Shown: positions 1 to 64,000 of the stretch, in pieces
Numbering within the stretch: position 1 is the stretch's first letter
How the letters are laid out: each line of letters begins with the position of its first letter
Virus record (IMG/VR): IMGVR_UViG_3300030451_003374
Location: 68,947 to 132,946 of that record
Source of the DNA: a virus
Length of the DNA: 64,000 nucleotides
Reading direction: 5' to 3' (one strand)
Position numbers and translations under genes: made by a program
Notes under the pieces: model-generated
What the model was told of the DNA's origin: nothing
Seen by the model: only the letters and a program-made list of their open reading frames with translations
Database searches by the model: none

Positions 1-482
1 GCATGATGACGAGTAATAAGGTAGCAAGCAGCAGAAAAGTCATTGATAAATCTGTGGTGAAGTTTCAAGGTTATCCCATTAGGATTTATAATAGTAAGTT
101 GCAAACAATCAAAGTTTATTGGCAGTCTCTTACGTACTTCTTTCCATGTGAACGTCCAACTAGATGCAGTAGATAAATCTACATCATCTTCCATGATGAA
201 AACCTCATCTAAATCTGTCTCTTCTACAAAATATTTGAGGGCACTCAAGTGTGACATGACACAAGCACACTCACCTGTATTCATCTGATCAGGAACTGTT
301 CCTTTTAGGTGCTCTTCAAACTCCTCACCATCTATACCTGAGATACGATGATGATCTTTTATTCCCCAATAGGATAGATGATCTTCCATATACTTCCTTC
401 TCTCTGTGCAGCGATCAAGATTGATCCACAACACATTAGGAAAACCATCTAGTTTTTTTATCGCTTTATTTTTGTCGGGCAT
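1..482 (-). CDS. Glycosyltransferase family 25 (LPS biosynthesis type), 3' end runs off the window
   Basis: Not in the ORF track; hand translation from ATG 482: MPDKNKAIKKLDGFPNVLWINLDRCTERRKYM...ISGIDG...GECACVMSHLSALKYF...FIMEDDV. The INLDR...RR, G.DG, GC..SH and EDD motifs are typical of GT25. Confidence 0.8.
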   Translation of the reverse strand, partial: MPDKNKAIKKLDGFPNVLWINLDRCTERRKYMEDHLSYWGIKDHHRISGIDGEEFEEHLKGTVPDQMNTGECACVMSHLSALKYFVEETDLDEVFIMEDDVDLSTASSWTFTWKEVRKRLPINFDCLQLTIINPNGITLKLHHRFINDFSAACYLITRHH

Positions 483-1374
483 TTAAGTACTCAGGGTTAG
501 CATAATATTCTTCAAGTTGTTTGCGAGTCATCTTGCTCAACTTCTGCCACAGTTCCCTGTTACTTTCTATGTGTGGGTTATTGAACCATGAATTAGGTGT
601 CCTACCATGCTCCATGTGGAACACGTGATCATTCAATCTCAATACCTTAGAACAAGTATTGAATCTATGATAGCGTTCGTCATCTTCATAACCATATGCT
701 ACAAACCCTTCGTTCTCTGCACCTAGTCTACGGTATTCTTTTGTGTCAAAGAATTGACAGAAACCAAACTTGGCATCATATAAGTTTGCTTTTCCTTGGA
801 ACGCTCCGAAATTGAAATTAGAATTAATGAAACGAGTAACATCTTCATCCTTGATAAACAACTGGTATTGGAACTCACCTATTCCATAAGGGTATACACA
901 TTTTATATCTTCACCATTGTAACCTTTGAGTATAGTATTCTGTGCGAGTATGTAACTGTTTAGTGGGAGGATTATATCTGCGTCGTAGTTGCATACAACT
1001 GGTGTCTCTACCAACTCCAACATATCATTGAGTAGTTTGGTGCGATGAAATATTACATCATCTGCCTCCTCAAATATGTGATGTATATTATGCATCTTGA
1101 TAGGAGGTACTACCTCATCAAGCATAGGAACAACTTGCTTTAGGAATACAGATTCCTTATCATGTTCTTTTACTATTATTTGAGTGTCAAAATTCTTTAG
1201 AAGATATACCAATGTGGTAGTTATATTTCTAATTCTATCTGCTGTCTCACACCTAAGAGGTATGATAAATGTAGTGCTTGTTAGATCCCACGAATTTATA
1301 GGTTGAATTTGTAGGTCTTCGTACATACCAAGATCAGGAATCTCTACTCCCTCTTGTACGATTTTATCTGCCAT
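466..1374 (-). CDS. Glycosyltransferase, GT2-like fold with GT7 C-terminal motif
   Basis: NYDADII DxD motif; GAENEGFVAYGYEDDE resembles the GT7 GWGGEDD motif. Confidence 0.7.
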   Translation of the reverse strand: MADKIVQEGVEIPDLGMYEDLQIQPINSWDLTSTTFIIPLRCETADRIRNITTTLVYLLKNFDTQIIVKEHDKESVFLKQVVPMLDEVVPPIKMHNIHHIFEEADDVIFHRTKLLNDMLELVETPVVCNYDADIILPLNSYILAQNTILKGYNGEDIKCVYPYGIGEFQYQLFIKDEDVTRFINSNFNFGAFQGKANLYDAKFGFCQFFDTKEYRRLGAENEGFVAYGYEDDERYHRFNTCSKVLRLNDHVFHMEHGRTPNSWFNNPHIESNRELWQKLSKMTRKQLEEYYANPEYLNARQK

Positions 1375-2162
1375 TACTTTAATACCTCCCAGTTGCTACA
1401 GTATAGATCAGATGTTATATGATTCTTAGTATACCCTACTCCGAACCATTTGTCAGGTGCTATTATCCTTTTGTTAGGATTCTTACTCAACCATGACCCC
1501 CACCAACTGAATGATGAGTTAGCGATAATGAAATCAGAACACAGACTCATCATGCACAAGTCTGCAAGATTGTCTCCACCTTCTGAGATAAGGAACCTAT
1601 CATCAGGGAACTCAGTGCCACACCATTCAGGATCGTCAGAAAAAATAATAACATTACGTTTAGCATCAAACTTTGATAGGGCAGCGTCATAGTATTCCTT
1701 TGGACATGGTGGATGATTATCACAGTTCTGTATATAGTCACCTCTACGAACGTGTAATGCAATAGGATCATTCACTGTTGCAATCATATCTTCACATGGT
1801 TCTCTGATCTCATTCTTGAACTCAAAGTCCTCACGTATTTCATCTTCTATATGATCAAAGTATTTTGTACTCTGTAAGTATGCATATACATTATGATTGT
1901 CAGGCATATTGTTGAACAAGTTTGCATCATAATGGAAGTGTGCTTCTCCTACGTAGGTGCCAGGACACGTTCCTATGTTAGTCAAACCTTTTAGTTTGAA
2001 TGCCTCAAAGAGTTGATGGTCTGTCCACTCATCTTTGAAGTCACTATCAGGAATCATAAAATCAAAACCACGATGTGCTGCTATGCCTCGTAGTCCTGCA
2101 TACTGGAACATTTGATTACCCAGTCTGCCATGTCTTCCTAAGTGGTTGAATCCTATTGTCAT
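1374..2162 (-). CDS. GT11 alpha-1,2-fucosyltransferase-like
   Basis: GRLGNQMFQYA, HVRRGDY, FSDDPEW and IIANSSFSWWGSWL are the GT11 motifs. Confidence 0.9.
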   Translation of the reverse strand: MTIGFNHLGRHGRLGNQMFQYAGLRGIAAHRGFDFMIPDSDFKDEWTDHQLFEAFKLKGLTNIGTCPGTYVGEAHFHYDANLFNNMPDNHNVYAYLQSTKYFDHIEDEIREDFEFKNEIREPCEDMIATVNDPIALHVRRGDYIQNCDNHPPCPKEYYDAALSKFDAKRNVIIFSDDPEWCGTEFPDDRFLISEGGDNLADLCMMSLCSDFIIANSSFSWWGSWLSKNPNKRIIAPDKWFGVGYTKNHITSDLYCSNWEVLK

Positions 2163-2395
2163 GATTTAATTTTGTAAGGCATTTCTTCCCATATCAACCA
2201 ATCTTTTGGTTTAGGTGCTAACAAATAACAATCCTTATCACTTGTCACATATGCTTCAATGAGTGCTTGTACCTCTACAGTAAGTCGATCATTACTAGCT
2301 GATACTCTATGATTACTATGACCAAGATAGACAAGTCCACCTGTCAACATAGCAGTAGCAAAGTAACCTATGGTTACAGCATAATTTAGTTTCAT
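2159..2395 (-). CDS. Hypothetical protein with N-terminal hydrophobic segment
   Basis: ORF fills the gap with 4-nt overlaps on both sides. Confidence 0.6.
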   Translation of the reverse strand: MKLNYAVTIGYFATAMLTGGLVYLGHSNHRVSASNDRLTVEVQALIEAYVTSDKDCYLLAPKPKDWLIWEEMPYKIKS

Positions 2396-3078
2396 GATGA
2401 ATGTTTTTCTTTCAAGTATTCAATCTCCTTTGGTAAGAGATCTTCGTATTGTCTTTGTGTTTGATTGGGGTGTTCTCTATTAGAGATGTGATAAGTTTTT
2501 ATCACTGCTGGTTGTCCATGATCTCTGTACAATCTATAGTACATGTCACAGTCCATCAGCATAACAAGTTCCTCATCAAAATACTCCTCAATACCTTTTC
2601 TCAGTGCGAGAATAGATGGTGAACTAAGAGTATTTACCCCTTCTAATAAACGGTCATTCCAAACAGGCACCTTTGGATTGTAGTGTGTCTGTCCATTATC
2701 TAGGGTGTGAGCAAACCCCGTAACCGCCCAGTCGACATCCAATTTGAATGCCTTATGTAAATCTTCTGTGAGGGTTCTGGTTAGTATGAAATCATCAGAG
2801 AAGAGAACCTTTAGTATGTCACCATCTGCGTTGCGAAGAGCATGATTAGTGTTAGCAGAAATGTTCCCATGATTAGTCTTATTTCTAACATAGTTTATAT
2901 GAAATAGATCTGAGTATTCTTTACAAGCATTGAGAACTTTGTCTGTCTTTCCATGATCGGAAATCCACACGTTGAAGTCCTTATCAGTTTGTTCGGACAG
3001 AGCATAGAAAATATCAAACAAGTAGGATTGACATTTTGGATTGCTATCATGGGTCGGTATACAATAACTGACCGTCAT
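2392..3078 (-). CDS. GT2 glycosyltransferase
   Basis: N-terminal VSYCIPTH, ISDH, LFSDDF DxD-like motif, MDCD. Confidence 0.8.
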   Translation of the reverse strand: MTVSYCIPTHDSNPKCQSYLFDIFYALSEQTDKDFNVWISDHGKTDKVLNACKEYSDLFHINYVRNKTNHGNISANTNHALRNADGDILKVLFSDDFILTRTLTEDLHKAFKLDVDWAVTGFAHTLDNGQTHYNPKVPVWNDRLLEGVNTLSSPSILALRKGIEEYFDEELVMLMDCDMYYRLYRDHGQPAVIKTYHISNREHPNQTQRQYEDLLPKEIEYLKEKHSS

Positions 3079-3863
3079 CCATTTACCTCTTTGACTATCC
3101 TATCAGTGAGTCTAGGTACGACATCATTGTCGCTATGAAATTTCTTTGCTCTCTGATAGTTATCTTCGATAGCATCTAATCTGACATCATATTTGTTAGC
3201 ATCAAGACTTGATAATATATTCTCTAGTTCATCTATTGTATTGAATGTTATTATACCATCCATGTTGAACCACTCATTGATGTTAGGACATCCATAGTAT
3301 ATTGGTACAGTCTTAGATGCAAAACAATCTATTACTTTTTCTGTGAAGTAGTTCTTCTGTCTGGAATTTTCAACAGCGATGTGGAACTTAGCAGACTCAA
3401 AGAAGTCATTCCTTCTGTCATGGAATGGTGGTGACTTATGTGCATAGTATTGTAGACCATTAGACACATCAATACTCTTGAGTAACTCGTATATATCCAG
3501 ACGTAACTTGTGTCCTAGTGTCTGATACTTCTCACTGGTAACAAAGGTGACATTATTACCCTTGTTTAGTTTCAAATCTTTGAAGTCTAACCAACTACTA
3601 CCCCACTCAAATAGTTCTGCCTGTGGATAGTGGTCTAATATCTTCTGTGTAAATGTGTATATCTTATCGAACTTCATTGCACCACGAAGTGCTCCCTCTG
3701 TAACAGTAGGAAGAATAGAATATGGTTCTGCTAAAAATAATATCTTATAGTCTGCTCTCTCATCACAATCTAAATTATCGATTGAGATACTTACATTCTT
3801 TTTGAAGTCAAGTCCTTTGTCACCCCACGGATTCCACCATAGTGGATAGAATTTTGTAGTCAT
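3075..3863 (-). CDS. GT10 fucosyltransferase-like
   Basis: KFHIAVENS...YFTEKVIDCF...VPIYYG matches the GT10 fucosyltransferase motif. Confidence 0.8.
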   Translation of the reverse strand: MTTKFYPLWWNPWGDKGLDFKKNVSISIDNLDCDERADYKILFLAEPYSILPTVTEGALRGAMKFDKIYTFTQKILDHYPQAELFEWGSSWLDFKDLKLNKGNNVTFVTSEKYQTLGHKLRLDIYELLKSIDVSNGLQYYAHKSPPFHDRRNDFFESAKFHIAVENSRQKNYFTEKVIDCFASKTVPIYYGCPNINEWFNMDGIITFNTIDELENILSSLDANKYDVRLDAIEDNYQRAKKFHSDNDVVPRLTDRIVKEVNG

Positions 3864-4525
3864 CGTATTTCTTGAAAATGATAATGGAAACCAAAGGTTT
3901 CTTGTTCACTGTCTGGTAGCATCTCTTCTCTAGAGAACTTACTCGCCACCTCGACGGGAGCATACACACATCCCTGTCCCTCGAAGATGTGCCTGTTGTG
4001 TACGCATATGTTCCCGTCCTCGTTATATAGTCCGGCATTCATGTGCTTATAAAAAGTACCCTCGTTTACTTCCCAAGGGACGGTGACTTTTGTGGGGACG
4101 TCGAGTAGACGCTTGGAGCGTAAGGAAAATCCTCCATTCCCGACACGTTGGTTCCTTCCCCACGGGTCAAGGTACGCTGTTGGGTCATCTCTCCACGGTG
4201 CACCAATGTAGTCATACTCAAGAAATTTATTATCCCAAAGATGAGGACGAATAACGTAGCCGTCCGGATGTATGAGAAGGCAATGCGAGGTCCTGACGTG
4301 ATTAGTAAGATTGTAAATACAATAAAAATTAAAGTCATTGATACTTTCTATGGGATAGGTTTCTTCATACTCAACCTGATCACATAGTCCTTCTGGTTTT
4401 TTGCTACCTAAAAACTTTGCTCGACCCCATTGAATCTTTTCGCATGATTTATTTATTGCGTACACTGCATCTGGAAGGTCTAAATCTGCCAGTATTATCA
4501 GTGTGACATCAGGTATTTTTAGCAC
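3860..4525 (-). CDS. DUF5672-like putative glycosyltransferase
   Basis: YDYIGAPW, VGNGGFSLRSK, NED and FGFH motifs; GTG start. Confidence 0.7.
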   Translation of the reverse strand: MLKIPDVTLIILADLDLPDAVYAINKSCEKIQWGRAKFLGSKKPEGLCDQVEYEETYPIESINDFNFYCIYNLTNHVRTSHCLLIHPDGYVIRPHLWDNKFLEYDYIGAPWRDDPTAYLDPWGRNQRVGNGGFSLRSKRLLDVPTKVTVPWEVNEGTFYKHMNAGLYNEDGNICVHNRHIFEGQGCVYAPVEVASKFSREEMLPDSEQETFGFHYHFQEIR

Positions 4526-5426
4526 GGTTTACCGCCCTATTGAATATACTGTGTAAGTGTAGCATATTTACGTCAAGATTTCTAGCTCTTACAAACAGAT
4601 CATCATGCTCTGCTAACATTGTTTTCGTTATCGTACCATAATCATTTACCCATAACACAGGATAGTTATCGTATAACCTCTCTAGGTATGGGTTTCTTTT
4701 CATGATAGGAACTCGTTTCATATACAAAACCTCCCAGTTCCTATGGCAATCCACAGCATTTCCTTCAGGACATATCATAAACTTATGATCCTGAATGTCT
4801 TTTAGATAGTATCTGTATTCCTTTCTTTCTCCGACAGTTGCAAATGACTTGTTGGAAAACATATCCCTGATGTTTCCTCTAACCGATAGGTTGGTATGCT
4901 CAGAGTGATTAATGTAGAGAAGTTTTCTAGGTTTGGGATCGTCTCCCATCGCATGGATGAGAACATCTTGTCTATTATCGTGGACATGTAACCTCCTTCC
5001 CACTCCGTAAGGAAATGGATGTAGTTTTTCGTGAGTCCCTATCGCATTAGCACCATAGACCCCCAATACGTTAGGAGGTATATGAATATCACTGTTGATA
5101 GGAGTATCTTCATTGTTACAAAAGACTATAAATTTTTTGTCTAGTGAAGCACATAACTTCATTAGATCGTTTTTAGACTGTAGACCATCTACCCAACGCT
5201 GATCAGCATCGTTGTTGCATTTGATCTGTCTATTATATAATCTAATATTATCTATGAATAGAGTCAAGACATCCTTATCACTTTGGTTTACAAATGTAAT
5301 AAACTCTATGTTGTCAGTATTAGCATCCTTCATGAATGCATTCAACACCTGACCTACCACTCCTGCCTGATCACCAAAGTCATAGTCACAGTGGTCTGCT
5401 ATTGCAGGTCCTGATATAACATTCAT
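4509..5426 (-). CDS. Exostosin/GT47-like glycosyltransferase
   Basis: KFMICPEGNAVDCHRNWEVLYMKRVPI resembles the exostosin SPxG.G.D.HR.WEAL..G.IPV motif. Confidence 0.65.
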   Translation of the reverse strand: MNVISGPAIADHCDYDFGDQAGVVGQVLNAFMKDANTDNIEFITFVNQSDKDVLTLFIDNIRLYNRQIKCNNDADQRWVDGLQSKNDLMKLCASLDKKFIVFCNNEDTPINSDIHIPPNVLGVYGANAIGTHEKLHPFPYGVGRRLHVHDNRQDVLIHAMGDDPKPRKLLYINHSEHTNLSVRGNIRDMFSNKSFATVGERKEYRYYLKDIQDHKFMICPEGNAVDCHRNWEVLYMKRVPIMKRNPYLERLYDNYPVLWVNDYGTITKTMLAEHDDLFVRARNLDVNMLHLHSIFNRAVNRAKNT

Positions 5427-6271
5427 AATGTCTTTATAAACTTCTTCATCTTACGATTCTTCTGTGCTCTTACATAAGCAGGGAATGACTCGTCTATTGG
5501 TACAGTTGTGGGAGTATACAAATAACTTCTACCATAAGGATCTTGATTATTTTTTATCCTATCCTCCATACTATCTCTGAACTCTGCTTTATTATTCTCC
5601 TGATGCTCGTATGCATCCATCTTCTCCCTAACAGTATCAGCATCACCAAAGAAACTCCAGTGCCATGATGCATCAGCAATCTTGTATGCTAATTCATGTG
5701 ACTGTCTTAGTTTATCTACACTCATACTCTTCAGTGTTTTCATATCACATACTCTTGTTCCCATCCACTGATCCTCACACTTCACATTGAGGTAGTAGTA
5801 ATATAAAGGACCTGTCAATACATAATGATTCTTTGGATCAAACCAACTTTCTATACACTGTATCGCTTCTGGGTTTGCAATCTCATCTGCATCACTTGTT
5901 AGTATGATGTCATTGTCCTCTGCTATATCAAGGAACCCATAGATTGCTGAGTCCTTATGGAAGCATGCTCTCTGATAATGTATTGGTAAATCTTTTATAC
6001 CTTCTTCTATCATACTACGATGGTAAGGGACACCCTCATAGTATTGCTCGTATGTTTTATTGTCGTCCTCTGTCAGATGATATATTATCTTATCGTCCCA
6101 CTTCTTGAATCTCTTTCTATTCTCTGCAAAGTATAGGGGTTTTGGTTTACCTGTGAAGGTTATGTTTGCCTCATTGATAACAAAATAATCTACTGAGTTA
6201 CCTAAGATATTCATTCTTAGTTCTAATAGATCTAGTTCATTATAAAAAGTAAAGACGTCAAAAATTTTCAT
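5423..6271 (-). CDS. GT17 beta-1,4-N-acetylglucosaminyltransferase (MGAT3-like)
   Basis: DVFTFYNELDLLELR, FTGKPKPLYF, SDADEI and WHWSFFG motifs. Confidence 0.85.
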   Translation of the reverse strand: MKIFDVFTFYNELDLLELRMNILGNSVDYFVINEANITFTGKPKPLYFAENRKRFKKWDDKIIYHLTEDDNKTYEQYYEGVPYHRSMIEEGIKDLPIHYQRACFHKDSAIYGFLDIAEDNDIILTSDADEIANPEAIQCIESWFDPKNHYVLTGPLYYYYLNVKCEDQWMGTRVCDMKTLKSMSVDKLRQSHELAYKIADASWHWSFFGDADTVREKMDAYEHQENNKAEFRDSMEDRIKNNQDPYGRSYLYTPTTVPIDESFPAYVRAQKNRKMKKFIKTL

Positions 6272-6810
6272 GGGTAATAATTTATATTGAGGGTGAATCT
6301 AGTGGTCTTAGATGGTGAAGAACTTGAGTGGTACTGTGACCCATCAAAGACTACAACCTTCCCTCTTTCAGGTGTTTCTCTATGTATAACCTTTTGATCA
6401 GAGTCGAAAAAGAATGTGTCACCGTCTGCTTTATTAGGATAATATAGTGCCACAATATGTTTTCTATCAGGTTGATCTATATGTGAGTTATGTGCTACAC
6501 CAAAGACATCAGGTCTAGGATATTGTAATGTCATGTGTGCTCTCATCATTATATTATTAGGCATACCTATTGCTTGACCAATTGGAATCCATGGGAACTT
6601 ACGGAAGTGTTCTGACTTCTCTCCTTCTTCGTTCAATAATGTGTGACTGAAGTAAGGATGCATGTCAGTCTTTAGATCATGCTCAAAATTACCATAAGCA
6701 CAATCATCAAAGTAAAAGTATGGCAACTTCTTACACAGATTCTCTATGAGTTTCTGATGTGTAAGTTTAAGTTTGTGCCTTGTAATCGAAAAGGAATTGT
6801 CGTTGCTCAT
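6268..6810 (-). CDS. 2OG-Fe(II) oxygenase superfamily protein
   Basis: HxD (HID), GDTFFF, distal H (YHSSS) and R (RFTLNINY). Confidence 0.75.
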   Translation of the reverse strand: MSNDNSFSITRHKLKLTHQKLIENLCKKLPYFYFDDCAYGNFEHDLKTDMHPYFSHTLLNEEGEKSEHFRKFPWIPIGQAIGMPNNIMMRAHMTLQYPRPDVFGVAHNSHIDQPDRKHIVALYYPNKADGDTFFFDSDQKVIHRETPERGKVVVFDGSQYHSSSSPSKTTRFTLNINYYP

Positions 6811-7543
6811 CAGAGTTAGTCCATTCTCCTATACCTATGTAATCAGGTAGTTCCATAAGGTTGATCCTGACATCAGTATTATAGAACATCTTATAATTTA
6901 GGTGCTCTGTAATATGGAGGTCAGTACAATATAATTCTTCTATCTTTTTGCTACACAATGCAGCAGCAGTACCAAATGTTCCTACACCTGATGTTGCTAC
7001 ATGTTTTGCATTGATTAGTGTGGCAAAGTCTTGTTCCACACTCTTAGATTGTATAGTTACCTTTGGATTCTTTCTTAGTTCTTCTATGATAGGATTATAG
7101 TTATCAGGTTCTGTTACTACTATTGCCTTCTCAAAGGCTTCAAGCAAAGTAAAGTAAAAAACGTAGGGATTAGGAACATATTGATCAGGGTTAGTGACGT
7201 TCTTGTCAAAAACATCTCCACTGCGAATATGGATGACAAGAGTGTCATCAGGAACATCAACACTGGGGAGTGCCAACTGAGGGTATATAAACTCCTTACA
7301 AAACGCTCGTATCTGAGTGTATACCAACGAAGAATCAATCGTAACTTCTTTGTACGGTCCTTGATAATAGAAAAATTTGGACTGATGGTCACTACGACCA
7401 TCCCCAAATTTAACCGAAAATTGTTTGATGACATCATGTGGAATAGATTCAAATGTGGTCTTGTATGCTTGTGCCATCATCAAACCAACAGCACATTGTT
7501 GTATGTTATTACCTAGTCTGCCATACCAATGAGAAATTTTCAT
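6767..7543 (-). CDS. Second, divergent GT11-like glycosyltransferase
   Basis: WYGRLGNNIQQ and HIRSGD; start moved to ATG 7543 (ATGA overlap with the upstream stop). Confidence 0.7.
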   Translation of the reverse strand: MKISHWYGRLGNNIQQCAVGLMMAQAYKTTFESIPHDVIKQFSVKFGDGRSDHQSKFFYYQGPYKEVTIDSSLVYTQIRAFCKEFIYPQLALPSVDVPDDTLVIHIRSGDVFDKNVTNPDQYVPNPYVFYFTLLEAFEKAIVVTEPDNYNPIIEELRKNPKVTIQSKSVEQDFATLINAKHVATSGVGTFGTAAALCSKKIEELYCTDLHITEHLNYKMFYNTDVRINLMELPDYIGIGEWTNSDEQRQFLFDYKAQT

Positions 7544-8196
7544 ATGAAAATGTTTCTTGCTTCGGAACCCATACATTCAAATGGTTTCCATGTCTCCTCT
7601 TTGACTACGTATGGATCAACCCACCAGTCTTCGTATGGATTTGATCCGTTACATACACTAGAACATACTAACACATATCCTTTCTCTGTCAAGTATTTTC
7701 TTGACGCATCCATGATACCAAAACCATCTTTGTATGCATCATGTTCAAAGGTTATAACACTACATCTGTACTCATCTAGTGGAAACTTTTTCAGCACATC
7801 AAATGTTATGTTAGGTGGTTCACAGTCAAGAGAAAGGTAGTCTATTCTACCTTGCCACTTCTCTTTCTTGATTGCTTCCTCGTAATCAAACACTGTACCA
7901 TCTGCTTCATAGCAATGGTTCTGTCTTGCCATGTCTCCATTGAAGACTTCACACATTGCTCTCTCTATTTCAATAGAGAATCCTCTCCATTCAAATACAG
8001 TCTCTAATAAGAATGTGTTACTCATACTTTGAGGATGGTTTGCACCAACCTCAACGTACTTACCATTCCTCTTACCCTTCAGCATAGACAGAACAAACAA
8101 GTCCTGATATGCTTGAGAGTAATTTTCAAATACTTTAGTGTGTCCACTGAAAGGATGCTTTAGTGTATCCTTTTCATAATTATAGGTTGTATTCAT
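7540..8196 (-). CDS. FkbM-family SAM-dependent methyltransferase-like
   Basis: YVEVGANHP...SNT, IDYLSLDCEP and ITFEH motifs. Confidence 0.75.
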   Translation of the reverse strand: MNTTYNYEKDTLKHPFSGHTKVFENYSQAYQDLFVLSMLKGKRNGKYVEVGANHPQSMSNTFLLETVFEWRGFSIEIERAMCEVFNGDMARQNHCYEADGTVFDYEEAIKKEKWQGRIDYLSLDCEPPNITFDVLKKFPLDEYRCSVITFEHDAYKDGFGIMDASRKYLTEKGYVLVCSSVCNGSNPYEDWWVDPYVVKEETWKPFECMGSEARNIFI

Positions 8197-9326
8197 TTGC
8201 TACAGTTACCATAAGACAGATACTTCTTACCAGTTATATCATGCTCTGCATCAACAGGGTACATGTCCTTAGTAATCTGTGACATGATCCAGTTGTATGT
8301 CTTACTCATTCCCTCTTCAAGTGTTGTACTATAATCCCAACCTAACTTCTCTCTGATAAGATCGTTGTTAGAGTTTCTACCTCTTACACCTGTGTGTGGT
8401 ACATCAATATGATCCTTACCAATTTCTTTCTTGGCAACTTTAGCAGCAGTATCTACTAACTGATCAATGGTTACCATCTCTTCTGACCCTATGTTTATGG
8501 GAGCAGTCCACGTTCCTTCCATGAGTCTACGTGTTGCTTCAATACATTCATCGATGAAGAGGAAGCTTCTTGTTTGAAGTCCATCTCCCCATACTTCAAT
8601 TGAGTCTCCACTGGTAGCGTACGCCACTTTTCTACAGATAGCTGCGGGAGCTTTTTCTCTTCCACCGTACCAAGTTCCTTCTGGTCCGTAGATGTTATGA
8701 TACCTCGCAATCCTAACATCGAAATTATGATTACGACTGTAAGCGAGATATAACCTCTCGCTGAATAATTTTTCCCATCCATATTCAGAATCAGGTGCAG
8801 CAGGGTAAGCGGAATCCTCACGACAATCAGGATTATCTGGATCAAGTTGGTTGTACTCAGGGTACATACAGGCAGAACTTGAATAGAATATTTTAGTTTT
8901 ACCCACTACGTCAGGTACAGGTTGTAATAGACGTGGGTAACTTTCGTTCATCTCCTTTTGACATGATAGGAGATTTATGTTAATAAGAGCAGAGTTATGC
9001 ATCAAGTCAGCATCATGCTCACCAGTAAAGATGTAACCAGCACCACCCATGTCGGCAGCAAACTGATAGATCTCATCGAATGGTTCCTCATACTGGAAGG
9101 GGACACTAGCATAGAAATTTCCAGTCTCTCCTCTAAAATGAATGACTCTTCTCATGAAGTCTCTGTCTGTGAGATCTCCTGTGATAAACTCATTGGCAGC
9201 AGTATCAGAGAAGTCAGGGTGTTTGAGGTCAACACCTCTTACCCAATAACCTTCGCTTATCAATCTCTTTACCATATGTGAACCGATGAACCCACCGGCA
9301 CCAAGCACTAATGCTCTCTTTTTCAT
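8193..9326 (-). CDS. GDP-mannose 3,5-epimerase-like NAD-dependent epimerase
   Basis: GAGGFIG, AADMGGAGYI, SSSACMYPE, YGWEK, REKAPAAICRK, WGDGLQTRSF, GVRGRNS; start moved to ATG 9326 (ATGA coupling). Confidence 0.85.
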   Translation of the reverse strand: MKKRALVLGAGGFIGSHMVKRLISEGYWVRGVDLKHPDFSDTAANEFITGDLTDRDFMRRVIHFRGETGNFYASVPFQYEEPFDEIYQFAADMGGAGYIFTGEHDADLMHNSALININLLSCQKEMNESYPRLLQPVPDVVGKTKIFYSSSACMYPEYNQLDPDNPDCREDSAYPAAPDSEYGWEKLFSERLYLAYSRNHNFDVRIARYHNIYGPEGTWYGGREKAPAAICRKVAYATSGDSIEVWGDGLQTRSFLFIDECIEATRRLMEGTWTAPINIGSEEMVTIDQLVDTAAKVAKKEIGKDHIDVPHTGVRGRNSNNDLIREKLGWDYSTTLEEGMSKTYNWIMSQITKDMYPVDAEHDITGKKYLSYGNCSK

Positions 9327-10627
9327 TTGTTTTCTTTGATATATTTTATTATAACATGATCTATGTAGTCTAGCATGTCCACCGTAATAACTGGTGAACA
9401 CCCTATAAAGAACACGTTGTCTAGAACTTCTGAAGCTCTGGGATAGTTTGATGCAGGTTCGATATGCCTATAAGCAGGATGCATAAGAATATTACCAGCA
9501 AAATAATTCCTCGTCTGGATTCCATGATCTTCTAGATACTTTACAAGGTGGTGTTTACCGTCCTTATATATTATCGGAACTCCAAACCAAGAGGTCTCAG
9601 CATGTTCTTTCTCTTCAACAACCCTGCAACCAGGAATTTGGTTGAAGACCTGAGTGAGTGCTCCTTTATTCATACGACGGACACAATGTATCTCTGTCTG
9701 CTTCTCCAACTGCACAAGTCCAATAGACCCTTGCAGATCGGCAGGCTTGAGGTTGTATCCTTGGACGCCAAAGACATACTTATGATCGACATCTTGGTCG
9801 TACCCTTCCAACCAGCGATCAAATCTCTTTCCACAGACACCGTTGGGCAATTTATTTTGGGCACCTACACAGTAACATCCACGACCCCACCAAGCAAACG
9901 ATCTGGCGATCTGAACTATCTCCTCGATATTAGAGGAGATCATTCCACCTTCAATCGTGCAGATATGATGTGCTGGATAGAAAGAACAAGACGCTGCGAC
10001 GGCTTTTTTAGTCAGCAACTCACCTCTCCACTTGCTACCCAAGGAGTCACAGTTGTCAGCGATGTAATGCAATCTGTTCCTATCAAGAATCTTAAAAAAC
10101 TGATCGAAGTCATAGGGATTACCAAGAACAGGTGAAGAGAAAACAGCAACAGTTCTAGGTGTAAGTTTATCTTCTATCTGTTGTAGGTTCCAATTCAAAT
10201 CTTCCATGTCTATGTCTACAAAGACAGGTTTCAATCCATTCTGAATGATAGGGTTGATAGTAGTAGGGAAACCACATGCACATACTATTATTTCATCTCC
10301 ATCATGCCAATCAAAATATTTTTTCAACGCAGCAATCATCACTAGGTTAGCAGACGAACCACTGTTGACCATGACAGAGTGCTTGAAGTCAAACTTCTTA
10401 GAGAATGCACGTTCAAACTTGTTGACATTCTCTCCTGCTGGCAACCACTTACCACCTAGTAGTGTTGTAATAGCAGCAGTAACTTCTCTATTGTCCCAGT
10501 AAGGACCTGAGTAATAAATGGGATCGCCTGGTTTCCAATTCTTGTTTGGAAGATAAGGCATGATATCATATCCACCTTTCTCAAGACTGAATATGAAGTT
10601 GTCGACCTGTTCTCCTAGGTTATACAT
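9323..10627 (-). CDS. rfbH: RfbH/E1-type PMP- and [2Fe-2S]-dependent NDP-4-keto-6-deoxyhexose 3-dehydrase (DegT family)
   Basis: VNSGSSANL; SFYPAHHI with His at the usual PLP-Lys position; WGRGCYC...CGKRF Cys cluster; GYNLKP; TRNYFAGN. Confidence 0.85.
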   Translation of the reverse strand: MYNLGEQVDNFIFSLEKGGYDIMPYLPNKNWKPGDPIYYSGPYWDNREVTAAITTLLGGKWLPAGENVNKFERAFSKKFDFKHSVMVNSGSSANLVMIAALKKYFDWHDGDEIIVCACGFPTTINPIIQNGLKPVFVDIDMEDLNWNLQQIEDKLTPRTVAVFSSPVLGNPYDFDQFFKILDRNRLHYIADNCDSLGSKWRGELLTKKAVAASCSFYPAHHICTIEGGMISSNIEEIVQIARSFAWWGRGCYCVGAQNKLPNGVCGKRFDRWLEGYDQDVDHKYVFGVQGYNLKPADLQGSIGLVQLEKQTEIHCVRRMNKGALTQVFNQIPGCRVVEEKEHAETSWFGVPIIYKDGKHHLVKYLEDHGIQTRNYFAGNILMHPAYRHIEPASNYPRASEVLDNVFFIGCSPVITVDMLDYIDHVIIKYIKENK

Positions 10628-11433
10628 AAATCTTTGACAATAAATTCATTGGTAATGTGCTGTGCAAAACCTAACTTCCTCAACTTAGATGTATCTAACC
10701 AGAAGTGTTGTGTCTGCACGTTGTTATGGAACTCTGGTGGATCAATGTTTATAATCTCACCACGAGATCTTGTGAAGTGTTTAGCGAGTTCTACAATCTC
10801 ACTAACCTTAGTGGGTTGTCCTGACCCTATGTTGTAGATTTCATTCAACTCACCCTTGTCCATAACAAGTTTCATTGCTCTACATACATCCTTGACATGC
10901 ATTATATCACGACAATGAGATCCATTATCATATACTTTGATATCACGATCTTGTTTCAATTCATTTACCATCCATTGGATAGCATTCTTTTTCCTACTGG
11001 CATTAGTATCTCCTTCACCCATGACATTACATAGTCTCAGGATTCTATACTTCATCCCCGTCGTTTGAGCGAAAGAAATGATAAGATCTTCTGCACACTT
11101 CTTGGTAATAGAATAAAATCCTGTTGGTTTGCAATCCGATACTTCTGTGGCGGGAAGTGCTCCCCCTTTTCCATAGACAAACCATGAGGAAACGAAGTTG
11201 AATGTGATGTCTTCTGATCTACAGAAGTCGAGTGTTTCACAAAGGACTCGAAGATTTGTTTCGACATCCAAAGTGATCTGATCATGTACATTGTAGTTGT
11301 GTGTGGTTGAGATCATGTACAGGATGTCATTGTGCCTTGGCACTCTATCATCTCTCTCCTGTACTTCAACCTGTTCCTTGTATAGGTTTTTGAAATGCTT
11401 ACCTATGAAACCGTGACCGTAAAGTGAAATCAT
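10615..11433 (-). CDS. NAD-dependent epimerase/reductase (extended SDR)
   Basis: GHGFIG, FVSSWFVYG, YSITK (YxxxK), RLCNVMG, YNIGSG. Confidence 0.85.
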   Translation of the reverse strand: MISLYGHGFIGKHFKNLYKEQVEVQERDDRVPRHNDILYMISTTHNYNVHDQITLDVETNLRVLCETLDFCRSEDITFNFVSSWFVYGKGGALPATEVSDCKPTGFYSITKKCAEDLIISFAQTTGMKYRILRLCNVMGEGDTNASRKKNAIQWMVNELKQDRDIKVYDNGSHCRDIMHVKDVCRAMKLVMDKGELNEIYNIGSGQPTKVSEIVELAKHFTRSRGEIINIDPPEFHNNVQTQHFWLDTSKLRKLGFAQHITNEFIVKDLCIT

Positions 11434-12374
11434 ACTAACTTTTCAAGATACCATGTGATAGTAGCACGAATCCCTACTTCAAAATCTGTAGTAGGTCTCC
11501 ATCCTGTGCGTTGTGTAATCTTACTATGATCCATTCCATATCGTTTGTCAATGCCAGGTCTTTCATTGCTGATACCAATCAGATCATGTGGTTTCTTCAG
11601 CATATCTAATATCATTATAGTAACATCTATATTTCTCTTCTCACATGATCCACCTACGTTGAAGTGATCGTTGATTATATTCTTCTCTTCCAGTTTCCAT
11701 ATTGCAGAACAATGATCGTAAACATATAACCAATCTCTTACTTGATGTCCACCTTGATGCATGTATGTAATCTTATTTCTAAACGCATTGTATATAACTT
11801 TAGGTATCAACTTCTCTACATGTTGATGAGGACCATAGTTGTTAGAGCAGTTAGTAATAAGGTAAGGTAGACCATAAGTGTTATGCCACGTCTTGACAAA
11901 ATGGTCAGACGCTGCTTTGCTTGCTGAGTACGGATTTCTAGGGTCATATGGTGTTGTCTCCTTGAATAATACCTTGTCATAATATTCTAAAGAACCATAC
12001 ACTTCATCAGTAGATATGTGATGGAACTTCTCTACGTTATGTCTTAGACTGGCATTCAATAAATTGATTGTGCCAATTACATTTGCTTCTAAGAAAGGTC
12101 TGTAGTTAGTTATACTATTATCAACGTGTGACTCAGCAGCGAAGTGAAATACTTTCTTGATCTTATACTTGTCAAAGATATAATTTACATTCTCCTCCTG
12201 TGATATATCACAGTACTCAAATATAAACTGATCATTGAGTGGCATGTATTGTTTGTCAGCAGCATAAGATAGGTTGTCAATGATGATAACCTGATCATCT
12301 ACACCAGTATATTTTTTGAGATAGTGTAGGAAGTTACTGCCAATAAATCCTGCACCACCTGTAACTAGGAACAT
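11430..12374 (-). CDS. rfbB: dTDP-glucose 4,6-dehydratase
   Basis: VTGGAGFIGSNF, HFAAESHVDNSI, HISTDEVYGSL, PYSASKAASDH, NCSNNYGP. Confidence 0.93.
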   Translation of the reverse strand: MFLVTGGAGFIGSNFLHYLKKYTGVDDQVIIIDNLSYAADKQYMPLNDQFIFEYCDISQEENVNYIFDKYKIKKVFHFAAESHVDNSITNYRPFLEANVIGTINLLNASLRHNVEKFHHISTDEVYGSLEYYDKVLFKETTPYDPRNPYSASKAASDHFVKTWHNTYGLPYLITNCSNNYGPHQHVEKLIPKVIYNAFRNKITYMHQGGHQVRDWLYVYDHCSAIWKLEEKNIINDHFNVGGSCEKRNIDVTIMILDMLKKPHDLIGISNERPGIDKRYGMDHSKITQRTGWRPTTDFEVGIRATITWYLEKLV

Positions 12375-12574
12375 AAGTCTATAAGTTTATCAATGTATGC
12401 TTTTGCCTTCTTTAGGTCTTGGACTTTATCGTCCTTGTATCCTGCACGACAGACATACTTCACTACATTACCAGTGAAGAAATCAAGTCCTTGATCTGCT
12501 ATGAAATCCCAGACTTGTATCTTACCACGTTGGTAATGTGCAGGGTCTTCTGGTTTGAAATCATCTGGATTCAT
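12365..12574 (-). CDS. DUF3310-like phage protein
   Basis: PAHY...GNVVKYVCRAGYK....DLKKAKAYI; start at ATG 12574 (TAATG coupling). Confidence 0.8.
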   Translation of the reverse strand: MNPDDFKPEDPAHYQRGKIQVWDFIADQGLDFFTGNVVKYVCRAGYKDDKVQDLKKAKAYIDKLIDLCS

Positions 12575-12936
12575 TAGTAGTGACCCCATGCAAAATGATC
12601 TACACGATTATAATCATCTTGTAGTCTTACAATATCATCTTCCTGACAGTCACCTCTTTGTACTTCTATAATTCTTATTCCCTTCTTACCACCCTGTATA
12701 CGATGACGTTGTTCAACCTGTATGAAGAATGTATCACCAACTTTACATGGTGTCTCAAGATTACCTTGAGTTATTATACCGTCACCTTCTACAACAACCC
12801 AGTCCTCAGTGCGGTACCTATGAAATTGTAGAGAGATTCTCATCTCTGGTTCTATGAACAGTTCTTTGACACAATAATTGTCACCCCTCCTCAAGACAGT
12901 GAAGTAACCCCATGGTCTTCTTTCTTTTTCAATCAT
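12574..12936 (-). CDS. Cupin, mannose-6-phosphate isomerase type II C-terminal domain
   Basis: RPWG, ISLQFHRYRTEDWVVVEG, HRI...IIEVQRG...EDDIVRLQDDY. Confidence 0.85.
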   Translation of the reverse strand: MIEKERRPWGYFTVLRRGDNYCVKELFIEPEMRISLQFHRYRTEDWVVVEGDGIITQGNLETPCKVGDTFFIQVEQRHRIQGGKKGIRIIEVQRGDCQEDDIVRLQDDYNRVDHFAWGHY

Positions 12937-13163
12937 CCAATAAACCCCGTATTCAATAGATCATACTCCAAGTTCTCCATAATAACATCGTAATCTCTAT
13001 CTCTATCATTGTAAAAGTAAATGTCCTGTGACTGATAGAAAGACTTTAGAGAATCATAAAGATTAGGATGATCATACTCTAAGTCTATCTTATTTTCAAC
13101 AGCAGATACAAGTAATTGAGATTTGTTTTTGAATCTCGAAAGAAAAGATCCCTTCTTCGACAT
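12933..13163 (-). CDS. Hypothetical cyanophage protein
   Basis: Start moved to MSKKG (13163) because the longer start lies inside a consensus promoter. Confidence 0.65.
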   Translation of the reverse strand: MSKKGSFLSRFKNKSQLLVSAVENKIDLEYDHPNLYDSLKSFYQSQDIYFYNDRDRDYDVIMENLEYDLLNTGFIG

Positions 13164-13185
13164 TGTTTTTTGAACTAACGACATA

Positions 13186-13215
13186 ATTATACTGTTCATT
13201 CACCTCAGTTGTCAA
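13186..13215 (-). promoter_or_regulatory. Sigma70-type (early) promoter TTGACA-N18-TATAAT heading the sugar island
   Basis: TTGACA at 13215-13210 and TATAAT at 13191-13186. Confidence 0.7.
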
Positions 13216-13744
13216 GGAAGTAATCATACTCATTTAGAGTGACCACATTGACGTTGATTGCTATCCGATATTCCTTTGTTTTAGATGGCAAAGGTGAGTG
13301 ATAGTATGTAGCAGGGAAGATAAGGAGTTCACCTTCCACTGGTTTATGTATATACTCTTCTCCACCCAATAAAAACATGATGTCACCTGACTGTGGTGGT
13401 TTCCGTAGGTAGAAGACAGTAGATATATCTTTCTTTACTTTCTCAGGCATGTGGTTGTGCATAAAACTCACAGTCCTATCTTGATTAGATACGTACGCCC
13501 AACTCTTATTGAATATTCTATCTGGTATATCTGCCTTAGGATATAGTGTTATAACCTCTTGTTTTATTATATCAAACAGAGGTTGAAAGAATCCTAGATT
13601 GTTTGGTGCTATATCAAATACATATTCACCTCTCTTATAGTTTTTATTACTCCACTTATGTTGTAGTATTAGTTTCTTGCAGAGCAGTTCTACATCATCT
13701 GCCCAGTCTAATCCTATATGTTTTGAGATTATATTATCTCTCAT
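13205..13744 (-). CDS. 2OG-Fe(II) oxygenase-like
   Basis: HNH facial residues, SGDIMF, LLIFPATYYHSP, RIAINVN; probable start ATG 13744. Confidence 0.7.
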   Translation of the reverse strand: MRDNIISKHIGLDWADDVELLCKKLILQHKWSNKNYKRGEYVFDIAPNNLGFFQPLFDIIKQEVITLYPKADIPDRIFNKSWAYVSNQDRTVSFMHNHMPEKVKKDISTVFYLRKPPQSGDIMFLLGGEEYIHKPVEGELLIFPATYYHSPLPSKTKEYRIAINVNVVTLNEYDYFLDN

Positions 13745-14267
13745 GTATGTCAGTACTATTCTCTTTAGGTAGACCACAGAATATCTGAACACTCTTTCTA
13801 TTACCAAATGATTCATTGACCATGATAGGTGTCACAGCATGATCTTCTCCCTGCTCATTTATCATAAGCATATTTCTTTGAGGGTGAATACACTTCAATT
13901 CACCAGTCAACTTCTCTCTCCACATGAATACACCACCCTTCTCTGGTTCCCATGTGTTTAGATATAATGTAGCACCATATAAACTTGCTTTATCATCATG
14001 CCAATTGATACCAGAACCTGGTAACCACAAGTGATAGTTTATGTTCGTAGGAATTTGATCAAAGTATTGAGTCAACTGGTTACGGAGGTCATTGAACTGA
14101 TAGACCTCTGGTCTGGATGAGAAACAATACTGTTTGAATCCTTTCGTTAGTTTCTCATCCCACTTCCATTTACTTATACCCCATACGTCTTGCTTCCTCT
14201 TCCTATTCATCTCATCGAGGCATCTGTCGATGAGTTCTTCTGATACTGCGTTATGAATGATTCGCAT
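13734..14267 (-). CDS. 2OG-Fe(II) oxygenase / prolyl hydroxylase-like
   Basis: WHDD, TLYLN, GGVF, HAVTPI, RKSVQIF. Confidence 0.8.
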   Translation of the reverse strand: MRIIHNAVSEELIDRCLDEMNRKRKQDVWGISKWKWDEKLTKGFKQYCFSSRPEVYQFNDLRNQLTQYFDQIPTNINYHLWLPGSGINWHDDKASLYGATLYLNTWEPEKGGVFMWREKLTGELKCIHPQRNMLMINEQGEDHAVTPIMVNESFGNRKSVQIFCGLPKENSTDIHER

Positions 14268-14910
14268 TTGCTATGCTCTCTAGGTCTGCATTGAATAGTT
14301 CTAACCCCTTGTCAGTCAAGATGTGGTTGTACATCTTTTCAAATACTGATGGTGGCATTGTAACTATGTCAGCACCTCTAGCGAATGAACCAGACACACC
14401 AGACACATCTCTAATAGATGCAGATAGTATCTCTGTAGCACTCACACCTTGTACTGAGAATATGTTACTGATCTCTTGAATCAATTCTAATCCATCTACA
14501 GAGTTGTCATTCAATCTACCAACGAAAGGAGAAACATACTTTGCTCCTGCCTTTGCTGCAAGGATTGCCTGTGCTGCTGAGAATATCAAAGTTACATTTA
14601 CATTTATAAGATTTCTTTTCAACTCTCTGCATACCCATAGACCTTCAACAGTACATGGAACCTTGATGGTTGCAACCTTTCCGAACAGAGTAGAGAGTCT
14701 CTTACCTTCTTCTACCATCTCCATAGCATTACCACCAACTTCCATGCTGATGTCAGTGAGTCCTAACTCTGCTAACTCTTCATAGACTTTGATGGGATCT
14801 CTACCACTCTTACGTATAAGTGTTGGGTTTGTTGTGACACCGTCTATAAGACCAGTGACATAGTGCTTGTTGATCACTTCTGTGTCAGCAGTGTCAAGAA
14901 AAATTCTCAT
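14251..14910 (-). CDS. talC: Transaldolase, TalC/MipB family (cyanophage auxiliary metabolic gene)
   Basis: IFLDTAD, GVTTNPTLI, catalytic IKVP, VTLIFS, YVSPFVGRL, ASIR. Confidence 0.95.
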   Translation of the reverse strand: MRIFLDTADTEVINKHYVTGLIDGVTTNPTLIRKSGRDPIKVYEELAELGLTDISMEVGGNAMEMVEEGKRLSTLFGKVATIKVPCTVEGLWVCRELKRNLINVNVTLIFSAAQAILAAKAGAKYVSPFVGRLNDNSVDGLELIQEISNIFSVQGVSATEILSASIRDVSGVSGSFARGADIVTMPPSVFEKMYNHILTDKGLELFNADLESIANANHS

Positions 14911-14945
14911 GTTTCTAGGTATTTTTATCGTTGGATATATATTAT

Positions 14946-14953
14946 CATAAATA
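14946..14953 (+). promoter_or_regulatory. T4-type late promoter (CATAAATA)
   Basis: 7/8 match to TATAAATA, 24 nt before ATG 14977. Confidence 0.6.
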
Positions 14954-14976
14954 CGGCTAGAATGCTACGTATAAGA

Positions 14977-15468
14977 ATGAAAAAACTTATTCCTTTTATT
15001 ATGTTAGCGTTAGCTGCTCCGATGACTGCTCGTGCAGACATTACTCACAGACTGTCATCAAGTGTTCAGTTACAAGTGAACGCAGCAGCAACACAGGTTG
15101 AGAGGATCGGATCCTCATTCTCGATAACGGGTAACGGTGTCGATACAACAGATGGTACAACAGCTGGTACTGTTTCGGTTGGTACTATAACTTCAGGTGT
15201 TTATGCTCCTGGTACTATAGCAGCAACTCAGGATGTACCTGGTGCAGCTTTCAGCTTTACCCAGTCATACACTCAAGCAGATGCTGTTTCAACATCAGCA
15301 CCAACAGTAGGTACTGTAGGAAACTTCAGTAACCAAACTTCAACTGCTGCTGGTACAAAAGACACACTCGCTGGAACTATAACCAGTGCAGGGGTTATGA
15401 CACTAACTGCTGGTGGTGCAGGTACTTCAGCTACAGGACAGCATGTCACTGAACTTACTATAAGATAA
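14977..15468 (+). CDS. Exported Thr/Gly/Ala-rich beta protein
   Basis: Sec-type signal MKKLIPFIMLALAAPMTARA; start at ATG 14977, downstream of the late promoter. Confidence 0.75.
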   Translation: MKKLIPFIMLALAAPMTARADITHRLSSSVQLQVNAAATQVERIGSSFSITGNGVDTTDGTTAGTVSVGTITSGVYAPGTIAATQDVPGAAFSFTQSYTQADAVSTSAPTVGTVGNFSNQTSTAAGTKDTLAGTITSAGVMTLTAGGAGTSATGQHVTELTIR

Positions 15469-15484
15469 GGAGTTATGGTAACAA

Positions 15485-15928
15485 ATGAACTTGTATCGTG
15501 CGATAACTGTCAGTGCACTTGTCCTTGCGACTGCACCGACTGCGATTGCAGTCCCTGTGGTCCCTAACTTCACACAGGGCTCGATGACCAGCCACACGGA
15601 GACGACGTCTACCGTGACAGAGACCATTAATTCTATGGATTACTCGACAGGCTGGACATACTCGGTAACGGGGACAAACGTACAACACGATGGCACGAGC
15701 ATATCTCCTGATGTGGGGAGTGCTCAATCTAATACTTTGAATGGAGTGACTTCATCATGGACTGGTTTAGACTTAGAACAAAAACCAAACTGGACACAGC
15801 AAAACGTAGGACAATCGTTCCAATTCACGGAGCACTACAATGGCCCAGGCTTACAGACACAGACAATAATACAAAGAACAACAACAATACAAAGCGTCAC
15901 AGATACAACCTCAATCTTCAGTCAATAA
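15485..15928 (+). CDS. Exported Thr/Ser-rich beta protein
   Basis: Signal peptide MNLYRAITVSALVLATAPTAIA; VVPNFTQG and FQFTEHYNGPG segments. Confidence 0.75.
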   Translation: MNLYRAITVSALVLATAPTAIAVPVVPNFTQGSMTSHTETTSTVTETINSMDYSTGWTYSVTGTNVQHDGTSISPDVGSAQSNTLNGVTSSWTGLDLEQKPNWTQQNVGQSFQFTEHYNGPGLQTQTIIQRTTTIQSVTDTTSIFSQ

Positions 15929-16779
15929 GTACATCAGTACTATCCGTCCTTAGTCTTTTTACCATAACTACCCCAGTCTTAGCAAACACAGACGTGGGGG
16001 GAGTTTCTGCTACCGCTAATCCAGTCGCCAACTCTTCAGGCTCAGTAACCAATCAAGCTATACAGGTATTACAAGGACCTTATATTACCAACACTTATAG
16101 TAATGGTATACAGTGTCAAGGTGCTACCATGAACCTTACTCCGTTCTTCACTGGGAGTCTCAGCGAGCAGCATCCTTACGAAGATTATTGGATGGATCCA
16201 GTGTACAACATGCTAGACGCCAATGATGACGGTGTACCCGATAATCCAGGTGAAATTTTATTTTATAAACCAACAAGAACAGGTCAGAAGAACAACCAGA
16301 ATATATCAATAGGTATCAGTGGTACTATAAGTTGGCCACTTGATAAGAAATTGACTCAGTTATGTAAAGAGGCAGCAACACAGCAGATAGCATTCATCGA
16401 GCAGACAAATGCCAACAAGAGATTGGACTTTGAGATCGCTCGTTTAAAAAATTGTGGAGAACTAATGAAGGCTGGAATTATGTTCCATCCAAAGTCTCCT
16501 TACTACTCTGTATGTGCTGATGTTGTATTGGTAAACCCACCAAATACATTACCAAATCACACTCACTCTATCCCTTCGTCTTCTTATTCTTTTTCGGAAC
16601 CTTCAAAGGAGGTAGACCCCTCTTCTCCCGATACTTATTTGATCTCACCTCCTGAGGAGACAAAGTCCGATGACGTCCCAGTTTCTTCTTCACAGTATCA
16701 GTTGCCTTCTTTATTAGAGGTTTCACAGCCCTCAGAATCAAATCCGCTAGGGGTTTTGCAAATAGGGCAGACGCAGTAG
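15757..16779 (+). CDS. Exported Cys-containing protein, start codon uncertain
   Basis: Hydrophobic signal-like SVLSVLSLFTITTPVLA followed by VGGVSATANPVANSSGSVTNQAIQVLQG; four Cys (CQG, LCK, NCG, VCA). Confidence 0.7.
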   Translation: MDWFRLRTKTKLDTAKRRTIVPIHGALQWPRLTDTDNNTKNNNNTKRHRYNLNLQSISTSVLSVLSLFTITTPVLANTDVGGVSATANPVANSSGSVTNQAIQVLQGPYITNTYSNGIQCQGATMNLTPFFTGSLSEQHPYEDYWMDPVYNMLDANDDGVPDNPGEILFYKPTRTGQKNNQNISIGISGTISWPLDKKLTQLCKEAATQQIAFIEQTNANKRLDFEIARLKNCGELMKAGIMFHPKSPYYSVCADVVLVNPPNTLPNHTHSIPSSSYSFSEPSKEVDPSSPDTYLISPPEETKSDDVPVSSSQYQLPSLLEVSQPSESNPLGVLQIGQTQ

Positions 16780-17368
16780 CAACTGTTGCTATGACTGCTG
16801 TGGTAGTAACCACGTTTGTTGATGGTAAAAATTTTTCAACAGCAGTAGTAGGTTCATATAATACTACACAGGTCGTGCCTTGGAGTTCATGACCTATAAC
16901 CTTCTCATCTCCACTCGCAGTTAAATCACCGACTCTTGGTTGACCTGGTGCAGGACATGGTTGTTCCTCTGTACCTAGATCAGTAGTCTCAGGAACCTCT
17001 GGTGCACCTGGTGGTTCTGGTGGTGGTTGTACATTTGGTGGTGGTGCTTCTGTCGTTATTATTATATCTTCTGGTACATAGTCCATCGCATCAAAGGATG
17101 GATACTGACCGTCACATAAAACAACAGTCCCATCACTGTCATCCGTGACAAGTGAGGGACTTTTTCCTTCGTCTTCTGGGTGTGCTTCCACACAACCTGG
17201 TAAATCTACTATTGGTTTCCCAATGTACACTGTAACTGGGACTGTTACGTTAGGTACAGAGGGTGCATTGAATACTTTTACATCTGGCACATTGAGAACT
17301 CTGATAGGAGGTATAGTTACCTCTATCTTATTCACACTTGGAGAGTGTATGAAGTCAAGTTCTTCCAT
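16568..17368 (-). CDS. Pro-rich membrane protein with basic C-terminal tail
   Basis: PPPNVQPPPEPP linker, TM-like VVTTTAVIATVATASALFA, Lys/Arg-rich tail. Confidence 0.7.
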   Translation of the reverse strand: MEELDFIHSPSVNKIEVTIPPIRVLNVPDVKVFNAPSVPNVTVPVTVYIGKPIVDLPGCVEAHPEDEGKSPSLVTDDSDGTVVLCDGQYPSFDAMDYVPEDIIITTEAPPPNVQPPPEPPGAPEVPETTDLGTEEQPCPAPGQPRVGDLTASGDEKVIGHELQGTTCVVLYEPTTAVEKFLPSTNVVTTTAVIATVATASALFAKPLADLILRAVKPLIKKATDTVKKKLGRHRTLSPQEVRSNKYREKRGLPPLKVPKKNKKTKG

Positions 17369-17525
17369 CTTCTAAGTAACAATACTCACATGCATTTGGG
17401 TGACCTATGAGTTCTGGGATGTCATGCTTTGCTTGCTGTAGTGCTTGGAAAGCATCCTCTGCGTACTCACAGATCTCTATAACGTTGTTCATCATGTCAT
17501 GATAACCTACGACATAGTGTTTCAT
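17355..17525 (-). CDS. 56-aa small cyanophage protein
   Basis: Hand translation: MKHYVVGYHDMMNNVIEICEYAEDAFQALQQAKHDIPELIGHPNACEYCYLEDGRT; fills an otherwise empty gap. Confidence 0.7.
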   Translation of the reverse strand: MKHYVVGYHDMMNNVIEICEYAEDAFQALQQAKHDIPELIGHPNACEYCYLEDGRT

Positions 17526-17572
17526 AGTTCTGTATTATTTACTACATTACTATGTACTATACCACAGGTATC

Positions 17573-17977
17573 TTATGATGACTTTTTATTTGGACTCGCT
17601 GATATTGTCACGGGACCCTGTTCTAACCTGATTGTTTGAGTGGGTGCTGCTTCTGCTGCTTTGGCGATGAGCATCTCCATATCCTTCTTGGTTATGTTAA
17701 CACCTCCACCATTTTCACCGTTCTTTTTCTTACCACCGGTCTGGATTCCGAACGTAGCTGTAACTCCCGTAAACACCGAAGCTATGAAGGTCGGATCTAT
17801 TTTGTCTTGTTCCCAACCTGGTATTGTGACGTAGTTCAATGTTAATATTGCACCGGACCACACCAGAATACCAAGGCGAACAAATGTACTAAGAATTACT
17901 AACTGTTCTTCTTTATCTTCAGCAAACTCTTGTAGTTTACCTATAGGACCTTTAGGTTTGTCCTTCTTATCTTCCAT
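17573..17977 (-). CDS. Two-TM membrane protein
   Basis: Hydrophobic segments LVILSTFVRLGILVWSGAILTL and FIASVFTGVTATFGI; late promoter upstream. Confidence 0.75.
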   Translation of the reverse strand: MEDKKDKPKGPIGKLQEFAEDKEEQLVILSTFVRLGILVWSGAILTLNYVTIPGWEQDKIDPTFIASVFTGVTATFGIQTGGKKKNGENGGGVNITKKDMEMLIAKAAEAAPTQTIRLEQGPVTISASPNKKSS

Positions 17978-17998
17978 CTAGAAACTGCTAGGCAGTTT

Positions 17999-18006
17999 TA
18001 TTTATA
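17999..18006 (-). promoter_or_regulatory. T4 late promoter TATAAATA
   Basis: Exact consensus 22 nt upstream of ATG 17977. Confidence 0.75.
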
Positions 18007-18229
18007 GTGCTGGAGGTGTAGGTAGTGAAGGTATTGCTGGTCCTGTAGCATCAGGTAGATCAACACTAGGTAGTGACTCAGTAACGCTTCCCATCACTGC
18101 TTCAAGTGCTTTCTCTTTGACACTCTCAATGATTGCGTCTTTTCTGATGTATACATACCCTGCTGTACCAACGACAGCGAGTGATACTGCACCAGCGAAT
18201 AGTGCTGCTGCATTAATTAGTTTTTGCAT
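18002..18229 (-). CDS. Small membrane-anchored protein
   Basis: N-terminal TM segment, Pro-rich C-terminus. Confidence 0.7.
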   Translation of the reverse strand: MQKLINAAALFAGAVSLAVVGTAGYVYIRKDAIIESVKEKALEAVMGSVTESLPSVDLPDATGPAIPSLPTPPAL

Positions 18230-18425
18230 AAGAATCCTCTGCTAATTTACGTAGGTAGTCTTGGAATGCTTCTTCTATACTTTTGTTAGAAGGGTTTCCT
18301 AGATCTACCCAAAGAGTACAGAACTCATACACTGCACGTGTATGGTCTGCTAAATGATGTTGCAATGCTCGAAAGACTTCTGCCCTCAGTAACATTCTCT
18401 CGTCTGAGTAACGCCAGTCTTCCAT
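18213..18425 (-). CDS. Hypothetical protein
   Basis: Probable start MEDWRY at 18425, right after the upstream stop. Confidence 0.65.
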   Translation of the reverse strand: MEDWRYSDERMLLRAEVFRALQHHLADHTRAVYEFCTLWVDLGNPSNKSIEEAFQDYLRKLAEDSYAKTN

Positions 18426-18426
18426 A

Positions 18427-18756
18427 TCAGCCTTTGGACTTGATAAAGCTTTCCGCGTCCATGACAACCAGTGGTTTTTTACCATTTTTCTTCATTATAA
18501 GAATAGGTTCGTAGTCACCAGAGTTATCAATTGCTTGTTGATAAGCATCCCAAACGTTCAACTTCTCTTGGTTCTTACATTCTATACTAAAAGGGAACTT
18601 TTGTCTAGCATCTCGTGCCATGATGAGGTCTTCACCACCAGCACCCATAGACCTAGACTCTATGTCCTCAGGATGTACTTCCCTATGTTCAATAAGTTTA
18701 TCTCTCACCCACTGCTGTAGTTTCCTACCCTTTGCCTTCGCTGATTGCGGTTTCAT
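18427..18756 (-). CDS. PD-(D/E)XK Holliday-junction-resolvase-like nuclease
   Basis: SAKAKGR..Q, MGAGGEDL and SIECKNQE motifs. Confidence 0.7.
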   Translation of the reverse strand: MKPQSAKAKGRKLQQWVRDKLIEHREVHPEDIESRSMGAGGEDLIMARDARQKFPFSIECKNQEKLNVWDAYQQAIDNSGDYEPILIMKKNGKKPLVVMDAESFIKSKG

Positions 18757-19352
18757 AATAATTTTTGCTCCACTATATCTATAACCTTTTTTGCTATCAC
18801 TTTATTACCCTCTATTGATGGGTGGTGGCATGGCAGTAGATCTACTGGTGTACGGAAATCATAATCATATGTCATACCAAAGGATTGTCCCAAGTGTCCT
18901 AAGAAGTATGGTTTATTCAGACACTTCAAGTGTGAGGTTATAGCAGTATGATTTATTTCCTCAAAAACTTTCTCCTGATACTTGGTGTGTATCTCTGTAC
19001 TGTAGTGTTGAAAGAATTGAAGGTGTCTTTTTGACCACCCTGCACCATTATCATTGTACCTATACCTTCTCCATCTACTGGCACTGCTATCATAATACTC
19101 TCTTCTTAAATGAAAAGTAAATTGAATAAAGAAGAAATCAAAATTCTGTAGATTGAATGTCATATTAGGAACATACTCATTCATAGTTTGTCCTGTAAAA
19201 AAGTGCCTCATGATAGTATCATTGGTGGCACCACTACTTGCTATATTAAATTCTTCAGCACCAAAGTGTTTACTTACAAGGTAACTCCATCTTTTATCTG
19301 CTGGCACTCCTTGACCAAATGTAAAGGAGCAACCATCAAAATAAAATTTCAT
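18753..19352 (-). CDS. SGNH/GDSL-like protein, paralog 1
   Basis: FDGCSFT (block I), GATND (block II), HHPS (block V). Confidence 0.7.
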   Translation of the reverse strand: MKFYFDGCSFTFGQGVPADKRWSYLVSKHFGAEEFNIASSGATNDTIMRHFFTGQTMNEYVPNMTFNLQNFDFFFIQFTFHLRREYYDSSASRWRRYRYNDNGAGWSKRHLQFFQHYSTEIHTKYQEKVFEEINHTAITSHLKCLNKPYFLGHLGQSFGMTYDYDFRTPVDLLPCHHPSIEGNKVIAKKVIDIVEQKLL

Positions 19353-20047
19353 TTATTTTCGTACTGTAATATCTCCCAAGTATGCTTATAATCAAACACA
19401 TAATAGGTAGCACCTAATTTTTTTTCTCTTATTGTCTGTGCAAGAAGGTAGTCATTACCTCCTTTCTCCATCTTATCACCAAAGAATTTTACATCTCCAT
19501 CAAAGTCTCTAAGTATCTGACTCTTATCTCTACCTTGTGGTGCTATGTCTAGTCCTGTCTCACCACCAACAGTAGCATAGAGGTCAGGAAACTCTCTATT
19601 GAATCTCCTAGCAATTTGATGTCTCTCATTCTCATCTTTATCCCATTGCTTATATACTTCTCTCTCCTCAAAGTTAGCACCTCTACCTAAGATACTAAAG
19701 TTGACACAACCAGGTCTCCTTTCTATATGTGTACCAGTTCTGATAGTAAAATTACTTTGCTTGAGTTCTAACATCAACCATGCATTGGCATCATGAGGTA
19801 GTTTCCAATCGTCTCTATAAACATTACGATCTCCCTCCCACACATCTGAACCAGAACAATTATATACTCTCCGTGCTCTGTTATACACATCAAGACCCAC
19901 CTGATCTATAGTCTTCTGTCTATCACTACCAGTCACCAGATACACAGGGTGCTTGCATTCAAATATTATGAACCATGCCATGAAAGACAAGTCCATTTGT
20001 CTCCTAGCAGGAGTCAGTGTGCCATCAACATCAAAAATGTAGTTCAT
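19349..20047 (-). CDS. HAD-IIB phosphomannomutase (eukaryote PMM type)
   Basis: FDVDGTLTPAR, LVTGSD, NFSILGR, GGETGLDI, FFGDKMEKGGNDY. Confidence 0.85.
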   Translation of the reverse strand: MNYIFDVDGTLTPARRQMDLSFMAWFIIFECKHPVYLVTGSDRQKTIDQVGLDVYNRARRVYNCSGSDVWEGDRNVYRDDWKLPHDANAWLMLELKQSNFTIRTGTHIERRPGCVNFSILGRGANFEEREVYKQWDKDENERHQIARRFNREFPDLYATVGGETGLDIAPQGRDKSQILRDFDGDVKFFGDKMEKGGNDYLLAQTIREKKLGATYYVFDYKHTWEILQYENK

Positions 20048-20615
20048 TTGTCATAAATTTTATTACATCATCAGCAATGTGACGATGACCTTTGACTGAA
20101 GGATGCCCTCCATCAGGTAGTCTAGCATATGTATGGAGAAATAGGTCATAATCTAAATCTTTATTTGCATTTTTCCATTGAGTGCACAGGAACAATGGTT
20201 TACCAAGTTCTTTACAGTATGCTCTTATAGATTTGACTGCAATCTGTTCTATAACTCTCCCCTGTACCTCACTGTATTTGTATTTGAGATAGTCCTCTGC
20301 CCACTTGTCTTTATCTGGATGATATCTCCTCCATCTCTTTTCAATATCACAAAAGTATTCTCTTCTACGAGGGTAAGACAGTTGTATGAAGAACATATCA
20401 AACTCATGGAGAGGGATCTCTTTCTTTTTACACTTACCAGTAAATAGATGTCGCATAGCGGTGTCAATAGGAGCACCACCAGTTGCTAAATTAGTTTCTT
20501 CTGCTCCAAAATGTTCACATACTAAGGTAGACCAACGTGATTTTCTAGGAAGACCACATAACTCTAGTCCTCCACCATTCATCCATGAGTCACCATCAAA
20601 GTAAAACTTTTTCAT
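20031..20615 (-). CDS. SGNH/GDSL-like protein, paralog 2
   Basis: FDGDSW, GGAPID, DGGHPS. Confidence 0.7.
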   Translation of the reverse strand: MKKFYFDGDSWMNGGGLELCGLPRKSRWSTLVCEHFGAEETNLATGGAPIDTAMRHLFTGKCKKKEIPLHEFDMFFIQLSYPRRREYFCDIEKRWRRYHPDKDKWAEDYLKYKYSEVQGRVIEQIAVKSIRAYCKELGKPLFLCTQWKNANKDLDYDLFLHTYARLPDGGHPSVKGHRHIADDVIKFMTNELHF

Positions 20616-21282
20616 CTATCAACTTTATAATATCATCAGCAATTTGTCTATTACCCAGTGGTGATGGGTGTCCATCAGGTAATTTATCATACTTTGTAGT
20701 TATCTCTTCAGTCACATAGTGTTTACTTGCAGCGTTTAGATATATGTCGTAGTCCATAACAGCACTCTCTGGATTCATAAACGTAAGAGTTATATATGGT
20801 TTCTTCAGTAGTTTAAGATGTGATGTAATTGCTTTCATCATCACAGTCTCATAAACTGCACCCTGTTTTGGGTCATATATGTCAGTCAACCAGTACTGTA
20901 TCCACCTCTGCAACTCAGGATTTTTCTTTCTCTTCTCTGCTTCTTTCTTGACACCTCTAAACTTATATCTATCCCACTTCATAGTAGTTCTATTCCAATA
21001 CTCACCTCTTCTAGGTGACGTAGACTGTATAAAAAATAAATCAAAGTCGTTGAGATCGAATCGTATAGGATTCTTCATCACATTGTGCTCTCTAAACTTC
21101 TCTCCCATAAAAAAATGTCTCAGTATGGTGTCATTAGCAGCACCACCTGATGACAAGTTGAATTCTTCTGCACCGTAGTGATCAGAAACTAATTTTGTCC
21201 AACGATTTGCTAGGAAATCATGTCCATACTCACTCATGGCATAACCATGTGAGAAGGAGCATCCATCAAAATAAAATTTCAT
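20596..21282 (-). CDS. SGNH/GDSL-like protein, paralog 3
   Basis: FDGCSFS, GGAAND, DGHPS. Confidence 0.7.
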   Translation of the reverse strand: MKFYFDGCSFSHGYAMSEYGHDFLANRWTKLVSDHYGAEEFNLSSGGAANDTILRHFFMGEKFREHNVMKNPIRFDLNDFDLFFIQSTSPRRGEYWNRTTMKWDRYKFRGVKKEAEKRKKNPELQRWIQYWLTDIYDPKQGAVYETVMMKAITSHLKLLKKPYITLTFMNPESAVMDYDIYLNAASKHYVTEEITTKYDKLPDGHPSPLGNRQIADDIIKLIDEKVLL

Positions 21283-22121
21283 ACTATATCTATATCCTTT
21301 TTACCCCACTCTACAGGTACATCTCCAAAGACTCTTTTATAATCCACATAGCATAAATCAAACTCCTTTCTCAACCTATCATAGTCTATAGGATTCTTTT
21401 CATTTCTCCATTGATCCCAGAACTCAGGGAACTCTTTTATGTTAGTACCTCTCTCTGGATAGTATGCATTCCTATGCATTTTTGGAATAGGATGTCCTAA
21501 GAAGTCTGACAGTTCACTAGGGTCTTCCCATATCCTTTCCATAACCATTGGTAACACTCTCTCCTCACCAAAAACTCTAGCATACTTCTCATACACCTCA
21601 CCATATAAAGCTGATCGTCTTATACCACCCTTCTTGTTGTACATTCTACTGTATTCTGTACGTGCTTCAGACCATATCTTACGAACAGGGTCTCTGAATA
21701 TCAGAGTTATCTTAACATCAAAGTGTTCAGACAACTTGTCACGTAGAAAACAAAGATATTCCTCATCTGCCACTGCCATCTTATTACAGAAGTCACCCAC
21801 CGACTTGAACTCACCATCAAGATAGTCCCAATGCCTTTTATAATATTGAATATATTTCTCTATAGATGTAGGAAGAGAAAAGAAATAGTCCTCCTCCTCT
21901 TTAGTAAATTTTATATGCTGTCTTGATGGTGCTTGAGCAGAGGGTTCTGGTGTGAGAACAAACTTCCTCTCCACATTGGTATCTTGATTCCTTAGTAACC
22001 ATAACCAATGAGTCTTCTTACGATGTCCAGTGTGCAGATACTTAGTATCATCTTGTAGAGTTCGCCACAATGGACTGGTCGCAGAGTACGCAGTTCCAAA
22101 ATTTAATAATAAAGGTATCAA
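21279..22121 (-). CDS. Sulfotransferase-like P-loop protein (degenerate)
   Basis: GTAYSATSPL resembles the 5'-PSB loop; IFRDPVRKIWS resembles the 3'-PB motif. Confidence 0.55.
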   Translation of the reverse strand: MIPLLLNFGTAYSATSPLWRTLQDDTKYLHTGHRKKTHWLWLLRNQDTNVERKFVLTPEPSAQAPSRQHIKFTKEEEDYFFSLPTSIEKYIQYYKRHWDYLDGEFKSVGDFCNKMAVADEEYLCFLRDKLSEHFDVKITLIFRDPVRKIWSEARTEYSRMYNKKGGIRRSALYGEVYEKYARVFGEERVLPMVMERIWEDPSELSDFLGHPIPKMHRNAYYPERGTNIKEFPEFWDQWRNEKNPIDYDRLRKEFDLCYVDYKRVFGDVPVEWGKKDIDIV

Positions 22122-22122
22122 T

Positions 22123-22506
22123 TTACACTTTAGGATAACCTTTTAGATTACAGATTATCATATATGAACCCTTGATAGGTCCGCTAATAGCATTCGCTAC
22201 AACTGCTGAGACTTCTCCTTGTATAGAGTCAACATATAATCTTTGGAATGCACCATGTGGTGTAACCATTATGATAATACTGTCAATGTCTATCTTACCC
22301 TTCCAATCAGCAGGGAAATTTATAACCCCATTGTCTGGTATGTCACCCTTTACTCTGACTGCACCTATTACTGGTGCATGATCCCCTCGATTCTTTGCCA
22401 TTGGTTGTCCCTCCTCTTGGATGTAAATTTTACCTGAATCTGTTCTATACTTATGGTATATCTCACCCCAAATTTTTAGTTTGCGGCCATCACCTCTACC
22501 ATTCAT
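22123..22506 (-). CDS. Stand-alone tail-fibre C-terminal-like domain, copy 1
   Basis: VINFPADWKGKIDIDSIIIMVTPHGAFQRLYV resembles the I.LP.YW..LV...SITVQLTP.G..Q.L.V domain ending cyanophage fibre proteins. Confidence 0.5.
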   Translation of the reverse strand: MNGRGDGRKLKIWGEIYHKYRTDSGKIYIQEEGQPMAKNRGDHAPVIGAVRVKGDIPDNGVINFPADWKGKIDIDSIIIMVTPHGAFQRLYVDSIQGEVSAVVANAISGPIKGSYMIICNLKGYPKV

Positions 22507-22829
22507 TACTCAAACGCTTGAGTATTACTGTAGTTACCTGTGCTGGTGTCTATTTCTACATCGTCCTGTAGGTTAGCGATTAGAAAATACCATCCTTGAA
22601 TATGAGATCCTGCTGCATTCTTTACTATTGCTTTACTTCCATATGATATAGACTCAACATATAATTCTTGATATGATTTGTAAGGAGTAAGTATAATAGA
22701 GATAGTATTAGTCTTTACTTTACCCGCCCATGCTTTTGGGAACTCTATAATACCATCCGCAGATAGTCTACCTTTTGCTCTGACTGCTAGGTTATATGTT
22801 TTAGCTGATGAATTTAAATCTACGGACAT
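22506..22829 (-). CDS. Stand-alone tail-fibre C-terminal-like domain, copy 2
   Basis: IIEFPKAWAGKVKTNTISIILTPYKSYQELYV; clear paralog of the adjacent gene. Confidence 0.5.
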   Translation of the reverse strand: MSVDLNSSAKTYNLAVRAKGRLSADGIIEFPKAWAGKVKTNTISIILTPYKSYQELYVESISYGSKAIVKNAAGSHIQGWYFLIANLQDDVEIDTSTGNYSNTQAFE

Positions 22830-23485
22830 GTTATTCCTTTGAATATAGTGTTACTATTTATTACTTTTATAACATCTTTGGCGATCTGCCTATGTCCTTC
22901 AACACTTGGGTGTCCATCAGGGAAACTGTCATACCTTGTCTTAGGAAGATTGGTAGTTTGATTAGGATCTTTGAAGTTCAAGTGGTAATCCATGCGAGAT
23001 TCTTTATTTTTTATAACCGTAGACCAGAACACAGGTTTGTTCAATGCTTTTAGGTGTGAATCTATGCTCCTATATGTCACCTCTTCCTTCACTCGTCCTG
23101 CTTTATCGCTGTATATTCTCTTCAAATAGTAGTCAATCCATTCCTCTAGCACAGGGTCTTCCTTCCTGAGTTGATCTTTATAAACCTTTGCCTTGAACTT
23201 ATATCTCCTCCAAATATTTTTTATATCATCAAACCACTCACTCCTAGCAGTAATGGTAGTCTGCATAAAGAAACAGTCATAGGTTTCCAACTCATCATAA
23301 TTTTTGACGAAAAAATTTCTGAGTATGGTGTCGTTAGCAGCACCACCTATGGCAAAGTTATGTTCTTCTGCATTGAAATGGTCACAGACATGGTGTGTCC
23401 ATAGTAAATTCTTATAATTTTCGTGCCCAAACTTTTTGAATCCTCCACCAGCAGTGAAAGAACAACCATCAAAATAAAACTTCAC
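22820..23485 (-). CDS. SGNH/GDSL-like protein, paralog 4
   Basis: FDGCSFT, GGAAND, DGHPS. Confidence 0.7.
   Translation of the reverse strand: MKFYFDGCSFTAGGGFKKFGHENYKNLLWTHHVCDHFNAEEHNFAIGGAANDTILRNFFVKNYDELETYDCFFMQTTITARSEWFDDIKNIWRRYKFKAKVYKDQLRKEDPVLEEWIDYYLKRIYSDKAGRVKEEVTYRSIDSHLKALNKPVFWSTVIKNKESRMDYHLNFKDPNQTTNLPKTRYDSFPDGHPSVEGHRQIAKDVIKVINSNTIFKGITCP
22855..22862 (-). promoter_or_regulatory. T4-type late promoter (AATAAATA)
   Basis: TAAATA core 26 nt before ATG 22829. Confidence 0.5.
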
Positions 23486-23772
23486 TTCTCAGCAGCATAT
23501 AAAGCAAATGTAGAGGTAGTTATAACAGTCATCATGTTAGCAATATGTTGTTTAGTTTCTGAGTTACACTCTCTACCTGGCATAAGACATCCATGAATAG
23601 TAGCAGCAACTATCAGTAACTGTGTTACCACTACTACTTGTATTAGGTTTATAATTCTACCTTTCAAACAAGGGGTTCCATCTTTATTCAAAGGTGGATC
23701 CCATCTACTCCTAGAGTTTGAATCCTGAGAACGTGTCCTTCTTGACGTCTTGTTTGATTCCTCCGACGACAT
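23482..23772 (-). CDS. Small membrane protein
   Basis: Hydrophobic IINLIQVVVVTQLLIVAATI followed by a second hydrophobic helix. Confidence 0.6.
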   Translation of the reverse strand: MSSEESNKTSRRTRSQDSNSRSRWDPPLNKDGTPCLKGRIINLIQVVVVTQLLIVAATIHGCLMPGRECNSETKQHIANMMTVITTSTFALYAAEK

Positions 23773-24892
23773 AACTTTCTACCTCTGTCTCCTGTGGTGC
23801 AACCTGTAAACCTTTAGAACTAATCCAATGTTCTGTCCAAGGTAGTGGGTTGTTCTTTATGGGTGCATCATATATAGGATCTAGTCCAATCGCTCTCATT
23901 CTTTTATTGCAGATCCACTCAACATATTTAACAAGTAACTTATCGTTGAGTCCTATCATGCTACCATCTTTGAATAAGTATTGTGCCCACTCTTTCTCTT
24001 CTTCCACTGCCATTCTATACATGTCAATGACAGTTTGCTCTTCTTCTTTCATTATCTCACTCATGACAGGGTCATCTCCCTTCTGCCATGCCTTGATCAT
24101 TTGTTGAGTGAGGACTGTGTGTTGGTTCTCATCTCTTGCAATAAGTGAGATGATTTTTGCCGAACCTTCCATGAGTTTGAGTTCTCCAAATGCAAAACTG
24201 CAAGCAAAACTAACATAAAAACGAATACCTTCGAGTATATTGACATTAGATACAGCGAGATAAAGTTTACGTTTTAGTTCTTTCTCCTCATAAGACGCAT
24301 TATAACTAGCATTCTTCCAGTCAGGTCTCCACCAGTTACTCTGATCATATTGATGTGCCATGTTGATGAAGTCATCATAGGCAGCAGTCACTGACTTAGC
24401 ACGTGCCAATATCTTATCATCATCCAGTATGGTATCAAAAACCTCTGCTGGATCTGGATAAACATTCTTGATAATATAAGTGTATGATCTACTATGAATC
24501 ATCTCCATAAACTGCCATACATTCATAGCACCTTCTAACTCAGGCAGTGCACAGTAGGGTGAGAATGCCATACCAGGACCACGACCTTGTACAGAGTCAA
24601 GGAGTATTTGATACTTCAAATTAGAAGTAAATATATGCTTCTGCTCTGGACGTAGAGACTGATAGTCACCACGATCCTTTTGTAGAGACACCTCTTCTGG
24701 TCTCCAGAAGTATCCAAGCATCTGGTTTGTTAGTTTCTCAAACACAGGATACTTATATGAATCATACCTCTGCACACCAAGGGGTGCACCAAAGAACATA
24801 GGTTGTTCTTTTGTATCGACATGTCCTTTATTGAAGACAGTCATACCATTGACTGGTGTAGACTCAGTCACTCTAAATTGCACAGGAATCAC
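23711..24892 (-). CDS. nrdB: Ribonucleotide reductase class Ia beta subunit
   Basis: FWRPEEV, LDSVQGR, EMIHSRSY, EGIRFYVSF, IARDENQH, VAPQETE; start may be GTG 24883. Confidence 0.97.
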   Translation of the reverse strand: MIPVQFRVTESTPVNGMTVFNKGHVDTKEQPMFFGAPLGVQRYDSYKYPVFEKLTNQMLGYFWRPEEVSLQKDRGDYQSLRPEQKHIFTSNLKYQILLDSVQGRGPGMAFSPYCALPELEGAMNVWQFMEMIHSRSYTYIIKNVYPDPAEVFDTILDDDKILARAKSVTAAYDDFINMAHQYDQSNWWRPDWKNASYNASYEEKELKRKLYLAVSNVNILEGIRFYVSFACSFAFGELKLMEGSAKIISLIARDENQHTVLTQQMIKAWQKGDDPVMSEIMKEEEQTVIDMYRMAVEEEKEWAQYLFKDGSMIGLNDKLLVKYVEWICNKRMRAIGLDPIYDAPIKNNPLPWTEHWISSKGLQVAPQETEVESYVVGGIKQDVKKDTFSGFKL

Positions 24893-27167
24893 AGGATTCT
24901 TCCGATAGGTTTTCTATTTCTGCTATTAGATCTTTTGTAGATGCTACCGGTTCCTCTATTTCATCACTCTTCATGTCATGAGTGTTCTGATAGTAGGAAG
25001 TTTTCCATCCATACTTATATGTGGTCAACAAATCTTGTGCCATAACAGAAACTGGCACTTCATTATTAGGATAATTCTCTGGGTTATATGACCAATTACC
25101 AGATATTGCTTGATCAAAGAATTTTTGCATCACAGAGACAACATTTATGTATCCCTGATTGTCTTTCATATTCCATAACAATGTATAGTTATTTTTTAGT
25201 TTACTATACTGTGGTACAACTTGCTTAAGAGGTCCTTTCTTTGACTTCTTAATGGACAAGTAGTCTCTAGGTGGTTCGATTCCATTGGTTGCATTTGACA
25301 CAACGGAACTGCTCTCCGAAGGCATCTGTGCGGACAACGTGCTGTGCCTGAGTCCGAACTCCTTGATGTCATTCCGTAAAGAATCCCAATCATGTTGGTA
25401 TGCTACTGTTGTAATCTCATCTACATCCTTCTTATATGTATCAATTGGAAGTTGTCCCAAAGAGTATTTTGTGCGGTCAAAATATTCACATGCACCCTTC
25501 TCTTTTGCCAGTTGATTTGATGCTTTTAGTAAGAAGTATTGGAACGACTCGGTTAGTGTATGTGCTGCGTCCCATGCCTCCTGAGAATCATAAGCAAACC
25601 CTAATTTTGCAAAGTAATGTGCTAGTCCAATGTAACCTATACCAAGAGATCTTCTTGCCTTAGTAGATTTCTCAGCAGCAGCAACAGGATACTCTTGATA
25701 ATCTATAATCTCATCTAATGCTCTGACTGCAAGGTCACATAGTGACTCCAGTTCTTTATCCGACTGTACCTTTCCTACGTTTACAGCAGACAATATACAC
25801 AGTGCTATCTCACCTTCCTTATCAATGTGTTGCAGGGGTGTAGTAGGTAGGGTAATCTCCTGACAGAGGTTACTCATAGACACCTTGTCAATAAATGATG
25901 AATGACTATTGCAGTGGTCGATATTCATGATGTATATACGACCAGTCTCTGCTCTCTCCTTTAGAATTGCGAGGAAGAGTTCTTGTGCTGCAATGGTTTC
26001 TCTTGGGATTGATTCATCCAACTCGTAACTGCAATATAACTCATCAAACCTATCGGTCCCAAAACTCTCAAACAAGTCAGGACAATTATGAGGGGAAAAA
26101 AGCGAGATGTCTTGATTCTGGATAAACCTTTCGTAAAAAAGTTTTGAGATTTGGATTGAGTAGTCGAGTTTTCTGACACGGTTGTCCTCTGTTCCTTTAT
26201 TATTCTTGAGTACAATTATATCTTTTATTTCTTGGTGCCAGATGGGGAAGTGGACAGTCGCTGATCCACCTCTAACGCCATTTTGAGTGCAGCATCTGAC
26301 AGTGCTTTCAAACTTTTTGAGGAAAGGTATAACGCCTGTGTGTTGTACTTCTCCGCCACGGATTTTGCTGTTGATGCCACGGATTTTGCCCGCATTGATG
26401 CCGATACCCGCCCTCTGTGCAACATATTTGCCGATAGCCATATCACTGCTAAAGATGCTATCGAGGGTGTCATCAATATCCACAAGAACACAGCTAGCGA
26501 ATTGTCGAAGTGGAGTTCTAACTCCCGCCATGACAGGTGTGGGAATGTTGAGCTTGTGTTTGCTGATGCTGTTGTAGTATCTCTGAACATAACTGATTCT
26601 TGTTTCCTTAGGGTAGTTTGCAAATAGTGTAGCAGCAATCATAATGTACATCTGCTGTGGTGTCTCATACACTTCACCACTGCTTCTGTCTTGTACAAGA
26701 TACTTGTCAAAGACTTGTCTCAATCCTGCATAGGTAAACAGGAAGTCACGATCATGATCTATTATACCATCTATTTCATTGATCTCTTCATCAGAATATT
26801 TATCAAGCACTGTGGTGTCATACAGACCTCTCTCAACGCACTCCTTGATATGGTCATGAAGGTGTGGAATTGTTTCTAACTTACCATACAGACCCTTACG
26901 GAGGGCAAAGAGCATAAGTCTAGCAGCAACGAACTGGTAGTTAGGATTGTCAAGTGTTATTAGATCACTAGCAGACTTGATTAGAATATTCTGTATCTCA
27001 GCAGTAGTGATACCATCATAGAATTGTATACCAGATTGTATCTCCACCTGTGATGCGGAGACTCCTGCTAGATTTTCACATGCACGTTCTGCCATGACGT
27101 GCATCTTTTCAAGATTCAATGGTTCAGTAGAACCGTTTCTCTTTACAACTTTTATACCGTTGCTCAT
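24873..27167 (-). CDS. nrdA: Ribonucleotide reductase class Ia alpha subunit with ATP cone
   Basis: VVKRNG ATP cone, PTPVMAG, SCVL, SNLCQEI, QMPSESSS, C-terminal CDSC; ATGA-coupled start at 27167. Confidence 0.97.
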   Translation of the reverse strand: MSNGIKVVKRNGSTEPLNLEKMHVMAERACENLAGVSASQVEIQSGIQFYDGITTAEIQNILIKSASDLITLDNPNYQFVAARLMLFALRKGLYGKLETIPHLHDHIKECVERGLYDTTVLDKYSDEEINEIDGIIDHDRDFLFTYAGLRQVFDKYLVQDRSSGEVYETPQQMYIMIAATLFANYPKETRISYVQRYYNSISKHKLNIPTPVMAGVRTPLRQFASCVLVDIDDTLDSIFSSDMAIGKYVAQRAGIGINAGKIRGINSKIRGGEVQHTGVIPFLKKFESTVRCCTQNGVRGGSATVHFPIWHQEIKDIIVLKNNKGTEDNRVRKLDYSIQISKLFYERFIQNQDISLFSPHNCPDLFESFGTDRFDELYCSYELDESIPRETIAAQELFLAILKERAETGRIYIMNIDHCNSHSSFIDKVSMSNLCQEITLPTTPLQHIDKEGEIALCILSAVNVGKVQSDKELESLCDLAVRALDEIIDYQEYPVAAAEKSTKARRSLGIGYIGLAHYFAKLGFAYDSQEAWDAAHTLTESFQYFLLKASNQLAKEKGACEYFDRTKYSLGQLPIDTYKKDVDEITTVAYQHDWDSLRNDIKEFGLRHSTLSAQMPSESSSVVSNATNGIEPPRDYLSIKKSKKGPLKQVVPQYSKLKNNYTLLWNMKDNQGYINVVSVMQKFFDQAISGNWSYNPENYPNNEVPVSVMAQDLLTTYKYGWKTSYYQNTHDMKSDEIEEPVASTKDLIAEIENLSEESCDSCAI

Positions 27168-28144
27168 ACTTTTTTCCAAGTTTGTAGTTTTAGTTTGGCT
27201 TTTAATCCTGTATATGTGTTGGATTCTAGCAGAGAATTAACATCATGTCCAGCTAAAACCATGTCATTGATGTCTTTTTCTCTGATTTGTGTGGGAAATA
27301 TCACCACCTTGTGGGATTTCTCGATGGATTTAGTAATCTTAGAGACGATTTCCCTGTTCCTTGGTTCGTTGTCGAAGACGTAGGTAAATTCCAAATCACC
27401 ATACCCGCTAAGATCCACGTCACTACCGCACATAGCAATGGAATTATCAATGAACGTTGAGTCAAATGGTCCTTCTGTGACATAAACCTGTTTCGTTTCA
27501 TCTATTGTATCAAACCCATACACTTTGGGGTGATCTTCCACTAACATCAGGGTCAAATATTTAGGTTGTACGAACCCGTCCAAAGCACGTCCTTGAAGAC
27601 CAATCAATCTCTTATTTGAGTCGTACATTGGGATTACGATACGTGCATGTTCATCACGAACATTAGTAAATGTCGGTTTGATAGTATTACAGAAGTGCTT
27701 GAACCTCTCAGCGTAATAGAACTTGTCTGGATCTAGTTTACGGTTCTTTAAATAGGAAGTTGCCCTAGCATTCTCAGATGCTAAAGGCAAATCAATTTTC
27801 TTTTTGAATACAGGTTTATTGATTATCTTCTTGAAGTCTGGTTCAGGTGTGGTCGTTGCCTTGCCTGTCAGACCTTCTTTATATCGCTCCAGAACGTACT
27901 GATCATACAGTTGAGGGTCTTGATCCTTTAGAAAGTTTGTGAAGGATCTGGAGAGACCACAGTTATGACATTTGAAATTGAAATCTGTCTTGACTTGGTA
28001 CAGATATCCTCTAGTTTTGTTCTTATTCTTCTTCGAGTCACCACAATAAGGACACCTGAACGTATAGAGATTGTTCTTTGTCCTTTTGAATTTACCAAGT
28101 CGAGCAGATACCAAACTTATATACTTGGCATCAATGTGAATCAT
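27164..28144 (-). CDS. gp61: DNA primase (T4 gp61)
   Basis: Zn finger CPYCGDS...CHNC; TOPRIM motifs VTEGPFDS, FDNEPRN, KDINDM. Confidence 0.95.
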   Translation of the reverse strand: MIHIDAKYISLVSARLGKFKRTKNNLYTFRCPYCGDSKKNKNKTRGYLYQVKTDFNFKCHNCGLSRSFTNFLKDQDPQLYDQYVLERYKEGLTGKATTTPEPDFKKIINKPVFKKKIDLPLASENARATSYLKNRKLDPDKFYYAERFKHFCNTIKPTFTNVRDEHARIVIPMYDSNKRLIGLQGRALDGFVQPKYLTLMLVEDHPKVYGFDTIDETKQVYVTEGPFDSTFIDNSIAMCGSDVDLSGYGDLEFTYVFDNEPRNREIVSKITKSIEKSHKVVIFPTQIREKDINDMVLAGHDVNSLLESNTYTGLKAKLKLQTWKKV

Positions 28145-28153
28145 TACAAAGGT

Positions 28154-28537
28154 TTAGTTTTCCCTTATGATAGCAGACGTCGTATTAGTGGTCAAGTTTC
28201 TTATGAAGATTTGTCCAAGAGGTGAGACCACGAAACTTATAATGGTCAACGCTCCTGCTATAGTCCACATCTTCTGCTCTATAGTACGAAGACGCTTATC
28301 TACTAGCATTATATCTCTCTCACATCCTTTCTTTATTTCTTTTGCATGACGATCTAACTTCTCATCAACCTGTTCTATCTTCTCAAACAGTACTGCATCT
28401 ATCCTATCCTGTTTATCTAACTTCTCATTGTGAACAGCAAGCAACTGTCCCATCTTGACTGAGTTCTCTTGCAGGGACTCTACAATTCTCTCTAGTCTTT
28501 CTAATATAGCATTATTAGCAGCATTACTTGGGTCCAC
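28154..28537 (-). CDS. Coiled-coil protein with C-terminal TM helix
   Basis: Heptad-rich N-terminus; WTIAGALTIISFVV. Confidence 0.7.
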   Translation of the reverse strand: MDPSNAANNAILERLERIVESLQENSVKMGQLLAVHNEKLDKQDRIDAVLFEKIEQVDEKLDRHAKEIKKGCERDIMLVDKRLRTIEQKMWTIAGALTIISFVVSPLGQIFIRNLTTNTTSAIIREN

Positions 28538-28724
28538 TGTTCATCCATCTACGACGTGATCCATGACCAGCAGTTGCATACTTTTTCTTCTTCTTTGGTT
28601 TCATCCCTTTGTCATACCCTGACACAGGACCTTCGTCATCTGCTTGCGAGGAGAAACCTGCCTTCCCAGTGCTACCAGGATCGGTGGACATCATCTCTTC
28701 TCTTATACTTTTCCAATCCTTCAT
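28524..28724 (-). CDS. Small basic protein, candidate internal head protein
   Basis: MKDWKSIREE N-terminus; KPKKKKKY. Confidence 0.6.
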   Translation of the reverse strand: MKDWKSIREEMMSTDPGSTGKAGFSSQADDEGPVSGYDKGMKPKKKKKYATAGHGSRRRWMNSGPK

Positions 28725-29095
28725 TAGATAGAATTCAGAATAACGTATGCTTCCTTGTGTGTTTGTATACTATCGAGACCAGTCTTAGGAAAATCTGGTA
28801 TTCGATTCAGGAATTGTAAGAAAGTTTTGATAAGAGACCAATACTCTTTATCAATCTTGTAGAAGAATAACGGTATTGCACCTTCGCCAAATACATTAAA
28901 ACAAATAATCATATGGTTGAGTATCAGGTGATGCTTTAGTTCCCCTGATACTACATATTTCTTCATCAACCTTTTGATATACTTGAATCTTTTTAAGTCC
29001 TCCTCAAAGTCTTCCATGGTGGCAGCATGAGGATTTTCATAATGTTTTATAGCAAATAGCACATAATTGTCATCATTTAGTTCATCAAATTTCAT
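28724..29095 (-). CDS. Conserved T4-like marine phage hypothetical protein
   Basis: MKFDELNDDNYVLFAIKHYENP...LILNHMII. Confidence 0.75.
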   Translation of the reverse strand: MKFDELNDDNYVLFAIKHYENPHAATMEDFEEDLKRFKYIKRLMKKYVVSGELKHHLILNHMIICFNVFGEGAIPLFFYKIDKEYWSLIKTFLQFLNRIPDFPKTGLDSIQTHKEAYVILNSI

Positions 29096-29112
29096 TTAGA
29101 TTCATTGCCTTT

Positions 29113-29682
29113 TTAGGCTTCTACTGTTAAAGTTCCAGCAGCAGTACCGATAGCAGCAGAATTAGTGATAGTAGACGCTGTGTTAGTGCCTGTATCCTTG
29201 ATAGTTCCACCGTTTAGTCCAACAGCATTTGCTCCAATTGATAGTACGTCGCCAGCGTTAGTGTCGTTAGCAGCAGCACCAATGGTCTTACTAAAGACTA
29301 ATTCATTAGTTGTTGTACCACTAGCATATGAAGCGGTAACGTTTCTTGCTACTGTATCGTTAGTGATAGTCAACTGAGGAGTTCCAGTTACGTCAACTGC
29401 CTCATTGAATCTGACTCTAACTTGTAGTACACCACCAGCAGACTTGTCAAACGCTGTAGATATAAATTCAATCTCAGTAATGTCAGCAGCACCTAGTGAT
29501 ACCGCTAGTCCACTAATAGCGACTAAGAGTTCAGGATCAGCGTCAGTGTTGTTATTACCACTAAGTGCTGAACCAGCTTCTCTTACCCAACCACTAGCGT
29601 TAGCAAAGACTTCTTTCTTCTCAGCAGTTGTCAAGTTCTTTGGCTTAGATTCATCAGAATCTGATGCTCCCCAGAGTGCCAT
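29113..29682 (-). CDS. Putative virion structural protein (beta-rich)
   Basis: MALWG N-terminus, Ig-like VRFNEAVDVTGTPQL, late promoter upstream. Confidence 0.65.
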   Translation of the reverse strand: MALWGASDSDESKPKNLTTAEKKEVFANASGWVREAGSALSGNNNTDADPELLVAISGLAVSLGAADITEIEFISTAFDKSAGGVLQVRVRFNEAVDVTGTPQLTITNDTVARNVTASYASGTTTNELVFSKTIGAAANDTNAGDVLSIGANAVGLNGGTIKDTGTNTASTITNSAAIGTAAGTLTVEA

Positions 29683-29711
29683 GTCGTTCTTTTCCTCGTT
29701 TTACGTTTTAC

Positions 29712-29719
29712 TATTTATC
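29712..29719 (-). promoter_or_regulatory. T4-type late promoter (GATAAATA)
   Basis: 7/8 match 30 nt before ATG 29682. Confidence 0.55.
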
Positions 29720-29912
29720 CTTTGGCTTTGATTGCCTTAGCTACTGTTTCAAGTAGTCTATCGTCCATGTCAGTCTTTGTAAGCTTTACTGCTTTACCTA
29801 GAATGATTAGACACACTTCTATTAGTTTTTCACCCAACTCTTCGTTGTCAGGTATCTTGTCTACAGCATCAGTAATGATTTTTGTAGCAAATGGAAGTAA
29901 AAATCCTAACAT
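29715..29912 (-). CDS. Small conserved cyanophage protein
   Basis: 65-aa helical ORF co-oriented with its neighbours. Confidence 0.65.
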   Translation of the reverse strand: MLGFLLPFATKIITDAVDKIPDNEELGEKLIEVCLIILGKAVKLTKTDMDDRLLETVAKAIKAKG

Positions 29913-29949
29913 AATAATCCCTAAAGTTCCTTAGTATATAGGATATTAT

Positions 29950-30261
29950 TTACACTCCTTTCAATAATCTATCTAACAGTCCCTTACCACGTCTCTTACC
30001 CTCTGTAGGGTCATACTTAGTGTTCATCATATCCTTGTTTGCTTGACTCTGAGCATCCTTCTTACCACCGTCATTGATACCAGTGACATTACCTTCCTTT
30101 ACACCCTTAGGCACACCCATTCTCTGCATAGAACTGAACATTCTAATTGCTTTTCTTCTTTGATATGCATCAGTAAGATCAAGACCTTTATCCTTTGCAA
30201 GATCTTTGTAATCATTATAAGGTGCTGGCATTTCAGTTACAAATTGTTTATAACTCTTCAT
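29950..30261 (-). CDS. Candidate internal head protein with capsid-targeting-like N-terminus
   Basis: MKSYKQFVTE compared with the T4 CTS MKTYQEFIAE. Confidence 0.65.
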   Translation of the reverse strand: MKSYKQFVTEMPAPYNDYKDLAKDKGLDLTDAYQRRKAIRMFSSMQRMGVPKGVKEGNVTGINDGGKKDAQSQANKDMMNTKYDPTEGKRRGKGLLDRLLKGV

Positions 30262-32345
30262 GTTCCTAATCCTTTACCAGATTTCATGTTCTCCTTACTA
30301 CCATACCTTGCTCTAGCATTTACATAAGACTTTGTATCACTACCATAACCCATCTCTTTAGTATCTTTCTTGAGTTGTTGCTTCTCTTTATGTCTAGCAA
30401 GATACTTACCAACACCAGTAGACTTCTGACCCTTCACCTTCTTAGGTTGGTTGCTACCACTCCTCATTATCTGACCCTTATACTTTTTCTTTACAGCATC
30501 AAGAGCAGCGTCCTTTACTTTAGGACCTGTAGGTTTCTTGGTACCACCTTTATCATAACCCTTCTCTTTCTTTAGACGAGTTGCTTCAGTCTGCATCTCT
30601 TCCTTCTTGAAGTTCTTGATTGCATTGTCAATGTTACTTGCTATAGATGGTTTTTCTGTCTTAGTTTTAGTGAAAGTATTCTTAATACCTTTTACAAGAC
30701 CATCTTTTTTGATGTTCTTGATGGCATTTACTCCTGTCTTTACATTACTGATTGTATTTCTTACAGATGTACCACCAATATTAAGATCTGTTCCAGCAGT
30801 TCCAAACTTTAGTGCTACAGATGTCTCTTTGACTACTTCTTCCTTCTTCAATAGACCATCTTTGATATCTTTTGTATGAGATTTTCTAAAGTCCTTCTTA
30901 CTTTCATCCTTTCCTTTAAGACTATAAACAGAAGACTTACTCAACTTACCAGACTTCTTACCACCCTTTGCTTGGTAGGATACATTTGGTGAGTATTCTT
31001 TAAGTTCATAATGATCTCTTAGATCATCAGGCACATTGTCCTCACTACCTGATATCTTAGCAGCATACTCTCTTCTCTTGAGCATTCTTCTACCTCTAGC
31101 ACCAGCGTCTTGTGCTTTCTGTGGTTTCTTTTCTGTCTCCTTAGCCTTAGGTTTAGATGTCCTTCTAAAACTAAACTTTATCTCAGTTAGAGTCTCTTCA
31201 CTCCAATCCTTTCTAACATACTCCTTACCACCAGGTCCAATGTCAGTTACCTTAGTCTTGATAGGTCTATTGACCTTGATCTTGACCATCTTTTTCTTCT
31301 CTACAATAGTCTCTTCCTTTTTTATTTTCGCTAGATCTTTATGTAGTTCTCTATACTGTGCTTTACTATCACCAGATCTTTTATTTGACTTATCCATCCT
31401 CTTATTTTTACCCACAGTCTTATATCCACCAGTGGTATATCTTTTTTGATAGAATCCTTCAGTCATCTCACCTTCTGGTTCGTGTGATTGATTCAATTGC
31501 TGAAGAAGTTTATTCTTCTGATCGTTTGCAGATTTTATCTTATTAAGATTAGTACCAGGTGTGTTGATAGATTTCTTCATCTGGTTTCTTGCCTTCATAC
31601 CCTGAGAAAACTTCCATGCAGCAAGACCAGCAGCAGTCAATGCTGCACCTGTAGTGAATACACCTTCTTGTTGTGTTGATTCCCAATGTGATGTGTCTCC
31701 ACCTGAGTTCCTTATCTTCTGTAGGTGCTGATCCTTAGTAATATTAGGCTTCATAATAGGTCTATTCCAGACCTCTTTTGCTTTGTTGACTATCTTCTTA
31801 CCTATCTTCTTCAAGTCTAATTCATATATGTACTCGTCAGAAAACTTTACACGTCTGGACACAGGTGTAGTAGTACCTGATGGATTAGTAACTCCCTTTG
31901 TTACTCTTGCATTACCCTTCTTCTTTGAACCACTCTTGAAATCTCTATGAGTTTTGTTGAACTCTTTAGTAGACATGGTATGATACGCATCCTTATCTTC
32001 CTTTACACTCTTCTTTCTTCTATTGATTTCCTTCTCTATTCTTTTCTTCATGAAAGAGTTGGCAGGACTCTGATCCATACCACTAAACTTCTTATGAGCA
32101 GCAGCGAGTTTCTCATCACTCTGCCTCCTCATCTTAGCGTCTTCACTTACAGATTCCTTTTTCATTTTCTTTTCAGGTAGTCCTTTATGTTTAGTTGATG
32201 CAAACTTCTTTGCATCTTTCATCTTTATGCTGGCAGCAGTTCTGGCAACCTCAGGTGAGGTAGCTTTCGCTTCACCTTTCTGAGCCGCTCTAACCATCCC
32301 GAAGAATCTTTGTTGTTTTCGGGAGACTGCTTTTTCATTTAGCAT
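30258..32345 (-). CDS. 695-aa Lys-rich modular protein, candidate internal head polyprotein
   Basis: Basic modules separated by acidic [LIVM]-x-E junctions. Confidence 0.7.
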   Translation of the reverse strand: MLNEKAVSRKQQRFFGMVRAAQKGEAKATSPEVARTAASIKMKDAKKFASTKHKGLPEKKMKKESVSEDAKMRRQSDEKLAAAHKKFSGMDQSPANSFMKKRIEKEINRRKKSVKEDKDAYHTMSTKEFNKTHRDFKSGSKKKGNARVTKGVTNPSGTTTPVSRRVKFSDEYIYELDLKKIGKKIVNKAKEVWNRPIMKPNITKDQHLQKIRNSGGDTSHWESTQQEGVFTTGAALTAAGLAAWKFSQGMKARNQMKKSINTPGTNLNKIKSANDQKNKLLQQLNQSHEPEGEMTEGFYQKRYTTGGYKTVGKNKRMDKSNKRSGDSKAQYRELHKDLAKIKKEETIVEKKKMVKIKVNRPIKTKVTDIGPGGKEYVRKDWSEETLTEIKFSFRRTSKPKAKETEKKPQKAQDAGARGRRMLKRREYAAKISGSEDNVPDDLRDHYELKEYSPNVSYQAKGGKKSGKLSKSSVYSLKGKDESKKDFRKSHTKDIKDGLLKKEEVVKETSVALKFGTAGTDLNIGGTSVRNTISNVKTGVNAIKNIKKDGLVKGIKNTFTKTKTEKPSIASNIDNAIKNFKKEEMQTEATRLKKEKGYDKGGTKKPTGPKVKDAALDAVKKKYKGQIMRSGSNQPKKVKGQKSTGVGKYLARHKEKQQLKKDTKEMGYGSDTKSYVNARARYGSKENMKSGKGLGT

Positions 32346-33093
32346 TGAACAGCTTGAGTGCGTCAGTCTCTACTTTATCCATTAGAGATTCCTTTTCACA
32401 TTTAGGAACAACCTTTCCCTTCTTCATTTGTGTCCCTGCTCTCTTATAACCTGTCCAACACTGGGTAGTCCCCACATTCTTACTTGCTTGAGACATCTTC
32501 TCTAGTAATCTATCTCTTGCCTCAGTTTTCATCTCAGGATTGATCTCGATCTTGTTCTTTACACCAGTTGTTTTGATGTCTAACTTCTCACCTTTAGTTG
32601 CTTCTTCAACTGAACTAGGTGTTCCATCTGCTTCATCTTCATGCTCAATGACATTACCATCTTCATCCTTTTGATGATGCTCAACTATTTCTAACCCTAG
32701 GTCTGCTCTCCAGTCTTCCTTCTTCAACTTCGCTCTCTTTGCCTTAGTCTTAGCAATGACTCTATCTCTTGCTTCAGATGCTGCCTTGTTAGGACCATCA
32801 TATGCCATAGCACCTTTAGCAGTTCTTGGTGGCTTCTTCTTTTCTTCCTGCTTCTGACCAATCCTTACTTTACCATCTCCTTTGTATATACCATATGCTG
32901 TACCTTCTGAACGAGTGTCCTGACCATCTGGTGTACCACCTTTCTTCTTCTGTATAGCATTATGAACTACACCAGCATGTTCTTTAGAACCACTTTCAAC
33001 CTTACCATCACCATCATAATCTTTCTTTGCTTTCTTCTCATGCAAATAAGGTGATCTTAGATCATCGTATACTTGTGTAAAGGGATTACTCAT
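32335..33093 (-). CDS. Charged protein with DxDxDG loop, candidate internal head protein
   Basis: DYDGDGKVE, CWTGY...VPKC; start moved to ATG 33093, downstream of the late promoter. Confidence 0.65.
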   Translation of the reverse strand: MSNPFTQVYDDLRSPYLHEKKAKKDYDGDGKVESGSKEHAGVVHNAIQKKKGGTPDGQDTRSEGTAYGIYKGDGKVRIGQKQEEKKKPPRTAKGAMAYDGPNKAASEARDRVIAKTKAKRAKLKKEDWRADLGLEIVEHHQKDEDGNVIEHEDEADGTPSSVEEATKGEKLDIKTTGVKNKIEINPEMKTEARDRLLEKMSQASKNVGTTQCWTGYKRAGTQMKKGKVVPKCEKESLMDKVETDALKLFNAK

Positions 33094-33116
33094 TTCTTTC
33101 CTAAGTCTTATCGTAT

Positions 33117-33124
33117 TATTTATC
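33117..33124 (-). promoter_or_regulatory. T4-type late promoter (GATAAATA)
   Basis: 24 nt upstream of ATG 33093. Confidence 0.55.
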
Positions 33125-34022
33125 AAAAATCAAGTGGCAGGAATAGTTTGTCTACTTCTTTTGCCTCTGATATCCATGCTCTAAAGATTTCTTTATTCTC
33201 ATCAACACAAATTAGATGGTTAGCACCACGTCTAAAGATCTGTCCTACTCTACTGTGTGACTCAATCATAGCACCGTTTTTGAATATATCTCCTGCCAAA
33301 TATTGCTCTCTTATAGTACGTTCATCTACAGGTATGACGTTCATCATAATATAATTGTAGAGTTGACCGTTTGCTTTCAATGCTAGCTCTGAGATTTCTT
33401 TTGCTCTGGACTGTCGTACAACGATATTAATTGCGTCAAATCCATTTTCATAGAGGGATTGTAAGACGTCGTAGATTGTTTCTGCGTTTGCATCGTCAAC
33501 GATGGACTCGCTAATCTTAGGATATGCATTCTTTAGTTCCTCAATTTCAGTGTCTCTACTTGGAAATATGTAGAAGTATTCTCCACCTGATACTTCCTCT
33601 ACTGTAGCAAGTATGTTATCGGTGACATCATCTTTGTCAAATTTATCAAACGCAATCGTAAGTGGGTTCTCTCTACTGACATTCTGTAGTGCTGCCTTTG
33701 CCTGTCCATTGGCAGAGTTTGGATTAGGTTGTGCTGTTTGTACTGACCTTGCTGCAACTTTACTTGCAAGTGAAGGTCCGTCATCACCAGAACCACGTTT
33801 AGCAACTGTTGCTGCTGCACTTGATCCAGCAGTACCCATCTCATCATCACCACTGCCTTGACCACTGAACATCTTAAGTTCACCCTTGACAGTCTTTGCC
33901 TTCAGGTTTCCTTGTCTGTCATACCAGTCTCCATGACCGTCACCAACGAGACCTAAACGCTTCGCTTCTTGCGATGCTTTAGTGGTTCTTGCTTCAGTTA
34001 TGAATTGTGTGAACTGTTTCAC
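33123..34022 (-). CDS. Cytidylyltransferase-like protein lacking the HxGH motif, CTS-like N-terminus
   Basis: MKQFTQFITEA...GDGHGDWYD N-terminus; TIAFDKFDKDDVTDNIL occupies the place of FGRFNPPTxGH. Confidence 0.55.
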   Translation of the reverse strand: MKQFTQFITEARTTKASQEAKRLGLVGDGHGDWYDRQGNLKAKTVKGELKMFSGQGSGDDEMGTAGSSAAATVAKRGSGDDGPSLASKVAARSVQTAQPNPNSANGQAKAALQNVSRENPLTIAFDKFDKDDVTDNILATVEEVSGGEYFYIFPSRDTEIEELKNAYPKISESIVDDANAETIYDVLQSLYENGFDAINIVVRQSRAKEISELALKANGQLYNYIMMNVIPVDERTIREQYLAGDIFKNGAMIESHSRVGQIFRRGANHLICVDENKEIFRAWISEAKEVDKLFLPLDF

Positions 34023-34240
34023 TTCAATTTTTCGTAGATTGATTTCTTGTTGGATTCAATATAATGGAGTCCAACATATTGCATTTGCTTATATTTATCT
34101 ATGGCTCCAGTTATAGCATAGAAAAAGCGTTGGAAGTCTTCAACTTCTTTAACCATGATCTGTTTTCGACGAGTCTTCTGTATCTTGTAGACCTCGATCA
34201 CCTCATCAATCAATTGATTCAATTCGGACGACTGCTTCAT
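34019..34240 (-). CDS. Hypothetical protein
   Basis: 73-aa ORF overlapping both neighbours in operon fashion. Confidence 0.6.
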   Translation of the reverse strand: MKQSSELNQLIDEVIEVYKIQKTRRKQIMVKEVEDFQRFFYAITGAIDKYKQMQYVGLHYIESNKKSIYEKLK

Positions 34241-35027
34241 TTAATTTAATACCCTCCTTAGTTAGTCCTCGACCTTTGGGTCGAATATCCACATAGGTCT
34301 TTGATGTGACCTCTCTTACAAGTGTAGCATCTATTCTACGTAGATACTTATCAGTCAATATAAAGTTAGCAGTCTTGTCATTATTGACGCCAAAAGCAAT
34401 TCTACCTGTCAATGCTTCCCTGACTAACTCCTCCTTGAATGATTGAAATACTTTTGATCCTTCTGGCATTTTTCTTGACCCTAGTATATCTTGCAGTGTC
34501 TCATTTATACCACCCTCCTTCTTTGCTTCTCTCATAAGTCTATCCATTATAGGTTTCTCTTGTCTTTTAGGTCCGTCAAATACTTCTGATAGTTCTGTTA
34601 GCACTGAGGCAACTTTCTTTACTTGCAACCCACCAAGACCCCCACTAAAAGATACTTTTGTTAGTACGTCATTCAATACCTTTACAGAACTCTCTATACC
34701 AGCAGAAGATAATTGGAATCTACCTCCATATTTTAGAGAGCATCTATGTTTGACACCATTCTTTCTGAATATGATATCTGTTTTTGGTTCAGGTCTTTGT
34801 CCACCCATCAATATAAAAGAGTCATAGAATACGTCATTACCTCTAATAGTATTTCTACTGCCACCTATACTATCCACCATTCTATCTGCTGCATTTTGTA
34901 TAGCAGCTTCTATAGGTTTACCATTGAAGAATGCCAGCATGGCTTGCTTAGTAAGACTAGGATTTTTTATCCTACTATAAGCAGATTTCATTACTGCAAA
35001 TTCAAATTGTTTACCTCTGTCTATCAT
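34206..35027 (-). CDS. Putative restriction-endonuclease-fold nuclease
   Basis: GKQFE helix, PKTDI...SLK. Confidence 0.45.
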   Translation of the reverse strand: MIDRGKQFEFAVMKSAYSRIKNPSLTKQAMLAFFNGKPIEAAIQNAADRMVDSIGGSRNTIRGNDVFYDSFILMGGQRPEPKTDIIFRKNGVKHRCSLKYGGRFQLSSAGIESSVKVLNDVLTKVSFSGGLGGLQVKKVASVLTELSEVFDGPKRQEKPIMDRLMREAKKEGGINETLQDILGSRKMPEGSKVFQSFKEELVREALTGRIAFGVNNDKTANFILTDKYLRRIDATLVREVTSKTYVDIRPKGRGLTKEGIKLNEAVVRIESID

Positions 35028-36229
35028 TAGTACATGTTTTTTCTTTCATCTCTAGAGAACCCCTTTACTTCTGGAGTATTTGCTCCAAAGGTTTTCTTTA
35101 TCACTCTTATATATTCGTCATTCAATTCAAGTCCAGTGACCTGATCTTCAAAATTGAATCCTCCTTGTACCCTACGCCTATTAGATGATGGGGTCTTTAG
35201 TTTATGATCTCTATAAAACTTATCACCATTCTGCTCGTATATAAACTGTTTCAATGGCATCTTATACTCAGGTATTTCTTGCCAACTGTTTATATAGTCC
35301 TGATTTGTGACCGCCCACCTCTGAAAGTTAGGTGTATCAAAGAAGTGAAACGCATTATTGAGTGGTGGATAAGGTGCTATATTATATTGTTCATGACATC
35401 TGACCTGACAGTACTGATACTTGATCATGAAACACCATGCCCAAGTCCATTGCTTTAGACTAACATCTTTCTTGTTCAGAACACACATCAATGACTGATG
35501 GCATATTTCTGCCACCCAATCAGGAATTACCTTATTGAAATGACCATTTCTAACTTCTTGTGGGTATAAAAATACTCTTGCTGAACCCATTATATTGTCT
35601 CCTATCTCACCTGTGACAAATAAATTGTTAGTATCTTTTACGTATGGAATCAGAGGAGTTCTAAGAGCAAATCTTTCGTTGACGTATCCATGATTGATAG
35701 CAGTTATGTTACTATACTTACCTGTCTCTAGATCATTCCACCCTGTTGTACACTCTTTCTTTGCTGAGACATCGTAGTGTACATTGATTGGTATATTTGT
35801 TCTAGCAAAAGCATATAGAGCAGTGGTGCTATCAATACCACCTGACCATAATAAGTTTATCTTTCTTCCATTAGAATTATCATTGATAACGTTGACAGCA
35901 TCCTCACACACATTATCAAATGACATATCAGTGTGAAGGTTGGTAGGTAGTGGTGATATTATTTTGTATGGGTGTTTGGGTACAATTTTACCTCTCCTAC
36001 ATACACATCTAGTCCTAAAATATCTGTTGAGTGCGTTCTCTTTGTTAGTAAAATTACCTTTATAATACCATCCCTTCCCCTCCTTGTTTTTCAGACCCCT
36101 AGGCATATATTCAGTGCTCCATTTATAATCATAAGGAGGTTCAAGACTACCATCTTCAGACCATGAATGATTGTTACGGTCTGGATGCATAGACTCTAAT
36201 ATATTTTCATCTAGTTCTTGATATCCCAC
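35027..36229 (-). CDS. PP-loop ATP pyrophosphatase, Asn-synthetase C-terminal-like, paralog A
   Basis: INLLWSGGIDSTT and FVTGEIGDNIMG. Confidence 0.7.
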   Translation of the reverse strand: MGYQELDENILESMHPDRNNHSWSEDGSLEPPYDYKWSTEYMPRGLKNKEGKGWYYKGNFTNKENALNRYFRTRCVCRRGKIVPKHPYKIISPLPTNLHTDMSFDNVCEDAVNVINDNSNGRKINLLWSGGIDSTTALYAFARTNIPINVHYDVSAKKECTTGWNDLETGKYSNITAINHGYVNERFALRTPLIPYVKDTNNLFVTGEIGDNIMGSARVFLYPQEVRNGHFNKVIPDWVAEICHQSLMCVLNKKDVSLKQWTWAWCFMIKYQYCQVRCHEQYNIAPYPPLNNAFHFFDTPNFQRWAVTNQDYINSWQEIPEYKMPLKQFIYEQNGDKFYRDHKLKTPSSNRRRVQGGFNFEDQVTGLELNDEYIRVIKKTFGANTPEVKGFSRDERKNMY

Positions 36230-37299
36230 TACATATTACCCCCAAAGACAGACTTCTGAAGTGCAAACCACTCCTCATTGTCATGCAAACCATCAAGATC
36301 ATTGTTATATAATCTCTTTCTATTAGATGATGGAAACTTTAGTTTGTTATCTCTATAATATTCATCACCATTCTGTTCATATATCCACTGTTTGAGTGGC
36401 ATCTTATACTCCTTTGGTTTCTGCCAAGAACTGTTCTCATCTTGATTAGTATGTCCATATCTATTCCAGTTAGGTGTATCAAAGAAGTGGAAGCAATTAT
36501 TATATGGAGCAAACGGTGCTACAGCACCATAGTATCTGATGCTACGGACTGCTGCTGTTTGATATTTGAACATATAACTTCCTGCCCACATCCATTGCTT
36601 TAGACTAGCACCTTCTTTGTTCAAGGCATAGTGCATAGTGTCATAAGTCAGTTCATCTATCCTCTCAGGTATACTCTCCCTGTAATCTCTGTCCCATTTG
36701 TCTGGTGGAAAAGCAAATATCTTACCTGTACCAAATATTTGATCACCAATCTCACCTGTTACAAATATATTGTCCTCGTTTATGTAAGGTTCTACTCCCT
36801 TCCTTACACTCATCCCTGCTTCATAGGGTGCACAGTCTTGAGTATTGTCATGGTGGTGCATGATAACATTCATATTGACATACTCACCTAGTTTACTGAA
36901 TATGAATGGTGCTTCCTTCTCTACCTGAGGGTCACAGTGTACATTTATGGTAAGACCTGTGTTGTGTAAGGCATAGAATACAGTAGTACTATCAATACCA
37001 CCAGACCACAAGAGATTTATCGTTCTACCGTCAGCATATTGGACACATAGATCTGCTGCATCTCTACAGCAATCATCTATAGTCATATCAGTGTGAAAAT
37101 TATTGTCTACGAAATCTGGTAGTGGTGATATAACTGTGTAATTTCTTTTTGTTGGTAATAATCCTGCTCTACATATACATCTCATGCCCATCCATCTGTT
37201 CAATTCATTCTCTTCTTTCAGAAAGAACATTTGATACCTAGGAGTATCAAAATACTTTGCACTAGAGAGATATTGAGATGGCCACTCAAGAAATTGCAT
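36229..37299 (-). CDS. PP-loop ATP pyrophosphatase, Asn-synthetase C-terminal-like, paralog B
   Basis: INLLWSGGIDSTT and FVTGEIGDQIFG; start moved to ATG 37299 because the TTG start lies in the terminator U-tract. Confidence 0.7.
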   Translation of the reverse strand: MQFLEWPSQYLSSAKYFDTPRYQMFFLKEENELNRWMGMRCICRAGLLPTKRNYTVISPLPDFVDNNFHTDMTIDDCCRDAADLCVQYADGRTINLLWSGGIDSTTVFYALHNTGLTINVHCDPQVEKEAPFIFSKLGEYVNMNVIMHHHDNTQDCAPYEAGMSVRKGVEPYINEDNIFVTGEIGDQIFGTGKIFAFPPDKWDRDYRESIPERIDELTYDTMHYALNKEGASLKQWMWAGSYMFKYQTAAVRSIRYYGAVAPFAPYNNCFHFFDTPNWNRYGHTNQDENSSWQKPKEYKMPLKQWIYEQNGDEYYRDNKLKFPSSNRKRLYNNDLDGLHDNEEWFALQKSVFGGNM

Positions 37300-37330
37300 T
37301 ATAAAAGGATCCCATGTAGTATATAGACAC

Positions 37331-37356
37331 AAAAAAAGGGAGTCCGAAGACTCCCC
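37331..37356 (-). terminator. Rho-independent terminator with cUUCGg tetraloop
   Basis: Minus strand GGGAGTC-TTCG-GACTCCC-TTTTTTT downstream of the dctP-like gene. Confidence 0.9.
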
Positions 37357-37378
37357 ATAATTCCATGCACTGTGGAAT

Positions 37379-38338
37379 TTACTTTGTTTCTTTTATAGAA
37401 TCCACAAGTCCCTCTGGGAACATGTGTGCATACTTGTCATAGATGTATGCTGTCTTTTCTTTGAATCTAGACTTCTCTTCGTCGCTCATAGTGACAACGT
37501 TGATGTTCTCATCGGCACATGCAGACTTGACTAAGTCAATGTCTTCCACAGACCAAACTCTTTCTGCTCTAGCAGCATCGAATGATGCGTCTTGGATCTT
37601 ATCTTGAAGATCTTTGTCTAAAGAGTTCCAGAACCCTTCACTTACAATGATTGATGTAAGGAATAGACTGTGTGATGTGTCGTTGATTGTATTCATACAC
37701 TCATTCTGCTTCAATCCAAAGAAGCGAGGGTATGTTGACTCTCCACCAACGATAATTCCAGACTGAACTCCTTCGTTGATCTGCTCTAATTCGATTGGAA
37801 CTGTCTTAGCACCAACGCATTCTAGAGTTTCGATAGCGATAGGAGATTTGTTACAACGTAACTCAAGTCCTTCAAAGTCTTCGATCTTATGTATTTCTGC
37901 GTTTGCAGGGATGTTTCTGTATCCGCCTGAGTATGTGAACGCTAAACCTTTTACTCCGCCCTTTTCACCTTTAGCAGGATCTGCTAAACCATCAAGTAGT
38001 GACTTACCAATAGGACCTTCAAAGACATGACTTGCGTGATCATGATCACGGAACAAGAATGGCATATCTAATGCCCAGAAATCTTTGTTGTGCTTACGAC
38101 CTAATGTTGAGGTATACATCTGGGAGACCTCAATCTTCCCTTCTGCCATTAGTTCGAGTAAGTCGTGCTTAGTAATTGACTCACCGTTATTATACTTCTC
38201 AGCGTACTCAGAGAGTGTGAGAATTTCGATGTTTAAAGCACCTGGTGCGATTGCTTCCATAGATGCCTTGAACTTTCTCGCAGCTCTTAGAAACAATTCA
38301 ATTGGTTCGTGTGCTAGAACCCATCTAATTGTTTTCAT
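37379..38338 (-). CDS. TRAP-type substrate-binding protein (DctP-like) without signal peptide
   Basis: LDMPFLFRDHDHA, DFEGLELR with the conserved Arg, HSLFLTSIIVSEGFWNSLDKDLQDKI; no hydrophobic N-terminus; SD AAGGGG. Confidence 0.85.
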   Translation of the reverse strand: MKTIRWVLAHEPIELFLRAARKFKASMEAIAPGALNIEILTLSEYAEKYNNGESITKHDLLELMAEGKIEVSQMYTSTLGRKHNKDFWALDMPFLFRDHDHASHVFEGPIGKSLLDGLADPAKGEKGGVKGLAFTYSGGYRNIPANAEIHKIEDFEGLELRCNKSPIAIETLECVGAKTVPIELEQINEGVQSGIIVGGESTYPRFFGLKQNECMNTINDTSHSLFLTSIIVSEGFWNSLDKDLQDKIQDASFDAARAERVWSVEDIDLVKSACADENINVVTMSDEEKSRFKEKTAYIYDKYAHMFPEGLVDSIKETK

Positions 38339-38370
38339 AAATTACCCCTTAGGAATAGTTTTACTAATAG

Positions 38371-38378
38371 TATTTATT
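38371..38378 (-). promoter_or_regulatory. T4-type late promoter (AATAAATA)
   Basis: 33 nt upstream of the dctP-like ATG. Confidence 0.55.
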
Positions 38379-38631
38379 AGATGTAAACTTTCTCTGTAGC
38401 AGAAGTTGTTCTACGCTGCCAGTCGTTTCTGTTCCAGAGACGCTCATGTAGAATATAAAGTGTGGAGTTTATGACAAGTGCCATAAGTCCGATTGTAAGA
38501 CCTTTCCAAGGATCACCCGAAACGATCCAACCGATTACACTGTTAGTAACCATCATCCAGCTACGCCATGTAACTGCTTTAGTAATGGTGCGAGGAAAAC
38601 GCTCGAACCACTTAGGATTAACAAAAGACAT
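38377..38631 (-). CDS. DUF2061-like small membrane protein
   Basis: RTITKAVTWR...ILHERLWNR pattern with two hydrophobic segments. Confidence 0.75.
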   Translation of the reverse strand: MSFVNPKWFERFPRTITKAVTWRSWMMVTNSVIGWIVSGDPWKGLTIGLMALVINSTLYILHERLWNRNDWQRRTTSATEKVYI

Positions 38632-38701
38632 AATGTTTTTTGATTATAAAGTTGTTGAACGACGATCTTTTTTGAGACAGGCAGCATCACTCCTCGTACG
38701 T

Positions 38702-39397
38702 TTATATATAAACCTTCCAGTGTTTCACTATTGGATGTTCTGATTCACTCAACTCATGATTCTTTGGTCTCTGATGTAGGAGTGCTATTGCTTTGTTCTG
38801 TCTCAAAATAAAACTATTCAATTGATTTGGTTTCTCTCCATCCCTGTAGGAATATATGCAGTGCGGTAGTTGTTCTCTCTTGATTTTTTCGTTGTGATAA
38901 AAATCATCCGTTCCTGCATATTTAGACACATAATGTTTTGCGTTTTGCATAAAATACTCATAGATTGACGTAGCGTCTTTCCAAACTATAACACTTGAGT
39001 TGAATAAACTCTTGTGTGGGTACTTCATTTTGAAGGGAACTCCCTTCCATGTACTGTATACTAATGCAAAGTTACTATCAAAGTCAAGTACTTGTGAGAT
39101 ATTTCCGTGAATGATAACATCTAGGTCAAAAAAGATCTTTCTGCTATACTGTTCTAACTCAGGACGAACGAAGAGTACTATCTTCCACCACGCTGCCCAC
39201 CAGTTATCCCATGATTGATACTCACTAGCGTCTATCTCTACAACATTTACCTTAGGATCAATCCCCTCTGGATTATCCGTAAAGCAATAAAAATCTGCAT
39301 CAGACTGGCGACTTATCATACCATAAAGATTATTCACATATGAATGGTCAAATTTGTCGCCTATCTTAAGACAAGTTATACAATAACTAGAGGTCAC
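38702..39397 (-). CDS. Nucleotide-diphospho-sugar transferase (GT-A fold)
   Basis: CLKIGDKF..YVN, CFTD, WWKIVLF, FFDLDVII DxD, FNSSVIVW; probable GTG start 39397 after AGGAAG. Confidence 0.75.
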   Translation of the reverse strand: MTSSYCITCLKIGDKFDHSYVNNLYGMISRQSDADFYCFTDNPEGIDPKVNVVEIDASEYQSWDNWWAAWWKIVLFVRPELEQYSRKIFFDLDVIIHGNISQVLDFDSNFALVYSTWKGVPFKMKYPHKSLFNSSVIVWKDATSIYEYFMQNAKHYVSKYAGTDDFYHNEKIKREQLPHCIYSYRDGEKPNQLNSFILRQNKAIALLHQRPKNHELSESEHPIVKHWKVYI

Positions 39398-39791
39398 CTT
39401 CCTTTCTGTTCTCCGAATAGTACTCTTGGAACATACCGTTAGGGTATCTCTTAGATAACTTATCAATATTCATGTCAGTTATCTCCTCAAGAGGTACATC
39501 TAATGCCATGCAGCACTGTGCAACATACCACATGATATCTCCTAGTTCTATCTTGAGATGATGTATATTTGCCTCATCCCATGGTTTGCCTTGGAAGATC
39601 ATCTTCTTTACTATCTCTAAAAACTCTCCACCTTCAGAACATACACCTACTGCTCCTGTCAAAAGACGATGCATTTCAGTGTTCTGCTCCTTCAGGTCTT
39701 GTATACGGTTCATGAATGCTACAGCATCTTTAGATTCGTCACTCGTAACTTGATTTACGAAACGAACATACTTATCAAAATTTGAAGTCAT
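39387..39791 (-). CDS. mazG: MazG-like nucleotide pyrophosphohydrolase
   Basis: EGGEFLEIVKK, ELGDIMWY, NIDKLSKRYP. Confidence 0.9.
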   Translation of the reverse strand: MTSNFDKYVRFVNQVTSDESKDAVAFMNRIQDLKEQNTEMHRLLTGAVGVCSEGGEFLEIVKKMIFQGKPWDEANIHHLKIELGDIMWYVAQCCMALDVPLEEITDMNIDKLSKRYPNGMFQEYYSENRKEGDL

Positions 39792-41157
39792 CGAATTTGG
39801 ATTTGGATTGTGATTGTTCTTTTTTTACATGTTGCACAACTTCTACGTCTTCAACAATATCTTGTTGTGCTCCCTGTTCTACATCATACAGTCGCATCTT
39901 TGCTCTGTCAATGCCTACGACAAATCTTTTGTTGATTGTCGGATCATTGTATCTATTCTTCAACTGTTTGACCATTATTTGATTAAGTCCCTCCAACTCT
40001 TCTGTGCTAATAAGAGCAAACATAAGATCAGCAGTGGCAGGGAGACCAAAAGATTCACTTGTGTCAGTAAGATTAGGGTCAGAACTAGCAAAACCAGACC
40101 TAGTAGTTTGCGTAGCTGAGACAATTGGTAGACTAAACTCAACAGCAAGTCCTCGTAGTTCTTCTGCGATTGCTTTGACATATGAATAGGAATTTACGTT
40201 GACTGCACTCCTATAACGTGATGAAGCACAGATGTTTAGGTAATCTACAAATATTATATCAGGAGAGAAAGATTTTTTCAACTTCAACTCCTGCAATAGT
40301 GACTTGAAGTGTCCACAATGTGCTGATGCAGTAGGATATTCCTTTACAATCAACTTACCCTCTGTCTTCTTAGATAGATTTGTTATCTTTTTGTTGAATA
40401 TTTTCTCAGGTAATTCTGCAATGTCTTTTATATTTGTGTCAAGTAGATTTGCATCTATCCTCTCTGCAATCTTCTCCTCTGCCATCTCAAGAGTGATATA
40501 CAGGACATTTTTACCCTGTACAAGACATGAACTAGCAACATGGCACATGAATAAAGACTTACCAACGCCAGTACCAGCGAGAGCGATATTGAGAGTCTTA
40601 TCAGAGATCCCACCTGAGGTAATTTTGTTGAAGTATTCGAGATCAAATGGTATTTTGTTCTCGACTCTGTGGTAGTAAGCATAACGATCCTCCGAATCAT
40701 CTATGTAATCGTGACCAACGTGTTGGTCGAACCCAACTGCCAGTGCTTCTGACAGTATAGCAGGGATTGCTTCTGGTTTCTTGTGTTCATCTTGTCCATC
40801 AGCAATTTGTATACTTTTGATAAGTGCTAAGTATATCGCTCTCTGTTTACACCAATCCTCTGTAGTATCAAGCAACCATTTTGACTCTGATACCTCAGTA
40901 TCAAGTGCAGATATAAGTTGTTCTATAGTTTTATACTCATCCTCAGTAACATCGACTCGTTTTTCTACCTCAATATGTAAGACCTCTTTAGTAGGAGTCT
41001 TATCATATTCATTCAAAAACTTTGCAACCTCTTCAAAAACAATACGATCTGTCCTTTCTTCAAAATAATCAGGTTCGATGAAAGGTATGACCTGTCGTGT
41101 ATATGTTTCGTTGTGAATAAGATTTTTGAGGATGGTAAGAGGAACTCTTTCCGTCAC
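39775..41157 (-). CDS. gp41: Replicative DNA helicase (T4 gp41)
   Basis: Walker A AGTGVGKS, LEMAEEKI, VDYLNI, ATQTTRSG, KQLKNRY. Confidence 0.96.
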   Translation of the reverse strand: MTERVPLTILKNLIHNETYTRQVIPFIEPDYFEERTDRIVFEEVAKFLNEYDKTPTKEVLHIEVEKRVDVTEDEYKTIEQLISALDTEVSESKWLLDTTEDWCKQRAIYLALIKSIQIADGQDEHKKPEAIPAILSEALAVGFDQHVGHDYIDDSEDRYAYYHRVENKIPFDLEYFNKITSGGISDKTLNIALAGTGVGKSLFMCHVASSCLVQGKNVLYITLEMAEEKIAERIDANLLDTNIKDIAELPEKIFNKKITNLSKKTEGKLIVKEYPTASAHCGHFKSLLQELKLKKSFSPDIIFVDYLNICASSRYRSAVNVNSYSYVKAIAEELRGLAVEFSLPIVSATQTTRSGFASSDPNLTDTSESFGLPATADLMFALISTEELEGLNQIMVKQLKNRYNDPTINKRFVVGIDRAKMRLYDVEQGAQQDIVEDVEVVQHVKKEQSQSKSKFDDFKF

Positions 41158-42165
41158 TTATTCACCTCCATATGTAAACTCTTTGACTGATACTTCATCT
41201 AATGCTTGCATTAGATCTGGTGTAAAATACTTCTCAGGATTATTGTATATCTCTTTAGCATATACTTTCTTACCATCAATTTCATACCTATTAGCAACCT
41301 TCTTTATAACACCATGCTTCTCTGCAAGATCTAGCAGTCCATAGTATCTGTCCAGACCACGTTCATCATAGTATAGACGTATAGAAACTTGACGATTCTC
41401 TCTACTTAGACGAGACTTGACAGTCTTCGCTTTGATAATGTTTCCGATGACTTCCGTGCCATCCTTTTCTTTTCCCTTGCTGAGATATATGATTGTACTT
41501 GCTGCGTACTTGAGTCCACTACCTCCTCCCATTTCTTTAGTTGGAACATAAGCTCCGATGACATCATACGTGTGATTTGTGACAATGAGTGGGACATTTG
41601 CTTGACCTAATTTGAGAGTTAACATTCTAAATGCACCCTTCACAAGTTGAGATTTAGTCATGTCACGGACTTGCTTATCATCCAGTGCATCTTTGATCTC
41701 TTTCTCTGTGGAGAGCATACCCAAAGAGTCTAATACAAACATCATAGGTTTTCTATCTGATTCTTCCAAACCAAGATATTTGTCTACGACGGTTAGTGCT
41801 CTGTTACGAAACTGTTCTATTGTAACTACATTTATAATACCTACACGTTCTAAGTCTATACCACGAGACTCTAACAATCCTTTTGTGATTGCAGACTCTG
41901 TGTCAAAATACATGACACCACCATCAGGGTGCTTGTCTAAGAAGTTCTTGACGATTGCGAGGGAAAAATAAGTCTTTCCTGTTGAGGTTTCTCCAGCAAT
42001 GGCTGTAATCTTATTGCCACTAACGCCACCGAAGACACTGCCACTAACAAGAGCGTTGAGTATGTAAGAACCCGTGTCAACCGTTCTCTCCGTATCATCG
42101 ATTTTGTTCGCAACCGTGGCGTAATCATCTCCAATCTCCTTGATAACGTCTTTCAAAAAATCCAT
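41158..42165 (-). CDS. uvsX: RecA-like recombinase UvsX
   Basis: AGETSTGKT, FDTESA, LDSLGML, MGGGSGLKYAAS. Confidence 0.95.
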   Translation of the reverse strand: MDFLKDVIKEIGDDYATVANKIDDTERTVDTGSYILNALVSGSVFGGVSGNKITAIAGETSTGKTYFSLAIVKNFLDKHPDGGVMYFDTESAITKGLLESRGIDLERVGIINVVTIEQFRNRALTVVDKYLGLEESDRKPMMFVLDSLGMLSTEKEIKDALDDKQVRDMTKSQLVKGAFRMLTLKLGQANVPLIVTNHTYDVIGAYVPTKEMGGGSGLKYAASTIIYLSKGKEKDGTEVIGNIIKAKTVKSRLSRENRQVSIRLYYDERGLDRYYGLLDLAEKHGVIKKVANRYEIDGKKVYAKEIYNNPEKYFTPDLMQALDEVSVKEFTYGGE

Positions 42166-42317
42166 TAGTTTTTATTTGGGTAATAAACTTCAACATATGA
42201 TTCACATTTAGGACATGTGAATGTAGAGACTATCGAGTAGTCTTCCTCACATCCATAGTCTGCACCATCGAAGTCTGCACCCCAGATGAGTTCAGTTTGA
42301 CAGTGCCAGCAATTCAT
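42165..42317 (-). CDS. 50-aa zinc-ribbon protein
   Basis: Hand translation: MNCWHC...FTCPKC..., coupled by ATGA and TAATG overlaps. Confidence 0.8.
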   Translation of the reverse strand: MNCWHCQTELIWGADFDGADYGCEEDYSIVSTFTCPKCESYVEVYYPNKN

Positions 42318-42772
42318 ATGCCAAGAAGTTTACGTTGTCTTTCAAAGTATCCGTGGAGAATCCATGAACTGCTGTTCATTTTATCTGTACCACCGATACC
42401 CCATTCAAACTTAACTCTATCATTGTTTTGGAATTTGTCAAGTTCTGGGGTGTTCCCCTTGCCTCTGTCTCCACCATTGCAAAAGATAACTTCCTGTGCT
42501 ATATCAAGACACTTATCTATTGCACCACAGGCAGAATCATCAGCATCATCCCATGATATCACAGCGTCAACCATATCCAAATGTCTTATTATATCTGCTC
42601 GCTCTGTCCAACTCTGAAAATACTGACCCTTCTTTCTAGTCAACCATGGATCACCATTCAAACCAACCACTAGGTAGTTTGATAGATCTTTTGCTCTAGC
42701 AAAATATTGTATGTGACCACTGTGGATAGGATCAAACCCACCCGTGACCAAACTCACTTTTTCAAAAAACAT
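42314..42772 (-). CDS. Cytidylyltransferase-like nucleotidyltransferase (TagD/RfaE type)
   Basis: VTGGFDPIHSGH (HxGH), NGGDR, KMNSSSWIL. Confidence 0.85.
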   Translation of the reverse strand: MFFEKVSLVTGGFDPIHSGHIQYFARAKDLSNYLVVGLNGDPWLTRKKGQYFQSWTERADIIRHLDMVDAVISWDDADDSACGAIDKCLDIAQEVIFCNGGDRGKGNTPELDKFQNNDRVKFEWGIGGTDKMNSSSWILHGYFERQRKLLGI

Positions 42773-42978
42773 TATACCTTAGGATATAATCTATCTATCT
42801 TGTCTTGTTGAATGCGTTTTTTATTTCTTCTTGCTTCGACTTTCTCATCCCACCATACCACTGGCCACCTACTCTGATGTAGTGCTGCATCAAACTTAGG
42901 ATGATTCTTTATATCGATTAGAGATCCTAACGTAGGAAGTCTACCCTTGCCTGTTGCTCCATACAATTTCATTCTCAT
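42772..42978 (-). CDS. Hypothetical protein
   Basis: 68-aa ORF coupled to its neighbours. Confidence 0.6.
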   Translation of the reverse strand: MRMKLYGATGKGRLPTLGSLIDIKNHPKFDAALHQSRWPVVWWDEKVEARRNKKRIQQDKIDRLYPKV

Positions 42979-43154
42979 GCTACGATACCGTGTTTTTCTC
43001 TGAGTATTTTCTTGTAAGGTAAACCTTGATCTTTGTATTCCTTTACCAACTTCAATTTCTCGTACAAATCACCACACATATTTTCAGATTTCCTGCACTT
43101 CCAGAGAGCAAGTACGATGTAGTCAAACTCTTTGTCGTCTATAGGTAAGTCCAT
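42975..43154 (-). CDS. 59-aa hypothetical protein
   Basis: Hand translation MDLPIDDKEFDYIVLALWKC...HGIVA; ATGA overlap with the next gene. Confidence 0.7.
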   Translation of the reverse strand: MDLPIDDKEFDYIVLALWKCRKSENMCGDLYEKLKLVKEYKDQGLPYKKILREKHGIVA

Positions 43155-43172
43155 AACATGATGTAAAATTAT

Positions 43173-43201
43173 ATTATAGCATCACATGAAAAAACTTTCA
43201 A
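43173..43201 (-). promoter_or_regulatory. Sigma70-type promoter TTGAAA-N17-TATAAT with extended -10 TG
   Basis: -35 at 43201-43196; TGcTATAAT at 43181-43173; upstream of the uvsX-41 operon. Confidence 0.75.
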
Positions 43202-45677
43202 GTGTTGCATGCCTTTCTACTGACCATCCTATTGCATCTAAGACTGCCTTGAGAGGTTCCACGAAACTCTTCTCAAACATCAGAGTGTAATCGATGTATT
43301 TGTTCAGTCCTAGTTCTGTAGGAAAATCACCATTGAAAGATATTACGTTCTCTTGAATCGGATTAGGTTTTGTTAGATAACAAAATTTAATCTTATCCCC
43401 ATTTTGTATGTATGAGTATTTGTTTTCTAATTTATACTTCTTGACGTAGTGATTATGCAGTAAAGATCCTCTAACATGTATGGGAGTTCCCTTTGTATAG
43501 ATTGAAAAATTACTATGATATTTGTCTACATTGTTGCAAGACCTAGGGAAGGCAACGAGACTGGGATCCATCTGCCTAAATTTCTTACGACTGTCATCAA
43601 TGTAATCTATCACATTATCCTCTGTACCACTCATGATAATTCTTAATGCTTCTTTAATCATTTCTCTACATGGAGCAGGGGTAGAAGACTTGACTGCTTC
43701 TATTCCCATGATCTTCAACTTAGGTTCTGCAAACCTCACACCTTCTATGTCCCATGCATTTAGAATGTATCTTTTCTTCGCTGTCCATATACCTCTTTCT
43801 GCTATCGTCTCACGCTTCATAAACATTTTTTGTTCAAAGGCATTGACGTACGTGGCCAACGCTTGGTAAGAACTCGAAATATACCTTTCAAGTTCCACTT
43901 CACAGATCTTATCAAGGAACCCAACAATGCCCTCAGTAGTCTTCTCTCGTTTCTCGTATATAACTTTGACCAGAGGACCCATATTGAGATAAATGGAATC
44001 GGTATCAGAAGCAATGACATAATCAACCTCGTTAGTTTTCAAAATTTTGTTCATGTATTTGTTCATTCTATTCTCAATCCAGCGAATAGAGAACTGACCG
44101 CCTAGCGTTATAGCTTCAGCGTTCTCTAATTTATAATACCTAAAATAGTTGTTTCCGATAGCACCATAAGCACTGTTTAGTTGTATCTTCTTTGCCATCT
44201 GTATATTATTACATCTAGATATTTCTCTTTCTAATTCTTTACTAGGGTTCTTCTCGTATGCTTTCTTTGCTTTGATCATCTTCTTCTTGAAGACAACACG
44301 TTCACTGTATATCTTGTCCATCAACTTAGGTAGGAACCCTTGTTTCTCTGTAGTAAACATGGCACCATTAGGACACACAGTCACACCATCTAAACCAGAT
44401 AGGTCTACCTCTTCATTCAGTAACTTATCAACACTTACATTAGGATATCTCTCATCCAGAAGAGTCTCTGGAGATATATTGTACTGCATAATAAGATGAG
44501 GATATAGACTATTGAGGTCAAAAGAAACAACCCAGTCGTAGATACCAGGTATAGGTTCTTTGACATACGCTCCTGCATACTTTTCGCTTTTAGATTCATC
44601 TTTCTTAGGTGGTATTACAATGCCCTTACGTTTAAGGTCATTATATATTATCATATCCCACATTCTAACCTGATAAAACACGTCTGTAAAGTTAACTTTT
44701 GCGTCAAATGCCATAGTCACAGCAAGTTCAATCAACTTCATCTTCTCTTCCAGAGCGTCAACAAGTCTAACGTCTTGGATGTTGTAGTCTACAAATTTAT
44801 TCCATGCTTTAGTGTAAAAATCTTTGAAGGTATCAAACTCTGAGTGATCTAACTTCTTCTTACCCAGTTCTACTTCACCAATGTAGTCTAGTTTGTATGA
44901 CTCCTGTGCTTTGTATGTAAACTTACGGTATAAGTCAAGGTAATCTAGGACTGTGACACCACCAATATCATATACAGTATGTGCTCTACCCTGTAGATAA
45001 ATTTCTTCATTAGTTACTAGACCCCATGGTGATAATTTTTTACATGACTTCTCACCCAGAACTCTGGTAATTCTCTTAGCAAGATATGCTATATCATATA
45101 ACTGACAGTTCCATCCTGTCACAACTTCTGGTGGATTTGCTGACCAGTATGTTATAAAATGCTGGAGCATATCATACTCATCATTACACTGTACATACTT
45201 GACCATCTTGTCATTGTGATGATAAGGACCTACACCGAATGTCAATATCCTTTTAGTAGCATAGTCCTGTAGTGTGATGCAAAGCATCTCCTCATCACAT
45301 GCCTGTACTGTAGGGAATCCCTTCTCTGATTTGACCTCAATATCAATCGTTACAAGTTTGATCTTGTTGATATCAAATACTATTTCCTTCTCTGGGTATT
45401 TGTCAGAGATATATTGATAGATGTATCTGTTGTTTCCAAATATTTCAAATCCTTTTACCTCACCATGTGTCCTATAAAATTCTCTACAGTCTCTTACAGA
45501 ACCAGGTTTGACACTCTGTACATATTTGCCATCTAATGTTTTATATTTTGTCCTCTTCTTGCTTGGCACAAAAAGTGTAGGGTTATATTTCTCTCTGGTA
45601 GTAAACGATTTGCCATCCTCATATCCACGGACGAGAAAATCATTCCCAACCATCTGGACGTTAGTGTAATATCTCAT
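43182..45677 (-). CDS. gp43: Family B DNA polymerase (T4 gp43)
   Basis: Exonuclease DIE and YNIQDV; polymerase SFDLNSLYPH, KKIQLNSAYG, ASDTDS. Confidence 0.98.
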   Translation of the reverse strand: MRYYTNVQMVGNDFLVRGYEDGKSFTTREKYNPTLFVPSKKRTKYKTLDGKYVQSVKPGSVRDCREFYRTHGEVKGFEIFGNNRYIYQYISDKYPEKEIVFDINKIKLVTIDIEVKSEKGFPTVQACDEEMLCITLQDYATKRILTFGVGPYHHNDKMVKYVQCNDEYDMLQHFITYWSANPPEVVTGWNCQLYDIAYLAKRITRVLGEKSCKKLSPWGLVTNEEIYLQGRAHTVYDIGGVTVLDYLDLYRKFTYKAQESYKLDYIGEVELGKKKLDHSEFDTFKDFYTKAWNKFVDYNIQDVRLVDALEEKMKLIELAVTMAFDAKVNFTDVFYQVRMWDMIIYNDLKRKGIVIPPKKDESKSEKYAGAYVKEPIPGIYDWVVSFDLNSLYPHLIMQYNISPETLLDERYPNVSVDKLLNEEVDLSGLDGVTVCPNGAMFTTEKQGFLPKLMDKIYSERVVFKKKMIKAKKAYEKNPSKELEREISRCNNIQMAKKIQLNSAYGAIGNNYFRYYKLENAEAITLGGQFSIRWIENRMNKYMNKILKTNEVDYVIASDTDSIYLNMGPLVKVIYEKREKTTEGIVGFLDKICEVELERYISSSYQALATYVNAFEQKMFMKRETIAERGIWTAKKRYILNAWDIEGVRFAEPKLKIMGIEAVKSSTPAPCREMIKEALRIIMSGTEDNVIDYIDDSRKKFRQMDPSLVAFPRSCNNVDKYHSNFSIYTKGTPIHVRGSLLHNHYVKKYKLENKYSYIQNGDKIKFCYLTKPNPIQENVISFNGDFPTELGLNKYIDYTLMFEKSFVEPLKAVLDAIGWSVERHATLESFFM

Positions 45678-47098
45678 GACGACACTATAGCACGTTCCCG
45701 TTCTCTAAACAACCTCACAAAATTATTGAACATGTATTGTATCTCCTCTTTACTCATGTATGGTGGTGGCATGTTTAGATACGAACCTTGATCATCACTT
45801 CTCATCTCAACTATCAAATCTTTGTCTATAAATCCTGCATCTACACACATATCCCTTAGTGGTGTACCATGATATGGTGTGTACATGAAGGCATTCGTAT
45901 CATCACAATGTAATTGTGCTGCTAATTCAACTGACTTCATACAAAGTTCCATAGTCTCATATGGATACCCAATAATAAAATTGCATGTAGTAGATAGTCC
46001 TGCTTCTCTTGCAATCCTAAACGCTTCTATCGCTACATCATTATGATATATCCTACCTACAACATCTTTACGGAACTGTGGGTCACCATGCTCTACACCT
46101 AGATTCATTTTGATACATCCCAATTCTTTCAGTGTTCTTGCTTGGTAAGGTGTCAATAACTCTGGTCTTGTCTGTGTAAAAAATGGTAGTTTGTATTTAC
46201 TATACATCGTTGCCCACTTATCAAACTCCCTCTTTGACATAGTGAGAAATGTATCAGTAACTATCCAGAGAACTTCTATATTATGTTTCTCAATAAGGTC
46301 TACAAGTTCTCTTTCCTGACTCTCAACAGATCTCTTTCTAAAGAATGCACTGTTAGTTTCTTCTTTGTATATTCCAGCATTGGATGGTGAGTTACAGAAC
46401 TTACATTTGTATGGACACCCACGCTGTGTTTCTACAGTAGCAATCTTGATTATCTTACCTTGAAATGGTCTGTATAATGATCTCTCATCAAATATTTGAT
46501 GGTCTGTTGGTGGTAATTCATTGACATCCATTGCCGGTCTCATCGGATTAGGATGTATATTTGCAATATGATGTCCTGTCTTACCTTCACTAATAAGATC
46601 CATCAACTCAGGTATTGCTTCATCTCCTTCTCCACGACATATGTAATCCACTTGTCCTTCAAATACTTGAGGAGCATATGTGGCAAAGACACCACCAACA
46701 ACATTGATAAAATTCACGTCCTCAATCTTAGACATAAAATTTTTCCAAAGGTAATAAGTATCCTCAACAATAGATGAGATAATTACATCTGGTTTGAACT
46801 CCAAGACCTTATTTCTCCATGCTGTGTACATGTCGATCTCTTCTAGTTCTAATTTTATATCATCTCTCTCCCACTTATACTCAGGAAACATTCCCCTCTT
46901 ACTTCTTTCCCTATCTCTATCAGGTCTAGCATGCACATCTTCCTTATCAATAGGATACCATGTGGCATCAAACAGTTCCATGTTATTATAACCAGCACGT
47001 TTTAAACAAGCAGATATAATAGCAACACCACCTGGTGGTGTGACTCTCATATGCTGATTAGGATATAACCAAAGTATTCTAAGCTTCTTCTGTGACAT
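45674..47098 (-). CDS. B12-binding-domain radical SAM protein (class B-like)
   Basis: N-terminal PPGGVAIISACLK, VGGVFAT, CRGEGD; RGCPYKCKFC CxxxCxxC; FIIGYPYET. Confidence 0.85.
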   Translation of the reverse strand: MSQKKLRILWLYPNQHMRVTPPGGVAIISACLKRAGYNNMELFDATWYPIDKEDVHARPDRDRERSKRGMFPEYKWERDDIKLELEEIDMYTAWRNKVLEFKPDVIISSIVEDTYYLWKNFMSKIEDVNFINVVGGVFATYAPQVFEGQVDYICRGEGDEAIPELMDLISEGKTGHHIANIHPNPMRPAMDVNELPPTDHQIFDERSLYRPFQGKIIKIATVETQRGCPYKCKFCNSPSNAGIYKEETNSAFFRKRSVESQERELVDLIEKHNIEVLWIVTDTFLTMSKREFDKWATMYSKYKLPFFTQTRPELLTPYQARTLKELGCIKMNLGVEHGDPQFRKDVVGRIYHNDVAIEAFRIAREAGLSTTCNFIIGYPYETMELCMKSVELAAQLHCDDTNAFMYTPYHGTPLRDMCVDAGFIDKDLIVEMRSDDQGSYLNMPPPYMSKEEIQYMFNNFVRLFRERERAIVSS

Positions 47099-47342
47099 TC
47101 TTTGCAGTCATCGATTGATATTTGTCTAGCTGCTTTTTGTCGGGTTCTAATATGGTAAGAAAACTATCTGAATGTACCATCATTTCTCTTTGCATAGTGA
47201 ATGATGGCCATGATTCTAAGAACTCACCTTTGAGTTCAAAAGGATCTATAAGTTTACAGTCTGGTTCACCCATCTCAGACCCTACCTCTTCTAATCTAGA
47301 GATAAGAACGAGATTGTTCTTGAATAATATAACCTTTATCAT
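47079..47342 (-). CDS. Conserved cyanophage hypothetical protein
   Basis: GEPDCKLIDPF motif; operon context. Confidence 0.65.
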   Translation of the reverse strand: MIKVILFKNNLVLISRLEEVGSEMGEPDCKLIDPFELKGEFLESWPSFTMQREMMVHSDSFLTILEPDKKQLDKYQSMTAKNVTEEA

Positions 47343-48079
47343 AATAAGGATAGACTTTTGTTCTTCAAGGATAGCATAGAACTACGTACTTTGTCTATGT
47401 ACCCACTGTTACGTAATTCTTTGAACACAAGATTCTCAAAACCATATTCACCATATCGATCTAGTGATGATGCTCTTGCCATCCTTATTTTATTCACAAT
47501 TGTTTTCAATGCCTCTGGTTTCTCAGATTTTATTAGTGTGTCTAACTTATTCTTGATGTTATTCACCTTCTTCATCAACTCATTCTCATCAAAGTCATCT
47601 TCAAACTTTGTTGGTTCCTGTAACCAGTATCCCTTCAATACACTATACACACCCTGACATTTCTTACGTGTAACACCTGGTCTTTCGATGTATGGTTCTA
47701 CTGGGACACCATATATCTTTACATCATGAGTCAATTCCCACAATGTCTTCTTATCCATGTAATAATCATCAAGAAATAATGGGTCACACTTTGGAATATA
47801 GTTTGTATCTACCACCAGATGCACATCTATATCAGAATATTTTGTATAATTATATCCTGCATTACCACCTAACATAAGCACATCAACTACTGCTCTGTCA
47901 TTCAGATCTACGTAGTCAGCAAATGCTTTGGCAAAGTTCATAATAGATTTACGAACTTGAGGTCTCAAAGTACCATTTACCCAGAACTTATCATTCAATT
48001 CGTCCCTAAAACGCAAAGTCAGACCTGCGGTTTCCCGTAGATCTGACGCTTTTATATGATGTAAGACTTTCTTGTACAC
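47339..48079 (-). CDS. Pol-beta superfamily nucleotidyltransferase
   Basis: LGGNAGYNY..SDIDVH (hG[GS]x9-13DhD) plus downstream VEPYIE; GTG start. Confidence 0.75.
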   Translation of the reverse strand: MYKKVLHHIKASDLRETAGLTLRFRDELNDKFWVNGTLRPQVRKSIMNFAKAFADYVDLNDRAVVDVLMLGGNAGYNYTKYSDIDVHLVVDTNYIPKCDPLFLDDYYMDKKTLWELTHDVKIYGVPVEPYIERPGVTRKKCQGVYSVLKGYWLQEPTKFEDDFDENELMKKVNNIKNKLDTLIKSEKPEALKTIVNKIRMARASSLDRYGEYGFENLVFKELRNSGYIDKVRSSMLSLKNKSLSLL

Positions 48080-48081
48080 TC

Positions 48082-48108
48082 AATACTACCGTGTTGTAGT
48101 ATTATTTA
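48082..48108 (-). promoter_or_regulatory. Late promoter core TAAATA overlapping an 8-bp hairpin that covers the translation start region
   Basis: Minus strand AATACTAC-aacacg-GTAGTATT (48103-48082); TAAATA at 48108-48103; GTG start at 48079. Confidence 0.55.
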
Positions 48109-48540
48109 GAGCCAGTCTTTACGTTGTTGTCCTTCTGGTAGAACCTTCTTGATCTCTACTAATAGTAGACCATCTTCAAATTTTACATTATCAATCTTAA
48201 GTTCCTCAGGTAATGCCCAAGTACGAGTGAATGCTCTTTGTGCTAATCCCTTATGAACATAGTCATGTGCAACACCATCCTCTTTCTTACCTTCTATTGT
48301 AAGTTTTCCTTCCTGTGTGAAGACTTTGATGTTGTCTTTCTTGAATCCTGCTAGTGCTACCTCTAACCTATACTGGTTTTCTGATACCTTTATACTATTA
48401 TAAGGTGGGTAGTTTGTGTTTACGAAGTGTTGATCGAACTCATTGAACCAATCATCAAATCCAATCATGTTTCTTTGTATCTTCTCAAGATACTTCTGTG
48501 TATCAGGCACAGACAAAGTTATAGATCCGTTTCCGAACAT
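48106..48540 (-). CDS. hsp20: Small heat shock protein Hsp20
   Basis: YPPYN, LEVALAGF, GLAQRAFTRTW, FEDGLL; SD AGGAGGT. Confidence 0.95.
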   Translation of the reverse strand: MFGNGSITLSVPDTQKYLEKIQRNMIGFDDWFNEFDQHFVNTNYPPYNSIKVSENQYRLEVALAGFKKDNIKVFTQEGKLTIEGKKEDGVAHDYVHKGLAQRAFTRTWALPEELKIDNVKFEDGLLLVEIKKVLPEGQQRKDWL

Positions 48541-48544
48541 GGTG

Positions 48545-48597
48545 ACCTCCTAAAGCGTCTAATTGTAATGTCCCCGTAGGCGACAATACTAATTATA
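48545..48597 (-). promoter_or_regulatory. hsp20 leader: TATAATTA promoter-like box, UACG-tetraloop hairpin, strong SD
   Basis: TATAATTA 48597-48590; TGTC-g-CC-TACG-GG-g-GACA 48585-48569; AGGAGGT 48551-48545. Confidence 0.5.
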
Positions 48598-48609
48598 TAA
48601 TCAGACATG

Positions 48610-48638
48610 AAAAAGGGGGTCGTGGAAACCCCCTTTTT
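48610..48638. terminator. Intrinsic terminator with A/T tracts on both sides, downstream of regA
   Basis: AAAAA-GGGGGT-cgtgga-a-ACCCCC-TTTTT. Confidence 0.85.
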
Positions 48639-48686
48639 GGTAGCGTATATCCGTATGTAGCGTGTCACGCACGAATGGTGACGTTT

Positions 48687-49118
48687 TTATTTAGTAGTTG
48701 TTTTAGTTTTGCCTATGTTATATTTGGTTTCTAACACCCAATCCTTTTTGTTCTTGAATGAGATGACTTTGATTTGATTTAGTGATGACATATTAGATAT
48801 TGACTCTAATCCAGAGTCAGATATACCTACTAGACCCCAATCGACAAGTAATTTGATTATTCTATTACGTCTTTGTACGTCATTCTCTGTCAAGTTAGCA
48901 TGTTTGCCATCCAAAGCAAACAATTCCTTGAAGTGTACTATGTAATACCTACCTTGCTTATGCAATATGTGGCATGACTGGTATAGTTTCTTCTCTTTCC
49001 TTGATGCCACTCCAATTCTGGTGAGAGTCTCTCGAACCTTCAGAAAATCATCAGGTTCTTTGAGTACTATCTCAACCATTTTATCAGGAGACCAAGCAAA
49101 TTCGTTTTCAAAAGTCAT
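48687..49118 (-). CDS. regA: Translational repressor RegA
   Basis: PDDFLKVRETLTRIG, LYQSCHILHKQGRYYIVHFKELF. Confidence 0.97.
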   Translation of the reverse strand: MTFENEFAWSPDKMVEIVLKEPDDFLKVRETLTRIGVASRKEKKLYQSCHILHKQGRYYIVHFKELFALDGKHANLTENDVQRRNRIIKLLVDWGLVGISDSGLESISNMSSLNQIKVISFKNKKDWVLETKYNIGKTKTTTK

Positions 49119-49495
49119 TTCAATCCTCCGGTATTCAACCGTCGTGTAATAATGTTGAGTTGGTCTTCGGTAAGTAGAGGTAGAACTTGTCTTGCTTTTT
49201 CATCACTGTACCCGTAGTATTCCTTCACAATACTAAGGTTAGACAGTTCATCTTTTCTCATCCAAGGAGAAAATCTCTTCTTTTTCCTCAAAGTATATAG
49301 TAAAAAGTCGTATTGTAACTTGTTATCTAGATGGGTACTGATGTTCATCTCATTTGCAAACATCAAACTGTCTATCTGACCAGACATACATCTGTTCACG
49401 ATATAGGGTAAGTATTTTGGTTCAAGTGTAGAGTCATTATCAATAAGATTGGTTTTAGTCTCGTTGATAGACTTCAACCAGTCTTTTAGTTCCAT
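49115..49495 (-). CDS. gp62: Clamp loader small subunit (gp62)
   Basis: YLPYIVNRCMS, LQYDFL, RKKKRFSPW, VKEYYGYS. Confidence 0.92.
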   Translation of the reverse strand: MELKDWLKSINETKTNLIDNDSTLEPKYLPYIVNRCMSGQIDSLMFANEMNISTHLDNKLQYDFLLYTLRKKKRFSPWMRKDELSNLSIVKEYYGYSDEKARQVLPLLTEDQLNIITRRLNTGGLK

Positions 49496-49647
49496 TTTTT
49501 TCGCCTAATAATGATGCAATCGTTCTTGTAATCGGGAATAAACTCAATAGGTTCATCATTTTTCCAACACATTTCACTATACAATGAGTTTAGTGTGCCC
49601 ATGTCATCCCACAGATCATTTACCTCTTCAGACAATAGACCCTCCAT
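49486..49647 (-). CDS. 53-aa hypothetical protein
   Basis: Hand translation MEGLLSEEVNDLWDDM...IIIRRKKWN; fills the gap. Confidence 0.65.
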   Translation of the reverse strand: MEGLLSEEVNDLWDDMGTLNSLYSEMCWKNDEPIEFIPDYKNDCIIIRRKKWN

Positions 49648-49669
49648 AAAAACTTAGTATAACATATAT

Positions 49670-50113
49670 TTACCTATCGAATATCCTTTGTTTGAGTTCC
49701 AACGTCCACTTATCGTAATATTTTGTCTTCATCAAGTCCCTTCTTGCCTCCTCTAACTCCTTTCTTTCCTGTACTAAGAGCAATACTTTACCACTATTCA
49801 TGATTTGACCGTCAATATTCTCTTCTAGTTCAGGGTGATCCTCTAAGAATATAAAATCAGGGTACATGATACCCAATTTCATTGCTAACCACTGTAAATA
49901 TGCTGCACCATAGTCCTGTAGTACAAATATAACCACCTCTTTCTCCCATGGTTTCATCATATACTCTATAACTGTGAGCATATTCTTGTATTCTACTATC
50001 TCTATCTTCTTTCTTTGGAATGCCGACTTAGCAAAGGGACAAGGTGGCATATTATCAAATGATTTGTTCGGTTTTTGTAAAAAATCAAACCAATCTTGGA
50101 GTAAATCCTTCAT
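49670..50113 (-). CDS. DUF1415-like protein
   Basis: PPCPFAK motif near the N-terminus. Confidence 0.5.
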   Translation of the reverse strand: MKDLLQDWFDFLQKPNKSFDNMPPCPFAKSAFQRKKIEIVEYKNMLTVIEYMMKPWEKEVVIFVLQDYGAAYLQWLAMKLGIMYPDFIFLEDHPELEENIDGQIMNSGKVLLLVQERKELEEARRDLMKTKYYDKWTLELKQRIFDR

Positions 50114-51444
50114 GCTATAAGATCTGAAACATAATTTCTGTCAGGGAAGTAGTCTTTTCGCTCTCCTTCACGAGATAAGTCTGAGGTTACACAATGTAGA
50201 CCTCCATCCCAGAAGTATCTATGTCTCATATTTACAATGTGTGGAGTGACCCCATGTTTTTCAAAATATTTGAACACTTTCTCGTTATAACCATTACATA
50301 TGATGTTCTTTTCATCAATAACTAGCATGTTTACATCAAAAACTGACTCCTCAACGTATACTTGCCAGTGTGATAACCAACTATCCATGTATTCTATCAA
50401 GTCATCGTTGTCTTCTTCGCCCGCAACGAAGTATTTTCCTCTAGTTTTCTCCTTCATCTTAAGAAAACCATCTACTTTGTCCCAAGACTCCCCTGTTATA
50501 CTACATATGTCCCAGTCAGGGAATAATTTACTGCAATTTTCGGTGTCTTTTAGTGAAACTACAAGACCTGGTTTGACTACACATGTACTACCATCACTAT
50601 GTCCTGTGTTAGCGAGGTAATTTATACGATAATCAGGGAATAATCTTCTTAGTTTCCTGTCAAAACTCTTTTGATTGAGTTTATTGATGACATGACAGAA
50701 ACTAAAATACAAATCTTTACCGATTCTGAACATAGTGGCAGAGTTTATGTACTGATCATATATGATTGGCACATTATTATCCTTCAACCACTGCTCTATA
50801 GTAGCATAGGGATAAAATTCACTGTGGTTAGGACACTTATTAGGTGCACCTATCTGCATAGTCTCTGCTTTGACTATCTCATCTATCATATAATCAAAAT
50901 CTAGACCTGTTAAAATTTTTACCTTATGGTGATATTTCTTTTGAGTGCGAAACTTGAATAATGACATAGATGTAGACAAATTTTTCTGAGGTTCTAGCAT
51001 ATTTTCTAGCATTTTTGCCATAAGTCTCTCACGATGAGTCAAGTCTGACATCTCTGAGTTACATAATCTTTCAAATATTTTTGCTACATCAATGTTCTGC
51101 CCATAGTTTCTTGATGGCATGAAGAATGTGCCACCTATCATAGCAGTATAATCTCTTGGAAACATGGGAGGATACTTTGTCACATGTCCTTGACCTTTAG
51201 GTTGTTGTTTCTGATCCTTTACATATACCTCTGGGTCTTCACTTATATCTGTTCTCAAAACAGTGACACCAAACTCTTCTAATTTGCTTATTAGTTTCTG
51301 ATAATCTTCTTCAGTCTCGAATGCAATCTTCTCCATTGCATTACGAACTTTACTATTTTTTATCCTAGAAAAGAAATGCGGTGGGTAGCATCTACCAACC
51401 GCACATACCTTCAATGGATCCCAATGTTGATGTACTGATATCAT
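50110..51444 (-). CDS. Amidinotransferase (glycine/inosamine amidinotransferase fold)
   Basis: WDPLKVCAVG, PRD, GHSDG, FDVNML, WDGGLHCVT (catalytic His and Cys). Confidence 0.85.
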   Translation of the reverse strand: MISVHQHWDPLKVCAVGRCYPPHFFSRIKNSKVRNAMEKIAFETEEDYQKLISKLEEFGVTVLRTDISEDPEVYVKDQKQQPKGQGHVTKYPPMFPRDYTAMIGGTFFMPSRNYGQNIDVAKIFERLCNSEMSDLTHRERLMAKMLENMLEPQKNLSTSMSLFKFRTQKKYHHKVKILTGLDFDYMIDEIVKAETMQIGAPNKCPNHSEFYPYATIEQWLKDNNVPIIYDQYINSATMFRIGKDLYFSFCHVINKLNQKSFDRKLRRLFPDYRINYLANTGHSDGSTCVVKPGLVVSLKDTENCSKLFPDWDICSITGESWDKVDGFLKMKEKTRGKYFVAGEEDNDDLIEYMDSWLSHWQVYVEESVFDVNMLVIDEKNIICNGYNEKVFKYFEKHGVTPHIVNMRHRYFWDGGLHCVTSDLSREGERKDYFPDRNYVSDLIA

Positions 51445-51941
51445 ATCATCATCATAGCATGTTGTAGTTCTTTTGCATGTTCTAATTCATCCTGTGCTAT
51501 CTCTGCTATCTTTTTATCTTCTGGATGATATAGAAGATACTTTGTATATGTCTCAAAAGCATGCTTCTCTATCTTCAAGTTGATGTCATAAGCGTTCTTA
51601 GGACTAAGAAGATAGTACCCAACCATAATCCAATAATAAAGTAAAACAAGATGTTTGGCAAAGAAGCGGTCAATCCAATACCTGTTACCTTCTCTAAGCT
51701 CCATTTCTTCAAGATGTTCTGTTTCATTGAGTGCCTGATAAAAATGTTCCTTCATCAAGTGTACATGATCTTCTCCTCTCAGTCCCAGTGATTCTCTAAA
51801 GTGTAACACACTTATAAAAGAAAAGTAAGGTGCTCTGGCAATCACTTCAAGAACCCAGAACCTTTGAAAGTCTCTACCTCTGTAGAGGAAGTCTAAGATA
51901 TAGATTGTAATATCTAAGACGAATGTGTTGATGTGCTTCAT
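51441..51941 (-). CDS. ptox: Plastoquinol terminal oxidase
   Basis: RFWVLEVIARAPYF, NETEH, EKHAFETY, DELEH diiron ligands. Confidence 0.93.
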   Translation of the reverse strand: MKHINTFVLDITIYILDFLYRGRDFQRFWVLEVIARAPYFSFISVLHFRESLGLRGEDHVHLMKEHFYQALNETEHLEEMELREGNRYWIDRFFAKHLVLLYYWIMVGYYLLSPKNAYDINLKIEKHAFETYTKYLLYHPEDKKIAEIAQDELEHAKELQHAMMMI

Positions 51942-51955
51942 GTGAGTATATATAC

Positions 51956-52276
51956 CTACATTATAGCATTCATAATAAATTCTTTAGATAGAACAGGATC
52001 TTCAAACATTTCTAATTGTAGGTTATCTACATCCACATACTCATCATCTTTATCTTTACGAGCATGTAACCAATAGTATGTCCCATCTTCCCTTTTGAAG
52101 AAGTAACTTGTGTTGTGTGAGTCGAGACAAAACAAAGCAATTACTTCTGGGTAAGTTCTTTTACGATTTGGATCTGGTGCACATGATTTACCCATGTCAG
52201 CGTACATAGGTCTTGTGCCACTACCATGAGGAGTGGGTAAGTTTCTTCCATGATCTCCAAATAAATCGTATCCCAT
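51956..52276 (-). CDS. Hypothetical protein
   Basis: Start moved to ATG 52276 (TAATG coupling with petF). Confidence 0.65.
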   Translation of the reverse strand: MGYDLFGDHGRNLPTPHGSGTRPMYADMGKSCAPDPNRKRTYPEVIALFCLDSHNTSYFFKREDGTYYWLHARKDKDDEYVDVDNLQLEMFEDPVLSKEFIMNAIM

Positions 52277-52569
52277 TAATAAAGTTCTTCTTCTGCTCCT
52301 AATTGTATTGTAAGATCTGATGTAGGATATGCAACACATGTAAGCACAAAACCTGCTTCAAGTTGCTCGTCATCTAAGAATGATTGATCTTCTTGATTTA
52401 CAGTTCCTTCTTTAATTTTTGCTGCACAAGTAGAACAGGCACCTGCTCTACAAGAGTAAGGAGCATCTATTCCTTCCTCTTCAATTTTATCAAGGATATA
52501 TTCATCCTCTTCAACTTCAATAGTTGTTGTGTTTTGTTCAGTGTCAATTACTGTAACATTGTATGCCAT
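52276..52569 (-). CDS. petF: Plant-type [2Fe-2S] ferredoxin
   Basis: [12 protein letters not shown]...VLTCVAYP; start MAYNV at 52569. Confidence 0.96.
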
Positions 52570-52868
52570 TAATCTCTTTGCCTCCAATCATCTGATCTCT
52601 CTTGATGAAACCAGTCTACCACCTCATCAGGTGATGTGAAACCCCTTCGATGATTACTTGAATCGGGGTCTCCTATGTTCAAGCTATTCAGAAAAGAATC
52701 GTTTGGATTTGTAACCATACGTCTTGCAGTTTTCAACATACCTCTTGCACTCGTATTCGCTTTTGAAAGTTTTTCTGCCCAGATCATGTCTGCTATTGAG
52801 ACTTCTTGTCCCGCAGCGATTGACTTACAAATGCCTTCCAGTCGCAATCGGTATTGTGTAGATAACAT
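52569..52868 (-). CDS. Conserved cyanophage hypothetical protein
   Basis: [14 protein letters not shown]...WAEKL family pattern. Confidence 0.7.
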
Positions 52869-52890
52869 ATTTTGTATATTGCTATATTAT

Positions 52891-53703
52891 CTAGTAGTTT
52901 GACAATAGCAATTCTTTCCTTTGTTTCTGTTCGTTCATATACTCACCAACTGATCTCATAGTATATGTCAGATCAAATTCTGATGCTGTCCAATTTAGAA
53001 ATCTACTCTTTATAACTTGTGTAGTATTATAACTGACTAAACAATCTTGTTTTGATAGATCACATGTAGTAAAAAACAGATCGTGATCAAATCCTTTGTG
53101 CATCGCACCCTTCTTACCATACAGATTAGAACCTATCTCGTATGGTGGATCAAGATAACAGAATGCATCATCACCATCTAGTAACTCTTGGTAAGATAAG
53201 TTTGTTATTTTCCACTTCTTTATAAGTAATCCGTAATAGGGCATCTTTTCGATACCTCGCATAGAAAAGTTGGAATCTGAGGCTTGCGGGGAGAACGAAG
53301 ACGATTCAGTAAGCCCACTGAAGCTACACTTATTAATAATATAGAAACAAACAGCCTTGTCGGGGAGATCGGTGGTCTCATCGTTCAACTTCTCCTTTGC
53401 ATCAAGGAACAAACCTTTCGCTGATGATGGATCAGGGAATCTACTCTTGAGTTGTTGTAGTTGTTTATAAACATAATCATTATTATCACGAAGTTGTACC
53501 CAAAAATTATATAAAGGGAAGTACAAATCGTTTACCCATATAGGAAGGTTGTGATGCTTCTGTGCGATGTAGCATGCAACACTACCACCACCCAAAAAAG
53601 GTTCACGATATTCTTTTATACCATAAGGGAATCTTGAATATATCTTCTCTACTGCTCTAGACTTACCGCCAGGATATCTTAGAGGAGTTTTCAAAGTATT
53701 CAT
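52891..53703 (-). CDS. dam: DNA adenine methyltransferase (Dam/D12 class)
   Basis: LRYPGGKS, EPFLGGGSV, DPPY; start moved to ATG 53703. Confidence 0.92.
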   Translation of the reverse strand: MNTLKTPLRYPGGKSRAVEKIYSRFPYGIKEYREPFLGGGSVACYIAQKHHNLPIWVNDLYFPLYNFWVQLRDNNDYVYKQLQQLKSRFPDPSSAKGLFLDAKEKLNDETTDLPDKAVCFYIINKCSFSGLTESSSFSPQASDSNFSMRGIEKMPYYGLLIKKWKITNLSYQELLDGDDAFCYLDPPYEIGSNLYGKKGAMHKGFDHDLFFTTCDLSKQDCLVSYNTTQVIKSRFLNWTASEFDLTYTMRSVGEYMNEQKQRKELLLSNY

Positions 53704-54568
53704 GAAGTTCTTTCTTAGGTTCCCACCCCAATAATGTTTTTGCCTTTGTGTTATCTGCAAGAGTAATTCTTGCTTCACCAGGTCTTGATGGTATTTGTAT
53801 TGTATTATAAGGGTTATTGACTAATTTTGCAATATCATTTACAGAATGATTTTTACCAGTACCAATATTGAATACTCCATCACAATTTGTTTGCATTGCA
53901 CACATATTTGCTTCTACTACATCTGACACGTGTGTGAAATCTCTTCTCTGCTCACCATCACCGACTATGGTGCATGGTGTTCTTGCTTTCTTTTGCTCCT
54001 CGAACAAACCAATCACGGGAGCATATGTTCCCTTTAGTGGTTGACGAGGACCGTAAACATTGAAGTACCTCAAGGTCACGGTTGAGAGTCCGTGCAATTT
54101 TGAATACATCTGACATAAAATTTCTGCTCCAACTTTAGATGCTGAGTATGGGTTTAGACAATCTGTAGGCATGTCCTCTCTTAGAGGAGGTGTGTTTGCT
54201 AAACCATATGAGGATGATGTGGAAGAGTTTACAAATCTTTTTACTCCTGCTTCCACAGCACATTTCAGAAGATTGTTAGTGCCAACGTAATTGACATCTA
54301 TACAAGCATCTGGATTTTTCATAGCAATTTGTATTCTACTGAATGCTGCTAAATGAAAAACACAATCTACACCATCAAACAATGGTCTTATCTTATCATA
54401 ATCTCTTATGTCTACCTTATGATTACTTGCTGAAGCATACCAGTGGAATTCATCATTACTAACTGCTGATTCATTGTCCACAACGACAACTTCACTACCA
54501 TCTTCCAGTAGTCTTTCGACGATGTGAGATCCTATGAATCCCGCACCGCCTGTAACTAAACACTTCAT
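53663..54568 (-). CDS. NAD-dependent epimerase/dehydratase (WcaG/GalE-like)
   Basis: VTGGAGFIGSH, YSASK, LRYFNVYGPRQ, GDGEQRRDF; start ATG 54568. Confidence 0.9.
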   Translation of the reverse strand: MKCLVTGGAGFIGSHIVERLLEDGSEVVVVDNESAVSNDEFHWYASASNHKVDIRDYDKIRPLFDGVDCVFHLAAFSRIQIAMKNPDACIDVNYVGTNNLLKCAVEAGVKRFVNSSTSSSYGLANTPPLREDMPTDCLNPYSASKVGAEILCQMYSKLHGLSTVTLRYFNVYGPRQPLKGTYAPVIGLFEEQKKARTPCTIVGDGEQRRDFTHVSDVVEANMCAMQTNCDGVFNIGTGKNHSVNDIAKLVNNPYNTIQIPSRPGEARITLADNTKAKTLLGWEPKKELHEYFENSSKISWR

Positions 54569-54569
54569 A

Positions 54570-54842
54570 CTATTCTGACTTAGTATTTTTACTTTTGGCA
54601 CTTGTTCTCTTTCTAGTTTTTCGCTTTGGTGCCTCTTCTGCTTTCTTTAGATCTGCTAGTTGTTCTTTAGTCAATCCTTTACCAATCAACCAGAATGATG
54701 CAACGATTGCTGATACTAGGAAGACAACAATGCCAGCAACTCCAACATGCTGAATCATTGTTCTACCTTCTGGTGGTGGTTCTGGGAGACAAACAGGTAT
54801 CTCTTGGATAATTCCGACAGGTTGTTGGGGAGTCACGTCCAT
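54570..54842 (-). CDS. Small membrane protein with basic tail
   Basis: TM segment VGVAGIVVFLVSAIVASFWLIG. Confidence 0.6.
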   Translation of the reverse strand: MDVTPQQPVGIIQEIPVCLPEPPPEGRTMIQHVGVAGIVVFLVSAIVASFWLIGKGLTKEQLADLKKAEEAPKRKTRKRTSAKSKNTKSE

Positions 54843-54871
54843 AATAAATCTTCGTACATACTAATTATACA

Positions 54872-55816
54872 TTATTTGAACTCACATTGCACCATGAGTT
54901 CAGTCATTGCTGCAAGCATGTTGATTTCCTGATCAGCAGCAAATGCTGATTGGTATTGATACTTTGCAATGATGAGAACCGCTTCTGGAATAGAGGACGG
55001 TTTCAAGTTTTCGTATATTGAATCGTATACTGATCTTAGTATAGAGTTGGGATCATTGTCAAGATTTTGTACTACCCATTTCCTTACATTTTGAAACTCT
55101 TTCTTAGATAGAAAACCTATCAACTCATTTGTATTCGTTGGAGATAGTGCGGTAAGAACTTCACTACCAATCTCACCACTTGTAGAATATCTCTGGCATT
55201 CGTTTAGAACTCTTCTCCAGTCAGGAAAATGTTTGTTGATGAGTCCTACTAAAACTTTAGGTTCTGCCTTTACTTTTTCTTCTGCCAGTATTGTCTGTAA
55301 TCTTTTGAAGAATTTTGCTGCTAGTTCTTGTCTTTCTTTCCCTCTAATTCCGAACTCGACCACCGAGCATCTGCTGTGGAGAGGTTCAATAATTTTGTTC
55401 TTGTAATTACAGGTGAAGATGAAACGACAGTTGTTATAAAACGCTTCAATATTTGCCCTAAGAAGGAGTTGTACATCGTGGGTCGTGTTGTCTGCTTCAT
55501 CTATTATGATTACTTTATGGTTGCCACTGCTCGTCAACGAGACAGTAGAAGCAAAACTCTTTGCTTGGTTTCTTACAGTATCTAGAAATCTTCCTTCGTC
55601 AGAACCATTGATTACATAATAATCAACACCTAACTCATTACACAATGCCTTTGCAACTGTAGTTTTACCTACACCTGGTGGACCTGCAAGTAATAAGTTA
55701 GGTAATTCACCAGACTGTACAAACTCAGCAAAGGTTTTCTTTGTTGAGTCTGGTAAAATACACTCTTCTATTGTCTTGGGACGATACTTCTCGACCCATA
55801 GAAATTCATTGGTCAT
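54872..55816 (-). CDS. gp44: Clamp loader large subunit (gp44)
   Basis: LWVEKYRP, GPPGVGKTT, IIDEAD, LHSRC, DQEIN. Confidence 0.97.
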   Translation of the reverse strand: MTNEFLWVEKYRPKTIEECILPDSTKKTFAEFVQSGELPNLLLAGPPGVGKTTVAKALCNELGVDYYVINGSDEGRFLDTVRNQAKSFASTVSLTSSGNHKVIIIDEADNTTHDVQLLLRANIEAFYNNCRFIFTCNYKNKIIEPLHSRCSVVEFGIRGKERQELAAKFFKRLQTILAEEKVKAEPKVLVGLINKHFPDWRRVLNECQRYSTSGEIGSEVLTALSPTNTNELIGFLSKKEFQNVRKWVVQNLDNDPNSILRSVYDSIYENLKPSSIPEAVLIIAKYQYQSAFAADQEINMLAAMTELMVQCEFK

Positions 55817-55946
55817 CTAGTTGTTTGATTTGATAGAGATTTGACTTGTGGTACTTTTTGATTTTCTTGTATTGTTTGACTAACTTTTTGATAGCGTCTT
55901 TGTTTACTTTAGGTGTACCCTTGTCTTCCTTACCTTCACTATTCAC
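55806..55946 (-). CDS. 46-aa basic protein
   Basis: GTG start after SD GGAGGAG; MNSEGKEDK...KKLVKQYKKIKKYHKS. Confidence 0.6.
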   Translation of the reverse strand: MNSEGKEDKGTPKVNKDAIKKLVKQYKKIKKYHKSNLYQIKQLDDQ

Positions 55947-56023
55947 TTTTTCTCCTCCCAGAGGTATACGAAATAGAGTCCTAGTATAACCCAGAACGCT
56001 ATCTCTAGTCCGTAATTATTCAT
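55943..56023 (-). CDS. 26-aa single-TM micro-protein
   Basis: MNNYGLEIAFWVILGLYFVYLWEEKK; overlaps the gp45 stop and the next start (GTGA). Confidence 0.6.
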   Translation of the reverse strand: MNNYGLEIAFWVILGLYFVYLWEEKK

Positions 56024-56708
56024 CGAATTTAGAATCAGGTTCTAATGCAATGAAGTATGTAAGTTTATATGAACTACTATAGAACTTAGCAAGATTCTTC
56101 TTAGAAATCTGAACAGTATATCCACCAATAAGTGTCTTGATATTCTCTATCTTGAAGTTGAATGAGAATGTGTGTTCAGTATTTCCGACAGTAAGACTAT
56201 AAACATTCGATGTATCATTCTTACGATCAGATACTATCACTTCTACAGTATTACCATTACCTACAACAGATAGGTCTGGTAGTTGCATGATAGATGATGC
56301 TTTGAGTAAACTCTTTAGGTCTTGCTCTGATAGGTTGAACTCCACATCTATACTAGGAAGTTCCATCTTCTTTTCTGGTGGTGCCACAATGACACTAGGA
56401 TCGCAGAAGAAGAATTTTGTCTGATGATTTGTTGTTCCTTTGATTGTTGCATGTGACTGGTTACTAGACACATCAATAGATGGTGTAGCAGTCAATGACA
56501 ATGTGTTCAAGAACTGTGGCAAATCATAGATTGCAAATTCACGTGGTATGTACTCTTCAATCTCTGCCTCTGCCAGAACATTTTTCATGACTGACATAGT
56601 TCTCAATGTATTTCCTTCTTTGAAATGCAATGACTGATTGATAGACGTGAAGTTCTGAAGAATTTTAGTTGTCTTTTCAGATAGTCTCATAGGTTCCCTG
56701 AGTTTCAT
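56016..56708 (-). CDS. gp45: Sliding clamp (gp45)
   Basis: LQNFTSINQS, FAIYDLPQFL, YFIALEPDS; alternative start at 56690. Confidence 0.95.
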   Translation of the reverse strand: MKLREPMRLSEKTTKILQNFTSINQSLHFKEGNTLRTMSVMKNVLAEAEIEEYIPREFAIYDLPQFLNTLSLTATPSIDVSSNQSHATIKGTTNHQTKFFFCDPSVIVAPPEKKMELPSIDVEFNLSEQDLKSLLKASSIMQLPDLSVVGNGNTVEVIVSDRKNDTSNVYSLTVGNTEHTFSFNFKIENIKTLIGGYTVQISKKNLAKFYSSSYKLTYFIALEPDSKFDE

Positions 56709-56728
56709 GATAAATGTCTAACACTTAT

Positions 56729-56757
56729 ACAATAACACTAACCCAGTATCAAGTCAA
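56729..56757 (-). promoter_or_regulatory. Sigma70-like promoter TTGACT-N17-TATTGT with TG extension
   Basis: Upstream of gp45. Confidence 0.45.
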
Positions 56758-57319
56758 CTGCATCCTGCCAATCTTGTTTGTTTGCAAACCGATACGAAAA
56801 AGAAAACCTACGACACTCTGTCCTAGCACAGTGCCACAGTTGATCTTCTACATTCTCTCCGAAGTATCCCACCTTACAACTCCAACCCTTTCCATCCTTT
56901 ATAGTATCCATTTTATTTCCTTTGGCAAATCTGAAGAACCCTTCTCCATCTTCTGACCAGTTGAACAATATTATATGACCTGGCACCTTGTAGTTAGTAT
57001 GCCAACCTACAAATCCTGTAGGAGGATAGTATCCTACAACAGGTGTGTCAATACACTTAGGAAATTTTCTTTTCAGTAGGTCGTGATCAAACTTCTTTCT
57101 TGGTGTCACATCCTCCTGATCATTGAATACCAGATACTTACTTGGTAAGTCAAGTCTTTGATTATTTTCTAGCAACATTTTTAAGAATGTGATGCTAGTA
57201 AAAAAGATGGGATCCGCATGATAATCATACGACCTATCCCATCTTTCATTTTTTATAAATCTTTTTTCTACAACCTCTAAGAAGTTGTGGAAGTTATTAC
57301 CGATCTCTATCTTTTCCAT
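56738..57319 (-). CDS. Cupin/2OG-oxygenase-like protein
   Basis: GWHTN, LWHCA, RRFSFSY double-stranded beta-helix pattern. Confidence 0.5.
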   Translation of the reverse strand: MEKIEIGNNFHNFLEVVEKRFIKNERWDRSYDYHADPIFFTSITFLKMLLENNQRLDLPSKYLVFNDQEDVTPRKKFDHDLLKRKFPKCIDTPVVGYYPPTGFVGWHTNYKVPGHIILFNWSEDGEGFFRFAKGNKMDTIKDGKGWSCKVGYFGENVEDQLWHCARTECRRFSFSYRFANKQDWQDAVDLILG

Positions 57320-57336
57320 GTTGCCATGATAGCATA

Positions 57337-57651
57337 CTATCTATCTTGCAACTTCTCTACTGCTGTCGATGCTTGCATTGCGGGGACATCGTATAAACCG
57401 TTGGCATCAAACCATGGAGCAGTTTCCCAATCGAAACCTTCACCAAATGTGTTGTCTGCCTGTTGTACATACCAATGACACTTAGCGTCAGGTATGTCTA
57501 CTGCACATACTGCCCAATCGTCTGTCCACTGAGGGACTTGTACATATAATACTGGCACATCTGCGTATGCCTTCCCACCTAATAAAATACAGGACACGAG
57601 TAGCATTGCTACAACCATGCACCTGTTAGACCATTGGATGAAATGTTTCAT
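57337..57651 (-). CDS. Exported small protein
   Basis: Signal-like N-terminus ending AYA; Trp-rich mature part with two Cys. Confidence 0.65.
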   Translation of the reverse strand: MKHFIQWSNRCMVVAMLLVSCILLGGKAYADVPVLYVQVPQWTDDWAVCAVDIPDAKCHWYVQQADNTFGEGFDWETAPWFDANGLYDVPAMQASTAVEKLQDR

Positions 57652-57740
57652 ACTACTCCTGCGAATCCTGCTACTGTGCCTACAATAACAAAGAATCCGA
57701 ATTCTATCAACGGATAGTATGGGTTTGAAAATACTTTCAT
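57648..57740 (-). CDS. 30-aa single-TM micro-protein
   Basis: MKVFSNPYYPLIEFGFFVIVGTVAGFAGVV; ATGA-coupled on both sides. Confidence 0.65.
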   Translation of the reverse strand: MKVFSNPYYPLIEFGFFVIVGTVAGFAGVV

Positions 57741-57811
57741 GCGAAAGCGATATTACCTACACCTGATAAGATGTATGCTGTTACTAATGTTGTGAATAGT
57801 AAGTGTTGCAT
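57737..57811 (-). CDS. 24-aa hydrophobic micro-protein
   Basis: MQHLLFTTLVTAYILSGVGNIAFA; TAATG and ATGA coupling. Confidence 0.6.
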   Translation of the reverse strand: MQHLLFTTLVTAYILSGVGNIAFA

Positions 57812-57984
57812 TAGTTTGCTCCTTGATAAACTGGGACTGCTTTACCACCATCAAAATCATCATCGTCGTCATCATTGATGGCACGGATGAATAGTTCAAG
57901 AAATACAAGTGCTCCTATGGGATAGAAGCACCATAGTATTGCTTGAAAGGGTGATATATCATTTACTACAGAAAGATCTGTCAT
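57811..57984 (-). CDS. 57-aa TM protein with poly-Asp tract
   Basis: ILWCFYPIGALVFLELF...DDDDDDFDGG; starts right after the hli stop. Confidence 0.7.
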   Translation of the reverse strand: MTDLSVVNDISPFQAILWCFYPIGALVFLELFIRAINDDDDDDFDGGKAVPVYQGAN

Positions 57985-58113
57985 TTAGAACTGACCGAAG
58001 AACATGTGACCTGTCAATAAGTCTGAAGTTGCTGCTGCAATCAAACCTAACATAGCAAGTCTACCGTTCCATCTTTCTGCAATTTTCTTTTGTGGTTCGA
58101 TATTGTCTTTCAT
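57985..58113 (-). CDS. hli: High-light-inducible protein
   Basis: AERWNGRLAMLG (ExxNGRxAM). Confidence 0.93.
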   Translation of the reverse strand: MKDNIEPQKKIAERWNGRLAMLGLIAAATSDLLTGHMFFGQF

Positions 58114-58220
58114 TAGAATATACCTGGAATGATGTTGCCTGTTGTTGCGTATGCTCCGACTGCTGCAACGAATCCAATCATTGCCATCCAACCGTTAAAC
58201 TTTTCTGCTTCTGGTGTCAT
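58113..58220 (-). CDS. hli: High-light-inducible protein (35 aa)
   Basis: Hand translation MTPEAEKFNGWMAMIGFVAAVGAYATTGNIIPGIF. Confidence 0.93.
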   Translation of the reverse strand: MTPEAEKFNGWMAMIGFVAAVGAYATTGNIIPGIF

Positions 58221-58245
58221 TTGTTTGTACCTTGTAATTGTTTGC

Positions 58246-58371
58246 TTAGAATAAACCTGGTGCTATCCAACCGAATAGACCGTAGTTGATTGTCCCGATC
58301 ACTAGACCGAGCATTGCGAGACGTCCATTGACCTTCTCTGCGTACTTCCAGTAGGGATGTGAAAAATCCAT
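58246..58371 (-). CDS. hli: High-light-inducible protein
   Basis: AEKVNGRLAMLG. Confidence 0.93.
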   Translation of the reverse strand: MDFSHPYWKYAEKVNGRLAMLGLVIGTINYGLFGWIAPGLF

Positions 58372-58568
58372 TAGAAGATACCTGGAATAATTTGTCCAGT
58401 AGTAACATAAGCACCAATCAGTGCAATGAAACCAACCATTGCCCAACGACCATTTACTTTCTCAGCATTTTGAGGATACCCTTCATATACTACGCTTTCA
58501 TCAACGTAAGGTTTTGTTTCAGTTGGGAACGCATTTTGACGTCCGCCTGATTCAGTAGTTACAGTCAT
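58371..58568 (-). CDS. hli: High-light-inducible protein
   Basis: AEKVNGRWAMVGF...TGQIIPGIF. Confidence 0.95.
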   Translation of the reverse strand: MTVTTESGGRQNAFPTETKPYVDESVVYEGYPQNAEKVNGRWAMVGFIALIGAYVTTGQIIPGIF

Positions 58569-58595
58569 TTAGTAATTGTGAACTTTTGTTACATA

Positions 58596-58624
58596 ATTAT
58601 ATATAAAAAATAAAATTTTGTCAA
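58596..58624 (-). promoter_or_regulatory. Perfect sigma70 promoter TTGACA-N17-TATAAT for the hli cluster
   Basis: TTGACA 58624-58619 and TATAAT 58601-58596. Confidence 0.88.
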
Positions 58625-58650
58625 GAAACTTTACATAAGACACACTTATG

Positions 58651-58779
58651 TCACGCATCATCCTTGCTTATATCTCTACCCCAAACCCGCAAAAAGATTG
58701 ACAGCACTAACGCTGTAGGAACAGTGGTGACAAATATCAACATTATCACCTTGATCAACATGTGCTGAACTTCTGACAT
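58651..58779 (-). CDS. 42-aa single-TM micro-protein
   Basis: MSEVQHMLIKVIMLIFVTTVPTALVLSIFLRVWGRDISKDDA, 22 nt after a late-type box. Confidence 0.55.
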   Translation of the reverse strand: MSEVQHMLIKVIMLIFVTTVPTALVLSIFLRVWGRDISKDDA

Positions 58780-58800
58780 TCAATTGTAAAGAACTGTTAC

Positions 58801-58808
58801 TATTTATG
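58801..58808 (-). promoter_or_regulatory. T4-type late promoter (CATAAATA)
   Basis: 7/8 match, intergenic. Confidence 0.5.
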
Positions 58809-58898
58809 TTATTTCTTTCCGAATTTCTCCCTGATCCATATGTCAACAAGAATGAAGACAACAGACCCAACTGCAATAATAAGTATACCTTCCCACAT
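58809..58898 (-). CDS. 29-aa single-TM micro-protein
   Basis: MWEGILIIAVGSVVFILVDIWIREKFGKK; TAATG-coupled to the upstream gene. Confidence 0.6.
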   Translation of the reverse strand: MWEGILIIAVGSVVFILVDIWIREKFGKK

Positions 58899-59560
58899 TA
58901 GCAGTTCTCGTTTAGACCTTCTGCCATACTTCCACCTATGTCAGAACCCTGATTGCCACTAAACATTGCCACCCAACCAGCAGCGACCCAACCAATAAAG
59001 GGGATATTAGACAGAGCAGGAGCAGCAGAAGCACCAATCGAGGTACCCACGAGTCTTCCTGTTCCTTCTGCACTTCCGATTGCTTTGATACATGCTTCTG
59101 ATCTAGCAACCGCATCTCCCTGTGTGTTCGTTGTACTCCCTAATGTTGCAGGATCTTGCCATGATCTAGGATTAGATACAGGTCCTCCTTGATTGGTTAC
59201 ACCATCCATGACATACTCTTCAACAACTTCTTTGGTGTTGTTTGCTAACCCTAAGAAACCTCCTTTCTCTTTTATACTTGTAGTGATATGCATTGTCTTA
59301 GGATCGTTTGCTTTATATGTTATAGCGTAACCATCCTCTGATACACTTGCCTTATATGAAGTGTATGGTCCTACAGGTATATTCAAGTTAGGTAACTTAG
59401 GTGTATCTTTTCTACTTACAATATGTCCTATCATACCAAGATGTGACACAGCGAATAGACTGCCTACCACACCAATTGATATCCACTTATACTTTCCATC
59501 ATTAGATGGCTTCTTCTTAGGTTTGGGTTCAGCACCAAACATTGCCTCTTCTTGATCCAT
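58898..59560 (-). CDS. Membrane protein with C-terminal glycine-zipper helices
   Basis: N-terminal TM segment; GTGRLVGTSIGASAA...GSDIGGSMA. Confidence 0.75.
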   Translation of the reverse strand: MDQEEAMFGAEPKPKKKPSNDGKYKWISIGVVGSLFAVSHLGMIGHIVSRKDTPKLPNLNIPVGPYTSYKASVSEDGYAITYKANDPKTMHITTSIKEKGGFLGLANNTKEVVEEYVMDGVTNQGGPVSNPRSWQDPATLGSTTNTQGDAVARSEACIKAIGSAEGTGRLVGTSIGASAAPALSNIPFIGWVAAGWVAMFSGNQGSDIGGSMAEGLNENC

Positions 59561-59580
59561 AATCTAACCTAGGTTCATTT

Positions 59581-59609
59581 ATTATATAGCATAAAAAAAG
59601 GGGTGTCAA
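59581..59609 (-). promoter_or_regulatory. Perfect sigma70 promoter TTGACA-N17-TATAAT built into a terminator
   Basis: TTGACA 59609-59604 and TATAAT 59586-59581. Confidence 0.85.
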
Positions 59610-59616
59610 GCACCCC
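59593..59616 (-). terminator. Intrinsic terminator after the beta-barrel gene
   Basis: GGGGTG-CTTGA-CACCCC-TTTTTTT. Confidence 0.9.
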
Positions 59617-59637
59617 TTGTATTATGTAAGTTGTTTC

Positions 59638-60006
59638 TTAGAAACTGTACTTGATTCCAGTTAGGAATTCGTACTTGTTGTCTCCACCATCGTTAGATGT
59701 GAACTTACCACCGATTTTAGCACCAACTGAGTCTGTTAGAGCAAATGCTAAACCAGAGTTGATTCTTAATTCAGTTGTTTCTGTACCACCGTCAGCAACA
59801 GTTATAATAGGACCACCTTCTACGAAGTACTTAGTACCACCTTCGCCTAAAGCACCAGCATAACCGATCTTACCAGTGAATTCTGTTGCACTGTAGTTGT
59901 TACCAGTGAATTTTGACTTGGTGTCTACACCAACGTAAGGTCCTGCTAATACAGGAGAAGAGAAAGCAGTTACAGCAGCGACTGCTAAGATTGATTTAAT
60001 GTTCAT
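59638..60006 (-). CDS. Small outer-membrane beta-barrel protein
   Basis: Signal MNIKSILAVAAVTAFSSPVLA; alternating beta strands; C-terminal GIKYSF BAM-type signal; start ATG 60006. Confidence 0.8.
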   Translation of the reverse strand: MNIKSILAVAAVTAFSSPVLAGPYVGVDTKSKFTGNNYSATEFTGKIGYAGALGEGGTKYFVEGGPIITVADGGTETTELRINSGLAFALTDSVGAKIGGKFTSNDGGDNKYEFLTGIKYSF

Positions 60007-60118
60007 TATTGTTTTTAAGTATCTCGCAAGACATAAAAAAATCCTGCGGATGTTAGACGACCCCGACATGGGTGTCTTTTTATCTACGCAGGGGTACGAT
60101 CTTTCGATTCCTTTGTAT
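60007..60118 (-). ncRNA. Candidate structured leader or small RNA
   Basis: GAAA hairpin followed by nested stems CCTGCG/CGCAGG, TAGA/TCTA and GAC-CCC/GGG-GTC, then a U7 tract. Confidence 0.45.
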
Positions 60119-60126
60119 GATTATAT

Positions 60127-60154
60127 ATGATAGCACAAAGTTCGCACTTGTCAA
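60127..60154 (-). promoter_or_regulatory. Sigma70-type promoter TTGACA-N16-TATCAT with TG extension
   Basis: TTGACA overlaps the gp46 stop; TGcTATCAT at 60135-60127; a second TATAAT at 60125-60120. Confidence 0.6.
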
Positions 60155-61863
60155 ACTTTTAGTTTGGAGAACCCCTTGTCCTTAGTAAACTCCAGACAGT
60201 GATTGAATTTATCGTATAGATCCTGTTTGTGCGAGATTATAAACACGTTAGCATCCTTGATGATATACCGTACAATTTTGAGGAAGTAGTCTGTACCAAA
60301 CTCATCTAGTGATGAGTCAAAAACCTCGTCCATGATTAGCAAATTTGTAACGACACTGTTCTTCATCCTTGCTATCTCTCTCCATGTAAACAGAAGTGCA
60401 AGGTCGATCCTCATCTTCTCTCCTTCAGAGAATGATGCATAAGAGAACTTCTCATGCACAGGTGTCTGCACAGTTTCATTGAAGTCTTCATCTAACATAA
60501 AGTTGACATAGAAATCCATCCTCTGTAGATACTCATTGACCTGTTGGTTGATCAGAGGTAGATACTTTCTTATAATACTTTTCTTTACACCATCATCTTT
60601 GAGTAGTTCGTTACCCTGTTCTAGATAATCGAACTCATCTTGAGTTGTTTGTAAATTGTTTAGTATGTCTTTTAGTTTATCCTTATACTCTGTTAGTTTC
60701 TCATCCTCAGAATTTTTATTCTCAAGTCTATCGGTAATGTTTTGAATTTCTGTTTCAAGATTTCCTCTTCGTTTGTTGTTGTTAGCAATTCTAATATTGA
60801 ATTGAGAAACTTCATTAGATAGTGTAGTAATCTCCTTCTGGAGTTTGAGAAACTGTTGTTCTCGTTCTTCCTCTGCTTCTATAGCAGTGGTGATTTCATC
60901 CAAACTACTTTGATGTTTGGCAAGAACTCCTTGGAGGTGTTCAATTCTATTTACTCTGAATGACTCTTCTATATTCTGTGTACATGTAGGACAAACCGAA
61001 TGTGCTTCAAAAAAATCTAGTTCATGACTAGAGTTTGATTCTTTAGTTTGTATTTTTGATTTTAACTTTTCTAACTTTTTTATAGTACTACTTGATTTAG
61101 TATATTGTTGAATATCCTTCTCCTTTTTATTGACTTTAGAGATGAGATCTTCAACACTCCTTTGATACTCTTCTGTTTCGGTATCACAATTCTCGATCTC
61201 TTGTTGTTTGGTGTTGATGCTGTCATAACCTTCTTCCTCTATTTGTTTGATAAATCTTTTCTGCATTATTATTTTATCTGCAACTGATTCTTTCTTCAGT
61301 TCCATGACTCTCAAGTTATCTCTTGACTGTTTGATTTGAGTCTTCAAGATATCTGACATCATAGAAAAAACTTTGATGTCAAGTAAGTCTTCTATAACTT
61401 CTCTGCGATGTGGAGCAGATAGTTGCATAAAGGGAACGAAAGAAGCACTCCCAAGTATAACAATTTGAGTGAAAGACTTGTAGTTGAGTTTGAGTATCTG
61501 TCCTTCCAAAGTCTTTTGTTGATCGTTAGCAGAGCAGTCCTCATTGAACTTCTTTCCATTTTTATAGATCTCAAAAATATTTGGTTTGATGCCTCTTATA
61601 ACCCTATAAGGTACATCACCAATATCAAATCGTATATCCACAACAGCATCTCTTTCGTTTGTGCTGTTGACTAACTGACCCTTCGTAACTTTTCGGAACG
61701 GTTTACCGAACAAAGAAAATGTAAGAGCATCTAGAACCGTACTCTTACCCGAACCATTTGCACCAACAATGAGAGTATCTTTATTCTCATCTAACTTTAT
61801 AGATGTGAATTGATTCCCTGAGGACAAAAAGTTTTTATAACGAATTTCTTTGAAACGAATCAC
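60151..61863 (-). CDS. gp46: Recombination ATPase (gp46, SbcC/Rad50-like)
   Basis: GANGSGKST, CPTC hook, SFSEGEKMRIDLAL, MDEVFDSSLD, ISHK. Confidence 0.97.
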   Translation of the reverse strand: MIRFKEIRYKNFLSSGNQFTSIKLDENKDTLIVGANGSGKSTVLDALTFSLFGKPFRKVTKGQLVNSTNERDAVVDIRFDIGDVPYRVIRGIKPNIFEIYKNGKKFNEDCSANDQQKTLEGQILKLNYKSFTQIVILGSASFVPFMQLSAPHRREVIEDLLDIKVFSMMSDILKTQIKQSRDNLRVMELKKESVADKIIMQKRFIKQIEEEGYDSINTKQQEIENCDTETEEYQRSVEDLISKVNKKEKDIQQYTKSSSTIKKLEKLKSKIQTKESNSSHELDFFEAHSVCPTCTQNIEESFRVNRIEHLQGVLAKHQSSLDEITTAIEAEEEREQQFLKLQKEITTLSNEVSQFNIRIANNNKRRGNLETEIQNITDRLENKNSEDEKLTEYKDKLKDILNNLQTTQDEFDYLEQGNELLKDDGVKKSIIRKYLPLINQQVNEYLQRMDFYVNFMLDEDFNETVQTPVHEKFSYASFSEGEKMRIDLALLFTWREIARMKNSVVTNLLIMDEVFDSSLDEFGTDYFLKIVRYIIKDANVFIISHKQDLYDKFNHCLEFTKDKGFSKLKV

Positions 61864-62120
61864 TTAGGATCAACTGGAATAACAAAATCATCTTTACCTA
61901 TTATAGTATACCTTGTTCCTGTTTTTTCGCAAGCTGCAATTGCTACACGGTCAGCAACATGTATTACTTTCATAATAGGTTCACCCGAACCTTCTAACAT
62001 CATAGCATATCTATCGGCATCATCTTTCTCTACAAAAAAGAATACAACCTTCTCACCATACTCGTTGACGACTGCATATGCTCCCTCGTCTTGACTATGC
62101 TTTGGTGTAATAATATGCAT
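61860..62120 (-). CDS. Conserved hypothetical protein between gp47 and gp46
   Basis: Coupled ORF; FFFVEKDDADRYAMML. Confidence 0.7.
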   Translation of the reverse strand: MHIITPKHSQDEGAYAVVNEYGEKVVFFFVEKDDADRYAMMLEGSGEPIMKVIHVADRVAIAACEKTGTRYTIIGKDDFVIPVDPK

Positions 62121-63160
62121 CAGATGACCTCACATGCCTCTTGATAAGTGACTCTTAAAATGTCTTTGATCTTAGATTTATTTAGATCTGTGCTTAGATC
62201 ATCGACATATGTGTTGAGTAGAGTCATCGTATCTTCTGTCTGTGCTACGTTCTCCTCAGGTGCAAGCATATTTACAGATCTCTCTACCACCTTGATGTCA
62301 TATGGGTGTACCCTTGCTAATGATTGCATGAATCTTTCATACTCTTTATCATCAGTCTTTTGTCTAACTACAACCTTGACTATCTTATTCCTATACTCCT
62401 CAAACTTAGTCAGTTGTCTAGGTGTATCATCATAATTGATAATCTTAAACATCTGATAAGGATTATTGATTGTCTTGAGTGTTAGTTTCTCTGTGTCGTA
62501 TATGTGGAATCCTCTTGGATCATCACAATCATTCCAGAACATCTCATATGGATTGCCTAGGTAATATATCCTACCGTTATTTGACCTTGTGTGGTAGTGT
62601 CCTGAGAACACATGAGTAAAGTGGTCATAACACTCAAAGTCTGCTCCTACGTCCATTACGTGCCCGTGTGTGGCAACGAACCCATTTAGTTCTAGATGAC
62701 CCATAGCAACCTTACACTTACTATCCTTCACCATCTTATATGTTGTTGCCTCATTCTCTGGGTTGATCCAAGGTATAAACAGTATTGGTAACCCACCTAC
62801 AGTTATCTCTTCACACTCTTCAACGATACGTATATTATCATACTCTCTGAGCATCAGATCTATAGTGTTGATGTCATTAGTATTCTTATAGAAAGCAGTA
62901 TGATTGCCAACTATACTAATCATTGACATTCCTTTATCTCGAATAGGATCAAAGTAATTGGACTTTGCCCAATTGAGAGAGCATAGATCCACACCCTTCC
63001 TGTTATCAAAGGTATCTCCTAGATCAAGTATAGTATCTATACCATGCTTCTCTAATGTAGGAAAGAATATCTCATCATAAAATTTCTGAAAGTAATCTAA
63101 CCATAGTTTAGAACCTTTCTTGAATCCAAAGTGTTGGTCTGTGATAATAGCAACTTTCAT
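62120..63160 (-). CDS. gp47: Recombination nuclease (gp47, Mre11/SbcD-like)
   Basis: ITDQHFG, LGDTFD, VGNH, GHLE, FSGHYH. Confidence 0.96.
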   Translation of the reverse strand: MKVAIITDQHFGFKKGSKLWLDYFQKFYDEIFFPTLEKHGIDTILDLGDTFDNRKGVDLCSLNWAKSNYFDPIRDKGMSMISIVGNHTAFYKNTNDINTIDLMLREYDNIRIVEECEEITVGGLPILFIPWINPENEATTYKMVKDSKCKVAMGHLELNGFVATHGHVMDVGADFECYDHFTHVFSGHYHTRSNNGRIYYLGNPYEMFWNDCDDPRGFHIYDTEKLTLKTINNPYQMFKIINYDDTPRQLTKFEEYRNKIVKVVVRQKTDDKEYERFMQSLARVHPYDIKVVERSVNMLAPEENVAQTEDTMTLLNTYVDDLSTDLNKSKIKDILRVTYQEACEVI

Positions 63161-63327
63161 TCGTTTACATCATACTCAATTTCGATGACTTTTGCTGATC
63201 TCCCCATGGAGTTTACTCTAGTCATTCTTTTCATAGTGCCACGTAGTTGTGTGGTGATGCCCTCTAGTTCAGATAATAACTCTGCTTCAAGGTCATCAGC
63301 GATGTCTCTGTGTCTGTCAACTCTCAT
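63157..63327 (-). CDS. 56-aa hypothetical protein
   Basis: Hand translation MRVDRHRDIADDLE...IEIEYDVNE; ATGA-coupled to gp47. Confidence 0.65.
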   Translation of the reverse strand: MRVDRHRDIADDLEAELLSELEGITTQLRGTMKRMTRVNSMGRSAKVIEIEYDVNE

Positions 63328-63514
63328 GGATTCCGTACTTTGATAGATCGTATTTTGGTTTGGATAGACCCTCTTCTCGATGTTCGATGGGTTTTCCTAT
63401 TTTTTCTAGGATATCAGCAGGTATTTTTTTCTTGGTGATATCGTAGGGTATCGGTGCATTAGATATACAGACACGAACACACTCCCACTCTTCCTCTGTG
63501 AGATCGTAAGTCAT
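63317..63514 (-). CDS. Hypothetical protein
   Basis: 65-aa ORF coupled to gp55. Confidence 0.65.
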   Translation of the reverse strand: MTYDLTEEEWECVRVCISNAPIPYDITKKKIPADILEKIGKPIEHREEGLSKPKYDLSKYGIHES

Positions 63515-63981
63515 CTGTTATTGGTTCTATATTGTACAGCATCTTTGATAGAGTTATACTCAGAGGACTTATCCGCTTCGTCTGCGACGAAGACTTCGTC
63601 ATACCCAGACTTTTCTATTATCTTTTGTTTTATATCTAACTGACGTTTCTCTTTCTGTATTCTTCTTAGAAATGCATAGTGTATTATCTGTGTGAAGTAT
63701 GCAAAAGGATTCCTAGACTTATCTGGATTGAAGTTATCAATGTATTGAACACAGTTCTCTATGCCATCACATACCATATCATCTTTGAACATATAGTTTA
63801 CAAAGTTTGGTTTGAATGATAGGTGAGTTGCTATCTTTAGAAAGCATTCGCCAATGTATCTGGGAATTACAGGTTTAGGTAAACCTCTTTTCTCGGCAAT
63901 GATAATTTGGTCTTTATAATCAATAATTGCAGCAAGAAACTCCTTGTTATTGACGTAGTGCTCTGATCTTTTACGTGGCAT
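63511..63981 (-). CDS. gp55: Late transcription sigma factor (gp55)
   Basis: HYVNNKEF, NFVNYMFKDDM, NPFAYFTQI..AFLRRIQKEK. Confidence 0.97.
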   Translation of the reverse strand: MPRKRSEHYVNNKEFLAAIIDYKDQIIIAEKRGLPKPVIPRYIGECFLKIATHLSFKPNFVNYMFKDDMVCDGIENCVQYIDNFNPDKSRNPFAYFTQIIHYAFLRRIQKEKRQLDIKQKIIEKSGYDEVFVADEADKSSEYNSIKDAVQYRTNNR

Positions 63982-64000
63982 TACTGTGCGTGTTTCTGTA

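Follow-up and report, generated by a model that had tools for sequence, protein, structure and literature searches.

A string of basic cassettes with Glu-ending junctions in a T4-like cyanomyophage: a candidate head-cargo polyprotein

Does a single long gene of this phage encode one basic protein, or a chain of small peptides meant to be released inside the head? The gene, P0001, lies in a 64,000-nt stretch (the window) of a 133-kb contig, and an earlier note had read its product as a polyprotein of basic peptides freed by the prohead protease. The ORF at 30258-32345 is real and 695 aa long, and it is encoded on the minus strand, which that note had omitted; a plus-strand reading was rejected, since there is no ORF there. 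P0001 contains 134 Lys and 37 Arg (171 together) against 46 Glu and 34 Asp, giving a net charge of +91. All 11 junction strings listed earlier were found, ending at residues 4, 68, 116, 175, 227, 296, 349, 388, 450, 507 and 587, and their spacing of 39-108 aa agrees with the claimed block size of about 40-110 aa. P0001 consists of some 10-12 small, mostly basic cassettes strung together by short, acidic, Glu-ending linkers, and we lean modestly towards the view that a T4-like cyanomyophage carries it as cargo inside the capsid, as a polyprotein presumably cut by a gp21-type protease. The observations in the earlier note were thus borne out in part, and of its interpretation the modular, shufflable array with Glu junctions as edges held, while the simple (L/I)-x-E rule gained no statistical backing and the membrane-active helix little support.

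The cassettes of the 695-aa protein

30258..32345 (stop codon included), minus strand: P0001, 695-aa basic modular ORF, from ORF calling and composition count
32142..32345, minus strand: cassette 1, residues 1-68, DUF3008-like and helical, from PHROG matches and PF11450 in relatives
31998..32141, minus strand: cassette 2, residues 69-116, helical hairpin, from homology and an AF2 model
31821..31997, minus strand: cassette 3, residues 117-175, small alpha/beta module, from homology and an AF2 model
31458..31820, minus strand: cassettes 4-5, residues 176-296, including an Ala/Gly-rich segment (228-249)
30261..30584, minus strand: last cassette, residues 588-695, from a family of free-standing 117-123-aa proteins

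Pfam and NCBIfam searches gave zero matches for P0001 or its small neighbours, and a search of the ESM Atlas yielded unnamed viral clusters and no named match; one SAM-lyase cluster, at 0.85, fell short of a usable score. The blocks had been called unrelated, which is right in that zero internal repeats were seen in P0001; several of them are recognisable cassettes occurring elsewhere. Residues 2-63 are aligned by five PHROGs, and cassette 1 resembles DUF3008 (PF11450), although P0001 itself stays under the gathering threshold of that family (24 bits) and a cutoff as loose as E<=1 still gives it no Pfam hit; the score is 15.1 bits for P0020, whose N-terminal cassette has one substitution, and 26 bits for more distant relatives. 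The N-terminal MLNE of this cassette is homologous to the internal ..VLNE-K junction that precedes the DUF3008 cassette in relatives of 150-185 aa, which have a leader of their own resembling the T4 capsid-targeting sequence (CTS). Cassette 2 has its homologue at residues 459-518 of SSSM7_236 of phage S-SSM7 and at other positions in many relatives, cassette 3 is common to P0001 and 312-aa proteins with an MLSF leader, and the family of the last cassette, modelled as a confident small helical bundle, includes the free-standing T4-GC422 and P-SSM4 gp186 proteins. A Foldseek search with the best-folded cassette found no match in the PDB and only cyanophage homologues in BFVD. The remaining content consists of Lys-rich stretches predicted to be disordered, as is most of the chain in the AF2 model, which has the form of beads on a string with dips in pLDDT at the junctions.

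A further domain, DUF6321 (PF19846), is missing from P0001 and present in close relatives: in relatives about 92% identical over the common parts, a DUF6321 cassette stands at the Glu587 junction, between the last two cassettes, and P0001 has lost it. Literature searches on DUF3008 and DUF6321 found no papers, and both families are uncharacterised. As for the block described earlier as amphipathic and possibly membrane-active (residues 228-249), it exists and is conserved, but it is weakly hydrophobic (Kyte-Doolittle mean of 1.06 over 19 aa) and modelled with low confidence; a transmembrane reading was rejected as unsupported at that hydropathy, and a membrane-active helix is at best weakly indicated.

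Glu-ending junctions as module boundaries

31299..31322, minus strand: junction KKEE-x-x-x-E, ending at Glu349
31182..31202, minus strand: junction SEE-x-x-x-E, ending at Glu388
30825..30848, minus strand: junction KKEE-x-x-x-E, ending at Glu507
30585..30608, minus strand: junction KKEE-x-x-x-E, ending at Glu587, with homology to the leader MKNFQEFQE found in free-standing copies

The junctions had been likened to the (L/I)-x-E sites of T4, which is true of only five of the 11, and in P0001 neither [LI]xE (6 observed against 3.9 expected, P=0.19) nor [LIVM]xE (10 against 7.3, P=0.18) is enriched. Candidate sites of the hydrophobic-x-Glu type are located at the cassette edges, and in about half of the 11 junctions P3 is V, M or Q, residues not known to be accepted by T4 gp21. 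The longer pattern EE-x-x-x-E is strongly enriched in P0001 (4 observed against 0.19 expected, P ~5e-5), and Glu clustering is modest (P=0.03).

Tests independent of the motif favour the block boundaries. Among 55 close metagenome relatives there are 28 unique cassette indels, of which 8-13 have a Glu just ahead of each edge, where 0.7-1.2 would be expected (P<1/3000). These figures come from a same-shift tolerance test that replaced an exact-slide version (5 events against 0.3 expected), which was too strict because the junctions are similar, not identical. At the Glu507 junction, for instance, close relatives have another cassette in place of the upstream one and lack the downstream one by deletion. 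In differently arranged relatives, HSPs start <=4 aa from a junction in 49% of cases and end that close to one in 59%, where 13% is expected (P<=0.002). Searching the blocks for reshuffling showed cassettes gained, lost and moved, with both indel edges and HSP endpoints tracking the Glu junctions, and the proposed modular, shufflable array is upheld. The junctions are genuine module boundaries.

Purine-rich microhomology (AAGAAGGAAGA) is found at the junctions and could alone focus recombination there. Junction Glu residues showed no significantly higher conservation than other Glu residues in a gap-ridden alignment of 51 sequences (P=0.15).

Leaders, protease and neighbouring genes

34206..35027, minus strand: w273, homologue of T4-GC1453
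33123..34022, minus strand: w299, homologue of T4-GC190 ('cytidylyltransferase') with a 10-aa CTS-like leader ending ..FITE-A
33117..33124, minus strand: late-promoter-like motif GATAAATA, located some 25 nt before the first ATG in w263
32335..33126, minus strand: w263, second basic multi-block protein, with junctions ..SVEE-A and ..MKTE-A
29950..30261, minus strand: w103, with the 10-aa CTS-like leader MKSYKQFVTE
29113..29682, minus strand: w189, homologue of T4-GC425 ('S-layer domain')
28524..28724, minus strand: w66, with the CTS-like leader MKDWKSIREE

The CTS of T4 is MKTYQEFIAE, in which residues 4 and 7 serve targeting while processing is governed by positions 8 and 10. Leaders found in cyanophages retain these four functional positions, following the pattern K2, an aromatic residue at 4, F/I at 7, I/V/L at 8 and E at 10. 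P0001 begins with MLNE, outside this pattern, and so has no N-terminal CTS-like leader of its own. Where its last cassette stands alone, in dozens of clusters, the protein always starts with a CTS-like leader of 9 residues, MKNFQ[EQ]FQE, and continues with residues matching those after Glu587, and P0243 has a leader ending ..ELKE followed by residues matching those after Glu450. Sequence comparison thus supports the equivalence of the junctions to T4-type targeting and cleavage leaders of free-standing homologues. On the 133-kb contig the pattern fits 3 of 2,890 candidate starts, and all three (w299, w103 and w66) belong to genes on the same strand, <=5.5 kb from P0001; in w66 the residues after the leader resemble the N-terminus of T4-GC426 and that of mature gp23. 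The strings SVEE-A, MKTE-A and GVKE-G, reported earlier from neighbouring genes, were all found. Literature searches on CTS or polyprotein in cyanophages found nothing relevant.

The start codon region of P0001 overlaps the stop of w263, a 263-aa ORF upstream, with which it is probably co-transcribed. Motifs similar to the one before w263 also precede w299 (34092-34099) and w189 (29712-29719), and these late-promoter-like motifs are suggestive, although such a motif is not enriched across the 64,000-nt window.

Profile searches of the 133-kb contig with PF03420 and PF07068 gave zero matches (gp21 and gp23), because the head module is missing from it, and therefore the phage's own gp21 is not seen there. 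The near relatives G001, G002 and G004, whose polyprotein is 87% identical, do encode gp21, and their gp23, gp21 and gp22 carry hydrophobic-x-E sites in the same style as the junctions. The protease gene is present in 16 of 16 cyanophage genomes (Sullivan 2010, PMC3037559, Table S8).

Virion proteins and competing readings

Purified virions of S-SM1 contained T4-GC119, 190, 1453, 1454, 1455, 425 and 426, while T4-GC119 went undetected in virions of Syn9, and S-PM2 lacks it (Sullivan 2010, PMC3037559, Table S8). P0001 is similar to this 'structural protein' cluster: three of its cassettes, the DUF3008 N-terminus and two more, match SSSM7_236, the S-SSM7 member, with E values of 4e-23, 3e-10 and 9e-7. 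The cluster is likewise basic in composition, and its gene length is hugely variable (276-2985 nt); it differs from P0001 in cassette content and order, and P0001 is without the DUF6321 domain through which most members are connected with the S-SM1 protein. P0001 and the S-SM1 virion protein have zero significant cassettes in common, so that the link between them is transitive: a relative 92% identical to P0001 has a DUF6321 cassette 90% identical to that of the S-SM1 protein. The locus in the window is syntenic with the S-SM1 locus that encodes six virion-detected proteins. Published virion proteomics is tryptic, by which a full-length and a cut protein are indistinguishable. The T4-GC119 cluster has never before been read as a polyprotein, nor tied to CTS and gp21.

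Among known systems, the T4 internal proteins come closest in several respects: they too are small and basic and come from a T4-like phage, with family members in virions, with the 10-residue leader pattern (Glu at the predicted cut) shared by the genes flanking P0001 and by the free-standing cassettes, and with a hyperplastic accessory locus away from the head module. P0001 is unlike them in fusing many cassettes into one 695-aa chain, where T4 has one leader per protein, in lacking an N-terminal leader, in often having V, M or Q at P3, in that its cuts and ejection are what we infer, and in having zero sequence similarity to mature T4 internal proteins. Several x-x-Glu sites cut by a gp21-family protease, as proposed for P0001, are found in T4 gp22, gp67 and gp68 and in the inner-body or ejection proteins of phiKZ and SPN3US, and some of the cut fragments of these proteins remain in the head. 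None of these, unlike P0001, is an array of independently shuffling basic cassettes; the core proteins of T4, which are acidic, are for the most part expelled, and the giant-phage proteins are large and folded, with propeptides.

It is reasonable to ask whether P0001 needs to be cut into pieces at all. It could be a virion-internal basic protein, full-length or trimmed once or twice, with a disordered DNA-condensing or core role, its Glu junctions being flexible acidic linkers and recombination hot spots. The lack of [LI]xE enrichment, the microhomology that could account for the indel-edge positions, the ordinary conservation of junction Glu and the predicted disorder of most of the chain all fit this reading, which we nevertheless consider unlikely in view of the homology of junctions to N-terminal leaders of free-standing cassettes, the match of those leaders to T4 CTS functional positions (processing residues 8 and 10 included) and the same junction style in gp21, gp22 and gp23 of relatives. 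An origin of the blocks as separate proteins through internal translation starts would need no protease, and Met294 and Met584 do each stand just ahead of a junction Glu, with purine-rich SD-like sequence preceding them. The other 9 of the 11 junctions have no nearby Met and cassette edges follow Glu, not Met, so that internal starts cannot generate the blocks; initiation of this kind was rejected as a general mechanism, and we regard it as having very little chance of being correct.

If P0001 is cut by gp21, it could still be a core- or scaffold-like assembly factor whose fragments are expelled before or during packaging, rather than delivered cargo. T4 gp22, gp67 and gp68 meet such a fate, being cut into many fragments that mostly leave the head, and the multi-site architecture of P0001 resembles it. 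This seems improbable to us: P0001 is strongly basic, unlike the acidic cyanophage gp22, and is therefore more apt to stay with DNA, T4-GC119 peptides occur in mature S-SM1 virions, and rapid cassette turnover is more like that of accessory cargo than of an assembly core. Marginally less probable again is that P0001 acts outside the virion, as a cytoplasmic nucleic-acid-binding or host-takeover protein whose likeness to packaged proteins is coincidental. Its gene adjoins the replication genes gp61 and nrdAB, and the protein is without a leader of its own; against this stand the six virion-detected proteins of the syntenic S-SM1 locus, the location of T4-GC119 members beside gp16/gp17 in S-SM1 and beside baseplate genes in S-SSM7, and the late-promoter-like motifs upstream. 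Genes for T4 internal proteins likewise lie outside the head module.

Returning to the cargo polyprotein, the junction linkers resemble T4 head-loading and cutting signals, and therefore P0001 is probably packed and cut into about ten peptides. The gene would be transcribed late, together with neighbours whose products have T4-like 10-residue targeting leaders, and the protein would enter the prohead core, where a gp21-type prohead protease would cut behind the junction Glu residues. The basic peptides would then remain with the packaged DNA and may reach the host along with it. For P0001 itself, packaging, cuts, peptide retention and peptide function are all proposed from these likenesses.

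Literature searches found no description of internal or ejected head proteins in T4-like cyanophages, which are among the most abundant viruses of the ocean. A broader and rather doubtful possibility is that cyanomyophages inject small peptides, effectors or DNA binders, from a combinatorial library encoded as fast-reshuffled polyproteins, which would be loaded into the prohead and the peptides released by gp21 at CTS-derived junctions. Were this so, the CTS/gp21 cargo system of T4 would be ancient, its conservation reaching from coliphages to the cyanophages of the ocean, and a gene-fusion mode of 'cassette array' would allow new cargo to arise via in-frame recombination. If the cargo reading itself is true, T4 capsid targeting and gp21 processing logic would span the whole T4 superfamily, and the under-detection of Lys-rich proteins in tryptic proteomics would be explained. 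The highly variable T4-GC119/422 proteins and their neighbours would then be the cargo that is first into the host, which would make this class obvious candidates for anti-defence or takeover functions.

Module boundaries of the basic protein

The window was assigned to a T4-like cyanomyophage (Kyanoviridae) and includes the following genes.

Features of the window
28524-28724, minus strand: w66, neighbour ORF of 66 aa
30258-32345, minus strand: P0001, the basic ORF of 695 aa
33123-34022, minus strand: w299, T4-GC190-like neighbour ORF
35027-37332: two weakly QueC-like paralogues, downstream of the DctP-type gene
37379-38338, minus strand: phage-encoded solute-binding protein of the DctP type (TRAP family 7; PF03480, E=1.6e-40)

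P0001 contains 19% Lys and 5% Arg, 46 Glu, 34 Asp and no Cys, giving a net charge of +91, and the plus strand of its interval is closed to any ORF. Most gene calls for this family in metagenomes begin at Met17, thereby clipping the DUF3008 cassette at window 32298-32345 (minus strand); the longer start adopted for P0001 is backed by its homology to a conserved motif, KQQRFFG.

All 11 junction strings listed in the earlier note are present in P0001, and three tests independent of any motif agree that these junctions are real module edges. A search of 5.8 billion proteins gave 852 relatives of similar length, many of them 85-96% identical to P0001 over shared parts, and among these close relatives whole cassettes of 26-180 aa are present in some and missing from others. 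Both edges lay right after Glu, allowing an identical shift of at most 2-4 residues, in 8-13 of 28 unique indels, against 0.7-1.2 under a positional null (P<1/3000); in most of the others, one edge directly follows a Glu and the second is within a junction. Similarly, HSPs between P0001 and differently arranged relatives start within 4 aa of the proposed junctions in 49% of cases and end there in 59% (13% expected, P<=0.002), bearing out the proposed coincidence of Glu junctions with block boundaries. Finally, the AlphaFold model (51 sequences) resembles beads on a string, with confident modules at residues 9-50, 68-113, 120-170 and 645-690, pLDDT dips at 51-67, 114-119, 172-202 and 282-326, and low confidence over much of 338-612. 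A PDB search with the best-folded cassette gave no match.

The suggestion of a shufflable array was likewise upheld, given that cassette order differs between lineages: cassette 2 (residues 65-122) and the 403-446 cassette correspond to residues 459-518 and 873-913 of S-SSM7 SSSM7_236, respectively. As for the segment described as amphipathic, residues 228-249 are only weakly hydrophobic. A recurrent zinc-ribbon-like cassette with four Cys (CG.G.Y.C....KC.PIP.G), absent from P0001, is gained or lost between Glu junctions.

Occurrences of the four-Cys cassette
P0020, P0022 and other relatives of P0001
Viral contig L035
C-terminus of SSSM7_236

Junction motifs and the head protease

T4 gp21 cuts after the Glu of L/I-x-E, and the earlier note had extended this rule to P0001. 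Neither [LI]xE (6 seen, 3.9 expected, P=0.19) nor the relaxed [LIVM]xE (10 seen, 7.3 expected) is enriched in the protein. Highly non-random is EE-x-x-x-E, usually as KKEE-x-Φ-x-E (Φ, hydrophobic), at residues 344, 383, 502 and 582 (0.19 expected, P about 5e-5). Glu residues at the junctions show no higher conservation than Glu elsewhere in the protein, and their purine-rich DNA could on its own make the junctions a focus of recombination.

The 133-kb source contig is a fragment (about 70% complete) that does not include the head module, and gp21 and gp23 are both absent from it. gp21 is encoded by two near relatives (G001 and G002, polyprotein 87% identical) and, at greater distance, by G004; their gp23 carries ..FLSE|A at the maturation position. 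The relatives' gp21 begins MKLISEEIE and their gp22 contains EEE-x-Φ-x-E strings. Judged from sequence, these sites are consistent with a cyanophage gp21 that would accept P0001-style junctions. A small, extremely acidic ORF lies between gp20 and gp21 in P-SSM3 and S-SSM7 (L005:3893-4231 and L006:3649-3951), and may encode a core component of the gp67/68 type that binds basic cargo.

Leaders resembling the T4 capsid-targeting sequence

In the T4 capsid-targeting sequence (CTS), MKTYQEFIAE, targeting depends on residues 4 and 7 and processing on residues 8 and 10; an Asp at position 10 prevents cleavage (PMC9026906). Cyanophage leaders retain K2, an aromatic residue at 4, F/I at 7, I/V/L at 8 and E at 10, a pattern that fits only 3 of 2,890 candidate ORF starts on the whole contig: w299, w103 and w66, all real genes less than 5.5 kb from P0001 on the same strand. 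P0001 has no N-terminal leader of its own.

Its cassettes do occur behind leaders. Dozens of clusters of free-standing genes of 117-123 aa, including S-SSM7 SSSM7_235 (T4-GC422), correspond to the last cassette, and all begin MKNFQ[EQ]FQE followed by the residues found after Glu587; in a second short relative, a leader ending ..ELKE precedes the residues found after Glu450. In proteins of 150-185 aa with their own MKSY/MKSF leader, ..VLNE|K precedes the DUF3008 cassette, so the odd MLNE start of P0001 is a former junction. Some 150-185-aa ORFs (L024, L035) have leaders with Asp at position 10, such as MKSYDQFKTD; by analogy with T4, where Asp10 permits targeting and blocks processing, these proteins might enter the capsid and keep their leader.

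Synteny with a virion proteome

The locus is syntenic with S-SM1 mazG ... GC1453, GC190, GC1454, GC1455, GC424, GC425, GC426 ... gp61-nrdA, and P0001 fills the slot of GC1454 and GC1455. Purified S-SM1 virions contained GC119 (13 counts), GC190 (25), GC1453, GC1454, GC1455, GC425 and GC426 (Sullivan et al. 2010, PMC3037559, Table S8). GC1455 begins MLSFKELQE and belongs to a 312-aa protein family sharing two cassettes with P0001, and a CTS-like leader opens GC190 in S-SM1 as well as in P-SSM3. SSSM7_236, annotated T4-GC119, shares three cassettes with P0001. The S-SM1 GC119 protein has the KKEE...E junction style and shares a DUF6321 cassette (90% identity) with a close relative that is 92% identical to P0001 over shared parts; though found in virions, it likewise lacks a canonical leader.

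w299 aligns weakly (28-35% identity) with the S-SM1 'cytidylyltransferase' and is shorter (299 vs 387 aa). After its CTS-like leader, w66 resembles the N-terminus of T4-GC426, which mimics that of mature gp23 (..TGP.AG[YF]DPV; L067:8806-9354, L002:8854-9393) and whose P-SSM3 copy is annotated 'major head protein'; such a protein may serve as a decoy or as an accessory part of the capsid lattice. Late-promoter-like GATAAATA motifs lie upstream of w299 and of the neighbour ORFs w263 and w189, but the window shows no enrichment of this motif.

The searchable literature yielded no report on DUF3008, on DUF6321 or on a CTS in cyanophages. The architecture of P0001 is real and non-random, its association with the virion is likely, and proteolytic release of its peptides is plausible but unproven. 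P0001 would operate in the manner of the T4 internal-protein/CTS/gp21 system and of the multi-site gp21 substrates (T4 gp22/67/68, and head proteins of phiKZ and SPN3US); unlike them, it fuses many independently shuffling basic cassettes in one chain. The present analysis contributes statistics on indel edges and HSP endpoints, together with the tie to the S-SM1 virion proteome.

Follow-up and report, generated by a model that had tools for sequence, protein, structure and literature searches.

A DctP-like gene in this viral genome encodes a full-length TRAP-type solute-binding protein that has lost its export signal, belongs to a single derived clade under purifying selection, and is linked across phage genomes to genes for asparagine-synthetase-like (AsnB-like) PP-loop enzymes. 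Because this signal-less, mostly viral clade travels with such enzymes, we conclude that the protein (hereafter the binder) most likely acts inside the infected cell, in a late pathway, and not in nutrient uptake. A more specific assignment, as an abundant cytoplasmic carboxylate binder serving an AsnB-like amide-ligase pathway late in infection, has in our view about an even chance of being correct. The window, by which we mean the whole 64-kb stretch of DNA analysed, is the final part of a source record of 132,946 bases that is about 70% complete. The gp41 of this record is ~73% identical to gp41 of P-SSM2 and S-PRM1, and a psbA-type gene is present in the 132,946-base record; on these two grounds, we assign the virus as a T4-like cyanomyovirus. 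The first-pass annotation treated the binder as a gene standing alone; instead, it is the middle gene of a conserved cassette of DUF2061, binder and ligase, which has the following coding features:

38702–39466, minus strand: glycosyltransferase-like gene upstream of DUF2061 (PHROG 1962, E 2.2e-9), of uncertain membership in the cassette
38377–38631, minus strand: DUF2061 small membrane protein of 84 aa, upstream of the binder (Pfam PF09834, E 2.3e-13)
37379–38338, minus strand: the binder, a signal-less DctP-family protein of 319 aa with a TRAP solute-binding fold (ORF, Pfam, AF2, Foldseek and dN/dS)
36229–37299, minus strand: AsnB-like PP-loop ATP pyrophosphatase A, 356 aa from the ATG at 37299 (SGGIDS motif and structure)
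35027–36229, minus strand: AsnB-like PP-loop paralogue B, 400 aa, with a start that overlaps the stop of A (SGGIDS motif and identity to A)

The binder ORF begins MKTIRWVLAHEP, at the first ATG, GTG or TTG codon after an in-frame stop; therefore, no longer signal-bearing form exists in this frame, which disposes of an upstream start that could restore a signal. The highest 15-residue Kyte–Doolittle hydropathy within residues 1–60 is 1.32, and the first 40 residues contain neither Cys nor a twin-Arg. Thus, from the start position, hydropathy and inspection of the N terminus for Cys and twin-Arg, no signal peptide or lipobox was found, in agreement with the first-pass annotation, and translation starts directly at the mature fold. 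A capsid-targeting reading of the N-terminal MKTIRWVLAHE was considered and rejected, since this motif is the conserved first strand and also occurs in the exported cellular forms.

The full-length TRAP solute-binding fold with its carboxylate-binding Arg, as first annotated, is confirmed at the level of profile, model and structural alignment. Pfam DctP (PF03480) aligns residues 18–304 with profile positions 13–284 of 286 (E 1.6e-40; 139.7 bits against a cut-off of 23.4). The NCBIfam profile NF037995 (TRAP_S1) is also passed, with 101 bits against a cut-off of 50, while the score for TIGR00787 (dctP), 115.1 bits, is below its cut-off of 175.05. An AF2 model built on 50 relatives has a mean pLDDT of 96.6 and displays, over the full length, two alpha/beta lobes and a spanning helix at residues 242–276. 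In a Foldseek search of the PDB, the best matches are all TRAP solute-binding proteins (TM 0.84–0.89, 18–24% identity), including IseP (8t9t), 4p47, 4n8y and SiaP. HMMER places R161, in the sequence GLELR, opposite the GLKIR Arg of 4n8y, a galacturonate binder; R161 is invariant across the signal-less clade except in two long-branch rows. A metal site composed of the conserved His and Glu residues was also rejected: the solved TRAP binder 4n8y likewise has His at the positions aligned with H101 and H223, and the conserved His/Glu are mostly common to the exported relatives. Turning to the transporter itself, the reported absence of dctQ and dctM from the window was borne out and can be extended by profile search, with no match for DctQ, DctM or TAXI genes (PF04290, PF06808, PF16868) across the 132,946-base record, itself about 70% complete.

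A large protein collection contains over 2,000 relatives of the binder that are close to it in length. At least 437 viral contigs encode a member, as do 60 bacterial-assembly loci, mostly from Bdellovibrionota and Elusimicrobia MAGs. Many of the cellular copies carry an N-terminal extension of 28–57 residues with a signal-like hydrophobic stretch. The viral copies, without exception, and some copies on large Bdellovibrionota contigs begin a few residues before the WVLAHEP strand, so that viral translation starts at the point corresponding to the N terminus of the mature exported relatives. A maximum-likelihood tree, with the most distant exported forms as its root, shows the exported proteins as basal and paraphyletic, and the signal-less forms make up one derived clade (SH-aLRT 98, 37 rows) that includes every viral copy bar one long-branch row; two apparent exported exceptions within it are over-long ORF calls. 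The phylogeny called for at first pass thus yields a single clade nested among exported Bdellovibrionota and Elusimicrobia relatives. Exported and signal-less forms have in common the putative pocket residues H10, E11, Q73, Y75, H99, H101, Y136, R141 and R161, as well as E200, T202, R205, Q211, N212, H223, E259 and R260; H58 and E183 are fixed in the signal-less clade only. Comparison of the binder with close viral copies gave dN/dS of 0.05–0.14, with differences that are mainly synonymous. The single clade, the shared pocket and the low dN/dS together argue for a one-time loss of the signal with the binding site remaining under selection. The recognition of an exported Bdellovibrionota/Elusimicrobia stem group and of a single signal loss is new here.

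The exported forms of these two bacterial groups (loci L011–L058) are of the same subfamily as the binder, with 25–50% identity, the WVLAHEP strand and the pocket residues, and constitute the stem from which the signal-less clade arises. They differ in their signal-like extensions and in their surroundings, which feature ABC-transporter parts, AMP-binding enzymes and MBOAT and never, among the 26 exported cellular copies, a PP-loop ligase or DUF2061 (0/26). Signal-less copies on Bdellovibrionota contigs of 183–504 kb occur in two settings. The first is a same-strand cluster with AMP-binding enzymes, an SDR, a beta-keto-acid cleavage enzyme (BKACE) and a carrier protein, together with an unknown 250-aa protein and a member of the same ligase family as in the phages; in the second, the signal-less copy directly follows an MFS transporter gene. 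These settings are metabolic and not those of virion genes. DctM is encoded in one of five genomes with cellular signal-less copies, away from the locus.

Other binding proteins encoded by phages provide a contrast. On jumbo-phage contigs, a TctC-like binder beside the DctP-like gene keeps a classical signal peptide, as does a TAXI-type binder on pelagimyophage-like contigs, where this binder and a DctM-like permease (PF06808, E 1.9e-56) lie ~3 kb from the signal-less cassette. Phages therefore retain signals on binders meant for export, and signal loss is specific to the DctP-like clade. This contrast with signal-bearing phage binders is a new observation, as are the RNA-library contigs over the binder and DUF2061 described below.

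To analyse the neighbouring genes, ORFs were called in 140 loci and their proteins clustered, and linkage was counted for the 70 viral copies flanked on both sides by two or more genes and for the 26 exported cellular copies. The commonest neighbour of the binder is a 340–440-aa PP-loop protein with the SGGIDS motif, which in the window is present as two tandem copies (A and B; 44–45% identical). Of the 70 viral copies, 52 have a member of this AsnB-like family no more than three genes away, and 64 have any PP-loop-superfamily gene at that distance; six have no such neighbour. Since many of the viral loci are close relatives, these counts suggest more independent cases than there are. DUF2061 is directly upstream of the binder in 47 of the 70. 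The linkage spans several contexts: in cyanophage-like contigs the linked genes lie next to gp41, in pelagimyophage-like contigs they lie between the genes for the two terminase subunits, small and large, and jumbo-phage contigs provide a further setting. In pelagimyophage-like contigs, the binder stop overlaps the ligase start, whereas in the window a strong terminator stands between binder and ligases.

The reverse dependence does not hold. For distant ligase homologues, 57 of 57 viral loci had no DctP-like gene within 6 kb, and related contigs vary in the presence or absence of the DUF2061-plus-binder pair just upstream of the ligase. The ligase family is thus frequent in phages that have no DctP-like gene and therefore does not need the binder; that the dependence runs one way is new here. 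The glycosyltransferase-like gene lies close to the binder in 25 viral loci, which all share a single cyanophage-like context. Among the other neighbour clusters, cl35 had no match in Pfam, NCBIfam or PHROGs, cl94 had only a below-threshold NCBIfam match, and the sole match of cl12 was PHROG 22045, of unknown function. The DUF2061 protein has one clearly hydrophobic window, with a peak near residue 45. Induction of DUF2061 genes within iron-limitation or Fur regulons has been documented for Caulobacter (PMC3751524), for Shewanella (PMC12442407) and for Vibrio parahaemolyticus (PMC12341060), which may hint at a connection with metal or chelator handling.

SGGIDS occurs in nearly all listed members of the ligase family, and its residues S, G, G, D and S are invariant in a 39-row alignment. 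No Pfam or NCBIfam family matched above cut-off, and a sequence-profile search against the PDB returned PP-loop motif-level matches only, so structure was needed to place the enzyme. The AF2 model of AsnB-like A (pLDDT 87) was used for this purpose: by way of it, the ligase gave VIA Z scores of 12–14 to AsnB, beta-lactam synthetase, TsnB9 and carbapenam synthetase (13.9 to 1ct9 and 13.4 to 1jgt) and lower scores, about 10, to GMP and NAD synthetases, in alignments that cover the synthetase domain only. No glutaminase (Ntn, class II) domain was matched in the ligase, in which only ~95 residues precede the PP-loop. AsnB-class enzymes adenylate a carboxylate and form an amide, and a ligase of this carboxylate-adenylating class matches the chemistry of a carboxylate binder. 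Complex prediction for the binder with AsnB-like A gave 0.74, 0.00 and 0.00 in three runs without controls, which weigh neither way on binding.

The sequences flanking the binder include three putative expression signals:

38371–38378, minus strand: late-promoter-like box AATAAATA, T4-type, identified by motif match only
38345–38350, minus strand: Shine–Dalgarno-like AAGGGG, 6 nt before the binder ATG, read from the sequence
37330–37356, minus strand: intrinsic terminator with an 8-bp stem, GGGGAGUC-UUCG-GACUCCCU, and a U7 tail, identified by folding

The late box, Shine–Dalgarno sequence and UUCG terminator reported at first pass were accordingly all found. The box lies 33 nt upstream of the binder ATG and overlaps the DUF2061 stop codon. 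In the window, nine of ten copies of ATAAATA are on the coding strand, several at a similar distance from start codons, and among 60 distinct related flanks the motif is upstream of the binder in 46 and a terminator is downstream in 27. The folding energy of the terminator is -19.4 kcal/mol over a 61-nt context (z = -2.9). RNA-library contigs from four marine runs, belonging to three studies, cover ~37360–38696, that is, the binder and DUF2061, and bridge the junction between the two genes; the transcription unit therefore probably includes DUF2061 and is probably bicistronic rather than comprising the binder alone. Hence, the proposal that the binder forms its own transcription unit stands as regards its own late box and terminator, but the RNA contigs run on into DUF2061. 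In two of the studies, contigs stop at 37360 and 37368, beside the terminator and without a loose end, a weak hint that these positions correspond to the 3' end of the transcript. In the four runs, contigs covered little or nothing of the AsnB-like pair, the glycosyltransferase-like gene and gp41; low contig cover does not equate to a silent gene, and contig depth cannot rank genes.

Together, these observations may be accommodated by a mechanism in which the binder derives from an exported TRAP-type solute-binding protein but is now a soluble protein of the cytoplasm that has been taken out of transport; the first-pass annotation had likewise proposed a non-exported, TRAP-independent derivative, and our results support that proposal. 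As the closed two-lobe fold and the carboxylate-clamping Arg are both kept, the binder presumably still binds a small organic acid. It would be made late in infection, probably with DUF2061 and probably in large amounts, and would work with the adjacent AsnB-like PP-loop ligases, by which a carboxylate would be adenylated and an amide formed. Its most likely role would be to capture, buffer or pass on the acid substrate, or to hold the product, in the infected cyanobacterium. Of the functions listed at first pass, that of a substrate carrier fits best, in view of the synteny and, in relatives, the translational coupling to AsnB-like ligases. More tentatively, and with rather less confidence, the DUF2061/binder/AsnB-like cassette could represent a widespread late pathway of ocean phages, with the binder as a cytoplasmic substrate-delivery or product-holding subunit and the amide destined for particle maturation or host-envelope remodelling. 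Such a pathway would make an undescribed amide compound, or would amidate a lipid, a polyamine or a macromolecule.

An unlikely alternative is that the binder works independently of the ligase, as a stand-alone, abundant cytoplasmic sponge for a carboxylate metabolite or signal that redirects metabolism or blunts a host response. The late box and terminator of its own in the window, the RNA-library contigs over the binder gene in four runs, the occurrence of the ligase family without the binder, and the six viral copies of 70 that have no PP-loop neighbour would all be compatible with such a protein. However, the translational coupling to the ligase in relatives and the linkage in 64 of 70 copies point to a joint function. 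For the immune-signal version suggested at first pass, early expression would be expected and the conserved promoter motif is of late type; the binder had no match in PADLOC, a library of defence rather than anti-defence proteins, and its cellular signal-less homologues reside in metabolic operons. We therefore do not favour it.

Two further readings place the binder outside the cytoplasm or at the membrane, and both strike us as distinctly improbable. In the first, it would be an extracellular binder, carried on the virion or released at lysis, that recognises an acidic sugar or an organic acid on the next host or in its vicinity. A signal peptide would be dispensable for such a protein, since particles assemble in the cytoplasm; the late-type promoter and strong terminator resemble those of structural genes, and the pelagimyophage-like cassette sits between the terminase genes, near neck and sheath genes. 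Against this, the binder has no capsid-targeting or tail-fibre features, and its gene consistently occurs together with those for a cytoplasmic enzyme and a membrane protein. No longer fused forms were found at E <= 1e-20, and the lack of a structural-domain fusion among the longer proteins is weak evidence in the same direction. Signal-less homologues within metabolic clusters on large bacterial contigs cannot be virion proteins, and the virion-attached sensor entertained at first pass is accordingly disfavoured.

In the second, the binder would be a transport accessory: attached at the cytoplasmic face to DUF2061, or else to a permease of the host or the phage, it would serve as an import sink or an exporter gate. 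DUF2061 adjoins the binder in 47 of 70 viral copies, with RNA contigs bridging the junction; Bdellovibrionota signal-less copies adjoin an MFS transporter; and related phages carry a TAXI binder and DctM-like permease ~3 kb away. However, DUF2061, at 84 aa, is too small for a permease, the TAXI system already comes with an exported binder of its own, and the record is without DctQ, DctM and TAXI genes. We also know of no solute-binding protein that acts on the cytoplasmic face of a membrane.

Finally, it is very improbable that the binder is itself an enzyme catalysing a step before or after the ligases: there is precedent for enzymes derived from binding proteins (cyclohexadienyl dehydratase, MqnA/MqnD and THI5), and H10, E11, H58, H99, H101, E183, E185, E200 and H223 are invariant and polar, with H58 and E183 fixed in the signal-less clade only, but most of these residues are common to exported relatives, H101 and H223 have His counterparts in 4n8y, and the model has an ordinary closed binding-protein architecture.

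The preferred reading, a cytoplasmic binder that serves the AsnB-like ligases, would have several consequences. A clade that shed its export signal once has since reached hundreds of phage genomes from marine and fresh waters, where it is under strong purifying selection, and it is also present in RNA-library contigs from several ocean studies. If the binder is the partner of an amide ligase, this would be a new use of the TRAP binding-protein fold and would point to a so far undescribed metabolite or modification arising in the late phase of cyanophage infection, and the gene should not be counted as a nutrient-uptake gene in viral metagenomes. Were it a substrate-delivery subunit, it would be the first TRAP-family binding protein to serve an enzyme instead of a transporter. 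Since the binder is small, soluble and confidently predicted, a ligand screen could open up the whole pathway.

Literature searches on DctP/TRAP binders of phages and on signal-less TRAP binders turned up nothing relevant, with no cytoplasmic DctP derivative described, and we know of no such derivative of the TRAP DctP family. A tblastn search of GenBank phage records with the binder gave no close homologue, the ten matches being 20–26% identical and mostly contaminant-like fragments, and the AsnB-like protein had no homologue in the same records; on this evidence, all known carriers of the cassette are uncultured phages. Within BFVD, the family is represented by two fragmentary DctP/TeaA entries, also from uncultured phages.

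In the textbook view, TRAP binding proteins are periplasmic components of transporters. The phage binder resembles DctP-family members such as IseP (8t9t), 4p47, 4n8y and SiaP in its full-length fold and clamp Arg. Unlike them, it has no signal peptide and no DctQ or DctM in the record, is encoded by a phage behind a late-type promoter, and is linked to a cytoplasmic ligase; moreover, the Asn of the usual E-N motif of the family is replaced by Ser201. Its putative partner, in turn, resembles the glutaminase-less members of the AsnB family (beta-lactam and carbapenam synthetases, TsnB9 and the lasso-peptide cyclases) in the SGGxDS motif and synthetase fold, and differs from them in its low identity (11–15%) and in having no N-terminal Ntn domain at all. 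To our knowledge, none of the known glutaminase-less enzymes has been reported with a binding-protein partner. For a comparison with the immune-signal sponges Tad1, Tad2 and Acb2, what can be noted is the TRAP binding-protein fold of the binder, its late-type promoter motif and the absence of a PADLOC match. The closest conceptual parallels are the effector domains of LysR and LacI, THI5/NMT1, MqnA/MqnD and HisG, in which a binding-protein fold has likewise been reused inside the cell; their ancestors were ABC-type binding proteins of class I or II, whereas the phage binder descends from the TRAP DctP family.

A ligase gene lies downstream of the gene for the binder, the signal-less DctP-like protein. 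The TTG start mechanically assigned to AsnB-like A, the first of the two glutaminase-less PP-loop ligases, lies at 37332 (-) and overlaps the terminator tail; the true start is likely the ATG at 37299, opening MQFLEWPS (window 37299–37332, -). Since the 79-nt spacer left by this ATG contains no exact late box, ligase expression may depend on read-through or another signal.

On the other side of the binder, the gene for the small membrane protein DUF2061 (window 38377–38631, -) has homologues elsewhere that appear in iron-limitation or Fur-regulon gene lists, namely in Caulobacter (PMC3751524), Shewanella (PMC12442407), and Vibrio parahaemolyticus (PMC12341060). It is overlapped by one further reading frame:

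Window 38462–38743, +, antisense ORF of 93 codons

Although it recurs in related contigs (cluster 18), this ORF most likely just shadows the conserved gene encoded opposite it.

The full record of this virus also carries, outside the window, a gene that supports a cyanobacterial host:

G000:C1:63457–64353, psbA/psbD-type photosystem II reaction-centre gene

Turning to related loci, additional binder genes were identified in several groups of viral contigs:

L110:about 9000–11000 (also L111–L113, L151, L152, L154), second, very divergent DctP-like gene, some marine contigs
L120:9022–9951 (also L128, L133, L139), TctC-like (tripartite tricarboxylate) binder, cluster 51, clear signal peptide
L098:14199–16461, TAXI-type TRAP binder (PF16868, signal peptide) and DctM-like permease, pelagimyophage-like contigs

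The second DctP-like gene (23% identity) likewise lacks a signal and lies upstream of DUF2061, giving the order second binder, DUF2061, binder, ligase. In jumbo and other freshwater phage contigs, the signal-less DctP-like gene directly adjoins the TctC-like binder gene. The TAXI binder and permease, the latter matching PF06808 (E 1.9e-56), also occur as a pair in L086, L088, L091, L096, and L100, located between the large-terminase and tail-sheath genes on the opposite strand; this pair is a phage-borne TRAP-TAXI transporter. More distant members of the phage ligase family adjoin a GP38-like tail-fibre adhesin gene (one contig group) or a cupin gene (14 other contigs), and no DctP-like gene was present at these loci:

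L196–L201, L181, L193, L204, L208; L159–L176, distant AsnB-like ligase loci

In Bdellovibrionota, some exported, signal-bearing forms (L011–L035) have an NMT1-type ABC system (binder, permease, ATPase) in their vicinity together with AMP-binding enzymes and MBOAT; for others the nearby genes are those for methylmalonyl-CoA mutase and MeaB. Because a search of five genomes turned up DctM in just one, the whole subfamily may be TRAP-independent. Some signal-less binders from this phylum lie in same-strand clusters:

L002:271–10343, L042:6627–14849, L003:1515–10942, Bdellovibrionota clusters with signal-less binder

Besides the binder, these clusters contain AMP-binding enzymes, SDR, BKACE, an uncharacterised 250-aa protein, the AsnB-like ligase, and a carrier protein. 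In L002, DUF1574 and an MBOAT come next, a Dlt-like set.
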